64,000 nt of DNA from Euprymna scolopes. Its lineage: Eukaryota. The stretch is taken from NCBI GenBank assembly GCA_053919585.1, contig CM132783.1. One strand, 5' to 3'. Below the pieces are notes generated by a model that saw nothing but the letters and a program-made list of their open reading frames with translations, made no database searches and was not told where the DNA came from. Position numbers and translations under genes: made by a program. Shown here piece by piece: positions 1-64,000 of the stretch (its first letter is position 1; each line of letters opens with the position of its first letter).

Positions 1-329
1 GCAGCTAGAAAGATGTAATCAAAGAGTGTGGAGCTTTCCAAGTCAAGTATGGCTCGACCACTCCCTCCCCTTTGCAGACTGTGTGATAAATGTGCCAAAT
101 AAAGGTATTGTCACGCAACTATTACAATCAAACTAACCGGAATAGAAAATTCCAGTGCAGACCAGGATTTTGTGGAATAAATGCAGAAGGAAAATATTGT
201 AGTATTAAGTTCAATAAATATATAAATTATATTTTTAGCTTTCTTAACTTCAACAATTTTGAAATTGACCTCCAAAATCCTGTTCTTCTGTGCACGTTTA
301 GTTGTCCATTAAGCGGTCAGTTAAAGACT

Positions 330-830
330 TGAAAGAATGCTATGGAAACTAAAGGTCTGAGAGTGAATGTTACCAAAGCCAAAGTGATAATTAGTAATTA
401 TAGCACTAGAAAGCCTTCAGAAAGAGGAAAGTTCTCCTGACCAGTTTGTGGAAAAGGAATTGAAAGCAGCTTAATTTTTTGCGATACTTATAAGCATTAG
501 ATACACACAAAGTGCCGTGAGATTACAGGTCAATCGAGAGATGATAGATAATCAGTTTGTGTGCAGTATACACAGATGAGAACTCAGATGTGGAGAAAGT
601 ATATTTGAATGGTGAAGCTATTTAAGTTGTTTAGAATTTTGTTACCATGGTAATATTGTTAGAGCACGAGATGGAGCAGGTGCTAATGTGTTTATAAGTG
701 TTAGGAGATGTAGTAATAAGCCGAGCATTACCACTCTCGACTAAGGGAAGACTATGTGTATATACTGTGATGCATGGAAATAGAACCTGGCAACTCAGGG
801 TTGAGGATATGTGTTGCATGGAGAGATATG
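330..830 (+). mobile_element. Decayed RTE-type LINE RT C-terminal fragment
   Basis: Reads AMETKGLRVNVTKAKVI..GKFS*PVCGKGI..IFCD..IHTKC with stops. Matches the GLxVNxxKTK plus Cys/His cluster of RTE-like ORFs. Confidence 0.55.
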
Positions 831-1261
831 AAAATGATTCAATGAATGTTTGATTTGAGCAGTGATGGGATGATTCTAATATTTTTTCTGATTCCGTACT
901 AAATTACTGATTCCGATTCTTTATAAATCTCTAAATATTTAAAAAAATAAAAAGTGTTATTGTGTCCTGATTAGCATAAAAACACATCTTAAATGTGAAG
1001 ATATTTTCTCAAACGTAAAAACACATTTGTTAGGAGGTTATTTTAGTTTTACTGGTAGTTTAAAATCAATAAATATTATTTTATTATGACTACCAATGGT
1101 TTGGTCATATTAAAAGAATTGATGAGTGATTTGAAGTTAGTAAATGTAGGACAGTTGAGGTAGCAAGGTCAGTTGGCAAAAAATGGCAAAGAAAAATATG
1201 GAAGTAAGTGATAAAGATGAAAAAGAGAGAACCGCCCCCCCCCTCCAATTAATGACACCTT

Positions 1262-1379
1262 ATCAATTCTCCAACACTATTGCTACACTATCCCATTGAG
1301 TACTGTACACACAATAACCCTTATCCCCGAGTGGCCGTTGGGCCTTGATAAGTGGTGAACTCCATGTAAAAAAAAAAAA
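1262..1379 (+). mobile_element. LINE 3' tail (family B): GAGTGGCC..GGCCTTGATAAGTGGTGA plus poly(A)
   Basis: The same tail is attached to an RT C-terminus at 26110-26750 and recurs at about 12230, 13160, 21000, 25300 and 27420. Confidence 0.65.
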
Positions 1380-1580
1380 GAGAGGGATAAATAAAGAGCT
1401 GGTTAGAAGAAGATTAGTTTGGAAGTCAATTTCTAAAAGCCAATGTGTAAAACGGATGTTAGGCCGATGATGATGATTTGAGAACGCCATGTTTGAACAT
1501 AATTATTACATGAATCTGTGCTGCTTCAAGGATACATTTGTTAAATTATGTCAGTAACATGTCCACTTCTCTCTTTACAG

Positions 1581-1641
1581 CTACCACTAGAACCTCAGGG
1601 TCAGTTACAAATTCAAGTTCGGCATTTTCCAGAAAAAGATG
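1581..1641 (+). CDS. PRKCD: PKC delta/theta-like exon: end of novel C2 domain (LPLEPQGQLQIQVRHFPEKD)
   Basis: Acceptor ctctttacag, donor G|gtaagt. Resembles the nPKC C2 C-terminus (L-x-L-x-P-Q-G). Phase 1 matches the next exon. Confidence 0.8.
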
Positions 1642-2147
1642 GTAAGTTGTTAGTTCAGTTACTACTTCTTTTTATTATCTTGCATGTTATTTTCAAATTG
1701 TCCAAATCATCATTTTCAGGATAATTATTTTTTATTTTTTTGCTTCTCATCGACACACAACCACGCACACAAGGCAGAAGTAAATAGATTCTCTGCAAAA
1801 ATTCATACCATCATATTTTTTTCTTCTGTGTTTATCCTACAAAGCAGCGTCTGTACTGAACTTCTCTCTTGACAATATACAAAGTTTGGTTCGGATCAAG
1901 TTCAGCCTTTTTCGCATCTTATGATGGAGTATCAAATCATCTTTGTTTCGGCCATCCTCCAACTAAGTAGGGAGTTGAGCAGCATGATGCTTGTTCACAT
2001 TACATTTATATTTATGCGTGTTAGTACAGTCGGAAGTAGGAAACAGGGATGGATATTAACTACAACACAAGAATCCATAAGTAATCATTGGTATGTAAAA
2101 GTGTTTGATTGGCCAGGTCAAGTTAATTTTGTTCCTCCATTTTCTAT

Positions 2148-2595
2148 GATGGTTAGTATGTTTGTTAATGGGCTCAGAGACCAGGGTTCAATCCTAGATC
2201 GAGTCCTACCAAAGACTTACAAAATGGAACTTAATGCCCCCCCCCCATTTCTGTGGCGTCTCACTAATTGTTGCTGTTGTTATCATCATCAGAAGGAGCA
2301 GCAACATCCCTGTATCTAGCATCTAAAGTTATCTTTTTTTTGATATTCAAAATCAAACCGGAATATGTAGATGATTAATTTACATAAATGGTTAATGTTA
2401 ATTAATGGGCTGGTCGAGTCATACTAAAGACTGAAAAATTGCTTTTGATGTCTCTTTGCTAAGCACGCAAAATTATAAGGAGGAAAGTAAATGATGTAAT
2501 TCTCGAAAAGGAGTGATGCCCTCCCCTACACCTCAGTATAATAGCTAATGAAAAGGGAGCCTTCAGGTCACCCTTGACTATGGTCGATCACTTGA
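2148..2595 (+). mobile_element. Two overlapping-family fragments of a tRNA-derived SINE (2148-2237, 2412-2595)
   Basis: B-box-like GGGTTCAATCC. Both pieces share TCGAGTC.TAC.AAAGACT. Confidence 0.5.
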
Positions 2596-3327
2596 CATTT
2601 TTTATTGATGTTAATGAATGCTTGGCATGTCAGCATCATCTCTGCTTAAAGAACATGAAAGTCATGAATGCAAACATATTTCAGCAATTTTAATGAAGAG
2701 AAAAAAAGAAATGAATTTTAGTTGAATGTTAAGCGAATTATTGGTTATTTTTGTAGTTTATTCTGGAAGTAGTGATTAAAAAATTGTCCGAAGAATATCT
2801 CGGTTGATGTTGTGTTTTTAATTTGATTATAAACTGTCGTGTGTGACTTTGAACCCAATCCGAAAATACAAATCCGCCCACTCCGCGGCGTGGGAATTTT
2901 TGTCCCTGGTGTCTACACAGCTGGTCGTAGATTCCCACTCCTTAAAAGCAGATAAACTAACAAAAAAAAGGTTATATAATCTTTCTCTTTTTTTTTTCTC
3001 ACCCCCTCTCTCTTTCACCTTTTTCTCTTTTCTTCTCTCTTGTTTTATTTCCATTTATCTCTTCCCACTTTTTCGGCATTCCTTTTTTTTTTCTCGTTTT
3101 TCTCTTTCTATTTTACTCTTTACTTTTTTATTTTACTTTTTCCTTCTTCATTCTTTTTCATATTCCTTTTTCCTCTATCTTTCTTTTTCCTTGTTTTTTT
3201 TTTCACTTTTTTTTGACATATTTTCTTCTTTTTTTTTCTCACCCTTTTTCCCCCTTTTCATCTGCCATCTCTCTCTTTTTTTCCCTTATGTTTCTATTTT
3301 TGCTCGGATATTTCTGTTTCTCTGTAT

Positions 3328-3371
<44 letters not shown>

Positions 3372-3979
3372 TATAATACATAACATTTCCTGCCTGACAT
3401 TGCTGTGTATTGGTAAAGACAGGACGAAAACAAAGAAGTTGCTTAATTCTTCCAAAAATGCCAGTTTGATGAGACTCGTTACCATAATTTTGTCTGAGAG
3501 TGAAAGACAAAAGGAAAAATGATTTCAAGTTCAGGTAATTGTCCAAATCCCTTCCTGAAAACTTTTGCTGACAACAAAACCTTTTTACGCCTTAACGGTT
3601 TCAGCAAAAACTGTCATTTAATTAATTTTACTTTTTTGTTTTATGTGAAACTATTCATTCCAGTAAGATAATGGTATGTACCCATGACATATACAAGTAT
3701 ATGTATCTATTTTTATTTACAAGCAAATTTGGGTACTTTTACATATCAGTCCCCATGGCAGATGATATTAGCTCTGTAAAACCCAGTAACAGGTTATGAC
3801 AACCACACAAAATGAAACCCAGGTTTCTAGAACAGAAAAAAAAGTCCCTTATTGATTTATTTACATTTTCTTTCTTTTTTTTTTTTTTTTTTTGTAATTA
3901 ATGTGTGTTTAATTTGTATTTGCTTTTTTTAAGGTAGATTATTTGGATTATTCTGGCTACTATTCTCTGTTTTTGTGTG

Positions 3980-4010
<31 letters not shown>

Positions 4011-4190
4011 CTTTTTCACAACATTTCATTCTTCCGGTACATCTTTTCTGGTACATCTTTTCAAACTTTGGTATCATTGTTGAATTTAGGAAACTATTTC
4101 AAACTAAATCTTTGATCCTTATCTATATTGAAATACATAAAAAAATACAGCAGTTCAAAACAAAATAGTACAAATACTTATGGATGTATA

Positions 4191-4852
4191 CAAGGGTTGT
4201 TCTAAAAGTAAGGCCTCTTTTTTTTTTTTAACTAAAATAAACTACAACATTGAAGAGCTATGAAGATAGGAATGGTACCATAAAAACGAGCAACCAGAAT
4301 TTATTTTTCTATCTAGTCACCACCATTCTCAATGCACTTTTGCCAGCAATAAATGATGTTTCTTAGCAAAAGTCCTGAGTGTGTTTTGTCACTTGTATCT
4401 CTGTTACTACTCTTAAATCGACAAACCCATCTCCTAACTGTGCTAACATCAACTGCATCAGTTTTGTAAATGTTCAACAGTCGTTGGTGAATGTGGGTCG
4501 GTTCACGTTTTTCTGCATAGAGGAATTCAGTGACGCATCTTTGCTCCTGACGCATCTCCAAAAGAGAGGCTGCTTTCTTGGAATCTCACAGCATCAATAT
4601 CTTCAACAGAGAGATGAAATAGTAATTGTCTGTATTTTTGAGATGAGGTGTTTTCATTGATTGAGATTGTCGGACTGACTTCCTCATAACAACCAAGATG
4701 AGGAAGTCAGTCCGACAATCTCAATCAAAGAGACATGAAACTTTCACATCATGAATGTATAAGTTCAGTCATCATGACAATGCAATTTGCAATCCATTTT
4801 TATCTATTGAAAAAAAAAAAAATAGGAAGCATTACTTTTGGAACATTTCTCG
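4191..4852 (-). mobile_element. Internally deleted mariner element
   Basis: TA-flanked imperfect TIRs (caagggttgttctaaaagtaa / ttacttttggaacatttctcg). Minus ORF 4313-4561 has the mariner HTH (QRCVTEFL..STVRRWVCRF) fused to the C-terminal WQKCIENGGD. Confidence 0.8.
4657..4728. repeat. Perfect 31-bp inverted repeat with 10-nt loop
   Basis: ttgattgagattgtcggactgacttcctcat - aacaaccaag - exact reverse complement. Confidence 0.92.
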
Positions 4853-5090
4853 TACTTACTTGTTAGTGAAAAATATTAGTGTACACAAAAAGTACAGGAA
4901 ATTATTGAGTAGAATTTTAATTGTAAATAAGATTAATTTACCATTTGTAGTCCACAAACCCCAAACAACAAGATCACTTAGCGTCTTCATATTAGAAGAA
5001 GATAATTTTCTAATAATTTGTCTTTCTTTCTCTCTTTCCGTCTCTGCCTCTATCTGTCTGTCTCTCTCTTCCTCTCTGTCTCTGTTTTTA

Positions 5091-5145
<55 letters not shown>

Positions 5146-5764
5146 GTACCCTTTACCATTACTCGTGGGGAGGGGGGTCCCAAAGACCATATGTATAAGG
5201 TAGAATAAGTGAATCGGTCATCATAGTTAACCCTCTTTCCAAAGTGATTTCACGGTCAATCCAATAATTAAAACCACTCAACAGTTTATCTACTTGACTT
5301 GCTGGTCTGGTACCCCCCCCCCCCGCAAATTAATGGAGTTTTTTGTATTTTACTTTTAGCCTTTTACTATTATCATTATTTTTGTTGTTCTTTAGAGTGA
5401 TTGTTCATCTTGATTAATAGTAAACAATTCGTTATCTTTTCTCCATGTCACTGTTCTACCTGAAGTTTTCGTTTTGTGCTCCTGTACTCAGTGGCATAGC
5501 ATCAGTTTTTGCCGCCCGGGGCGGTCGGAAAATTTCTATCTGATAATTTTCCATAATTTATGATGTACACCAATGTTTCCAACTGATAAGTATATTCATA
5601 AATGTTGCTGTTATTTTATTTTTATTTGCCATATTTTTTTTATATGTGTTTCAATATAAATAAACATCAAACTTTTCATTTAATCCACAAGAGTAGATTG
5701 TTCTCATTCTGGCAGCCATGACCAAATAGAAATGTTTATTATATTATTTTTAATTACTAACATG

Positions 5765-6035
5765 GATCTATCAGACAACGGATAAATTTTTGACTGTAAA
5801 TCATTGTAAAGTAGCATTTTTCTGGAGGTTGCACCAACATATTAATTAATTAACACTTTTGCCCGGTCAAGGTTGATGGAACAAGATCAATCTACCCCTG
5901 TTGATTATATTAATTCAGTTTGAAATTTAGTATATAGGTTACGAGTTCAACATAAAGATTCCTAAATTCAAAAAGACTCCTGAAGAAGGTCAGAGATTAC
6001 ATCAGTTGAAACGTGAAATGAACAACCAAGATGAA
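5765..6035 (+). mobile_element. Penelope-like pLTR-type repeat with degenerate hammerhead core
   Basis: cctgaagaaggtcagagattacatcagttgaaacg..aacaaccaagatga. Homologous pieces at about 13920-14360, 14755-14840, 18850-18930, 25470-25750 and 26955-27220. Confidence 0.55.
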
Positions 6036-6075
6036 GTAAAAAAGTTATTTATAGATTACCAGCATGACTACTCGG

Positions 6076-6337
6076 TATTATCCGGTACAAAAGTGTAATG
6101 ACTATTATTTATTATCCGGTACAAAAGTGTAATGACTATTATTTATTATCCGGTACAAAAGTGTAATGACTATTATTTATTATCCGGTACAAAAGTGTAA
6201 TGACTATTATTTATTATCCGGTACAAAAGTGTAATGACTATTATTTATTATCCGGTACAAAAGTGTAATGACTATTATTTATTATCCGGTACAAAAGTGT
6301 AATGACTATTATTTATTATCCGGTACAAAAGTGTAAT
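6076..6337. repeat. Perfect 34-bp tandem repeat, about 7.7 copies
   Basis: Unit ttatccggtacaaaagtgtaatgactattattta; tccggt recurs every 34 nt from 6081 to 6319. Confidence 0.95.
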
Positions 6338-6693
6338 ATATTTCTCTTAAAACTTCCTCTTTCTCCCTCCACTGTTTTTTTTTTCTTTTCTTCTCTGCCC
6401 AGCCCTTTCTCTCTCTTGATATACACATGCACAAACCAATCGTTTTTATAGATTCCTCGAGGAACAAGTCTGCATAAAAAAATCGACCCTTTCATTAAAA
6501 ACTGTTTCTTCCCTTTAGTTAGTATATCAAATGGCTGGACCCCCCCCCCCACCTCAATCGGTGCTAATTTAGGGTAAAATAATGTTTTTTGTTTTTTTTT
6601 TTTCTAAATTTTAGGTATCATTTATTCAAGGCAACAAAAAATATCAACTTTGTGGGTGTTTGTTTTAATTTTTTTTAGTTTAAGCCAGACATA

Positions 6694-6750
<57 letters not shown>

Positions 6751-7329
6751 CTGTCCTTTATATTATGGACAAAAATATTTGAATTCTCAGCAAATTCTCC
6801 AAGCAAAAACATTTCTTTTTCTGTTAAATAAACAAAATTCATCAGTAAGAAGAAAAAATTTTTAAAATGTAGAAATCGTATTTATTTCTGAAATTTGATT
6901 CCTGAGGAAACTGTTCCATTGTAGATAACCTGATTTTGATAAATTGTGTGCGTTATTGCTCCTGATGAGAAATTCAAAATGTCATTGAATTTTGCAGACA
7001 TATTTTTGTAATCTTGTTCATATATTTATTACAAATACATTTGGACGACTGAAAATAATTACAAAATTACAAAATAATTGATGCGATCATTACAAACAAA
7101 CAAAAATAAAGACAATTACTACAAATCATCATCATCATAATCAGTTTAATGTCAGCTTTAACGGTTAGACGGTTTTAAGAAATTGACTTCTAAACTAGCA
7201 TATCACTGGGTAGGTCTTAATTTATTTTTCTCTCAAATCCATTTTTATCATTTCTTGTTTTCCTTCACTTTCTTCTATGAACTGACCTCAGCTGTTCGTC
7301 GTCAAAATAAAAAACAACCAACTACAAGT

Positions 7330-8040
7330 GAAATTCTATAAACATATCAACTGGGCCGTTTTCTACAAGGAGGGGTCACTTTTTTGTCAACATATTTACA
7401 AAGTCATTCACGCCTCACAACTTCAGTTGGTGAAATTTTTTTTTTTTAATGGCTTTGTTGATCAATTTTTTTTTTTTTTGTGCTTGCATGGGTAATCACT
7501 GCTATTTTCATTTTAGGGTGTTTCGAAACTTTTTTTTAGGGCTCCGTTGATCAATACCCTTACCATAAACTCTCTCCACCCTCGGGCAACACCAAGTACC
7601 CCCGCTAGTCTATAATATAAATCTCAGCTGTCTGTGTGTGTGTTTGCATGTCTGCTAAAAACTTTTGTCATCTGCATCAAACAGGCATGAACCTTATATT
7701 GTTAGAAAGAGCAATCTCTCAGACACATAATATTGAAAAATTAGAAAACATCTTCAATTATTTAATGCAAAAATATTTTGTTTGAAGGGTTAGGGTTAGG
7801 TAAAAACGTTTGTTTCAACATTGTTTGTTAATCACGCATGCGTGAACGGTCAATTTATTGTTTCATTTTAAAAAGCTAAATTTGCAACATCATAACATCT
7901 GTGTCGTCGTGGTCCGATCGATAACGCTTATGAATGTAACTTTTGCAAGTTTGCATTCACCATGCAGCATTTTTGTTTTCTTTTTTTTTTTTTTGCTTAC
8001 AAAATATTACTTTCGGTTTTGTTTCTGGCTGATAAGAAAC
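7330..8040 (+). mobile_element. Abutting non-autonomous Helitron-like pieces
   Basis: 3' end cgggcaac..gtacccccgCTAG (7605-7608) immediately followed by a 5' end TCtataatataa. Outer boundaries approximate. Confidence 0.5.
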
Positions 8041-8641
8041 AAAGGGTTTTAAATCAGTCTCTCTGTGGAAAGCGTGCGAATAAGACAGAGGAAACTTGAT
8101 AATCTAAGCAAATATTACCTCGATATCTCGTGCATCACTCCAGGAAATTAAGAAGTAAATAATTAGCTAAGATAACATTAGTCTTTCTCTCCTGAGTCAA
8201 TTCTCTCTAAATAAAAATCTTGAAGAAAACTTAGCAAATGTCTCCTTGTATTATTTTCTTCATGAAAAGAGCTTATTTCTATAGCAGCCAAAACAGTGAC
8301 AATGAAGAGAACTTTAGCAAACATTTGTTTTTATCAAGATTGCAGCTTTATTCTTTCTTATTACAAAAGAGCGGTAAATCTATAACATAATAATCAGCAA
8401 AATTTCACTGAGAACTTTTTACTTTAGAAAATTTCTTGCTGCAAACTGTTTTAGAACCCCCTCCCCCTGTATCCTGCTTCCTCAACTATAGTAACATGTA
8501 GTAATTTAAGTGTAACATAAACAGACATCTTGCTAATCAACTCCCCACTTGGAGTGTTGTTAATTCACAGTAGCGTCTTGCTGCTCTGGCAATTTGTCTT
8601 GTTTCGGATGAATGTGAGTAAATAAAAGAAAAAGTAAATGT

Positions 8642-11600
8642 GACATATTCAAGTCTACATGAAGAAGTTTTTCTCACATGAGGCCAAAATTATTTCCAGC
8701 CACCCTCCTCAAGCATAGACCTGGTCATGTGGTTAGGTCTGTAGCCAATAAGTTTAGCTTTCAAAATTATCTAGGGTTTACCTACTTCTAACTTACATTT
8801 TTCAAGTTAGATCACCATTTGTGTGAAAAGTTATCAAAAAATAGGCTTAAAATTGTGACAAAAATTAAGGCAGTCAAATAAAAAGTCCTGTTTCAAATTT
8901 CACTTACCCAAGACACGAAATAAGACATTCAAGCAAGAAAGTACCATATGTAGATGGAATTTAGACCAAAAATGCTTATTGGAGATTTGCCATGCAAGAA
9001 TGCGCATTTTTGTCTATGACAATTTTTTTTCTCGAATTTTTTCCAAATTTGACATTTTTTTAGCTTTAAAGTCCCACATAGTTTCTAATGCGTACATGAA
9101 GTGTGAAATATTAGTCAATACAACGCACCATCTACTGATCAGAAAATACCAGTTTCATCAAAATTTGATGCAAACAGGAAAAGTTGCAACTAATTTTGTA
9201 GAGAACATTGGCTTTTGTAGCCAAAAATAATTTAATTTTAATAAATTAAATTATAGGCTCTAAATAAAAAAAAATGCAACTCATAGAAAAGTTTTTTTGT
9301 ATACGCCAATATTTTTTATTAGTATTGAAATTCAGACAACACATTAATTCAGGTCAAATTTTTGTAGTTGCAGACTTGTTTCATACTCCTTCAACCTTCA
9401 ACTAACATTCAAAATGAAAAAGTTGACATTCAACTTCTTTGAGTCACACGAGGGGAAGAGTGCATCAGACAGTATTGGGTCAATTGTTAACATACAAAAT
9501 ATACAATTGTTAACATACAAGATATACAATTGTTAACATACAAGATATACAATTGTTAACATACAAGATATACAATTGTTAACATACAGGATATACAATT
9601 GTTAACATACAGGATATACAATTGTTAACATACAGGATATACAATTGTTAACATACAAGATATACAATTGTTAACATACAAGATATACAATTGTTAACAT
9701 ACAAGATATACAATTGTTAACATACAAGATATACAATTGTTAACATACAAGATATACAATTGTTAACATACAGGATATACAATTGTTAACATACAGGATA
9801 TACAATTGTTAACATACAGGATATACAATTGTTAACATACAGGATATACAATTGTTAACATACAAGATATACAATTGTTAACATACAAGATATACAATTG
9901 TTAACATACAAGATATACAATTGTTAACATACAAGATATACAATTGTTAACATACAAGATATACAATTGTTAACATACAAGATATACAATTGTTAACATA
10001 CAAGATATACAATTGTTAACATGCAGGATATACAATTGTTAACATACAAGATATACAATTGTTAACATACAAGATATACAATTGTTAACATACAGGATAT
10101 ACAATTGTTAACATACAGGATATACAATTGTTAACATACAGGATATACAATTGTTAACATACAGGATATACAATTGTTAACATACAAGATATACAATTGT
10201 TAACATACAAGATATACAATTGTTAACATACAAGATATACAATTGTTAACATACAAGATATACAATTGTTAACATACAAGATATACAATTGTTAACATAC
10301 AGGATATACAATTGTTAACATACAGGATATACAATTGTTAACATACAAAATATACAATTGTTAACATACAAGATATACAATTGTTAACATACAAGATATA
10401 CAATTGTTAACATACAAGATATACAATTGTTAACATACAGGATATACAATTGTTAACATACAGGATATACAATTGTTAACATACAGGATATACAATTGTT
10501 AACATACAGGATATACAATTGTTAACATACAGGATATACAATTGTTAACATACAAGATATACAATTGTTAACATACAAGATATCTTGAAAAATGATCAAG
10601 GGGTGTGCAGTGTTGGTGACATATTGGACGTTGTCCTGAGTGAAACAAAATATCTATCAAAAAATTTGATCATTTTGTTGTTGAGAAATTTGGACGCTTT
10701 CAGGAAATACAATAAAATCTAAAGAGTACTCTAGGTTTCAGAAATCATGGATCTACATGGTCTGAGACTGGTTGATAAGAACTTAACACTCACTGAATTT
10801 ACTTACACCAGTTGTCCACTTAATAGTGTTTTTGAAGAATGCAAAGATGAATATAATTCCCTAACCGAAAGCAACATCCACAAACCGGGAAAAGTAAAAT
10901 ACATCCAAGAGGAGGAAACTGATATATCTCAGGATGAACAAGAGGAGAACAAGTTGTGTGACAACAACGATGACGATGGCCAAACTGATGTCGCTGATGA
11001 TGAAATTGATGAGGATGAGAATCAAGATCAAAATGATGATTGTGTGTTTCAACCAGATGATATTGTATGGCTGAAGCATGGTCACAATTGGTTTCCTGCT
11101 TAGATAATAACCTTGGCAGAAGTTCCACCACACAACATCGCTTTTATGGGCAGAGAGATAAACTGATTGTGAAATGGGTTGGTGAGGAAAACTACAATCA
11201 GAAACTTGTTCATCATATCAAGGAACTCGGTGAAAACTTAAATGATGCTGTACTGGCTTCAAAATCGAAGCATATCATGCCTTAGGCTTGATTAACAGTT
11301 TTTCTTTGTAAAGTGGCTTATTTTGTTTGCCATCTGTATGATCGTACATGTTATTTCTGAATTTAATAATCAGTAAATCTTCCAGCTTCTTTAAAAAAAA
11401 AGTATCTTATTTTCAATTTCAGGTTTCTCGTAAAAAAACAATACAAGGTTCTATTATGTTCGGGGAACTGGCCAAAATACTAATTTTCAATTTAGCGATC
11501 TGACACACTTTGAAAATGCTAGAATATCTTTAAAACTAGTCCAGATTTTGTATTTTTCACAGTTTTTTTTAATTCCACGTTAAATTTTGACCCAGAAAAA

Positions 11601-11688
11601 TTGTATGACAAGCCATGACCTTACTTTGAAAAGCGACCTAAATTGGCCTCCATGAAAAAAACTTCTTCATCGAGACTTGAATAGTGTC
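8642..11688 (+). mobile_element. Decayed TIR DNA transposon (Sola2-like transposase remnant with C-terminal acidic tract and PWWP-like domain)
   Basis: Imperfect TIRs of about 47 bp (gacatattcaagtctacatgaagaagttttt / aaaaacttcttcatcgagacttgaatagtgtc). Flanks ATGT/ATAT suggest a 4-bp TSD. Peptides FRSNF..FNFFESHEGKSASDSIGSIV (about 9348-9490) and FQPDDIVWLKHGHNWFPA (about 11047-11100). Confidence 0.7.
9482..10583. repeat. 23-bp minisatellite, about 48 copies
   Basis: Unit caattgttaacataca(a/g)gatata, nearly invariant. Confidence 0.97.
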
Positions 11689-12009
11689 ATATCTTCCAAT
11701 CTATAAATTCATGAGGATTTGCAAAGAATTTTAAAGCTAAAATCACTTTCTATTCAACAGTGTAAGTGCTTCCAAATTTCTTTTAAAACTTACAGCAGTT
11801 ACAAAATATTTTATTTTTAACTACTAACAAAAAATTAAAATGGCTGACTTGTTTATGAAAAGATGGAAATGCATTCTGATGGATTTAACTTTTTAATATT
11901 TTTTTGATAGGATTTTTTAAAATGTTTATTTTAGTGTCTTACATTATTTTATGTCGTAATTTCAATAAATAATTGATTAATAGTACAAAAAAATATGTGA
12001 AAATGAAAA

Positions 12010-13217
12010 TTCCATGAAAAAGTTTCTTTCCTAGAACTGCTCGTCTGTGAAACACAATACCACAGGGACTGCTTCCCAGCTGACTACAACAAGGACATTT
12101 TCAAGTCCAATGTAAATAAATTCTTGTTGAGCCACCCTTTTAAATAATTAAATTCTGCACAATCACCAACATCATTATCAGTCATTATGGTATTATCTCA
12201 ACATCCACCTGATGCTTGTATTTAACCTTTATCCTCGAATGGCCTTTGGGTCTTGATAAGTGATGAGCCCTTGGTAAAAAAAAAAATGTGTCATGTTGTA
12301 CAAAGCCAAACCACCTGAGTCGACAAATGTGTGAGGAATCTATAATCTCACAATAGTAAATTTCTGACGAAACACAGTTGAAAGGAAACTTTTTCTCCCG
12401 TTCGTACAATTTTTGTTTCATTTACCCTACCATACCTACAGATGACGCAAATGGTAAGCACATGTTGTCCTGCTTATTTATTCTAAGTCTTTTATATTGC
12501 TTGTATTAACATATACTTGTGCATTCACTAGACAATCCATGTCCCACTTGTTGTGCCAATCCAATACTGCAACATTTGTTTCTCTACCTAAAACTAAATG
12601 AAAATTCTACGAGCAAAGTTTCTTCCCTAGAACTGCTCGTCTGTGGAACACAATACCACAGGGGCTGCTTCCCAGCTGACTACAACAAGGTCCTTTTCAA
12701 GTCCAGTGTAAATAAATTCTCATTGAGCTGTCCTCTTCAATAATCAAATTTTGCCCAATCACCAACATCATTACCAATCATCGATGTTGACACATTTAAT
12801 TCTTATCCTTGAGTGGGCTTTAGTAAAAAAAAAAAAAAAATTGCCATTTTTTTTCTTTTTTTACTAAAGCCCAGCTTTAAAAAGATAAAAAAAAAAAAAT
12901 TGCCATTTTTTTTCTTTCTCTCTCTCTCTCTTCATGTAAAACTAAACAAAACTTTCATGAGCAAAGTTTCTTTCCTAGAATTACCCATCAATGGAATACA
13001 ATATCATGGAACTGATTCTCAGTTGACTATAACATGCTTGTTCTCAAGCCCAGTGTAAACAATTCTTGAGCTGCCGCCTTAAATAATCTAATTCTGCGCA
13101 ATCATCACTAATCATCATGGCATTGTCTCACACCGTCCACCTGATGCTTATTTTTAACCTTTATTCTTGAGTGGCCTTTAGGCCTTGATAAGTGGTGACA
13201 CCATAGTAAAAAAAAAA
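12010..13217 (+). mobile_element. Three consecutive decayed LINE 3'-end fragments (family B), each with an A-tail
   Basis: Repeated tttctttcctagaact..ttcaagtcca.tgtaaataaattct..ccttgagtgg..aaaa at about 12010-12287, 12600-12840 and 12950-13217. Confidence 0.7.
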
Positions 13218-14844
13218 GGGTCATGCAAAGGTGAGAAACACTGATGTACATACACAGAAAAAGTGGTCAGGCAATGTTATTAATATAAAGATTGGATTGT
13301 TCGCTGTAATATGCAAGATAAAAGCTTTGAAATGTGAGAAAATTTGAAACTTGTTTTGCTGGAATTATTTTATTTTTTTTTTTTTTGATGAAACTCGGTT
13401 GAATTTTCTTCTGTCATTTATCTGCCATGTTATCACAAACACTCCCATCACATTCATCACAAACACTGAAATGGAAACAATTATCAGTTGTGAATACACA
13501 CATTTTTTTGTCTTTTAACTTTTGTGCTTTGGAATTTTTTTAGATGATGATGGATTATTCGAATTATTCCGGATTACTTTTTGTATCTTTGTTTGTCTGT
13601 CCTTCCACTTTCTCTCGGAAATTACTAGCTGAAATTTTATAATTCCCTTTGCTATGATAAAGTGCAACAAACTAAGTATTATGGTATCCGTTCGATGCAC
13701 AGTTAGGATTAATAGAGATTAGTATCTGATACAAAAATGAGCACAAATTTAATCATATTCAATCAGCAATTTGGCATAAAGAACTCATTCTTAATCAATG
13801 AACTAAAATTATTGTGGGTTTTAACAGATTAAAAAGTCTGGTCTTTTAACTATTTTGCTTTGAAATTATTTTAGGTGATGATTGATTATTTGGATTATTT
13901 GAATCTTAATTGTAACATTTGACCTTCTTCAGGTGTATCTTTTTAAGTGAGGACCAATAATTTGTATTATTAGACTACTATTTTCATATTGGTTATTATT
14001 TTCACAACATTTTGACCGATATAACACCCCGGCCTTCTTCAGGTGCATCTTTTTGAATCTGGAAACTTTTCCGTCATACTTGGCAACCTATATTTAATTA
14101 TTTTACTTTAATTTGTACATAGCTTCCTAAGTTCGAAAAGATACACCTGGAGAAAGTTGTAGATTACATCAGATGTGAAACGTTAGGAAAATAACAAGGA
14201 TGAGAATAGTATCTATTACTTGTATTGATCGGACTATTGTTCTCATTTTGAGTGTTATTTGTGCAACGTTTCGGTCCGATTAGCCTTCGACTGTCCTCAA
14301 GTATGTTGGTTGTTGTCTGTTTCCAAATGAGGACAATAGTCCAATCAATACAAGTAATAAAAACAATTCAAAACTTTAATGAGAATAGTAGTTTGAATAA
14401 ATCAATACAAACCTTTATTGATGATTTCTATCATTTTTCTAAAGTTAAATCAATACTTATATTAAATATTTACTGTATATAGCATGGAAATTAAATTGAA
14501 AATAAACATGGCCACATGTCTTTTCTATAAAATGGGTAACTCAGTGCGTTTTGCCAGCATGTAAAATGGCTGTTAAACCGATGATGATAAATTTTCTGAT
14601 GAGTAAATTACCCCCTTGTGTAATTTTGTGGAGACGTGTAATTTGCATATATCATCCTAAACACATTGCGACCTGGCCAAACAATGTCAAAATACATATT
14701 ATTGCATAAATTATATTCAATGTTTTCTCATTTTTAGATGAGATTTGGGATTGTTTCGATTATTCAGACTACTATTCTCATCTTGGTTGTTATTTTTACA
14801 ATGTTTCTATTGATGTAACCTCTGATCATCTTCAGATCCTTGAG

Positions 14845-17800
14845 TTTTTTTTTTTTTTTTTTTTTTTATTCAATTTTCACCCCAAACAAGGCACAGTGCC
14901 ACTTTGAAGCAGGGGGCTACTATTAGGGAATTAATTAGCGGGGTCATTATGAAGGGAGAAGAGTAGAAAGATGTTTGTTAACATTACACTTGAACTTCTG
15001 CATATCATTGCAGTTGGGAAAGCAGAATCCCGGAAGGGAGTTCCAAAGACCCGCAGTTCTGGGGAAGAAACTATTGGAGTAAAAGGCTTTCTTGCACCTA
15101 GGGATCTCCACTGTAAAGGGATGAGACTTAGTAGCTTGTCGGGTTTGTCGGGGGTAGTTACGTCGGGGAGGTACAAGTGTTTGCAGTTCGTCAGAGCATT
15201 CACCATTAAAGTATTTGTAGAACAGGCAGAGGGATGCAACATCTCGTCGATGGGACAGAGCTTGAAGCCCAGATGACAGTTCAGGACCTATCAGGTTTGC
15301 GACTCTTTTTTGAACCCTGTCCAGGAGCGAGAGACAAGCAGCAGATGCACCAGCCCAGATGTGACAACAGTACTCCATACATGGGCGAATGGTTGCCTTA
15401 TAGAGGTATAGGATACTGGCAGGCGTAAGTAGTTTTCTAGCACGGTAGAGGGAGCCAACCTTCCTTGCAGCAGCCTTGGCAATGCTCTCAATGTATCTAT
15501 TCCAGTTCATATTCCCTGTAAACGTTAGGCCGAGGAGTTTAAAAGAAGTACTTTCAGGCAATGTGTTCTTGGCCATTGCTATTGGTGGTAGAGAAGGTTT
15601 CTTGTAGTTATTGAAGGAAACAAGCTTAGTCTTAGCAGCATTGAATGAGACCAACCATTTTTGTCCCCATTCCACTACGGATTGGAGGTCATCCTCTAGT
15701 GTGTCTGCCATTTTCTTGGATATGTGTTCATTTGTTTTCCCCTCATATCTGTTATAGAGAGTGGTGTCATCGGCAAATATACCCATCTCCGAAACAATAT
15801 TATCAGGGAGGTCGTTTATGGATATCAGGAACAATAGAGGTCCAAGGATAGACCCCTGAGGCACTCCCGCATTTATGTCATATTGTTTGGATGTACGTCC
15901 GTCGAGGACAACTTTGATTTTTCTATTACTTAAGAAGGATTTAATTACGTTATGAATTCTTCCAGTGATTCCATATGATCTAATTTTCCTTAGAAGACCA
16001 TCGTGCCATACCCTGTCAAAAGCCTTAGATATATCAAGGGCCACCGCTCTACCCTCCCCTGTTTTATCCAATGAACGGTATATACGTTCAGAAACTACAG
16101 TTAAGATATCTGCTGTTGAACGGGCTTGCCTGAATCCATATTGTTTGTCAGTCAAGAGTTTAGCAGCTGTTAGGTGCTGGACTAGGGCTTTATTAACTAA
16201 GGACTCAAATATTTTGGCGAAAAGCGGGAGGAGGCTAATGGGGCGATAATTTAGTGGGTCAGTTCTTTCACCAGAATTCTTGAAGACTGGTACCACAGAG
16301 GCGGTTTTCCAGCAGTCGGGAAAACAAGATTCGTTAAGGCATTTATTGTAAAGTTTGGACAGAACTGGAGCAACCTCGGCAGAGCATTTTTTTAATAGCA
16401 CAGCCGGGATGAGATCTGGTCCACATGCTTTAGAGGTGTCTAGGTTTTTTATAATAGCATGTACCTGAGAAGGGGTGATTTTCAAGTCGTCAAGTGTGGC
16501 GTCTGTTCGCAGAGGAAAATCAGGGAGTGAGTGGTGTACCGAGTTCAGTGTGGAGTTTGAGGCAAACCGACTGGCAAGCAGATTAGCCTTGTCAGTTGCC
16601 GTGCAAGCAACCTCATGATTGTTTGTTAGTGGGGGAATAATTGACTGTCCATTATTAACTACGCTGTTGTAGATTTTCCAAAAATCCCGGGTTCCTAATT
16701 TCTGTGCTTCGATGCGCTTTCTGGTGGTTTCAGAGTAATCTGACTTAGCTGTGTCTATCACTCTCTTACAATTATTTCTAGCTTCTATAAACTTCTGTTT
16801 ATTTGAGCTGGACTTATGTCGATTGAATCTGCGGAACGCATGCTGCCTTTGACAAATGGCAGCTGCACAAGCAGAAGAAAACCATTGGGGGGAGTGGGGC
16901 TTGCTATAGTATTTCCGTGCGGGAACATGTGCTTCAATAGCAGTTTTGAACCATTCAGTTGTCTCATTTGCACACTGTTCCGCTGGAAGAGTAAAGATAT
17001 TTTGCCATGGGGCATCTCTGATGAGCTCCCTGATGGCTTCCCAATCAGCCTTTTTGTAATACCTCGTTGTTTTGAGTAGTGGGTCTTCAGTTTTAGGGCG
17101 AGAATTTAGGCTGATTTCTACCATTATCACAGCGTGATCAGCATTCCCGAGTGGGCTATGGGCATTTGTTGTACAGTCATTGGGAACTGTTGTCAGAAAG
17201 AGATCTAGAAGTGAGGCATGTTGATCGTGCTGGTCTGGGAAACGTGTCGGAAATGTAACCATCTGAGATAGGGAATGAGATATAGAGAAGCTATATGTGG
17301 CGCTACCAGCTACGTCTGTGTGATTTGAGAATCCTAGCCAGTTACTGTGGTGGACATTGAAGTCACCAAATACATGTATTTGTGCGCTAGTATCAAGGGA
17401 GAGTGCTATATCTATGCTGTCTGAGACTTTGTTTATTAGGGTACAGTCTTGGTTTGAGGGAGAGCGGTAGAGAAAATATAAGTAGCTAATATTGTGTTGC
17501 ATATTTAGTCTGAAGCACATAAAGGCCTGGCCCTCTGATTCTAGTTTTATTTCTCTAGTTAGGGGGAGGGTGTTTCGAATATAGACTCCAAGTCCATGCA
17601 TATGTCTGTCCGAGTCCTTACGGTAGAGTGGGAGATAACCAGGCATGTTAAAGTGGTTAGAGGGTATGGAGGAGTGAAGGTTAGTTTCACTTAATGCTAA
17701 GATATCCGGGGTGTTTACAAGGAGAAATGACTCAACATCATCTAAGTTAGTTCTAAGCCCGCGGATATTAGTAAATGCAAGCCTCAAGGGAGGAGGCAGG

Positions 17801-18632
17801 TTGGTTTTCTTTGAGTTTGGTCCTGGTTTAAACGTAACTTTTGCTTGAGCTGTCATTTCATTTTATTTTATTTAAAAGTTTCAGTTAGGGTGGATGAGTG
17901 AGGGGGTGCTGGACAAGTAGTTGTGCAGAATACCAGACATGCAATACAAGTAGACCATCAGCTGTCCTCACCCACAGGATTGTGGCCTCAGGAAAGCCCA
18001 CCGGGGATGAGTGCAGGGTCCCTTTCCATGCGCGACATGGCACTACAAACATCCCGATATTTTACAACTGTTGATGGAGCAGCCGCTCTAAGCGCTACCA
18101 AAGAGTTAGGGCTCCTGTACTATCAGTCAGAAACAGCAGCCAGGAACTGTCAATCCGGTACCCTCAATCCATTAGGCAAAGCCAGCCCAGTCCAACTGCA
18201 CTGACATATATGGCACTGAAGCACCCCACTGTGTCCAGTTAAGGGGGATGGGATGTGGCAGGAGTGGGGAAAAGCGGCGTTCATTACCCTAGTCAGGAAA
18301 CAAGGTCAACCACTGGGTGATTCAAGCGAGTCCCTGTGATAGTACCTCTACGCCTGGCCAATAGGCAAAGAAGGAGTATGAAAGCCGAGCGATAGACAGA
18401 GTCTATCTCCTCCTTAAGCAGTTTAGGTTTGCCAACCGGTGATTTGTTTGAGTCACCAGCTCTAGGAAGGTTGTCGTCCAGGACTGAAGAGACCTCCCTC
18501 CCCTAGGTTTAGTTTCAGAGTTTTCCTTCTCCTAGACGGATGGCCTGGGAAGACCTACGGGTCCATCAGCTCCGAGGGGGTTCGCCCCGCGCCTGGGTCC
18601 TAATCCAGGTATTTCTGCGACCCCGCATGGGT
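14845..18632 (-). mobile_element. Apparently full-length single-ORF non-LTR retrotransposon (family A; CR1-Zenon/Jockey-like, clade unconfirmed)
   Basis: Poly(A) tail at 14845-14867, short 3' UTR, intact 969-aa ORF, GC-rich leader of about 780 bp. 5' boundary estimated from the drop in GC content. Confidence 0.9.
14947..17856 (-). CDS. LINE ORF2-type protein: AP endonuclease plus reverse transcriptase (969 aa)
   Basis: APE motifs NIRGL, LSET, GDFN, LDL, ADH. RT motifs YRPISLL, QYGFR, LDISKAFDRVWH, GVPQGSILGP, FADD, LGL. Confidence 0.95.
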   Translation of the reverse strand: MTAQAKVTFKPGPNSKKTNLPPPLRLAFTNIRGLRTNLDDVESFLLVNTPDILALSETNLHSSIPSNHFNMPGYLPLYRKDSDRHMHGLGVYIRNTLPLTREIKLESEGQAFMCFRLNMQHNISYLYFLYRSPSNQDCTLINKVSDSIDIALSLDTSAQIHVFGDFNVHHSNWLGFSNHTDVAGSATYSFSISHSLSQMVTFPTRFPDQHDQHASLLDLFLTTVPNDCTTNAHSPLGNADHAVIMVEISLNSRPKTEDPLLKTTRYYKKADWEAIRELIRDAPWQNIFTLPAEQCANETTEWFKTAIEAHVPARKYYSKPHSPQWFSSACAAAICQRQHAFRRFNRHKSSSNKQKFIEARNNCKRVIDTAKSDYSETTRKRIEAQKLGTRDFWKIYNSVVNNGQSIIPPLTNNHEVACTATDKANLLASRFASNSTLNSVHHSLPDFPLRTDATLDDLKITPSQVHAIIKNLDTSKACGPDLIPAVLLKKCSAEVAPVLSKLYNKCLNESCFPDCWKTASVVPVFKNSGERTDPLNYRPISLLPLFAKIFESLVNKALVQHLTAAKLLTDKQYGFRQARSTADILTVVSERIYRSLDKTGEGRAVALDISKAFDRVWHDGLLRKIRSYGITGRIHNVIKSFLSNRKIKVVLDGRTSKQYDINAGVPQGSILGPLLFLISINDLPDNIVSEMGIFADDTTLYNRYEGKTNEHISKKMADTLEDDLQSVVEWGQKWLVSFNAAKTKLVSFNNYKKPSLPPIAMAKNTLPESTSFKLLGLTFTGNMNWNRYIESIAKAAARKVGSLYRARKLLTPASILYLYKATIRPCMEYCCHIWAGASAACLSLLDRVQKRVANLIGPELSSGLQALSHRRDVASLCLFYKYFNGECSDELQTLVPPRRNYPRQTRQATKSHPFTVEIPRCKKAFYSNSFFPRTAGLWNSLPGFCFPNCNDMQKFKCNVNKHLSTLLPS

Positions 18633-18926
18633 AGTTAATATTTATTGGTTATTTAGGTTAATATCTCCTGGAAAAATCGGGCATTTAGGTTAGCTTCTAC
18701 AGAAGATTTTCACTCCTCAGTTGCTCTTTGCCTTTATAAATTGTGATCCCAACCCAATAATTAAAAAAAAAAAAGGATGTACTTTTTCAAACTTGGAAGT
18801 TCAAACTGCACCTTTTATTTAAATCACATATAAGTTCTCGAATTCAGCAGAATGTTTCTAAAATTCAAAATATATACCTGTAGATCATCAGAGATTACAT
18901 AGTTGTGAAAATACCAACATGATGAG

Positions 18927-18964
<38 letters not shown>

Positions 18965-19142
18965 CTACTTAATTTACTCACATAAAATTAATATACGAAA
19001 GTATAGATTTATGCGTAAGCTTTAAGTATTTACTTCAAAAGTGCTCAATAGTAGAGCTAGTTAGTAATTTATAAAATATATATGGCGATTAAGCTACACT
19101 GAATATTCCGTGTTTCATCCACTCTAGGACTCTTCAGGCTTA

Positions 19143-19183
<41 letters not shown>

Positions 19184-19464
19184 TGTGTGTGATGAAAATT
19201 ATGCCAGTAATAGTCTAACATGATAGAAAGATGAAAACGCAACAAACCAAAATTATACGTTCATCAACATTTCATCTTTATTTCAAGATTTCTTTGGGAT
19301 GATTGTATTGAAGAAAGAAAACATCAGTACAACATTCGAAAATAATAAACAAACACAACAAATATATTTTCAACTATTGTACTGCTATTTTAGTTCTCAA
19401 ATCAATTATTCTACAGAATTTTTTTTAAAAATAGACGAAACGTTGATGAACATACATTTTGGTT

Positions 19465-19597
19465 NNNNNNNNNNNNNNNNNNNNNNNNNNNNNNNNNNNN
19501 NNNNNNNNNNNNNNNNNNNNNNNNNNNNNNNNNNNNNNNNNNNNNNNNNNNNNNNNNNNNNNNNNNNNNNNNNNNNNNNNNNNNNNNNNNNNNNNNN
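19465..19597. other. Assembly gap (N run)
   Basis: Run of N. Confidence 1.
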
Positions 19598-19859
19598 TAG
19601 CAATGCAGAGAGCCGGCTGTTGTGTTAGTGTGATGTATGAATAAAGGAAAAAATTATTTGTTTTGTTATTTATTCATTTTAGTAGATCCATTTATTTTTC
19701 AAGATAATCACAATACAAATTAGTAAACATGATGGTGGAAGTCTTAATATTTCGAGAATACATCTCTTTTTCAAAAGGAAAGGGACCAAAGAATGTCTTA
19801 AAAAAAGAAAAACATTGAAATATTTATCAGCGATGCTTCAAGCAAACTACGTTTCTCTG

Positions 19860-19895
<36 letters not shown>

Positions 19896-20579
19896 TATTC
19901 CCTAGAAAATTCCTCTATCAGAGGAAACAGTTGGAGCTGGAGGTTGTACGTTTATCTATTTCTATTGTGTATTCAGTCGATTTCAGGATAATGATATGTA
20001 GTGTTACATGATTAGCATCTGGTTTTAATTTGTATTACATGAATTATATCATATGAAGTCGAGTGTTATGTGTGTGTGTGGCTGACAGTTATTAAATTAC
20101 AAATTAAAAATGTATTGATATTAATAAAGAATTCATACATTATTTTATATTTTTCTTTGAGTATAAAAAAGTTTATTATATATTTATTATTTAAAGCGTT
20201 TTATTTATTTTTTGTTTGTTTTAACATTAAGCTAAGGCATGATGGTTGAGAGGAAGTTGGGTTAGAGACAATGACTAGCTTAATCAAATCCAAGGGTCTT
20301 TATAAGTTTGCTATTCCTTAATGCTGAAGTAGTGGTTCCTATACGTGGTCATGAAAGTCATTGTATTTTATTTATTTCTCTAAAAAAATTTTTTTTTTTT
20401 TTTTAATGTATTTCTGTCATAAAATTGCAAAGAGTGAAACCTACATAACGTAGCAAAAAATGTCTCTCGGACAATGCTGGATAGGGACAGCTAGTAAATG
20501 AATTAAACTTGTGTGTTTGTGCCTTAAAAAATGATGGCATACATATTTTTCATGGGTTTCCAATTTAACTATAATTTTT

Positions 20580-20999
20580 TTGTGATGTGTCACGGACTGA
20601 TGACCTGCGTCTACCAAGTTTGAGTCCAGCCAATTCTACAGTATCATTTTCACTTAGGGATGTTGGCAACCCCTGATGTGGTCACTCCCTGCAAGAATGT
20701 TGACAGCAGAATTAAGCCGATCAACAGCGTTGTACGATGATGACTTATTTATTTACTTTATTTAAGTTATAAAAAAGAAAATGTTGTCTCCTTTTCGCCT
20801 TAAATAATTATCTCCCTTTGTACATTGTGACATTGAATTATATCTCCCATATTCCAAAACAGTCTCATCTGATTGGTCAAAACATTGAAATCAAAGAGCA
20901 GACATGGCTGTTGATTCCTGTATTTCTTCATCTTTATCACTCATGTGCATCCAGGTTACTCACTTTATTGAAAGGTGACTACACGAACTGATGACCTAG

Positions 21000-21032
<33 letters not shown>

Positions 21033-21335
21033 GAAGTCGTCACTTATCAAGGCCTGAAGGCCACTTGAGGATATGAGTTAATGATTGTACAGTAGTCAAT
21101 GGGACAACTTTGTAGTAATTGTTAGTAGTGGAAATTTGGTAAATTGGATTACTTAAGAGGATGATTCATCAAGAATTTGTTTACGTTGGACTTGTTGTTG
21201 TGTCAAGTTCAAATCCAATATGTTCCATATCATTACTTTCACTTAGGGATGTTGGCAACCTTCATGTGATCCCTTCTGCAATAATTTCAACAACAGAATC
21301 AAGCCAATCAACAAGGTTGTACCATGCAAACTTAT
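20580..21335 (+). mobile_element. Two copies of a SINE-like repeat; the second is interrupted by a minus-strand LINE tail (about 21000-21200)
   Basis: Shared actgatgacct..ttcacttagggatgttggcaacc..agaat.aagcc.atcaaca at about 20610-20745 and 20985-21335. B-box-like gttcaaatcc. Confidence 0.55.
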
Positions 21336-22833
21336 ACAAAGTTATTTTACAATTTACATAATTAATTAGAAATCACTTGGCAAAAACATTTGTCATCTTT
21401 TTTATTAAAAATACTAATATACGAAAGGACCCCTCCACATACAAAAAAAAAAAAAAAATTCCCCGCTACTCCAGAAACAGAACTTAATTACTTACTCTAG
21501 AGAATGGAATCCATTTATAGTCATTGAATATTTGCATAAAAAGATTATTTCCCTTACACGTTGTAACAATGCTGCTTCCCTACTTCAATAGTCATCTTCA
21601 AGTCCAATGTTTACAAATTCTTGTTATAAACCGTCCTCTAAGTGGTCAAATGTCCCTAGCAGCTGGACAAATTCTCTATTTATACAAGAACATAGAGAAA
21701 ATTGGGTTTATAGTCAAGATTGCTTGCTCTTATTGACTCCCGGTTTCTACTTTGCAGATGAGATGATGGTGGCAAACAATATATGATCCCTCCCGATTAA
21801 TACTCATCTTCCTCTCAGATAGCATGAAATCTCCCCTTCTTTCCTTATGTTAAGAATGGCTTTCTTGTCTGCTTCACCATGTTTAATTATCCATCCAAAT
21901 GGACAGCAGAAACTGGAAGTCAAGAAGGGCAGACATTCTTGACTATAACTATATTTTCTATACTAGTAAACCACAGAAGTTTTTTGTTATTGTTCTGCGC
22001 ACACACACACACACTGGGAAATTAATTTCAGAAGCAGCGACAATAGGATGGAATTTATTCATGCCATTGAGTATTTGTATAAAAACATTGTTTTCGTTAC
22101 GTTTTGCCACAATGCTGCTTCCCATACATTACAAGATAGTCGTTTTCAAGTCCAATGTTAACAAATTCTTGTCCTCATAAGTGGTCACATTTTATTTGTT
22201 CAATTCCTCAGTTTCAATCCCATATCGTTAAACTAAGAATCCAGCCTTTATATTTCTGCTTCCACATAAACACATTCAGATAGCTGTCCACCATTCTGCA
22301 ATGAATTCCACAGTAGCATTTATTCTGCATTTTTTACTGCAAGAAATAAGGATTTCATAGATCTCAACATTAGACACCTTAACTCTAGCGATAACTTTAG
22401 ACAAAACTAACAAAAGTAGATTGTGGGTGTGTGCGCGCACTGCATATGATTGACAGGGCTTTTCTTTTTATCATTAGGGTTATGAGTTTCAGCCTTTGCA
22501 TTCTCTAGCCCTTTTTCAGGTGCATTTTGGTAAAATTCTTAGGTTAACTCAAAGTGGGTCAACACCCTGAGGGTAAGACTCATAGTTCATCAGCATAGAT
22601 GAAGCAATATTCGATCTGTGCATGGGTGATTGATAGCTTTATAGAAATATAGGATCATGTCAGATGTGAGAAGTTTTTTAGCCTAGTAGAGGGAACTTGC
22701 CTTCTTTGTAGCAGCCTTGGCAATGTCTTCTATATATTTGTTCCAATTCATGTTAGGCAGAGGAAATTGAATGATGTTAATATCCATGGAAATCGGTGGA
22801 TAAGTTCTGCTAATAACAGTGTATGTATTTTTG

Positions 22834-22883
<50 letters not shown>

Positions 22884-22887
22884 ATAA

Positions 22888-23550
22888 TCTTCTCTACTTA
22901 TAAATAAAAAAGCACTTTGTGTGTGTGTGTGTGAATTTGTTCCCTATGTACTCTAAAACTGCCAGGCCAATTATTTTGAAATTTCACACAAATGTATTTG
23001 ATGTGTCTGGGAGTGTTCTTAGATAGTTTTTTTTTAATCAGAATGCCTTAGTATTGAAAATTTATAATGAAAAAATAAAGAAGGAAGTTCGATTTTGACC
23101 CAAGTTTTATACAACCTAATATCACAATTATATTTGAAAACTTTTATCACTGCACAAGCAGAATGGCCCAGCATATAAAATTAACAGCAGGTTTTTTGAT
23201 AAGACAGGGGCACGTTCAGAATGAATGTTTCTGTTTAAACCACAAGTGAACCATGATATTTGACTTTTGTACTTGAAGCTTTAATTATATAAAAATAATT
23301 TTATAAAATCAACAGTAGGTTCTCTACAGTGCAATGTCAACTATAATTTATTGTGGACCGAGCCAATGCGGGGAGGTATATGAAGCTTCCTCCTAGTACA
23401 CCATAGTGGATCCCCAACTAGATCAAGCAATTAATTAATTTGATTGGAAAATAGTCGATTTCACCAATTTCGATGACAATAAAAGTATTGAAAGGTAGAA
23501 CATTTGTCGATCCTTATTCAATCCTGGGCAACGTTGGGTCTCCCTGCTAG
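22888..23550 (+). mobile_element. Complete non-autonomous Helitron-like element
   Basis: A|TC start, subterminal GC hairpin and CTAG|T end. The 3' part is repeated at 61535-61953. Confidence 0.7.
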
Positions 23551-23794
23551 TATATATAAGTATAAATCATAGTTCAAAACCGTGTAAACATATGGATAAA
23601 CAAATAAAGTAAAATATCAAATGATTGTTTTTTTGTCTTCTGACTTATAATTATGTAAAACAAAAAATAGAAAATACATCTTATTTTAAGAGGTTTTGAT
23701 ATAGTTTGTTGAAGCATTGTTTAGTGTGTAATCTGCATTGTATAGCTTTCGATACTTTTATGTACATCCTACTTTCTTTCAAATGTCTTTGTAG

Positions 23795-23987
23795 AAACCA
23801 ACACCAGTAACTCTGACCGTCCAAGCGGTATGCATGGACATGGACCAGAACCGTCTTTTGATGTTGGCATTGGCCCCCGACGCGGTGCAATAAAACAGCA
23901 GAAAGTGCATGAAGTAAATGGTCATGAATTCATAGCTAAGTTCTTCCGACAACCAACCTACTGTTCATTCTGCAGCGAGTTTTTATG
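23795..23987 (+). CDS. PRKCD: PKC exon: pseudosubstrate and start of C1A (..[39 protein letters not shown])
   Basis: tttgtag acceptor, TG|gtaagt donor. RRGAIKQ is the PKC delta/theta pseudosubstrate. Confidence 0.95.
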
Positions 23988-25469
23988 GTAAGTAAACCAT
24001 TTCATCTTTTCAGTTATATTATCTACAAAGGTTTTTTGGCGTGAATCCATAATTCCTGATCTATGAAAAACAAAGTATGAAAAATGAATAAAAATCTTAT
24101 GAATGAAAGAAAATATCATACTCCAAAAATTATATAAATTAATCAAGTAGTTTTAGTTAAAAAAAATAAAAAATCAAATTTTATGACTAAATGACAATCA
24201 ACAACCTCTTGACATAATTTAGCAGGAGGATGGAAATTAATTTCAAATAATTCAGTTTTGTGAGATTTTTGAAAGCCATTTTGAAAAACTCAAATTCGTT
24301 TAAAAATTATTTTCTTTTTAAAAATAAAACTATTTGATCAATTTACGTGATTTTTGGGGCAGAATATTTTTCTTTCTGTCATGGGTACGTACATTAACCA
24401 ATTTTTAAAAAATTATTTTCCCTTTTTCTAGAGGGGGGGTGTATGAACCAGCACAAATTTTCTTTCAAGCTTCTTCTGTTTCCCTTATTGACTATTATTT
24501 GAAAGTCTTTGACAGACACAAGGTTTTTTTTTTCCATGATCTAATGAATCTATTTGTAGTTTGATCAACATGTAAGATTCATAACATCTTGTTGGTGTAA
24601 TATATTCAGAGTTACATCCCTTGACCATTGTTTGAAGCTCTTTGAAGAAATCTATATTCCTTTATAGAAATATATTAGTTCTATGTAACGAAGACTGTCA
24701 CCTGAAAAGAAAAACAAAACCTCTTTTAACACAACAAAAGAATTTCAATGGAAGAAAAGTGTCCGAGTGAGCAAAATGAAGAGTTGAAAGATTTTTGAGC
24801 ATCAGAAAGTTTGTCAGCAGTTAGAAGATGTGGCTTGTGGCAAAAGGCAAAAACAGAGATGAAGGAGGGGACAAACAGATTTATAGTGTGTGTGACCTCC
24901 ATAACTGTCCGTCTCTGCTGACCTGTTTGTTTTTATTACCGTTATATAACTCTGAACCTATTGTTCCTTTGTCTACCATTGATGTCTTGTCTATATCACA
25001 GGTCAGAATCTGGGCTGGTTTCTTTCGTTTGCTCTTTTTTTCAGGAACCTGGCACCGTCCAGGAGTTTTTCTTACTTCAATTCTCATTCTCTTGTTTATG
25101 GCTAGTATATGGCCGGTATCATTATTTAACAAAGCAAAAGTTGAACATCTTTTTGTAGATAAATATCCAGACTCCCATCACCATCTTTGTTGAACATATT
25201 CTAAGTGTACAATATCTTTTTGAAGATAAGGATTTCTTGCTTGGGTAGCAAATGCAAGAATGAGCTGTACTAGAGTTATGTATAGTGGACAAAGAACGTC
25301 ACTTATCAAGGCTCAAAACCACTCAAGGATATGTTTAATATGATGAATGGAATTAATAAAATGTGATTATGTATGGGGTTGGTTTATGACAAGTATTCTT
25401 TGACATTGGATTTGAAGACAACGTGCAGGGAAGCAATCTCACGTTAACGTGTCCTACAGATGAAAATTT

Positions 25470-25752
25470 TGATTATTCAGACTACTGTTCTTATCGTTAG
25501 TGTTATTCTTACAATGTTTCATTCAATGTAACCTCTGACCTCTTCAGATTATCTTGTTGAATTTAGGAATCTGCATGGAATTTTGAATGGAGCATGCTCT
25601 CATTCCATCAGCCATAACTAAGTAGGAATCTTAAGTAATTCGCAATTGTATTCCTAATATCACTCGTACTGAAGTTTGAACCTTTAATCTCCAGAAGAGT
25701 GTCACTTAGAAGTGAATTTAACTTAGTACTTTATCCGTTACGCTACAGGTCC
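25470..25752 (-). mobile_element. tRNA-like head plus pLTR-type tail (left member of a divergent pair)
   Basis: The reverse complement aligns by eye with 26955-27220. Confidence 0.6.
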
Positions 25753-26109
25753 TTGCATTATGGTTACATCATGATGTTTTGAAACAATTTCTTTTGTTAG
25801 AATTATATTTGAATCTTGTTTACGATAAGTCTGGCAATAGGTTTATACTGTCCTGATTTAATCTTCCTCTGAAGTCATCAGATCTAATTTTAAGACTCGT
25901 ATTACACATCTATCCTATATCATTTTCATACCATTTCTCTCCATGCAACGTATATCCTCAACTCACATTAGTCAAGTTTCACTTAGATGCATCATCACTT
26001 AGTGTACACATGCCTGATAGACTCTCCCTTGGTCGACACTGGTAATGCTATGCTGGTTACTAATGACAGAAGTTTCCTGAACTTACTCCACCCGTTCCTT
26101 ATTCTTGCA

Positions 26110-26750
26110 ATTTTTTTTTTTTTTTTTTTTTTTTACACAGTGATCACCACTTATCAAGGCCCGGAAGCCACTCAGGGATAAGGGTTATTGCAAGTACATT
26201 ACGTTAGTGAGGAGATTTGCTGAAATGTTTACTTAAGGGGGCGGTTCATTAGGAATTTGTTAACATTGGACTTGAACACATCCAAGTTGTAGTCTGGAGG
26301 GAAGCAGGCAGACAGAACAGAGTTCCACAGGCGTGCAGTTCTAAGAAAGAAGCTTTGTTCATGGAATCCGCGTTTTGATTTAGGCACAGATATAGAGTGG
26401 GGGAAATTTTTCACAGTGGATTCAGCTAGACGGGTGTTTTTCGTGAAAGATTGGCGAGGGGGACCAGAGATTGGAGTTCAGAGGAGCACCTGCCATGGAA
26501 ATAACGATAAAACAAGGACAGGCTCGCAACGTCTCTTCTGTGGGAGAGAGGTTGCAGGGTAGAGAAAAGGGGCATCCCCCACTAAGCCACGAAGTCTATT
26601 TTGTACTCTGTCAAGGCATGATAGACTGTTTTTAGCAGCTCCTGCCCAGATATGGCAACAGTATTCCATCCTTGGACGTACTTGGCTTTTATATAGATAG
26701 AGAATTGCATCAGTAGTGAGATATCTTCTGGAGCGGTAGGAGGATCCCAC
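26110..26750 (-). mobile_element. 5'-truncated LINE (family B) with poly(A)
   Basis: LYLYKSQVRPRMEYCCHIWAGA and SFFLRTARLWNS..FKSNVNKFL, followed by the family B tail and A-run. Confidence 0.88.
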
Positions 26751-26954
26751 CTACACTAGCATCTGCTCCACTCTGTATTCCATTGATATCACGCGAACAT
26801 GAGTGACAAATATTTCACTTGGTGCTTATATGCTTCCTCGGAAACCTCTTTAAAAGAAGATATTAATATTTCAAAAAACTTTATTGAATTTTTAAGATTT
26901 GTATTTTCTGGATTGCGGTTCTCATGTCTTTGTCGGTGTAACCACAATGCAAAA

Positions 26955-27220
26955 ATCTATGATGTAACAGATAAAGTATTAAGTGAAATTTAGTTCGAAG
27001 TAACACTTCTGGGGGTTAAAGGTTCAATCCTCAGCGCAGGCGATACTAAGAATATAATTGGAAATAACTTAAGATTTCTCTACGCAATCATGGCTGGTGG
27101 AACAAGAGCATGCTACCCCCATGAATCAAATAAAGGGCACCTTAAGAATGTTGTTGGTTACATATGCCGAAATGTTCTGAGAATAGCGCTAAAAAATGAG
27201 AACAGTAGTCTGAATAATTC
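26955..27220 (+). mobile_element. tRNA-like head plus pLTR-type tail (right member of a divergent pair)
   Basis: B-box GGTTCAATCC at about 27021. Ends gagaacagtagtctgaataattc. Confidence 0.6.
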
Positions 27221-28079
27221 AAATAATACAAACTGTGGAAGATGTTACTATGAGAATGCTTCCTTGCAGGCTACAACATGATCGTCTTCAAATTCTACAT
27301 CAATAAATACTTGTCATGCACTGTATTTATAAATAATCAAATTTTGTTTGGTCAATTCATCATCATTTTTATTTTTCATCATTAGCCTGACAATTTATCT
27401 ATCTCAATTTACCAGTAAGTCTTATCCTTGAGTAGCTTTGAGCCTTGATAAGTGGTGATTCATGTAAAAAAAAAAAAAAAAAAATGCATAACTAGCAGAT
27501 CATTCCTACCATATTTGAAGCTTATTAGACTAATAGCTTACGACCTTACAGACAGACCTTATTAAAAATGATGGTCAAGTCAGAGACTTTTTCATGATAT
27601 TTCCTGTCTTGAAAAAACAAAAGTATGCCCATCTTATCTTCATTCAAACAAATAAATTCAGTAAATAAAAGGAAAGGTTGGAAATAACGTTTTAGTGCTG
27701 AACACATATTTGATCTAAATAAAATCAAATGAGGGATAAAAAAAATCTATAAAACGAAATGCCTGTTTATAGACTCAGGAAAGGTTTTGATCCAACTTAG
27801 CATTGCAGATAGTGTCATAGGCTATGTAGAGTTGACCTAAGTCTATTTTTAAGGTCATAAAAGGTCAAAGAAGCCATTTAGAACTATAACCACAAAAATA
27901 AATGCTGAGTGACCTTAAAAATCTGGAACTGAGTTTGATTAGACTTGACGTACCAGTGAATACTTGTAATTCAGTAAAGATAACATGACATTTAATATAC
28001 GCCCCCACTTCTTTCTCTCATGTATAAAATATGCTTTCTTGATTTTTCTCATTTTGAGAAGTTGATTTTTATATCTAAA

Positions 28080-28560
28080 CTAGCAAGTCGCCTGGCATTG
28101 TCCGGTCGTAAAATACACATGACTATTATATTTTAATTAATGCATATTTCTTATTTATTATAAACAGAAATACTGTAGGTATTACACGTGATGTTAAGTT
28201 CTTTAAAAAAAAAAATGAAGTAAAAATAACAAAACAAACTGAGACATGTGTATGCAAGTATTGTTTTTTCTAAACAGTTCATTTCTTGTAAGTCGAAACC
28301 AAAACTTAAAGACAGTGAGTCTAGTACAATAACCATTAGGCCAGCTTGATATGATCTTTAAAAAGTGTTTACAAACTTACTTATTCTTAACATAAGGAAT
28401 CTGTCATGTGAACGATTCACGCATGCGCATTTGTGAAGCAGTTGACAAACTGATAAAAATCCTGACCCCCCCCTCCAAGTGCCAATTTTTCATTTTTAAC
28501 CCTTAGCAGCCCTTTTTTCCAGATAAAAACAGATTAAAAAGTTTTCCACATATCTGAATA
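28080..28560 (-). mobile_element. Helitron-like non-autonomous element
   Basis: CTAG plus hairpin (cctggcattgtccgg). Homologous to 48192-48660. Confidence 0.5.
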
Positions 28561-28562
28561 CA

Positions 28563-28910
28563 CTATATACATTTTAAACTTCTGCATGTTGGGGAAACAG
28601 GGAAGGAATTCCAAAGTCCAGCAGACAGAAGGAAACTATTAGAACAGAAGGCTTTCCAACATTTAGGAACCTCAGTAATGAAGCAGTGGGATTTTGCTGC
28701 TTGTTGAGTTGGTCTGGAGTATTTACGTTGAGGGAGCACAAGTACTATGAGTTTATCAGAACACATTTTATTAAAGTACTTGTGAAACAGGTATAGTGAT
28801 ACAACATTGTGGTGATGGGACAGGGGTTGGAGCTTGTTTGATAGTGCGAGGACCGATTAAATTTGTGACTGTTTTAGAGCCTGTCTAAGATGGAAGAGAC
28901 TAGTGGCATA
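28563..28910 (-). mobile_element. Decayed family A-like LINE 3' coding fragment
   Basis: CSDKL..TEVPKCWKAFCSNSFL..AGLWNSFP resembles the C-terminus of the 969-aa ORF. Confidence 0.7.
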
Positions 28911-29494
28911 AAAAAAAACTTTGAAGTGAATCAATTTTATTTTTTTTTACATGTTTATTTCAATCTAGGTTCATTTTGACACAAACAAGTAATTTCTCAA
29001 CAATAAACACAAAATTGCTTTTTAAAAAAATCCAAAGTTAGCATTGTTTTAAATTAACAAAGAAAAGACTAAGCAGAATGTCATTGTTTATATAAACACT
29101 GTCAATGGCTGAACAGCTTTCCATTGGCTTACATATAAGTAGGAGGGGTATCTGTAAGTGTAATGTAAATCATGATTGGAAAAACTTAAATCCAGCCTTA
29201 AGGTCAAAGAATTCGTTTCTCACGGAAGTAGGTTTCCAATGAAAAAGTTTGAAGTAATAAATAGAGCAGCATAAAAATAAATGGGTCGCCGGAAGATGAG
29301 ATCCGGATCAATTAGGAAATTGTTTGGCAGCCTCTGCTTATAGCATTGTTGTCAGCAGATATCCAACGCTGATAAACTCAAAGTGGATCAGTTCATTTCC
29401 GTTGAATAACGGGGGGGGGGGGGGTGACATAATATACTGTAATGCTCATTTTTCTTTTTTCTTTTTAAGAGGCATGTTCGTTTTTATTAAGAAA

Positions 29495-31370
29495 CTAGCA
29501 GGGGTACCTGGCATTGACCGGGTGTAGGTGAAAACAGCAGTAGTGGGGGTGCCCGGATGTGCATAGGTGGTGTAGTAAGGTGGGGGGGGATCCAAACAAC
29601 AGTAGGCAGAGGTGTTATAAAAAGTGTTAGTAGACGGGCAGGTTCGCTAAGGAGAGGAGAAAAAACCTGATGTCTTGGTCAATGTCTCCATGGTGCAACC
29701 GGAGGTCATGAATGTCAGAATTAAGCATAGTTAATCAAAAAGGGAACAATGAATTGCTAAAATGGCAACGCAAAAATCGACCCCTCCTTGTACAAAACGG
29801 CCGAGTTTAGAGTGAAGGAATTAATGTTTTTTTTTTTGCCAATTTTTCAATATTTGTTGTTCGAAGGATCAAGGTTTAAAATGATATCGGTTTCGTCAGG
29901 TTCCGTCGCCTCTGTCGAAAGTTTTTGCGAGACATAGAAGCACACACACACACACACACACACACATTTTGCACTTTTATATATTAGACTAGCCTGGGTG
30001 CCCGGTGTTGCCCGCGTGTTTGGACGTGTGGAGCAAAAAGTGGTAGTAAGCAGGCAGGCTCGAACTTGTAACATGAAGGCGGAAAAGAAAGTGAAAGAAA
30101 ATCCGATGTGTTACTGCTACTCCATGACGCGGCCGGAAGTGTAAAGCATTCAAATTTAACGTAGTCAAGATGACTTGCAGAAATGGTGTTGCTTTTAAAT
30201 CTCCCACAAAAGCAAAGGTTGTTTTTAATGTGGTGGAAAAATCAGCTTCCCCTAAAGGAGGGTACTCTGGCAGTATGAAGGGTTTTCCCTAAATTGACCA
30301 ATTACAGAACAGATACTACCCGGCTCGAAGGCCAGGGGGTTGCATTCCAATAAGTTTTGCTTTATTTATACGAAAAGACAAACAAACACTGATGACAGCA
30401 TGGTGGGAATTTTGTTTAACTTAATCAAAAAAAAGATAAACAATGTCAGTTTGCGAATGCGAGATACTACAATCTGGGAAGTATGCAGAAACTTCTTGCG
30501 GAACCTAACCGACGCGAGAAGCCCGATGCAAAAAGCCTTTCGTGGACATACACAAATACTCACGCCCATTTTGCATATAATAGTTTGCGGGGGGTGCCCG
30601 GCGTTGCCTGGGTGTTTGGAGATGTGTGTGTGTTGGGGGGGGGGCTAATGCAGAACAAAAGGGAAACTTAACCCTGTTTGAATATTAAAAAAAAAACGAT
30701 CTTAAACTTCTTAAAAAAATAAAACAAAAAAACAGCGATTTCAATATTAAAATGGAAAAAAGAAATCTTTTGTAGTGTAAAAGAAAAAAAACAGGGGTTG
30801 GTAGCAGGTAGGCTCGAACCTGGAGCCTTGAGGCCAATAGGCTGACTACATACATACAACTGCGCTACGGCTACAGAAGCAATGTAAGATGTTAAATTTA
30901 GCGATTAAAAAGTGAATGAGTTCAAACAGGTGCTTGATTTTATCGAGGTCAAACAGAATGAAATCCCGCAGTTAACTATTTCTGCGAGACCGTTTTTTTT
31001 GTTTTATTTTTTCTCTACCCAACTTGTTGGGGGGGAGAGTCCAAATGAATAGCAATTGTCTGATATGACGGTTTTCACCAACATTGATCAAAGTGCTCAT
31101 TGCTTTTCTGAACGTGCCACATGAGTGGCAAGGTTTGTTTCAGTTTCGCTTTTTTATAGTGAAAAGCCAAAGACATGCGTGGCCAATAAATATGGTGAAA
31201 ATTGCGCGTAAAAGTTGCCTAAATTAAAGATACACGCCGAGTCGTTTTGTAAATCTTAGATATTATCACCACATAAAAAGTTATAAGAATGAGCGACCAC
31301 CCCGAAAAAAAGCCTTTGCTGGACATACACAAAAAATGCACACACACACATTTTGCCTTTTATATATATA
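29495..31370 (-). mobile_element. Head-to-tail array of about 3 Helitron-like elements
   Basis: CTAG plus GC hairpin at 29495 and 29989, degenerate at about 30581. Each unit ends (ca)n-catttt-g-tatata(ga). The junction at 29988/29989 has no spacer. Confidence 0.65.
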
Positions 31371-31483
31371 TATTATTTGTAAGGTAAAATTTGTAAAAAA
31401 AAAAAAAAATTAAATTAATTTACTTCAAAGTTTTTGCTTTTTTTTTTTCATTCTTTTAATGACAATGTAGACATGATAGCAAA

Positions 31484-32722
31484 TATCAAATTGACAATAA
31501 AGTTCTTGCGGGTTTTAACTTTTAAATTCTGATGAACACATCTCAGCTCCAACAAAAATTCATTGATCGAAATAAGCACCATCAGAATCAAGACACTTGC
31601 TAACACAAAACAAGGGTATTTATGCCAATAATGTAAAAATCTTGCATTCTGCTGGCGATGAAGTCACTGAAGGCGTTTTTGATATCGCTTAGGTTTTTAA
31701 AGCATTTCTCATGCAGAAAGTTGTCAAGATGCTTAAAAAAGTGGTAGTCGGAACATGAGAGGTCTGGAGACTGTGGCAGATGAGGTAGAATTTTGTAACC
31801 CAATGCATTCAACTTAGCAACATACAGTCTGGCATTGTCATGGAGGAGAATTGGGTCTTTTCTGTTGACTAATGCTGAGTGTTGTTGTCGAAGTTTCTGG
31901 TGCATTTCATCCATTTGTTGACTGTGCTTTTTCACCGTAATGGTTTCGCCTGCATTCAAAAAAACTGTAATGGATGAAACTGGTCACAGACTGCCAAACA
32001 GTCAGCATGACCTTCTTTTGGTGCAACTCTGGCTTTGAGAAGTGTCATGCAGCTTCGTTGGTGTCTAATGATTGAGCCGAGTGTCACTGGTTGTCATAAA
32101 GAACCCACTTTTCATCGCAAGTCACAACCCGGTTGAGAAACAAGTCATTTATGTTTTGTAAAAGAAGGGAAGATGATACTTCATTACAGCATTTCTTTTG
32201 CTTGTCGTTCAATTCGTGAGGCTGAGGCACTCAGTTATCAAGTTTTTTTTTTGTCTTTCCAATCTTTCTCAAGTGGTTGGAAATCATCGTATATGTTATA
32301 TCTAATCAATTAGATTGGATTGGCTTCGACTAAGGCTCTTAATTGATCGTTAACATCCGATGGCCAACCACTACACTCATCATCTTCAAGACTCATTGTT
32401 GCCACAAAATTTCTAAAACCATCATTGTGCTGTGCGTTTAGTAGTAGTTCGTGGGCCAAACGCTTTGTTGATATCACAAGGTGTTTCAACAGCTTTGTGG
32501 CCTAGCTAAGAAAATTGTGCAAAATTGCTTTTTACTTATCTTGTATTCAACGTTCTGAAAAGACATAATTATTTTAAAACAATTATAATTTAAACGATTA
32601 AATAAAGCAAGAAAACGCTCTTTAAAATGATATATAAAGTAAATATATTATAATGAAAACTTATTTGAAAATACATCATTTAAAATTAAAAATTCTGCCT
32701 GAACTTTCTTCTCAACCTAATA
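31484..32722 (-). mobile_element. Near full-length decayed mariner (Hsmar1/cecropia-like)
   Basis: ILLHDNAR..LPHLPQSPDLSCSDYHFF peptide. TIR tattaggttgagaagaaagttc at the right end and a degenerate counterpart at 31484. Confidence 0.85.
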
Positions 32723-32920
32723 ATATATTACGTCATTATGTCTTAGGAACTCCATTTACACCCCACCCCATCCGTTAACTCTCCAGAGTATCAGAGAGAA
32801 TCTAACAGCCGCTGCATCTTGCTCAAAGGTAACCATAAATTTTGCAATGCAAGGGTGTTTCTCTCCCTCAGATATTATACATACCCGCTTACCTGAATAC
32901 GTGCAACACCTAATATAATA

Positions 32921-33006
32921 GTTATCCATTTGATACTGGCCGGGCTCACCATTGCTTAACTTTAATGATCTAATGAGGACCAGTATGTCAACATGATGAT
33001 ACCGTA
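32921..33006 (-). mobile_element. 5S rRNA-derived (SINE3-like) head, decayed
   Basis: Minus strand tacggtatcatc..aagttaagcaatggtgagcccggccagtatcaaatggataac follows 5S rRNA (A box AGCTAAGCA, TTAGTA, TGGATGGG). Confidence 0.6.
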
Positions 33007-33133
33007 TACATACACCTGTGCAAATCACATCATTCTCAACAGTTGTTTGCGTCCATGCTACTTGATTGAATCAACCTTAGATTGTAAATGCAGGATTTAG
33101 ATTCTAGTTGCACCAAAAACTGCTGATTTTTTA

Positions 33134-33556
33134 GTACTTGTGCAGTTTAATCAAGACATAAAAAAATGAAAATATCGAAAAAAAGGTTATATTGTACGTA
33201 TCCGTTTTGGACTGAAAAAAAATTTCATTTAATTTAATCGAGTAGTTTTTTTTTTTACCGTAGAAAAACACGTTCTTATGAGAGCGCGTTGAAGTCAGCC
33301 ATTTTGAATTTGTTGAACACGCCATGGGGAGATAACTTCAGTTAAAGCGCCATCTTTATTACTAGCTTTTCTTCCTAAAAATCAAACCTTTTGTTCGGTA
33401 TCATAACAAATTTTTTTTTCGCTGTAAAAGAAAAACTACTTGATGAAATTAAGTGAAATTTTTTTTTTGGAAAATTTTGTTCCATAACGGATACGTGCAA
33501 CATAACTTTTTTTCCATTTTCATTTTTTTAATATGTTGATTAAACTGTACAAGTAC
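33134..33556. mobile_element. Foldback MITE with long imperfect TIRs
   Basis: gtacttgtgcagtttaatcaagacat.. / ..atgttgattaaactgtacaagtac. Related copy at 49801-50354. Confidence 0.75.
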
Positions 33557-33860
33557 CGATGTTTCTATGTGGGGGGAAATATTAGCAAATTATTTTTGCC
33601 GCAAATGAGACTTTCTATCATGCCAATGTCATTCATACCAAACAAAAATAGACCCTTTCATCATGAATTCAACGTCAGCTTCGGACTACACCACTCTTAC
33701 AATAGTAGCTTTTGTTTCATATGTGCCTAAGCTTTCAACTTGCATTAGTCGTCTTCAAGAAAATGAGGATATCTTTTGTGACTTTTCATGCGATTGTGTT
33801 GCAATAAAAAAAAAATTGATTTCCATTATTGAACATTTCATTTCATATATTATTTTTCAG

Positions 33861-33892
33861 GGGGTTGAAAAAACAAGGATATAAGTGCAAAG
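33861..33892 (+). CDS. PRKCD: PKC 32-nt small exon in C1A (GLKKQGYKCK)
   Basis: tttttcag acceptor, AG|gtatgt donor. Bridges phase 2 to phase 1 exactly. Confidence 0.92.
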
Positions 33893-33923
33893 GTATGTAT
33901 TATTTGCATTATTAATAACCGGC

Positions 33924-33981
<58 letters not shown>

Positions 33982-34044
33982 CAATTAAGCTACACAGGAT
34001 TTTCTATGTTTCATCCTTGTGAGGATTTGTTGGCAGGCATATAA

Positions 34045-34051
34045 GTGAAAT

Positions 34052-34086
<35 letters not shown>

Positions 34087-34384
34087 ATTTCCCTAACAAA
34101 CTACTCAGTCAATTTTCAGTCTACAGACTTGAGATTTGATGTAGCAGGTATTGAGATTTGGGAAAATCTTTTTAATCCATTTTCGGCCAGAAATTTGGCT
34201 GTCAAGGGGTCAAAGTTCAACAATTTGACCTTTGAAAACTCTACCAAACTCCTCTGCCAATTTTGGGTCTAAACACTTGAAATTTTAAGATGTAGGTTAC
34301 CTAGACAGGAGTCAAACTTTCTAATATGCACATAAAGTTATGAACAGTACATAGGGCCCGAGCAAAGCCAGGCTGAATTGCTAG
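34045..34384 (+). mobile_element. Helitron-like element 3' part
   Basis: ccgagcaaagccagg hairpin followed by CTAG|T. Confidence 0.5.
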
Positions 34385-34395
34385 TTTATATATAT

Positions 34396-34532
34396 GTAGT
34401 CATCCACAGACAGACTGTTTTGCTGCATCAAAGCTCTTTGGTGCAGATAGACTAGCAACTACCTCTAGCCAGGATTGAAACTCAACCGCCTAGAAGACAG
34501 TCAGCACTTCTAACAGTTACGCTATTTGGCTG
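34396..34532 (-). mobile_element. Decayed tRNA-headed repeat with eroded hammerhead-like core
   Basis: Minus strand tagcgtaactgttag..gtttcaatcc..caccaaagagctttgatgcagcaaaacagtctgtctgtgg. Confidence 0.45.
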
Positions 34533-35136
34533 CTGCTAAAATGTATGTGAAATTACAATGATCAAACATTGTCTAAACTTCATTTTTTGTTTTACACAAA
34601 CAGCATTGCATTATATGAAAATATATGGCAATTAAGCTACACAGAATCTTTTGATAACCTACTATTTAGAGCCATTCACATATTTAGCACTGTTGCAGTA
34701 AATACTGAAAATTGATACATAACATATTATATCTCCTTATGAAATTTTATGCGAAGACATGAAATAAAGCTAAAAACAACTTTTGTATACAATGAATTGT
34801 ATAAAAATTGTAAAGTTTAGAATTATTAGTAAAAAAAAAAAAAAAAAAGAAATAAACTTTACTGTCTTGTCCAACAAGTTTCAATCATGATTATCCATCA
34901 GTGTTTGTTTTATGATATGCAGGGATACTTTGGTGATTGTTTCATCAGTAGGAGGAGTGGTCCTGAACAGATTTTACACTCACGGGACCATCATTTCTAG
35001 ATTTTAATCTCTGGTGAATTCTCAAAAATAATTACTTAGGCTCTTCCTTGACCGAAGCAAACCATCACTCTAAATCAGGGTTGTGCTAAGAAAGAAGTGT
35101 TTCAAAGTATAATTTTTACATGTATTCACGCAGGTA

Positions 35137-38100
35137 CAGCCTGGAACGATAAAATTGTCGCCCTAGAAAAGATATGATTCCATTTCTATTTGATGAAAAC
35201 CAGTTTTCTTACTTTGTAAACAATTTGCTTAAACTGGGCACTTGAATACAGTAATGCCAATGCAAGCAGATTGGGTTGATCATCATCTGATGGGTTGAGG
35301 GTACCGGATAGACAGTTCCTGGCTGCTGTTCCCGACTGATAGTACGGGAGTCCTAACTCTTTGGTAGCGCTTAGAGCGGCTGCTCCATCAACAGTTGTAT
35401 ACTATCGGGATGTTTGTAGTGCCATGTTGCGCATGGGAAGGGACCCTGCACTCTTCCCTGGTGGGCTATCCTGAGGCCACAACCCTAGTAGATGGAGGGA
35501 CAGCTGATGATCTGCCTGTGTTGCATGTCTTGTATTCTGCATAACAACTTGCTCAGCACGCCTTACCTAAACTGAAACTCTTAAAAATATACATGACAGT
35601 ACATTAAAAAATTACGCACAAACCAGGCCAAAATTCAAACAAAACCAACCTGCCTTCTCCCTTGAGGCTTGCATTTACGAACATCCATGGGTTTAGAACT
35701 AATTTAGCTGATGTTGAAGCATTTCTCCTAACAAACACCCCGGATATCTTAGCACTAAGTGAGACTAACCTACACTCCTCCATCCCCTCTAACTATTTTA
35801 ATATGCCTGGATACCTCCCACTCTGCCGTAAGGACTCTGACAGACATATGCATGGGCTTGAAGTCTACATTCGAAACACCTCCCCTTAACTAGAGAAACT
35901 AAACTAGAATCGGACGATCAAGCCTTTATGTGCTTGCAACATAATATTAGCTACTTTTATTTTCTCTAGCGCTCTCCCTCGACCCAGGACTGTACCTTAA
36001 TAAACAAAGTCTCTGACAGCATAGATACAGCACTTTCCCTCGACACTAGCGCACAAGTGCATGTATTTGGTGACTTGACAACATGCATCACTTCTAGATC
36101 TGTTTCTGACCACAGTTCCCGATGATTGTGTAACGAATGCCCACAGCCCTCTTGGGACGCCGATCATGCAGTGGTAATAGTTGAAATCGCCCTAAACTCT
36201 AGAGCCAAAACTGAAGAGCCACTGCTCAAAACAACGAGATATTATAAAAAGGCTGACTGGGAAGCCATCAGGGACCTCATCAGGGATGCCCCATGGCAAA
36301 ATATCTTTTACCTTCCTGCTGAACATTGCGCAAATGAGACCACTGAATGGTTCAAAGTGGCCATTGAAGCATATGTTCCCACGCGCAAATTCTATAGCAA
36401 ACCCCACTCTCCCCAATGGTTCACTTCTACTTGTGCAACTGCCGTAGCGCAAAGGCAGCATGCATACCGCAAATTTAACAGAGATAAGTCCAGTTCAAAC
36501 AGACAGAAGTACATAGAAGCCAGAAATAACTAAGAAAGAAATAGCGACAGTTACAAAAGAATTTACTGAAACCACCAAAAAACACATTGAAGCACAGAAA
36601 TTAGGAACCCGAGACTTCTGGAAAATCTACAACAGTGTAGTAAATAATGGGCAATCAACAATTCCCCCACTATCCAACAATCATGAGGTTGTTTGCTCTG
36701 CAACTGAGAAGGCTAACATGCTTGCCAGACGGTTTGCCTCCAACTCTACACTGGACTCTGCTAACCACCTCCTCCCTGACTTTCCTTTGCAGACAGACAC
36801 CACACTAGACAATCTGAAAATCACCCCTGCTCAGGTGCATGCTATCATAAGAAAGCTTGACACTGCAAAAGCATGTGGACATGATCTCATCCCGGCTGTG
36901 CTATTAAAAAAGTGCACCGCCGAAGTGGCTCCAGTTCTCTCCAAACTTTACAACAAATGCCTTAATGAATCTTGTTTCCTGCCTGCTGGAAAACTGCTTC
37001 TGTAGTGCCAGTTTTCAAGAATTCTGGTGAAAGAACTGACCCAGTAAATTATCAACCCATTAGCCTCTTCCCACTTTTTGCCAAAATATTTGAGACCATA
37101 ATTAACCAAGCTCAAGTCCGTCACCTTACAGATGCTAAACTTCTGACTGACCAACAATATGGATTTAGGAAAGCCCGTTCTACAGCAGACATCTCAGAAC
37201 GTATATATCATTCACTGGGCAAAGCGGGAGAGGGTAGAGCGGTAGCTCTAGATATATCTAAGGCTTTTGACAGGGTACGGCATGAGGGTCTTTTCAAGAA
37301 AATCAGATCATACAGCATCACTGGAAGAATACATAACATAATTAGATCCTTCTTAGATAAGAGAAAAATCCAGGTTGTCGTTGACGGGCATACATCTAAA
37401 CAATATGATATAAATGCAGGAGGGCCTCAAGGGTCTATCCTCTGTTATTCCCAATATTCATAAATGACCTCCCTGACAAAATTGTCTGTGAAATGGGTAT
37501 GTATGCTGATGACACCACGCTCAATAACAGACATGACAGGAAAATAAATGAACACATATCTAAAGAAATGGCAGAAACACTGGAGGATGACCTCCAATCC
37601 GTAGTGGAATGGGGACAAAAATGGATGGTCACCTTCAATGCTGCCAAGACTAAACTTGTTTCCTTCAATAATTAAAAGAAACCTTCTCTACCGCCAATAG
37701 CAATGGCCAATGACTCTTTATCTGAAAGTACATCTTTTAAACTCCTCGGCCTAACGTTCACAGGAAACATGAGTTGGAACAATTACATTGAGAACATTGC
37801 CAGGACCGCTGTGAAGAAGGTAGGTTCTCTCTACCGTGCTAGAAAGCTATTAACGCCTGAAAGTATCTTATACCTCTATAAGGCTACCATTCGCCCATGT
37901 AGGGAGTATTGTTGTCATATTTGGGCTGGTGCATCTGCCACTAGTCTCTCGCTCTAGACAAGGTTCAAAAGAGAGTCGCCAATCTGGTAAGTCCTGATCT
38001 GTCAGCTAAACTTCAGCCTCTGTCCCATCGATGAAATGTTGCATCCCTCTACCTGTTCTACAAGTACTTTAACAGTGAATGCTCTGACGAACTGCAAGCA

Positions 38101-39147
38101 CTTGTGCCCCATTGATGTAGGTTCCCCCGACAGACCCGTAAAGCAGCTAAATCCCACTCCTTCACAGTAGAGATCCCTAGATGCAAGAGAGCCTTCTACT
38201 CCAGTAGTTTCTTCCCCAGAACTGCTAGACTTTGGAATTCCCTTCTGGGTCCCTGCTTCCCCGACTGTACTGACATGCACAAGTTCAAGTGTAACGTGAA
38301 CCAACATCTTGCTGCCCAAATTCCTACACAGTACCCCTGATGCTGATGTTCCTAATAGTAGCCCCCTACACCAAAGTGGCAATGTGCCTTGTTTGGGGTG
38401 AAAATGCAAAAACAAAAAAAAATTAGCCAGTACAAATCCCAAAAGCAATCGGAGCCTTCTATCATGTCTGAAAGTGACACAATGTTTAATGAGCAAGATT
38501 GAAGATGCACCGCTGTACACCTCATGCTTTCTACCCTCAAAATGCAAATCCGTAAAGTTCAATGCTTGAGAGCACAGCTTAACAAAGGTTATGATCATTG
38601 ATGTGGTTTCAAGTGAGGGCCACATCATGCCACCTCATGTGTTCAAAGTCGGCTTGAAAGTCAGTACCAAAATATACCAAATGTGATAAAGAGTGTGGTG
38701 ATCTCCTGGTACAATCAGGTGGTCACTGGCAGACCCTGGATGTGGCAGCAGGACTCGGCACTGATCCGCAAGGCTTCAAAAGGAGTGCTACAACTTTGTA
38801 CCCATCTCTCATCACCTCTCCCCATCCTCCCCTGACCTGAATCTACTGGATTCTTCGTTTGGTCATATGTCGAGAACATCACCAACATGACCTCCCACAA
38901 CACTAAACCCAGCCTGATCACTGCCATCCGCTGAGTATTCACCAAGCTCCTGCCGACATTTGTGTAAAAGGCATGCTCCAGTTCTGGACCCGTACCGAGG
39001 TGGTGATTGAGGCTGAAGACGGCTACATTGAATAGATGTCAGCTCTACTACATAATCAAGTTACCTGATTAATTTTTTCAATAAAAGTTTTAAAATAAAG
39101 ATGTAATGTTGCTTTCTTTTGGGTGACAAAGTTATCGTTCCGCCCTG
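35137..39147 (+). mobile_element. Tc1/mariner (maT/DD37D-like) element disrupted by a LINE insertion
   Basis: TA-flanked TIRs cagcctggaacgataaaattgtcgccc / gggtgacaaagttatcgttccgccctg. Transposase remnants VVSSEGHIMPPHVF and GRPWMWQQDSA at about 38600-38760. Confidence 0.8.
35290..38422 (+). mobile_element. Second, mutated copy of LINE family A (stops, frameshifts, deletions)
   Basis: Fragment ORFs 35662-37957 align to the 969-aa ORF. Part of the 5' UTR and the 3' UTR hairpin plus A-tail are shared. Confidence 0.93.
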
Positions 39148-39565
39148 TATATTGTTGAACAACACTGAAACAAAATCTGTTGAACATTTATGACTAAAAC
39201 TTGGTGGACAAGTAAGAATGTATTTGTACCATAAATATGGTTGGATTTGCAGAAAAGGATTGTGAATTTTATTAATGATTCTATTGGTGTAACTTTATTT
39301 TTTTGATAGCATTTGAGTCACTTTGTATATATAAACTAGAATATCTGCCTCGGATTGCGTAAAATTATTCCCATAAGAGAACAGTTTTGCACCACTTTTA
39401 TCTCCTGAAATTCAAGATGTAATAATACTAAACCTTATGCCTAGAATCCTTATTCTAATTTTGATGAAAATCCATTATGCAATGATCTAGAATATGTTTA
39501 AAATTAAAGGCTTAAGCTTAAGCTGTAATTGGTGACAAATGATTATGGATCAACTTTAATGCATC

Positions 39566-39730
39566 AAGATGTGACACAAGGTTGGAGAATGAGGGGAAAT
39601 TCAACTCCTTTAAGGTTCTACTTTGGTTGGATGCAAAACATAGCTAAAAGTAGCTCTGTCAGCATTCCCTGGTAAAGGCACCTCAGGCAATCAGCAATAA
39701 ACTATTTCACCCTCCTGAAGAAAGTAGTAA
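39566..39730. repeat. Dispersed repeat, second copy at about 58730-58880
   Basis: Shared caagatgtgacacaaggttgga..aagtagctc..gcattccc..gcaataaa. Confidence 0.55.
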
Positions 39731-40043
39731 TCCTTGGTAAGGTGCAGTTCCTTGGATCAAATCGAACCATACCTCATTCAGAGAAAGGGTCTAATTGTTC
39801 AAATCAGCGTCTAGGTTGTCAGAATGATGTTAAAGCGAACTACAGTCTGTATGTTGGTATAACGATTCGTATACATCCAATTATTCTTCCAGACTTTTCG
39901 GACACATTACAATATATGTTGTGATTCAACATTCAATAATCAAAAAAATGGTTGATATGTCATAAAAATAAATAATTTAATTTTGTTTCTGATTTGGAAT
40001 TTAAATGAAATAAAATTCCTTGTGTTTTCTTTTTAATGTCTAG

Positions 40044-40129
40044 TTTGTAACTGTGCAGTCCATAAAAAATGCCACGACAAAATCCTGGGACGGTGTCCAC
40101 GCAGTGCAGTCAACAGCCGAGAAACAAAG
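40044..40129 (+). CDS. PRKCD: PKC exon: end of C1A ([29 protein letters not shown])
   Basis: gtctag acceptor, AAG|gtatgc donor. C1 His/Cys ligands present. Confidence 0.94.
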
Positions 40130-40369
40130 GTATGCATCTATTATAATAATGTGTTGTATATAATATAGTTAATATACTTCTTTTTTTTTTTTTTTTGCTT
40201 GTAATCAAAACACAAGAACAAGAACATTCTGTTAATAATTGAAAACGGGTTGGATTTTATAAAAAATAATTTTTTTTAAATTGAATGTTTATTAATTTGT
40301 ATAAATTTCTGAGGTAATCTAAACTTAAAATAACTTAATTTAGATTTAATTAATATATTTACTTTAATA

Positions 40370-40706
40370 TATGAGGTGCTTCAATAAGTTTCCAGACTTT
40401 TTTTTGTATTGGTACTTTTATTAATATAGTACACACAGCCTTTGAAGTAATCTCTTTCGGGTGCAATGCATTTGTTATACCGTTCCAACAACTTCTTGAA
40501 TGCCCCATGGAAGTCCGCTTGTGTAAGCATGTTAATGACCCACGTCACAGCTTTCTTCATCTTCTCAATTGTCTTATAAGGACAGCCTCTAAGGTTTTCC
40601 TTGAACTTAGGGAATAACCAAAAGACACAGGAAGCAAGGTCTTGACTCTAGGAATGGTAAGCAACTGTCTTGATGCCCATCTTGTTCAAATAGTCTTTGA
40701 CAAGGA
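40370..40706 (-). mobile_element. Mariner 3'-end fragment
   Basis: Minus-strand peptide DFHGAFKKLLERYNKCIAPERDYFK, followed by a terminal repeat. Confidence 0.7.
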
Positions 40707-41290
40707 TTGAGTTGTGGACTCGCGCATAATAGTAACGTTATTTACAATTTTGAATGTGGTTGCGGTGCCAACTACTTGGGTCGAATGACATTAAGATTAG
40801 ATGGAAGAATCCAACAACATGTACCCAGTAAAATTAGGAATGGAACCTACTGGGCAACGGACGTTGTTACTAACACATACAGGTCTTCAATTACTGATCA
40901 TTTACTTAAAAACCCATCTTGTGCAGCGAACTTTTGCACGGACTCTTTTTCTATTCTTAGTCGTGCTCATTCACAATATCACCATAAGATCTTGGAGACT
41001 ATTCACGTTCGACTTAGAAAACCTTCCCTTTGCAAGCAAAGGGAATGTTCCTGGGTTTGAACGTGATTAACCTCTAGGGTATTCGACCATAACGCTGTTT
41101 TATTTTAATCGTTTTCCCACTTTTTTTTTTCTCCCTGTAAATTGAATAAAACGCAATTTTAATCGCTTTTTCATTCTTTGTTTTAAAAATTCCCTTGATA
41201 CAGCTTAGAGAAGCGAGGGTCGAAACCAGTCAGCTGGTTCCCTATTCTTTTTCTTTCCTCTCCTGTTCCCCTTTTTCCCCCTTTTTGGAG
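40707..41290 (+). mobile_element. 5'-truncated Penelope-like element: GIY-YIG endonuclease remnant plus pLTR, ending in a TA-rich tract
   Basis: SNVIYNFECGCGANYLGRMTLRLDGRIQQH..SSITDHL..FSIL..ILE..KPSLCKQ. Confidence 0.82.
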
Positions 41291-41381
41291 AGAAGATTAA
41301 AGGAATATATATCTATCTATATTTATATATATACAAATTTACTTTTAATCATGAATCATAAAAGTCTTCCCTTCCTAATTG

Positions 41382-41419
<38 letters not shown>

Positions 41420-41488
41420 TGAAAACAAAGGTATGTAGTGTTTACCGGATATACGCAATGGTAAAAATCAAACTAAAATAAATAACAG

Positions 41489-41562
<74 letters not shown>

Positions 41563-41639
41563 AGCTTAAAATAAAGAAATCAAAATAAAAATCCCAGTTA
41601 ATCATTTTGTTATATTTCTTTCTTTTGTTATAATTGCAG

Positions 41640-41769
41640 ATGCTTACAGAAAGATTCAAAATTGACGTTCCCCATCAGTTCAAAGATAACAACTACATGA
41701 CCCCAACGTTTTGCGACCATTGTGGCTCCTTACTCTACGGCCTATTGCGGCAAGGCCTTAAATGCCAAT
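41640..41769 (+). CDS. PRKCD: PKC exon: C1B first part ([43 protein letters not shown])
   Basis: ttgcag acceptor, T|gtacgt donor. Canonical C1B sequence. Confidence 0.95.
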
Positions 41770-41934
41770 GTACGTAAAAATGACCTTTTTTATTTTCCAT
41801 CACTTTTGATACGAATACTAAACAGAGAAAGATTCTTTATGAATATTCAACATTCAGTAAAAATTGAAACAATAACAACATGCATTTGAAATTTGAGATT
41901 TGTTGTCATTCAGACTCCAGTGGTTATTGTCATT

Positions 41935-43688
41935 AATGAGGCGAAGGTGGAAAATAAAGTGTGAAAAAAACCTGACACGTTACCCGCTCGGCCAGCAAGG
42001 GAGAGTAACAGAAAAACGTTTGAATTTATTTAAGGATTAAAACTGAATTGACAGGTGCCCGTATTTAATGAGGTAAAATAGAAATCCCGTGGTTTACTTT
42101 TACTGTGAGGCAGTTTTTTTGGGTGTGTTTACACAACTTTGGCTGGTTTTGTTTCCCCAAGATGTTTGGGGGGGGGGGGCAGCTCCCTATAAAAAGGGAT
42201 TGTCCAAATTGAATAGCATTGTCTGATATAAAGGGTTTGTTTACCCCGCATTAATCAAAAGCTGATTGCTTTCTGGTCGTTCCTGGCTTTCGTGTCGGGA
42301 ACGATTGCCTTCGCTCCAGATTAGTTTCACTTTTATATGAAAAAACGGAACCAACATGAGAGAAGCTAAAATAGCATGAATTTTGTAAACGTCAATGTAA
42401 ATAAATCTAGATGCAACGCGTGTTTGCAAATCGTAGATATTATAATCTAGGGGGTATATAAACAGTTCTAAGAAAGTGAAAGAAAACCTGACGTCTTACC
42501 CCTACTCCATGATGCGACCAGAAGTTCGGAACATTAAAATTAGGGAAAATCAATCCAACCAATATGATTACTTGCAAAAATGGTTTGCAAAAAATCAACC
42601 TTTCTTTGTAGAAAACTACCCAGTTGAGGGGTGAAGGAATTAATGTTTTTGGACAATTTTTCAATATTTGCTGTCCGAAGGGTTGAGCTCCAAAATGATA
42701 TCGATCTCGTGAAAACCCATCGCCTTTGTCAAAAGTTTTAGGCAGACATACAAAAATACATACATTTAAACAGACAGGTGAGATTTATATTATAGACTGG
42801 GGGGGGGGGGGGGTACCCGGCATTGCATGAGTGTTTGGAGGTGTGTGTGGTTGTTAATGAAAACCTAAGAATAAGCGAAGTAAAAAAAGAAAATAGAAAA
42901 ACGAACGTTAAAACTTATCTGAAAAATAAAGCAGGGGGTACCCGGGCGGTGGGTAATCAAAACATTGAAAAAAAAACTAACGTAAGGCAAACGAACGATG
43001 GTAAATGTAAAATCGAAAAAACAAAAACAAAAAAGAAAACAGAAAAACGAACGTTAAAACTAAAAATCAAAAAAAAAAAAACATGTGAAAAATGGCTTAA
43101 ATAAGCCTGTTTCGATATTAAAATTTAAAAAATCGGTGGGTACCCGGGTGTTTTTGGGTGTGTGTTTGTACGGTGGGGGGTGTTAATGAAAACCTAAGAA
43201 TAAGTGAAGTAAGAAAAAAAAAAAAAAAAAACGAACCTTACGTGAAAAATGGCTTAAATAACCCTGCTTCAATATTTAAATTTAAAAAATCGAAAAAAAA
43301 AAAGAAAAAGATATCTCACACCACGATTAGAACCCAAAACGTTTAGATAATGACCCAACACTCTAACCAACTGAGCTAACGTACATGAAATTGTGTCAGT
43401 TCTTCAACTATTTAAACTAAATCAGGTCATGACGTCATCTGACACATGCGTAGAACTGATCTCGTCATGAGAGGACGGTTTTTGTTGACACCCCCCCCCC
43501 TTGTAGAAAATTGTTGATTTCAGGGTGAAAAAATTAACGTTTTTGGCCAATTTTTCGATATTTTTCGGGCGAAGGATGGAGCTTCAATATGATACCAAAT
43601 TTGTTAATTTTTGTTCTGTCTGTCGAGCGTTTTTAGCGGACACACAAGCACACATACATACATACATTTTCGCTTTTATATATATAGA
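41935..43688 (-). mobile_element. Cluster of Helitron-like elements related to 29495-31370
   Basis: Shared blocks (aattaatgtttttgg.caatttttc.atatt, gtacccgg hairpins). Units end tataGA at 42796 and 43688. Confidence 0.6.
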
Positions 43689-43929
43689 TGTTTTATTTTG
43701 ATGTCCTTCTACCACATACACACATGCACATTTAAAATGAATGAATCAGATTCCTCTAAGAATGAGTTGGCATAATAATAATAATACTAAATTAATACAT
43801 AATAATAATAATAATAATAAATTAATACACTATAATAATACTGAAAAACCAATTCTCACTGACAAAAACTGGCCTAATTGACCCCCAAAGAATAAATACA
43901 TTTTTCTAAATCTGACATATATCTATGTC

Positions 43930-44190
43930 AGTCACCTTAGGTGGGTTGCACCAGCTTCCTCCGAAAGAGAGTGTCAAGGGAAGATTAAATTCACAAATAG
44001 TTCCCATTCGCATGTATATCCCAGTTAGGGAAATGATGACGTTAAGTTTTTGAAATTCTTGCAAGGTGTCAACATCCTCCTGCATACAGCCTCTGGTATT
44101 CCCAAGTGGTTACCCATTTGGTACTGACCAAGCTCAATGTTGCTTAACTTTGGTAATCTACTGACAATCAGTGTGTCAATGTGACATACA
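43930..44190 (-). mobile_element. 5S rRNA-derived SINE3-like element (5S part 44084-44190)
   Basis: Minus strand aagttaagcaacattgagcttggtcagtaccaaatgggtaaccacttgggaataccagaggctgta matches the 3' half of 5S rRNA. Confidence 0.7.
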
Positions 44191-44385
44191 AACATACACA
44201 TGAACGATTGCCCTTAAGAAGATAATAGAAAAAAATATTGAAAATGTTTGCTTGGTCCATAAAATGTCACTTCATGTTATTGTTATATATTTTCAATGTC
44301 TGTTGTGTTCAATGTAAATTCTTTTTGATTTCATATCATTTTATTTGAGTGAAGAAACCGTTTTTGTCTTGTTTTTCTTTATCAG

Positions 44386-44531
44386 CATGTGGCATTAATG
44401 TCCACAAGAAATGTAAAAAGTATGTTTCGAATTTGTGTGGCATTAATCAGAAATTACTGGCTGAGGCATTACACAACGTCCGTAAGTCAGGAGCGCCCAA
44501 AAAACCGTCCTCTGGTAAAGGCAAACAGGAG
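44386..44531 (+). CDS. PRKCD: PKC exon: end of C1B and start of hinge (SCGINVHKKCKKYVSNLCGINQKLLAEAL..)
   Basis: ttatcag acceptor, GAG|gtaaga donor. NLCGINQKLLAEAL is typical of PKC delta/theta. Confidence 0.95.
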
Positions 44532-44559
44532 GTAAGAAAAACCACTTTTTGCTTTTTTT

Positions 44560-44880
44560 GAACCTCAGTTTTCATTTTTTTTTTTTTTTTTTTTTGAACC
44601 TCAGTTTTCATTTTATTTAATTTTTTTTGAACCTCAGTTTTCATTTTAATTTTTTTTGAACCTCAGTTTTCATTTTAATTTTTTTTTTGAACCTCAGTTT
44701 TCATTTTATTTAATTCTTTTTTTGAACCTCAGTTTTCATTTTATTTTTTTTTTTGAACCTCAGTTTTCATTTTATTTTTTTTATTTTTTTAAACCTCAGT
44801 TTTCATTTTATTTTATTTTTTTTTTTGAACCTCAGTTTTCATTTTATTTAACTTTTTTGAACCTCAGTTTTCATTTTATT
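44560..44880. repeat. Minisatellite, 10 copies of gaacctcagttttcatttt plus variable T/A tract (about 29-37 bp)
   Basis: Direct reading. Confidence 0.92.
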
Positions 44881-45476
44881 AATTTTTTTAAACAATTAAA
44901 AAAAAATTCGGGTTTGTTCAGACCCCTCCCCCTGCACTATTAAAAAACAAAAGAAAAATATGTACATACACATGACAATTTTCTAAAATCTTGACTTGGT
45001 GTTATCTGTCTTGCTCGTACAGAATGTTTTCAAAATGGCATTGCCTTCACTCCATTTTGTCGTTTAGCCATACAATTTGATATTTTTATTTAAAAAAATA
45101 AAACTACTTAATCTGTTTATCTTATTCTTTGGTGTACAATATTTTCTTTTTGTCATGGATAGATTGTACAGATTTTTCTTTACCTTTGTTTTTGGGATCG
45201 AATTCTGGCCCAGCATAAAAAGATTAAACATTTTCTTTTTGATTACTTGAATTTCTGTATAAACTGTGGCAGAGAAACAATAGCATAATACAGATTTTAT
45301 TATCCTTATGGGACAGAATCCAAGGCAAAAGATCCGAGCATATATGAAATCTAGTAAAGCTTCTTTCTGAATCTAAAGCCTCTTATGACCAGTGATTAAC
45401 TTCAAATTTATAGCATCAATAAAACAGGCAGTTTGAACCACCCATCAGTGACAGGATGCTAGTGTGTTATCAGTCG

Positions 45477-45634
45477 GGTTAGGACAACAGAATATTTTTT
45501 TCATTGTTTTGAATTTTGAGTATGTGTTGATATCTTATATGCTATTATATAGAGTTATGTGGTTCTCAGTTGATTAACTGAGTTGGATATATACTCGAGA
45601 GTCAAAACAATAAGAATATTCTGTTGTCCTAACC
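45477..45634. repeat. Short inverted repeat
   Basis: ggttaggacaacagaatatt / aatattctgttgtcctaacc, with internal palindrome ctcagttgattaactgag. Confidence 0.7.
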
Positions 45635-46631
45635 TAGTTATCAGTTTTACTGCCTAAGAAAGTGAGTACTAAAAAGAAACTTGATAGTCAATATGATGAA
45701 AATGATAGAAATAGTATTCGGATGAGAGAGAGATAAAGAAGGAACAAGCCATTTTCGGGGGGGGGGGGCTTCATGGAATAAATAAACTTTGCTGTTTTAA
45801 AAGATCCGCTGAAGAAAATAAATATTTTTTAATATAATTAGGGAAAATATGGTGTGAATATTTCAAACATTTAAATGTACTTTTGGGTATGATTTTTTCT
45901 TGTATACATTTAAGCAGACAAGTTTTTGGTGGGAGTTGGCAGTGACTAATATATTTTTTTGTATTTTTGCATCTTCTGCTTAAAAGTTTGGTGTTGCACC
46001 TTAGCAGAATGATGAGAATAATGGAAATAGGATTCTGGTGAGATAGGGAGATAAAAACGGAACAAACCAAAACTAAAATAAATAGTCAGTATAAAAATGT
46101 AAAACCTTGAAATTGTGGTTATAAAAAATTTTTCAATGGAGATCAATTTAATTCAGCTAAATTAAATTAGCTTAATACATTGACCAGATTTTACGTTCAA
46201 ATTATGTATCTCTTAAGACCCTCTTTTCCCACTCTTGTGATCCAATATTGTGTTATATCATAGAAAAAAGAACCATGAAACAGACAAAATGTAGATAACT
46301 ACTGTATTAAGTAGTTTAATAAGAACAAATAGTAAATGTTAGTACAAGTCCATGTTAATGGAATACACATTGTCCGCACACTTTTTTATATCTCCCAGTG
46401 ACTAGAAGTCAAATGGTACATGCCACGCCACAATACCTTGTTTATATACAAAATTTCAAGTTTCTTTTACTCTATTTTGCTATTCTGATGAGAAAAGTAT
46501 TAATTTTAGAAACTCCATGGATTAAGGAAAAACTTTGAACATTCATCTTTTAAGTTTTTATATATATCTATACAATAAATTCCACAGCCAAACAACGTCG
46601 TAGCCCACAAGAGCCATGACAGTCAAAGAAC

Positions 46632-46688
46632 CGGAAGTCCAAGACTCGAGTTTCGCCCTCATTTAGGCTCATCAGTTAGACACATCCG
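46632..46688 (-). ncRNA. Type-I minimal hammerhead ribozyme (mirror copy)
   Basis: Same core; stem II is GCCU/GGGC, so the one difference becomes a G-U wobble. Confidence 0.83.
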
Positions 46689-47067
46689 AACTCAGGATTC
46701 GAAACCCGAGCCTCTTGCATGCAAGGCAAACACTCTACCAACTGAGCAAATGCCCTGCACACAAGAATTTCTATTAACCAACACAGATCAAGCAAACCGC
46801 GCCGAAATCAGACTGTAAAATGAACCTACTTCGTCTCGACAAGGGACGCGGTCATCCAACCAGCTAATAACCCCAAGCCGATGTCTCACAAGTAGGAGTG
46901 CGAGTCAAAAAAACCCAAAAAAAACTCCTACTTGTGAGATATCGGCTTGGGGTTATTAGCTGGTTAGATGACCGCGTCCCTTGTCGAGACGAAGTAGGTT
47001 CATTTCACAGTCTGATTTCGGCGCGGTTTGCTTGATCTGTGTTGGTTAATAGAAATTATTGTGTGCA

Positions 47068-47132
47068 GGGCGTTTGCACAGTTGGTAGAGTGCTTGCCTT
47101 GCATGCAAGAGGCTCGGGTTTCGAATCCTGAG
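47068..47132 (+). promoter_or_regulatory. tRNA-Ala(TGC)-derived Pol III internal promoter (mirror copy on minus strand, 46691-46755)
   Basis: A-box/D-arm gc(t/a)cagttggtagag. Anticodon arm cttgc-cttgcat-gcaag. T-arm ctcggg-tttcgaat-cctgag. No 3' acceptor strand. Confidence 0.75.
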
Positions 47133-47134
47133 TT

Positions 47135-47191
47135 CGGATGTGTCTAACTGATGAGCCCAAATGAGGGCGAAACTCGAGTCTTGGACTTCCG
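47135..47191 (+). ncRNA. Type-I minimal hammerhead ribozyme; predicted cleavage after 47180 (GUC)
   Basis: GUCUAA-CUGAUGA-GCCC(AAAUGA)GGGC-GAAA-C(UCGA)G-UC^-UUGGAC. Stem I extends via CGGA/UCCG across an internal loop. Confidence 0.85.
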
Positions 47192-47604
47192 GTTCTTAGA
47201 CTGTCATGGCTCTTGTGGGCTGCGACGTTATTTTGCTGTGGAATTTATTATATACAATCTCTCACATTCTGAAAATCATATATATAAAGATATTTTCTTT
47301 ATTAGCTTCATGTAATATATTTTAATATATAGTTTTTCAATAATAAAAAATAATGGCATAAGACGGATTTTCCACGTTTTTTAATTCAATAACATTTTTT
47401 TATGTTTTTTGTTATGTTTCTGTTAACTTTAAATATCTCATTTTCTTTTATCAACATTTTTTTTTTTTTACAAAATCCTTTACTATTCAAAAAAAAACAA
47501 AAAAACCTTTTGATCTATTTTCTGAGAAATATACTTTTGTCTCTGGTGAATTGTTTGGTGAGTTTTTTCTAATCAACGAAACATTCTTCAAGACAGTTCA
47601 TAAA

Positions 47605-47682
47605 AAAATATGAATGAGAATTAAATACATCTTCTTGCTTTTAAAATGAATAATGAACATTTTTGAACATATGAATAATGAT

Positions 47683-47718
<36 letters not shown>

Positions 47719-47849
47719 ATATGAATCATTATTCAACATTTTAAAAGCAAGATGTATTTAATTCTCATTCATATTTTATTCATATAAATAATATTATATT
47801 CATAAAAAAGTGGATTATATATATATATATATATAAAATCCACTTTTTT
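47605..47849. repeat. Two foldbacks centred on (TA)n tracts (47605-47777 and about 47804-47849)
   Basis: aaaatatgaatgagaattaaatacatctt / aagatgtatttaattctcattcatatttt, and aaaaaagtggatt / aatccactttttt. Confidence 0.75.
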
Positions 47850-47993
47850 TAAATTCAAATTTAATAGGTCTCCTGATTAAAATAACAGCTGCCTGATCAG
47901 GCATAATTAAAAACAAAAATGATTATATGTCTGTTAATATTTTGTTATTATCTATATATAATATCTATATATGTGTATATATATTTTTTATAG

Positions 47994-48140
47994 AGCACTT
48001 CCGGCAAGGCGAATACAGGAGAGGACTCAGATTCTGATGAGTATATGCATTGGGATGAAATGTCCTCGCCGTCTGCGCGAAAGTATAAGTTGGAAGACTT
48101 CAATATACTCAAGGTGTTGGGCAAAGGTAGTTTTGGTAAG
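47994..48140 (+). CDS. PRKCD: PKC exon: hinge and Gly-rich loop (..LEDFNILKVLGKGSFGK)
   Basis: ttttatag acceptor, AAG|gtgagt donor. GxGxxG motif. Confidence 0.93.
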
Positions 48141-48191
48141 GTGAGTATCACTCTAGTTATAATTCTAAATTCAAAGTAAGTATATATATTA

Positions 48192-48660
48192 ACTGGTCAT
48201 TCAGCATTGCCCGGTCGTAAAATATGCTTAAAAATTATATTTTAATTAATGCAGATTTCGTATTTACTATATCATATTGGACCCAATATATATAATGATT
48301 TAAAAAGTTAAAAAATATGCGCCACCACCAAGAATTGAAACCCAAACATTTAGCTTACGATTTACTTTTTCCTTTAACATTAATGCCTGAGCTATGAAGA
48401 CACGTTTGTTGCAAGACTAAAAAATTAAAACATGAACCAATAGCTATTACGTTATGCATGCATATTCATAATGTTGTTGTTTGACCTTCACCTGGCAAAT
48501 TCCATTTTTTTAATTTTCACACTTTTGTACCGATTTTCCCTGGTTAAAACCTGAATATAAAGTTTTGCATGGGTTTGAGTACCCTATATATTAAGTTTCA
48601 TGCCTGCAGACCGAAAACTGGCAGAGGAGTTTGGTAGGCAATGTTTTTTAAACAAACATA
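48192..48660 (-). mobile_element. Helitron-like non-autonomous element
   Basis: gcattgcccggtcgtaaaata..ttatattttaattaatgca shared with 28080-28560. Confidence 0.5.
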
Positions 48661-49003
48661 TATATGTATACATAAGTATACAGGGTGTCCAAAAAGTCAC
48701 TGAAGAGTTTTGAACTTAAATAGTTTCTTTATTGTGATAATATCTTTCTGTAATTTTAACACAATCTGACTAAGACAATAGGAAATGAAAAAAAAAATGC
48801 AAAATTCAAACAATTTTTATTTATGAAACATAATGTCTTTTAAACGTTGCCCATTTTATTTTTCCATTGACTGCACAGGGCACATGGTATTATTTTACTC
48901 AAGGTTTTAGATGCCATGCTGAAAGTCATTTAGTATAAATATATCAGCTTTCATCACAAAATAGCTCTTTTTTTTTTTTATGTTCAATTTTGCTGTTTTT
49001 TAG

Positions 49004-49177
49004 GTAATGCTGGCGGAGCTTAAAGAAAACCACACCTACTATGCTATGAAAGCCCTGAAGAAAGACGTCGTATTGGAGGATGACGATGTCGAGTGTACGA
49101 TGATTGAGCGACGGGTCCTGGCTCTTGGTGCACAACACCCTTTCCTTACTCATTTGTTTTGTTCATTTCAGTCAGAG
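49004..49177 (+). CDS. PRKCD: PKC exon: kinase subdomains II-IV ([34 protein letters not shown]..)
   Basis: ttttag acceptor, GAG|gttagt donor. Catalytic Lys and DDDVECTM motif. Confidence 0.96.
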
Positions 49178-49713
49178 GTTAGTCGTTTGCAGGGTCGCAG
49201 CATTTTATATGTTTCTCATCTGTTATACCATCTATCGATATACTATTAAAATTCTGTTGTCTTATTTGTTTGTCCCTAATTACACTGAATGACATTATTT
49301 TCGGACGTCATGAAAACAAAATGAGGATAACCATGCAGATTGGATGAAATCGTTGCAGTATGATGTCATGTTTTAAAATGGAAAGTTAATGGGTTGTGCT
49401 TTTGGTTGATTTCAAATTGTAATGTTACTTAATCGGTGCTGATGAGACAAATGGGATTTTGATCATTAAAAAAATACTTTTATCTTAGAAATGATTGTAC
49501 AACAAAAATATTGTTGATGTTGAATTCCTGGAATTATTATATCATAATGTTCAATTTGTATATGATAGCTCTGATTGACCTACAGGTTCAAACATTGAGC
49601 TTTGTTGATATCTATAGTATTTTTAAGTATATGTTGCTATAAGTTTGACTTACTGCCTTATATTTTTCGAGTGTGATTAATGTTCAATCATTTAGACACT
49701 ATCTAAATTTCTT

Positions 49714-49753
<40 letters not shown>

Positions 49754-49800
49754 CACACAATATTTTTTTTATTTTAAGAATTTATTATCATTTTTACCTG

Positions 49801-50354
49801 GTACTTGTTTAGTTCAATCAAGACATTAAAAAATTAAAATATTGAAAAAAAAATTATATTGTACGTACTCGTTATGGAATTAAGTTTTTATAAAAAATTT
49901 CACTTAATTTGATCAAGTAGTTTTTTTTTTACAGAGGAAAGTCAACTTTTATGAAATTGATCGTATCCTGTCATCTTGCTTATTTTGCAGACGAGGAAGG
50001 AGGTGCCTTTAAATGAAAAAGTAATTAACAAAATAAAAACTTAAAAAGGGATTAAAAAAAAAAAAAGAAACTCTGTATAATAAGTGAAAAAAAAAAAAAT
50101 TTATCTAGGTATTTTTTCTGCCCATGTTTCAAAAACGTCTTCAAATTTTGACAAACCTTAAGCGGTGATGGAGTTATCTCCCTTGGCGCTTCCTCCTCCT
50201 CCACAAAATAGGCAAGATGGCAGGATGCGATTGATCTTATTAAAATTTGATTTTCCTCTGTTAAAAAAATTAAGTGAAAATTTTTTATGAGAACTTAATT
50301 CCATAACGGGTATGTACAATATAATATTTTTTCAATATTTTAATTTTTTAATGT
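49801..50354. mobile_element. Foldback MITE (same family as 33134-33556)
   Basis: Long imperfect inverted arms (tattgtacgtactcgttatggaattaag / cttaattccataacgggtatgtacaata). Confidence 0.7.
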
Positions 50355-50703
50355 AACTTTTACGTAGATAGTCTTCAGTAAAGTAAATGAGGTTAATGTT
50401 TTAAACCCAGTTACAAAGTCACTTTTAATTCTACAGCTTGGTATTCAACCTCTAGGCTACCATCAACATAGGAAAGAATAAAATTTTAATTCTGTATTTT
50501 GTTAAATCAGCAGGACATATACATTATGCATAGACTGATAGATTATAGATTTTTGTGGAGCACCAATCCTTATTGAAGGGGACAATAACAATACTTTTAA
50601 TTTAAATGTTTAGTGTTCCATGTTGGAAATGATAATTACTGCCAATTGAAGAATTCAAACTTAACTGCAAAGTCAACTTTGACTCTGCAAACTTATATAT
50701 ATA

Positions 50704-50941
50704 TATAATGAATTCTTTTTATATACAAATATTATTGGCTACATATGTACATGTTTCAGCTGTAACTATAGGCCTGATGAGGCTGGATTTCAAAAGAAAT
50801 CACAGCCGAAACATGTATGTACATATGTAGCCAATAATATTTGTATAAATAAAGAATTAATTATACAACTCTACTTATTACTGAGCAATATTTAATAAAC
50901 ACCAATTTCATTGGATTAACATCTAGGAAATCACAGCAATG

Positions 50942-50945
<4 letters not shown>
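50704..50945 (+). mobile_element. Penelope-like pLTR fragment with inverted partial copy and hammerhead-like core
   Basis: CTGATGA (50774), GGCTG..CAGCC stem, GAAACATGTA. Inverted arms of about 60 bp; (TA)n on both sides. Confidence 0.65.
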
Positions 50946-50979
<34 letters not shown>

Positions 50980-51071
50980 AAAGTTTTTCTATTTTTTTTT
51001 CATAATATTATTATTTTGTATTCCTGCACGTCACCAATTAAAAACGAATAAAGAAAAGCTATAAGCTTTTA

Positions 51072-51235
51072 NNNNNNNNNNNNNNNNNNNNNNNNNNNNN
51101 NNNNNNNNNNNNNNNNNNNNNNNNNNNNNNNNNNNNNNNNNNNNNNNNNNNNNNNNNNNNNNNNNNNNNNNNNNNNNNNNNNNNNNNNNNNNNNNNNNNN
51201 NNNNNNNNNNNNNNNNNNNNNNNNNNNNNNNNNNN
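51072..51235. other. Assembly gap (N run)
   Basis: Run of N. Confidence 1.
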
Positions 51236-51456
51236 AAAAGCAACAATGAAGTTTGAACACAGTTAATACAAGAGTGCTCGATACCAAAGTAGGGCAAGAT
51301 ATGCTTATGGACTAAACTTTTGTATACGCAATATCACCTGAAAAGTACTCTAGTTACTTGTAACTGACTGACCAAAATATGCTCATGAATGTGTAGCAAC
51401 ATATTAATGCTTATGTGAAACAAATAAAAAGTATATATATATATATACACACACAT

Positions 51457-51496
<40 letters not shown>

Positions 51497-51751
51497 GTGT
51501 ATATATGTGTGTGTGCTTCTCATCATTAGGTTTCAAAATACATAAGTTTCTGTAATCGCTCTTTACCTATATTTACTCCCTATTGAAGTGAAACTTATAT
51601 AGTTTTATATTTATTTTTTTATTTTGTTTTAAATTTATTGTTATGCTCCACTCTCAAGTGTTGAGCTTCATATATTTTCATATCCCTATATAAAGAATTT
51701 ATCTAAATTCTTTAAACTCCCTTCATTAAATAAATTTTTGTTCTTTTTTAG

Positions 51752-51844
<93 letters not shown>

Positions 51845-52399
51845 TAAGCATCTTTTTGTTCTCTACATGGAATTATTATTCCCCTTGTGTCGCCTCATAG
51901 TAAAACACTTTCTTATCAAACAATGATGATCAAGTTTTAACATTCCAACAGCCATTTTTTTCGCACTCCAGTTCAGATTTATATGACAATGCCTTACATT
52001 TTGGAATTTATCATTATTTATATTGTTTTTCTTTGAACTAGCATAGTAAAATCATAAATAGACTAGACTTTTAGTCCATTAAAAATGGACAAAAATTATA
52101 GACTCTTTACTTAAAATGAGTGCTTCATGCAAAATTAATGGTTGAATATGGTTAAATTTGTGCTTATTATTGCATTAAATAATGATCCTATTAATCCCTA
52201 TCTGTGGATTAAACGGATACCATAATACTCGGGCCGCTTTACCTCATCATAATAAAGGTCCATATAAAATTTCAGCCAGATCGGCTCCGTAATTTCTGAG
52301 GGAAAAAAAAGTAGAATGAATAAATATATATTCATTACGGTACAAAACTAGCCAATGGTAAGTGTGGGATTGCGGCACAGAAAAACAGCAATTTTCCTC

Positions 52400-55300
52400 C
52401 TTTTTTTTCATTTTGTTTTTTTAAATTTATATTCCTTTTTATTTTTTAATCATTTTTTTTTTTTAATTACTATACCTGTTTTTTTTATTCATTTTTTTAA
52501 TTCATATTCCTTTTTATTTTTTATGCCTTTTTTTTTTTAATTCATATTCCTTTTTATTTTTTATTCATTTTTTAAAATTAATATTCCTTTTTATTTTTTA
52601 TTCATTTTTTTAAAATTCATGTTCCTTTTTATTTTTTATTCATTTTTTTAATTTATATTCCTTTTTATTTTTTATTCATTTTTTTAAATTCATATTACTT
52701 TTTATTTTTTATTCATTTTTTTAAATTCATATTACTTTTTATTTTTTATTCATTTTTTTTAATTCATATTCCTTTTTATTTTTTATTCATTTTTGTTACA
52801 TTCATATTCCTTTTTATTTTTTATTCATTTTTTAAAATTTATATCCCTTTTTATTTTTTATTCATTTTTTTAATTTATTTTTTTTTTTATTTTTTATTAA
52901 TTTTTTAAAAATTCATATTCCTTTTTATTTTTATTCATTTTTTAAATTTATATTCCTTTTTATTTTTTATTCATTTTTTAAATTTATATTCCTTTTTATT
53001 TTTTATTCATTTTTTTTATTTATATTCCTTTGTATTTTTATTCATTTTTTTTTAATTCATATTCCTTTTTATTTTTTATTCATTTTTTTTTTAATTTATA
53101 TTCCTTTTTATTTTCTATTCATTTTTTTTAATTTATATTCCTTTTTATTTTTTATTCATTTTTTAAATTTATATTCCTTTTTATTTTTTATTAATTTCTT
53201 TTAAATTCATATTCCTTTTTATTTTTTATTCATTTTTTAAATTCATATTCCTTTTTATTTTTTATTAATTTTTTTTATTCATATTCCTTTTTATTTTTTA
53301 TTCATTTCTTTTAAATTCATATTCCTTTTTATTTTTTATTCATTTCTTTTAAATTCATATTCCTTTTTATTTTTTATTAATTTCTTTTAAATTAATATTC
53401 CTTTTTATTTTTTATTCATTTTTTTTTATTCATATTCCTTTTTATTTATTATTCATTTTTTTTAATTCATATTCCTTTTCATTTTTTATTCATTTTTTTA
53501 ATTTTATATTCCTTTTTATTTTTTATTCATTTTTTTTTAATTTATATTCCTTTTTATTTTTTATTCATTTCTTTTAAATTCATATTCCTTTTTATTTTTT
53601 ATTCATTTTTTAAATTCATATTCCTTTTTATTTTTTATTCATTTTTTTTTAAATTCATATTCCTTTTTATTTTTTATTCATTTTTTTTAAATTCATATTC
53701 CTTTTTATTTTTTATTAATTTCTTTTAAATTCATATTCCTTTTTATTTTTTATTCATTTTTTTTTATTCATATTCCTTTTCATTTTTTATTCATTTTTTT
53801 AATTTTATATTCCTTTTTATTTTTTATTCATTTTTTTTAAATTTATATTCCTTTTTATTTTTTATTCATTTCTTTTAAATTCATATTCCTTTTTATTTTT
53901 TATTCATTTTTTAAATTCATATTCCTTTTGATTTTTTATTAATTTTTTTTATTCATGTTCCTTTTTATTTTTTATTCATTTTTTTAAAATTCATGTTCCT
54001 TTTTATTTTTTATTCATTTTTTTAATTTATATTCCTTTTTATTTTTTATTCATTTTTTTAAATTCATGTTCCTTTTTATTTTTTATTCATTTTTTTTAAA
54101 TTTATATCCCTTTTTATTTTTTATTCATTTTTTTATTTATATTCCTTTTTATTTTTTATTAATTTTTTATTCATATTCCTTTTTATTTTTTATTCATTTT
54201 TTTAATTTATATTCCTTTTTATTTTTTATTCATTTTTTAAATTCATGTTCCTTTTTATTTTTTATTCATTTTTTTTTATTTATATCCCTTTTTATTTTTT
54301 ATTCATTTTTTTATTCATATTCCTTTTTATTTTTTATTCATTTTTTATTCATATTCCTTTTTATTTTTTATTCATTTTTTTATTCATATTCCTTTTTATT
54401 TTTTATTCATTTTTTTATTCATATTCCTTTTTATTTTTTATTCATTTTTTATTCATATTCCCTTTTATTTTTTATTCATTTTTTTATTCATATTCCTTTT
54501 TATTTTTTATTCATTTTTTTATTCATATTCCTTTTTATTTTTTATTCATTTTTTATTCATATTCCTTTTTATTTTTTATTCATTTTTTTTTTATTTATAT
54601 CCCTTTTTATTTTTTATTCATTTTTTTATTCATATTCCTTTTTATTTTTTATTCATTTTTTATTCATATTCCCTTTTATTTTTTATTCATTTTTTTAATT
54701 TATATTCCTTTTTATTTTTTATTCATTTTTTTAATTCATGTTCCTTTTTATTTTTTATTCATTTTTTAAATTTATATTCCTTTTTATTTTTTATTCATTT
54801 TTTTTTAAATTATATTCCTTTTTTTTGTATTCATTTTTTTAATTCATGTTCCTTTTTATTTTTTATTCATTTTTTAAATTCATATTCCTTTTTATTTTTT
54901 ATTCATTTTTTTAATTTATATTCCTTTTTATTTTTTATTCATTTTTTAAAATTTATATTCCTTTTTATTTTTTATTCATTTCTTTTAATTCATATTCCTT
55001 TTTATTTTTTATTCATTTTTTTAATTCATATTCCTTTTTATTTTTTATTCATTTTTTAAATTCATATTCCTTTTTATTTTTTATTCATTTTTTAATTTAT
55101 ATTCCTTTTTATTTTTTATTCATTTTTTTTTAAATTATATTCCTTTTTTTGTATTCATTTTTTTTATTTTATATTCCTTTTTATTTTTTATTCATTTTTT
55201 TAATTCATATCCCTTTTCATTTTTTATTCATTTTTTAATGTATATTCATTTTTATTTTTTATTCATTTTTTTTAATTCATATTCCTTTTTATTTTTATTC

Positions 55301-57760
55301 ATTTTTTTTAAATTCATATTCCCTTTTTTTTTCTTTTTTTTTAATTCATATTCCTTTTTATTTTTTATTCATTTTTAAATTAATATTCCTTTTTTTTTAT
55401 TGATTTTTTTAAATTCATATTCATTTTTATTTTTTATTCATTTTTTTAAATTCATATTCCTTTTTATTTTTTATTCATTTCTTTTAAATTCATATTCCTT
55501 TTTATTTTTTATTCATTTCTTTTAAATTCATATTCCTTTTTATTTTTTATTAATTTCTTTTAAATTAATATTCCTTTTTATTTTTTATTCATTTTTTTTT
55601 ATTCATATTCCTTTTTATTTATTATTCATTTTTTTTTAATTCATATTCCTTTTCATTTTTTATTCATTTTTTTAATTTTATATTCCTTTTTATTTTTTAT
55701 TCATTTTTTTTTAATTTATATTCCTTTTTATTTTTTATTCATTTCTTTTAAATTCATATTCCTTTTTATTTTTTATTCATTTTTTAAATTCATATTCCTT
55801 TTTATTTTTTATTCATTTTTTTTTAAATTCATATTCCTTTTTATTTTTTATTCATTTTTTTTAAATTCATATTCCTTTTTATTTTTTATTAATTTCTTTT
55901 AAATTAATATTCCTTTTTATATTTTATTCATTTTTTTTTATTCATATTCCTTTTCATTTTTTATTCATTTTTTTAATTTTATATTCCTTTTTATTTTTTA
56001 TTCATTTTTTTTTAATTTATATTCCTTTTTATTTTTTATTCATTTCTTTTAAATTCATATTCCTTTTTATTTTTTATTCATTTTTTAAATTCATATTCCT
56101 TTTGATTTTTTATTAATTTTTTTTATTCATGTTCCTTTTTATTTTTTATTCATTTTTTTAAAATTCATGTTCCTTTTTATTTTTTATTCATTTTTTTAAT
56201 TTATATTCCTTTTTATTTTTTATTCATTTTTTTAAATTCATGTTCCTTTTTATTTTTTATTCATTTTTTTTAAATTTATATCCCTTTTTATTTTTTATTC
56301 ATTTTTTTATTTATATTCCTTTTTATTTTTTATTAATTTTTTATTCATATTCCTTTTTATTTTTTATTCATTTTTTTAATTTATATTCCTTTTTATTTTT
56401 TATTCATTTTTTAAATTCATGTTCCTTTTTATTTTTTATTAATTTTTTTTATTTATATCCCTTTTTATTTTTTATTCATTTTTTTATTCATATTCCTTTT
56501 TATTTTTTATTCATTTTTTATTCATATTCCTTTTTATTTTTTATTCATTTTTTTATTCATATTCCTTTTTATTTTTTATTCATTTTTTTATTCATATTCC
56601 TTTTTATTTTTTATTCATTTTTTATTCATATTCCCTTTTATTTTTTATTCATTTTTTTATTCATATTCCTTTTTATTTTTTATTCATTTTTTATTCATAT
56701 TCCTTTTTATTTTTTATTCATTTTTTTTTTATTTATATCCCTTTTTATTTTTTATTCATTTTTTTATTCATATTCCTTTTTATTTTTTATTCATTTTTTA
56801 TTCATATTCCCTTTTATTTTTTATTCATTTTTTTAATTTATATTCCTTTTTATTTTTTATTCATTTTTTTAATTCATGTTCCTTTTTATTTTTTATTCAT
56901 TTTTTAAATTTATATTCCTTTTTATTTTTTATTCATTTTTTTTTAAATTATATTCCTTTTTTTTGTATTCATTTTTTTAATTCATGTTCCTTTTTATTTT
57001 TTATTCATTTTTTAAATTCATATTCCTTTTTATTTTTTATTCATTTTTTTAATTTATATTCCTTTTTATTTTTTATTCATTTTTTAAAATTTATATTCCT
57101 TTTTATTTTTTATTCATTTTTTTAATTCATATTCCTTTTTATTTTTTATTCATTTTTTTAATTCATATTCCTTTTTATTTTTTATTCATTTTTTAAATTC
57201 ATATTCCTTTTTATTTTTTATTCATTTTTTAATTTATATTCCTTTTTATTTTTTATTCATTTTTTTTTAAATTATATTCCTTTTTTTGTATTCATTTTTT
57301 TTATTTTATATTCCTTTTTATTTTTTATTCATTTTTTTAATTCATATCCCTTTTCATTTTTTATTCATTTTTTAATGTATATTCATTTTTATTTTTTATT
57401 CATTTTTTTTAATTCATATTCCTTTTTATTTTTATTCATTTTTTTTAAATTCATATTCCCTTTTTTTTTCTTTTTTTTTTAATTCATATTCCTTTTTATT
57501 TTTTATTCATTTTTAAATTAATATTCCTTTTTTTTATTGATTTTTTTAAATTCATATTCATTTTTATTTTTTATTCATTTTTTTAAATTCATATTCCTTT
57601 TGATTTTTTATTCATTTTTTAAAATTCATATTCCTTTTTATTTTTTTTTCATTTTTTAAAATTTATATCCCTTTTTATTTTTATTAATTTTTTAAAATTC
57701 ATATTCCTTTTTATTTTTTATTCATTTTTTAATTTATATTCCTTTTTATTTTTTATTAAT
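52400..57760. repeat. T-rich satellite of about 5.4 kb, unit about 35-39 bp (att[c/t]atattcctttttattttttattcattttttt[aa])
   Basis: Direct reading; ends at the acceptor of exon 57767. Confidence 0.97.
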
Positions 57761-57766
57761 TTTCAG

Positions 57767-57829
57767 GTTTTACGGTGCAGAGATTGTCTGCGGATTGCAG
57801 TTTCTACATTCCAGAAATATTGTATACAG
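57767..57829 (+). CDS. PRKCD: PKC exon: subdomain VIa (FYGAEIVCGLQFLHSRNIVYR)
   Basis: ttttcag acceptor at the end of the satellite, AG|gtaaaa donor. Confidence 0.95.
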
Positions 57830-58959
57830 GTAAAATCTTTAATGTGTCTTCACTAAATCAGTCTTCACAAAATCATTGAAATAGTTTTGTAACTGTTCAG
57901 CAATTTCATGACCTGGGAAACTATTGAAGTTCTCATCATCTTTCTGAGATCATCTATTTTTCTTGAGTCATCAGTTGCATTATAGTCTTACTCTATCCTT
58001 CAAACTGCATGTTTTTTTTTTTTGTTCAGCCAAGGTGTAGCAAAAAAGGAGAAAATCTACTTCAAGAAAGAACTCTTTTGTCAAAGTGATAATTACCACT
58101 TTAAGTATAACTCAAAACTATGGTAATATTTTCTCATCAATAGATATCACAACTAATAAAAATAAATGTGTCTTAAATAATGACTGATAATGTTAAATTT
58201 TGTTTGTGAGTGAAGATTAAGTTCAGTTTATTTCAAGGAGTAATATGGATTTTTTTACCTCTATATTGATTTGCTGGCGCTGTTATCAAAGATGTAAATA
58301 ATCTAAAGGAAGTAAATCGGGTTTAAAACATGTTACCAAACTGTTAAAACAATTTGCTAATATTTTTTTCTGTGATTTCTTTGCCCTTTTCGTCTTCTAC
58401 GTTCTTTTCTCTCAGAATGTTTGTTCCATGCTGTTTTGCAATAATGAAAATTCATGACTCCCAATTGTCAAGAAATGAAATAACAATTAATGTCCCCAAA
58501 ACAAGTATACGCTCTTTTTGGATTGTGGTAACTCATTAACTTTGACGTGCAAAAACGAAGACTAGAAGATGAGAAAAAAAAATTTATTTTAAAAACTGAT
58601 AGTAAAATTGAAAAAAAAAAAATAAAAAAAACTATTCAGGATAATTTCAGAATGTTCATATATTAACCTGAACCCGGGTATAGGTTTGGGTGAGGGTTAA
58701 TTTATGAACTTGGTATAGAAAATGTAACACAAGATGTGACACAAGGTTGGAAAATGAGCCAGACCTCCAGAAGTGGAGTACTCTGGCCCTGTAAAAATAA
58801 GTCTAAGTAGCTCCATAGGCATTCCCCAGTGAGGGTGCTTCAGACAACAAGCAATAAATTTGCTCCTCCCGAAAGCTGGGAGATAAGGTCTGGAAGAGTG
58901 ACCCTCCTAGGGCTACACAGAACATTTTGCATCAGTCCTACAGAAAAAAGGCCATCAAT

Positions 58960-59187
58960 ATAGCACAGTTTCTGTTTGACTGATTGTTGAGGTTGGAACC
59001 TTGACTTACGTTAACGGCAAAGTTGGAACAAATACATTGAGGACATTGCCAAGACGTCTGCAAAGAAAGTGGGTTTCCTAGAAAATTATCACACCAGAAA
59101 GCATCCTATATCTTTACAAAGTTACAATTCACTTGTGCATGGAGTATTGTTACCACATCTGGACTAATCCATCTACCACTAGCATCT
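58960..59187 (+). mobile_element. Decayed family A-like LINE RT fragment
   Basis: WNKYIEDIAKTSAKKVG..TPESILYLYKVTIHLCMEYCYHIW. Confidence 0.7.
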
Positions 59188-59200
59188 CAATAGTAAAATA

Positions 59201-59548
59201 TCAAAGTTGCACGTAACATCACATATAAAATCAGTAAATGGAAACTTATTGTTTTTTTTTTTATATTTCGGGATAACATACCTTCGTCAAAAAGAAATAA
59301 AGTGTGAAAACCGATGAATGTTTCAAAAGAGAAAACACCATGGTAATGAAACAGGAAGTTGAGTTGAAACTGCCAAGTGGAAAACAAAGTCTTATTAGTT
59401 TTCTCTCTTTTGAAACATTCATTGGTTTTCACACTTTATCCCTTTTTGACAAAGGAATGTTATCCTGAAACATCAAAGACACCCAGTCCAAAACGAACAG
59501 TAAGTCTCCATTTACTGATTTCATATGTGATCTTATATGCAACTTTGA
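59201..59548. mobile_element. MITE with TIRs of about 135 bp (possibly Kolobok-type)
   Basis: tcaa-agttgca..aaatcagtaaatgga.. / ..tccatttactgattt..tgcaact-ttga. Confidence 0.75.
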
Positions 59549-59715
59549 AAAATAAAATTTCAAACAATATTTCACAATTCTACAAGATTTCCACCTGTTT
59601 GTCTATTTTTGTTCATTTTCCACATCAATTCTCACACCGGTAACCCACATTGCTATAGCCTTCTGATACATTTATATAGTATTTACCAGCAATGCTTCAA
59701 GCAAACTACCTTTCC

Positions 59716-59779
<64 letters not shown>

Positions 59780-59780
<1 letters not shown>

Positions 59781-60345
59781 AAATCGCTCTAGACAAAGCA
59801 TGAAGCCACTTAATGCAAGGAGCTAACAAACAAAGATGATTATCACAAAGACAGGAGATGCTTATTAACCTTAGTCTTTAAAAGACCAAGGTTAAAAGTA
59901 GAGGGAAAAGAGTTCCACAAGCCGGCAGTTTTTGGAAAATAATTTTGGTTTGTGCATCTGCATTTTTCTATGCATGTTGAATATCTGTTAGAAAAGTTGG
60001 GAGTATCATAGGAGTTCTTTTTGCTTCTACTAAACAAAAATGAAAGAATCTTCAACCAAGCAGGAATAGGAAGTTGTATTACAATGAGGTATGAAAATAG
60101 CAAATTGATGAAGACCACTAGGCCAACGAATCAAACGAGCTGGAACAAAAGAAGCAGTGAATAAATCAGAGAATTCTGAAGAGCACCTGCCATGATAGTA
60201 TTTATAAAAAAAAGACTGAGACTAACAACATCATGTCTATGAGAGAGAGGTTGCAGAGAAAATAGAGTGGTGCCAATTAAATTGCGCATTCATCTTTGCA
60301 CCTTATCAAGAACTCTCAAGTGGGACAGAGATTCACCAGCTTTTC
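59780..60345 (-). mobile_element. Decayed LINE 3' region (family C)
   Basis: YFPKTAGLWNSFP..KTKVNKHLL plus tail ttgcattaagtggcttcatgctttgtctagagcgattt. Same tail at about 63510-63550. Confidence 0.7.
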
Positions 60346-60370
60346 ATTGATGTTGCCACATTGTTGGTGA

Positions 60371-60610
<240 letters not shown>

Positions 60611-60619
60611 TAAAAGTCA

Positions 60620-61315
60620 CTTTTTCTCCGTGTGTGTGTTAAGTATTTGTCCAGTGATACTGTATGATCTGATTTTCCTGAGAAGACCCTCATGCCATAC
60701 CCTGTCAAAAGCCTTAGATATATCTAGGGCTACTGCTCTACTCTTCCCTGCTTTGTTCAGTGTATGGTATATATGTTCAGAGATTACAGTTAGGATATCT
60801 GCTGTAAAACGGGCTTGCCTAAATCCATATTGTTAATCAGTCAGAAGCTTAGCAGCTATAACGTGATGGACTAAAGCTTGATTAATTAAGGACTCAAATA
60901 TTTTAGCAAAAAGCGGGAAGAGGCTAATGGGGCGATAATTTACTGGGTCAGTTCTGTCTCCAGAATTCTTGAAAACTGGTACCACAGAAGCAATTTTTCA
61001 GCAGTCAGAAAAGCAAGATTCGCTAAGGCATTTGTTAAGTTTGGAGAGAACTGGGGCAACCTCGGCGGAGCATTTTTTTAATAGTGCAGCCAGGATGAAA
61101 TCGGGTCCACATGTTTTGAGGTGTCAAGGTTTTTTATGATATCATGTACTTGAGAAGGGGTGATTTTCAGATCATCTAATGTGGCGTCTGTCCGCAAAGG
61201 AAAGTCAGGGAGGGAGTGGTTTTCTGGCTCCAATGTGGTGTTGAAGCAAACTGACTGGTAAGCATGTTAGCCTTCTCGGTTGCCGTGCAAGCAACATCAT
61301 GATTGTTTGATAGTG
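60620..61315 (-). mobile_element. Third, internal fragment of LINE family A
   Basis: Collinear with about 15955-16635 (gccataccctgtcaaaagccttagatata, ggctaatggggcgataattt). Confidence 0.9.
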
Positions 61316-61534
61316 GGTGGGGGGGGAAGAAAAACATAAACCATTGAGGTTAGAGAGGACAGAGGTAGACGGATTACACAGGTGGCCCGAGAGTGACCGG
61401 AAAAGATGTGTGTTAAACATGACTGGTCAGGGATGGAGTATCAAGTGTTTGACATGTTTGAAGCAGATTGGAGAAGACTTCTGAAAAATAAACAAGGTGT
61501 TATTCATCAAAGTACTTGTAAATAAATGTCTACA

Positions 61535-61953
61535 AGCAGGAGAGCCTAGCATATAAAATCAACACTAGGTTCTTCGATAAGACAGGGCTGTGTTCAAAAT
61601 GAATGTTTCTGTTTAGAGCATAATTGAACCATGATACTTGACTTTTGCATTTTAAACTTTAATTCAAGTCATTATATAAAAATAATTTAATGAAATCAAA
61701 AGTAGGTTCTCTACAGTACAATGTAGACTGCAAAGTATTGTGGATTAAGTCACTGCAAGGAGGCATGTAAAAGCTTCCCCTTGATGCACCACAGCGGGTC
61801 CTAACCCGACGGTCCTAACTAGACCAAACAATTAATCAATTGAATAGACAAATGGGTGATTTTTATCAATTTCGATAACAATAAAAGTATTGGAAGTGTA
61901 GAACATTTGTTGATCTTCATTCAATCCTGAACAGCGTCGGGTATCCCTGCTAG
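61535..61953 (+). mobile_element. Helitron-like 3' part, copy of the 22888-23550 family
   Basis: Shared gataagacaggg..agtaggttctctacagt..ccctgCTAG|T. Confidence 0.7.
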
Positions 61954-63489
61954 TTTAATATAAAGAAACCAGTGGATTTAGAAGTCAATTTTATGAACCT
62001 GTGTACAGATTTTTATATTTTAAATAAATGACTTTCCTTCTGAAGTTTATAGATTTGTACACGACATGTGAAATTTCATTTTAGGATTATTTTGTTATAA
62101 ATAGCATCCAAACATTACTGTTTGAATTTCACCGAATTAGATGTACAGTTTTATATATTTATATATTTTGCAGAAATACATGGGTTGAAAAAATAAATGT
62201 GACATCAGTAAAATAAAAATTACAAACAACTTTTAAGTCAAAACACTTTTATATAAGATCTGCTGGAAAGAAAAGAGAGTTGTAATGTTGTGTAAATAAT
62301 TGATATTTGCAGAACTTATTTGTGAAGATGATATTTTCTTCGAAATAACAATTCTAGGGTTCTTTCATATAATTCTGTAAAAATAGATGGGTGCGAAGAA
62401 AATGTCTTTAAGTTGGTAAGAAACAAAAAAAAAATAGTACGAAATAACAAAGACACAAAAAGGAGCAAATAATAAAATTGATACAGGAAAGTAATTTCGG
62501 TTGCTGTATCGGTCCAGCGATTTTTTTTTTTTCCATGCATGTTGAATGCTTGTTATAGCAGTTAGGAGTATTAGAGAGACCCGTTTTGCTTCTACCAAGC
62601 AAAACTGAAATACACAGTCTCCTCAACCAAACTGGTTTTGCTAAACAGCCTGTGATTGGTTCTTTCTCAATGCACCACAAATATTGTTAGAAATTGAGCT
62701 TATCCAAATGTCAATGACTCCGAATCTTATTTTTTATGCAAGTAAAATTAGTTGAAAAATTTTGTACCTGTTTTAAGAAAGTGGTAATGAGTGTGATCGT
62801 AAAAAGGCAGCCAACAATTGTACCTATTTAGAATGCTTCCCCACGGGCCAGAGTTAGACACCAGGGTCGTTTTTTAACATGGAGAAAAGGTACAAAAATA
62901 AAAAAATTGTCGTAAAATATAAAAAATGTTAACCCTCTCCTACACACACACACACACACACACACTACTAAATGTCCAGGAAAATAAATTTTACAAAATT
63001 CTTTAGTGCTTATTACACTTAAAAGAATACAGAAAAATCTTTATGAAGCACATACTCATCACAGAACAAAAGTGTTATATTTCAAAAACCACATAAACTG
63101 ATCAAGTAGTTTTTTTTTTAATTAAGAAAATGAAATTTTATGATTTTTAGTGATACATTTATTTTAATTATTTTGAATACAAAGAAAATCCATGCAGTTA
63201 AATCGAATTGTCTCCCTTAAATTTTAGCAAAATTTTAATCAACATGGGCGTTTCTGGCCTCTTCCTCTTCACTTTGTCATAAAATTTGATTACTTTATCA
63301 ATTTATATGACTTTTGGAACATGACATCTTCGTTCCGTAACAAATACTTACATCATCAAGATTTTTCTGTATTGTTTTTTTTATTTTATAAATGTAATTC
63401 TAAATGAGCACCAATTTTTCTGTGACATTTTACTTTTGTATTGTAACAATTTAGAAAATTATTATAAACTAATAATCTTTGGATAAATC

Positions 63490-63900
63490 AATATTTTTTT
63501 TTTTTAATAGAAATCGTTCCAGACAAGGCATGAAGCCATTTGATGCAAGGTGCTAAAAAAATACAACTTTAAGGTCAAAAACTAACCAATAAATATTATA
63601 TAGAACCAAGAAAACAGCAATTCTTTCTTTGTCAGAAATTCTACTCATAGAATGACAGGACTAAGAAACAAAATAAGGAAAGCAAGAATTATGAGGCTGA
63701 CGAACGCCCCACTTTTGACTAGGTGACACAGTTCTATTTTTGATCTTTTTTTTTATCAGTAAAATTTTACTGATATAAAAAGAACTAAGAGACGTCTTCA
63801 GCTGTGTTGTATTGAATTGTTTAAATTTTTTATAATGGACTAGGCACACGAGTTCTTGCTGTGAATGTGATACAAGAAGCAAACACAGCTTGAAGCTCAG
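63490..63900 (-). mobile_element. Decayed LINE 3' fragment (family C)
   Basis: Poly(T) followed by aaatcgttccagacaaggcatgaagccatttgatgcaagg. Inner boundary uncertain. Confidence 0.5.
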
Positions 63901-64000
63901 TCAAGTAATTTCTATGAAATAAAGATTGAATGGACAGAGACTAACATCTCTTCTGTACGAAAGTGGTTGCAGGGAAGTGTCATCAGTTTAAATGCTATTT

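What the first reader, a model, noticed from the sequence alone, without database searches (positions are those of the whole stretch)
46569..47254. tRNA-Ala promoter fused to an intact hammerhead ribozyme, duplicated as a 331-bp divergent inverted repeat: candidate non-coding ribozyme retroelement
Seen: each arm reads outward as 144 nt of unique leader, then a tRNA-Ala(TGC) mimic with D, anticodon and T arms. Its 3' acceptor strand is replaced by stem I of a type-I hammerhead: GUCUAA CUGAUGA GCCC-AAAUGA-GGGC GAAA C-UCGA-G UC^UUGGAC, with a distal CGGA/UCCG helix. A tail of about 60 nt follows. The arms differ at 13 of 331 sites; only one falls in the ribozyme and it becomes a G-U wobble. The right arm has an extra stretch of about 23 nt before a TA run. 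Established: minimal hammerheads with a 1-bp stem III and palindromic loop cleave as dimers and typify Penelope-like element pLTRs and retrozymes. Inverted 5'-truncated pLTRs with a short tail are a Penelope insertion signature, and Schistosoma SM-alpha is a precedent for tRNA head plus hammerhead. Inference: this is a young, non-autonomous, Pol III-driven, self-cleaving element mobilised by a Penelope RT. The internal position of the tRNA part suggests tandem or circularly permuted RNA intermediates.
Basis: partly seen in the sequence, partly recalled or inferred. Interest (0 to 1): 0.88.

Follow-up and report, generated by a model that had tools for sequence, protein, structure and literature searches.

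The report
Inverted hammerhead retrozyme insertion in (TA)n
This inverted repeat is one slightly decayed insertion of a 413-bp non-coding mobile element that joins a tRNA-like promoter piece to a self-cutting hammerhead RNA; it is a new family of a known kind, apparently copied by a Penelope-like reverse transcriptase.

Summary
Two 331-nt arms (96% complementary) each carry an Rfam-significant type I hammerhead and a partial tRNA-like region.

The "leader" and "tail" are not unique. They belong to a circularly permutable 413-bp unit. The own genome (5.9 Gb, probably a cephalopod) holds at least 3,631 units with an intact cleavage-site 23-mer, including tandem arrays of 9 or more units.

In 29 sampled loci:
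- 3' ends fall at unit 331 or about 354, always against (TA)n.
- 5' ends are variably truncated (0.8-2.6 units).
- About a quarter have a head-to-head inverted 5' piece.

On contig C1, close pairs are divergent 11 times and convergent 0 times. This is the published Penelope-like (PLE) insertion signature. An abundant young EN+ PLE that also ends in (TA)n is present. It shares no significant sequence with the unit and has no canonical hammerhead, so the arms are not its pLTR.

The arms share a private variant and differ at 13 sites, which fits one event followed by about 2% decay per arm.

Pol III transcription, in vivo cleavage and circular RNA remain inferred; poly(A) RNA-seq showed none of them.

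This scan has already reported several sister families (286-345 bp) elsewhere in this genome. Verdict: a new member of a known kind (animal retrozyme, Sm-alpha-like SINE).

The parts
46569..46899 (-). Left arm: unit positions 1-331 of the 413-bp element, read on the minus strand; its outer end is the common 3' terminus ...TTATTRTATA next to (TA)n
   Evidence: 96.4% identity to the reference unit from L031
46922..47277 (+). Right arm: unit positions 412-413 and 1 to about 354; its outer end is the second common terminus ...GAAAATC next to (AT)n (BLAST extends it to 47281)
46900..46921 (.). A-rich 22-nt junction filler between the two 5'-truncated inner ends; possibly a remnant of unit positions about 397-411 belonging to the right arm
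   Evidence: only AAAC... aligns; origin not settled
47142..47186 (+). Type I hammerhead ribozyme, right arm; predicted cut after C47180 (GUC|UUGGAC)
   Evidence: RF00163, 45.0 bits, E 1.1e-9, full model
46637..46681 (-). Type I hammerhead ribozyme, left arm; G-U wobble in stem II; predicted cut after the C at 46643 (minus strand)
   Evidence: RF00163, 41.1 bits, E 2.1e-8
47067..47138 (+). tRNA-like region, right arm: 5' acceptor strand, D, anticodon (UGC) and T arms, no 3' acceptor strand; A-box-like TTGCACAGTTGG, B-box-like GGTTTCGAATCC
   Evidence: RF00005 at 47076-47131, 26.9 bits (below the gathering score of 29); no ARAGORN call
46685..46756 (-). tRNA-like region, left arm
   Evidence: RF00005 at 46692-46747, 31.0 bits (above the gathering score of 29)
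46560..46567 (.). Left remnant of the (TA)n target microsatellite
   Evidence: the same kind of flank occurs at other copies
47278..47286 (.). Right remnant of the (TA)n target microsatellite

Best explanation
The repeat is the product of one retrotransposition event of a 413-nt non-coding element. Its unit consists of a 143-nt stretch, a tRNA-Ala-like region with A and B boxes, a type I hammerhead that needs to dimerise through a palindromic helix III, and a 150-nt tail.

Shown:
- The family has thousands of young copies (about 1.3% from the majority state).
- Copies sit in (TA)n microsatellites as 0.8-2.6 units or as longer tandem arrays.
- 3' ends are fixed at two TA-like sites, 74 and 97 nt after the ribozyme cut site; 5' ends are variable.
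- Many copies have a second, divergent 5'-truncated arm.
- In the window, both outer ends are such canonical 3' termini and the inner ends are 5' truncations that meet head to head.

Inferred:
- A GIY-YIG endonuclease/reverse transcriptase of a Penelope-like element cut a short (TA)n. cDNA synthesis was primed by TA microhomology at both exposed ends, or the enzyme switched template to the nascent cDNA. This gave two outward-reading arms from the same template.
- For the family as a whole, RNA polymerase III starts at the tRNA-like boxes and reads through T4-free units in tandem copies. Paired hammerheads cut the multimer into 413-nt monomers, a tRNA ligase of the RtcB type circularises them, and rolling reverse transcription yields copies longer than one unit.
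- The window copy itself is probably inert. Each arm is less than one unit, the two ribozymes lie on opposite strands, each arm has decayed by about 2%, and the right arm has acquired a TTTT run.
For: - Anatomy.
- Unit and tandem arrays: 413-bp spacing on C3 and C16. At least 9 hammerheads at 409-411 bp on C8, and two minus-strand units followed by four plus-strand units on C3.
- Copy number: 3,631 exact matches to the 23-mer across the cut site, 0 in the reversed control.
- Architecture of 29 independent loci: 3' ends at unit 331 or 353-358 in nearly all, 5' ends spread, lengths 0.8-2.6 units, 8 loci with a head-to-head inverted piece.
- Orientation bias: among 100 listed sites on C1, 11 close pairs are minus-then-plus and none plus-then-minus.
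- (TA)n flanks.
- One event: the arms share a private variant (unit 90 G>T, 0 of 38 other copies) and a subfamily marker (unit 62). They carry 6 and 7 arm-specific changes, mostly C>T or G>A. Random copy pairs share 0.18 non-majority variants on average.
- Non-coding: the longest stop-free stretch in a trimer is 79 codons.
- Pol III compatibility: no TTTT in a unit that is 33% T (shuffles give a mean of 4.2, P(0)=0.02); 32 of 38 copies are T4-free from the tRNA-like part to unit 331.
- Dimeric ribozyme fold, and a circular fold more stable than shuffles (z=-3.4).
- Ribozyme varies less than the rest: 0.96% versus 1.4-2.1% minor alleles.
- Published PLE hallmarks match: PMC8557442. A link between retrozymes and PLEs has been proposed for vertebrates: bioRxiv 10.64898/2026.07.22.740005.
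Against: - No sequence homology links the unit to the PLE family examined. BLAST found nothing and the best local alignment is 15 of 16 nt, P=0.049.
- That PLE has no hammerhead recognisable to Rfam, even at E<=10.
- Poly(A) RNA-seq gives only low coverage on both strands, dominated by single loci inside host transcripts. There are no molecule ends at the cut site of full units.
- 5' boundaries next to (TA)n cluster at unit 254/255, 3 nt upstream of the cut. Only 12 copies start exactly at 258. So use of ribozyme-cut RNA as template is not demonstrated.
- The B-box-like stretch has one extra T, and the right arm's tRNA score is below Rfam's threshold.
- The arms differ at 13 sites, more than the mean of 8.4 for sampled pairs. 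The sample is biased towards young copies, however.
Confidence: 0.8

Rival explanations
1. Two independent insertions of the same family hit the same (TA)n hot spot in opposite orientation. The inverted repeat would then be a coincidence of target preference.
For: (TA)n is a strongly preferred target with thousands of copies. The arms differ at 13 sites, as much as or more than random pairs of copies (mean 8.4, maximum 15). Their outer termini differ (331 versus 354).
Against: Close pairs on C1 are divergent 11 times and convergent 0 times; independent hits would give both. The arms share a private variant absent from 38 other copies. The inner ends meet within a few nucleotides of the same unit position (1 and 412), as also seen in L022 (295/297) and L023 (249/245).
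Confidence: 0.08
2. The arms are the pseudo-LTRs of an autonomous Penelope-like element whose coding part was lost or never copied. The sequence would then be an already classifiable PLE terminus, not a separate non-autonomous family.
For: Minimal type I hammerheads with a palindromic helix III typify PLE pLTRs (PMC4209133). The abundant PLE carries a hammerhead-like stretch 60 nt from its 3' end, similar in layout to the unit's 74 and 97 nt, and both end ...AATC|(AT)n.
Against: The tandem period is 413 bp with no ORF. Thirty PLE loci and three 10-kb PLE clusters show no BLAST similarity to the unit and no Rfam hammerhead. The unit contains a tRNA-like module that is not part of described pLTRs.
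Confidence: 0.06
3. The palindrome arose at the DNA level after a single ordinary insertion, by fold-back or inverted duplication during replication or repair, or it is a foldback or MITE-type DNA transposon.
For: Long arms with a short 22-24-nt spacer look like a foldback element. TA-rich palindromes are common next door at 47602-47860.
Against: The arms end at two different canonical termini and the flanks are not inverted copies of each other. Most copies of the family are single-orientation, 5'-truncated and of variable length, which is not how DNA transposons look. The same divergent geometry recurs with different breakpoints at many loci.
Confidence: 0.04
4. It is a classical tRNA-derived SINE mobilised by a LINE (for example RTE, as for Ceph-SINEs). 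The hammerhead would be a passenger.
For: A tRNA-like head with A and B boxes. Cephalopod genomes are rich in tRNA-derived SINEs (PMC6962438; PMC5786205).
Against: There is no poly(A) or simple-repeat LINE-type tail. The tRNA-like part is internal to a tandem unit. Insertions are longer than one unit, with inverted 5' arms and a (TA)n target. The unit has no Ceph or CORE domain (comparison by eye only).
Confidence: 0.02

Closest known systems
Sm-alpha / Sj-alpha SINE-like elements of Schistosoma (Ferbeyre et al. 1998; Laha et al. 2000; as cited in PMC2770079)
   Same: A short non-coding, high-copy retroposon that combines a tRNA-derived, Pol III-type head with a type I hammerhead ribozyme. It occurs both dispersed and in tandem.
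   Different: Unrelated host phylum and no sequence relation tested. The Schistosoma ribozyme has a longer helix III and is active as a monomer (my knowledge of the literature, not tested here), whereas this one has a 2-bp helix III with a palindromic loop. Here the insertion signature ((TA)n, inverted 5' arm) points to a Penelope-like partner.
Metazoan non-LTR retrozymes (Cervera and de la Pena 2020, PMC7229834; review PMC7761336)
   Same: Non-coding tandem units of a few hundred bp, each with a type I hammerhead. Ribozymes that need dimers occur in some lineages. The predicted circular RNA has a stable fold. The family is dispersed in thousands of copies.
   Different: No tRNA-like or Pol III module is mentioned in these papers. 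At 413 bp the unit is at or just above the size range recalled for animal retrozymes (my recollection; the papers read here cite 353-nt constructs). Circular RNA is not shown here. The review states that no motif revealed the autonomous partner, whereas here the insertion geometry does.
Pseudo-LTRs of Penelope-like elements with minimal hammerheads (Cervera and de la Pena 2014, PMC4209133; Craig et al. 2021, PMC8557442)
   Same: A minimal type I hammerhead with a very short helix III. Partial tandems, an inverted 5'-truncated copy, a short extension at one end, and a microsatellite target.
   Different: No RT/EN ORF between the repeats, and no sequence similarity to the abundant PLE of this genome. 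That PLE lacks a canonical hammerhead.
Sister families in the same genome reported earlier by this scan (units of 286, 322, 327, 337 and 345 bp)
   Same: tRNA-like head plus hammerhead, (TA)n target, tandem or inverted insertions, thousands of copies.
   Different: This family has a 413-bp unit with a 143-nt extra segment and an Ala-type anticodon triplet. The window shows the nearly symmetrical inverted form rather than a tandem array.

Membership tests
Hammerhead ribozyme type I (Rfam RF00163) | Covariance-model score at or above the gathering score over the full model | tested here: met
   45.0 and 41.1 bits against a gathering score of 34, model positions 1-45
Hammerhead ribozyme type I (Rfam RF00163) | Conserved core CUGANGA ... 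GAAA ... UH at the cut site, with helices I, II and III | tested here: met
   CUGAUGA / GAAA / GUC|U. Helix I has 6 bp, helix II 4 bp, helix III 2 bp plus a palindromic loop
Hammerhead ribozyme type I (Rfam RF00163) | Self-cleavage | not testable with these tools
   Needs in vitro transcription of monomer and dimer constructs. Poly(A) RNA-seq showed no ends at the site
Animal non-LTR retrozyme | Short non-coding unit in head-to-tail tandem, one type I hammerhead per unit | tested here: met
   413-bp period on C3, C16 and C8; no ORF. The window copy itself is inverted, not tandem
Animal non-LTR retrozyme | Expressed as small circular RNA of unit length | tested here: inconclusive
   Only poly(A) libraries could be laid. 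They gave low background on both strands and no informative joints
tRNA-derived SINE (Sm-alpha type) | tRNA-derived region with internal A and B boxes | tested here: met
   Rfam tRNA model positions 10-63, 31.0 bits (left arm, above the gathering score) and 26.9 bits (right arm, below it). The B box has one extra T
tRNA-derived SINE (Sm-alpha type) | Transcription by RNA polymerase III | not testable with these tools
   Indirect only: the unit lacks T4 runs, P=0.02 by shuffling
tRNA-derived SINE (LINE-dependent, classical) | LINE-derived 3' tail or poly(A), with the head at the 5' end of the copy | tested here: not met
   Copies end in TA-like sites inside (TA)n. The tRNA-like part is internal and copies exceed one unit
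Penelope-like element pLTR (part of an autonomous element) | Repeats flank an RT plus GIY-YIG ORF | tested here: not met
   No ORF in the unit. PLE loci share no similarity with it
Penelope-type insertion (mobilised by a PLE enzyme) | 5' truncation, partial tandem, adjacent inverted 5'-truncated copy, microsatellite target | tested here: met
   against the description in PMC8557442
Penelope-type insertion (mobilised by a PLE enzyme) | Shared 3' end or pLTR homology with an autonomous PLE of the same genome | tested here: not met
   Only GGGCGAAAC-TYGAGT and ...AATC|(AT)n are shared, P=0.049. Only one PLE family was examined in full

The most novel reading that the evidence does not exclude
These elements are a distinct class of SINE: Pol III-transcribed through an exchangeable tRNA-like head, processed by a dimeric hammerhead into circles, and copied by a Penelope-like RT/GIY-YIG enzyme by TA-microhomology priming on a circular or multimeric template. 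This would be the first clear case of tRNA-promoter SINEs partnered by PLEs rather than LINEs. The divergent inverted arms would be a direct footprint of double priming at both ends of the endonuclease cut.
Probability: 0.4. Interest if true: 0.65.

Novelty: new member of a known kind. Interest (0 to 1): 0.45.

Why it matters
Published reviews say that animal retrozymes give no clue to which autonomous element copies them (PMC7761336). A 2026 preprint argues for Penelope-like elements from vertebrate pLTR similarity.

This mollusc family adds independent evidence of a different sort. Thousands of young copies show fixed TA-type 3' ends, variable 5' ends, multi-unit copies and strictly divergent inverted arms, all of which match PLE integration.

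It also couples the ribozyme to a tRNA-type promoter, as in Schistosoma Sm-alpha. This suggests that the head-plus-hammerhead design arose, or was kept, in two distant phyla.

The family is young and abundant enough to serve as a natural data set for working out how PLE enzymes create tandem and inverted insertions, and for testing whether circular RNAs are the templates.

Tried and rejected
- ARAGORN finds no tRNA gene, so the region is a tRNA relic, not a gene.
- BLAST of the unit against 30 GIY-YIG loci and three 10-kb PLE clusters found no similarity.
- Rfam scans of those loci found no hammerhead. One search scanned the wrong sub-range by my mistake. The repeat on the right stretch also found nothing, so the PLE's 'UUGAAGA...GAAAC' stretch cannot be called a hammerhead.
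- Test for ribozyme-cut 5' ends in genomic copies: only 12 copies start at unit 258 directly after (TA)n. Boundaries cluster at 254/255 instead. The idea that cleaved RNA is the usual template is therefore not supported for this family, although one expressed copy does start at 258.
- RNA evidence: poly(A) runs X23 and X24 show no strand-specific, unit-length or cut-site signal. X1 and X20 are contigs and cannot show ends.
- Conservation test: the ribozyme is less variable than its flanks. However, the copies are young and not independent, so this is only suggestive.
- Ceph-SINE identity was rejected: those are RTE-partnered and have no ribozyme.
- Protein searches, structure prediction and complex prediction were not used, because the element is non-coding.
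Full report
**Observation**

The window holds an inverted repeat with arms 46569-46899 and 46924-47254: 331 nt, 96% complementary, 24 nt apart. Each arm, read outward, contains a full-length match to Rfam Hammerhead_1. The right arm scores 45.0 bits at 47142-47186(+) and the left arm 41.1 bits at 46637-46681(-), against a gathering score of 34.

Each arm also has a partial match to the tRNA model, positions 10-63 of 71. The left arm scores 31.0 bits and the right 26.9, against a gathering score of 29. ARAGORN calls no tRNA, in keeping with the missing 3' acceptor strand.

The ribozyme core is canonical: CUGAUGA, GAAA, GUC|U. Helix III is only A-U plus C-G closed by UCGA, so ACUCGAGU is a palindrome. 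Two copies cofold through an 8-bp helix III at -46.5 kcal/mol, against -38.6 for two monomers.

The arms differ at 13 sites. The single difference inside the ribozyme is a C>U that leaves a G-U pair in stem II.

**What the arms are**

The right arm finds 2,772 first-look candidates in the window's own 5.9-Gb genome. All 40 scored hits are full length at 95-97% identity.

Pairs 413 bp apart on one strand led to a tandem locus, L031. It contains a 5'-truncated unit, a full unit, and a last unit ending in TTATTATATA, with the whole array embedded in (TA)n.

I used one natural 413-nt unit as the coordinate system, with position 1 equal to window 46924:
- tRNA-like part: 144-215
- hammerhead: 219-263
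- cut site: after 257

An exact 23-mer spanning the cut site occurs 3,631 times in the genome and 0 times in the reversed control. A hammerhead survey also shows an array of at least 9 units at 409-411 bp on C8, and on C3 two minus-strand units followed head-to-head by four plus-strand units.

**Insertion signature**

In 29 independent loci:
- 3' ends fall at unit 331 (most) or 353-358 (several), next to (TA)n.
- 5' ends are scattered and copies span 0.8-2.6 units.
- Eight loci have a second piece in opposite orientation, joined head to head. The outer end of most of these pieces is again a canonical terminus.

Among the first 100 sites of the 23-mer on contig C1, 11 close pairs are minus-then-plus and none plus-then-minus. 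Six more are tandem at 392-414 bp.

The window copy fits this pattern. The left arm is unit 1-331. The right arm is unit 412 to about 354, so the 'extra' 23 nt is the continuation of the unit to the second terminus...GAAAATC|ATAT. Short TA runs lie on both sides.

This set of features is what Craig et al. describe for Penelope-like elements: frequent 5' truncation, partial tandems, an inverted 5'-truncated copy at the 5' side, a short extension at one end, and a (TA)n target (PMC8557442).

**One event or two**

The arms share a variant seen in none of 38 other copies (unit 90 G>T) and a subfamily marker (unit 62). They carry 6 and 7 private changes, mostly C>T or G>A. Random pairs share 0.18 non-majority variants on average, and two or more in 14 of 525 pairs.

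Together with the strict divergent orientation genome-wide, this favours one integration event followed by about 2% decay per arm. How the second arm forms cannot be decided from sequence. It could be priming from both ends of the cut, or a switch of the enzyme to the nascent cDNA. Near-symmetrical breakpoints in the window (1/412), L022 (295/297) and L023 (249/245) hint at the second.

**Partner**

The genome has 15,395 GIY-YIG candidates. Many have identical scores and open frames of about 800 aa. [quoted passage not shown] Units of 2.9 kb stand in tandem and inverted clusters and end ...CAACAATC|(AT)n.

This makes a young EN+ PLE with the same target a plausible enzyme source. But its 509-nt non-coding part has no similarity to the unit. 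Its hammerhead-like stretch 60 nt from the 3' end (UUGAAGA-AGCCCG...CGGGC-GAAAC-GUUGA-G) is not recognised by Rfam even at E<=10. The best local alignment with the unit's ribozyme and tail is 15 of 16 nt, P=0.049.

The arms are therefore not the pLTR of that element, and the partnership rests on the insertion signature alone. Other PLE families of the genome were only sampled: 30 loci, with no Rfam hammerhead.

**Function of the modules**

*Pol III.* The A-box-like and B-box-like stretches are near consensus, though the B box has one extra T. The 413-nt unit has no TTTT although it is 33% T; dinucleotide shuffles give a mean of 4.2 runs and P(0)=0.02. Of 38 copies, 32 are T4-free from the tRNA-like part to unit 331. 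This is what a Pol III template that must be read through would look like, but it is indirect.

*Ribozyme.* Minor-allele frequency is 0.96% in the hammerhead against 1.4-2.1% elsewhere, with the same trend outside CpG. This is suggestive only, since the copies are young and related.

*Circle.* The circular fold is more stable than shuffles, z=-3.4.

*RNA data.* On a clean 1.34-unit copy (L029), two poly(A) RNA-seq runs give depth of about 50-140 on both strands. The variant patterns show that single loci inside host transcripts dominate. No molecule ends appear at the cut site of full units.

*Genomic footprints.* Some reads reveal a copy that starts exactly at unit 258 after (TA)n, and 12 such copies exist genome-wide. 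However, boundaries next to (TA)n spread over units 249-281 and cluster at 254/255, 3 nt upstream of the cut. Cleavage in vivo, circular RNA and Pol III drive therefore remain inferences.

**Comparison with what is known**

The design of a tRNA-derived head plus hammerhead in a SINE-like repeat is that of Schistosoma Sm-alpha/Sj-alpha (PMC2770079). The tandem, non-coding, hammerhead-bearing unit is that of animal non-LTR retrozymes (PMC7229834; PMC7761336). The ribozyme type and insertion geometry are those of PLE pLTRs (PMC4209133; PMC8557442). A 2026 preprint proposes that vertebrate retrozymes derive from PLE pLTRs. None of the retrozyme papers read mentions a tRNA-like module.

Ceph-SINEs of squids and cuttlefish are a different, RTE-linked family. 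The only cephalopod mention of hammerheads that I found is a count of 235 Rfam hits in the giant squid.

This scan has already reported several sister families with 286-345-bp units in other pieces of this same genome, with the same reading. Contigs of run X1 show other tRNA-like heads joined to the same ribozyme start.

**Host**

The host is a mollusc by the labels of runs that hold the sequence. Genome size, AT richness and the number of large contigs suggest a decapodiform cephalopod. That is my inference only.

**Verdict**

This is a real, correctly described feature: one old-ish insertion of a young, very abundant 413-bp retrozyme/SINE hybrid, with a textbook Penelope-type inverted arm. 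It is a new member of a known kind. Its value is as clean evidence for PLE-type mobilisation of hammerhead repeats in a mollusc, not as a new mechanism.

Noticed in passing
window 44081-44197 (-): Borderline 5S rRNA match (38.4 bits, gathering score 38). Probably a 5S-derived SINE or pseudogene, as reported in large numbers for squid genomes.
   Followed up: no
window 52458-57763 and 44546-44893: A 5.3-kb T-rich minisatellite of 36-bp units (146 copies, 89% matches). It explains the GC 0.13 bin. A smaller 33/66-bp T-rich tandem lies upstream.
   Followed up: partly
window 47602-47860: Nested TA-rich palindromes (for example 32-nt arms, 97% complementary, 115 nt apart) just downstream of the insertion. 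They are unrelated to the 413-bp unit.
   Followed up: no
L064 (G000:C12:14492000-14501999), L065:5215-7608(-): [quoted passage not shown] Sixty nt before its 3' end it has a hammerhead-like but non-canonical motif (UUGAAGA core, one extra A) that Rfam does not recognise.
   Followed up: partly
G000:C8:10432194-10435515; G000:C3:89840417-89842627: A tandem array of at least 9 hammerheads at 409-411 bp. A divergent array of two minus-strand and four plus-strand units at 412-413 bp. Known from coordinates only, because the loci could not be fetched.
   Followed up: no
G000:C6:69439547-69440029: An array of mini-copies, each only unit 254/255 to about 331, separated by (TA)n at about 103-110 bp. 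Many other copies also begin at 254/255 (TA|GTCTTGGAC), 3 nt before the predicted cut site. This is unexplained.
   Followed up: partly
L029:1350-1429 (unit about 266-331): In two poly(A) RNA-seq runs, one truncated copy with private variants has about ten times the depth of the rest of the unit. It ends in (TA)n and probably lies in an abundant host mRNA.
   Followed up: no
L029:1305 (loose ends of run X1): Contigs join other tRNA-like T-arm sequences (for example ...GGGGTTCAAATCCCGAGTTCGGATA) to the same hammerhead start. Sister families seem to share the ribozyme module behind different heads.
   Followed up: no
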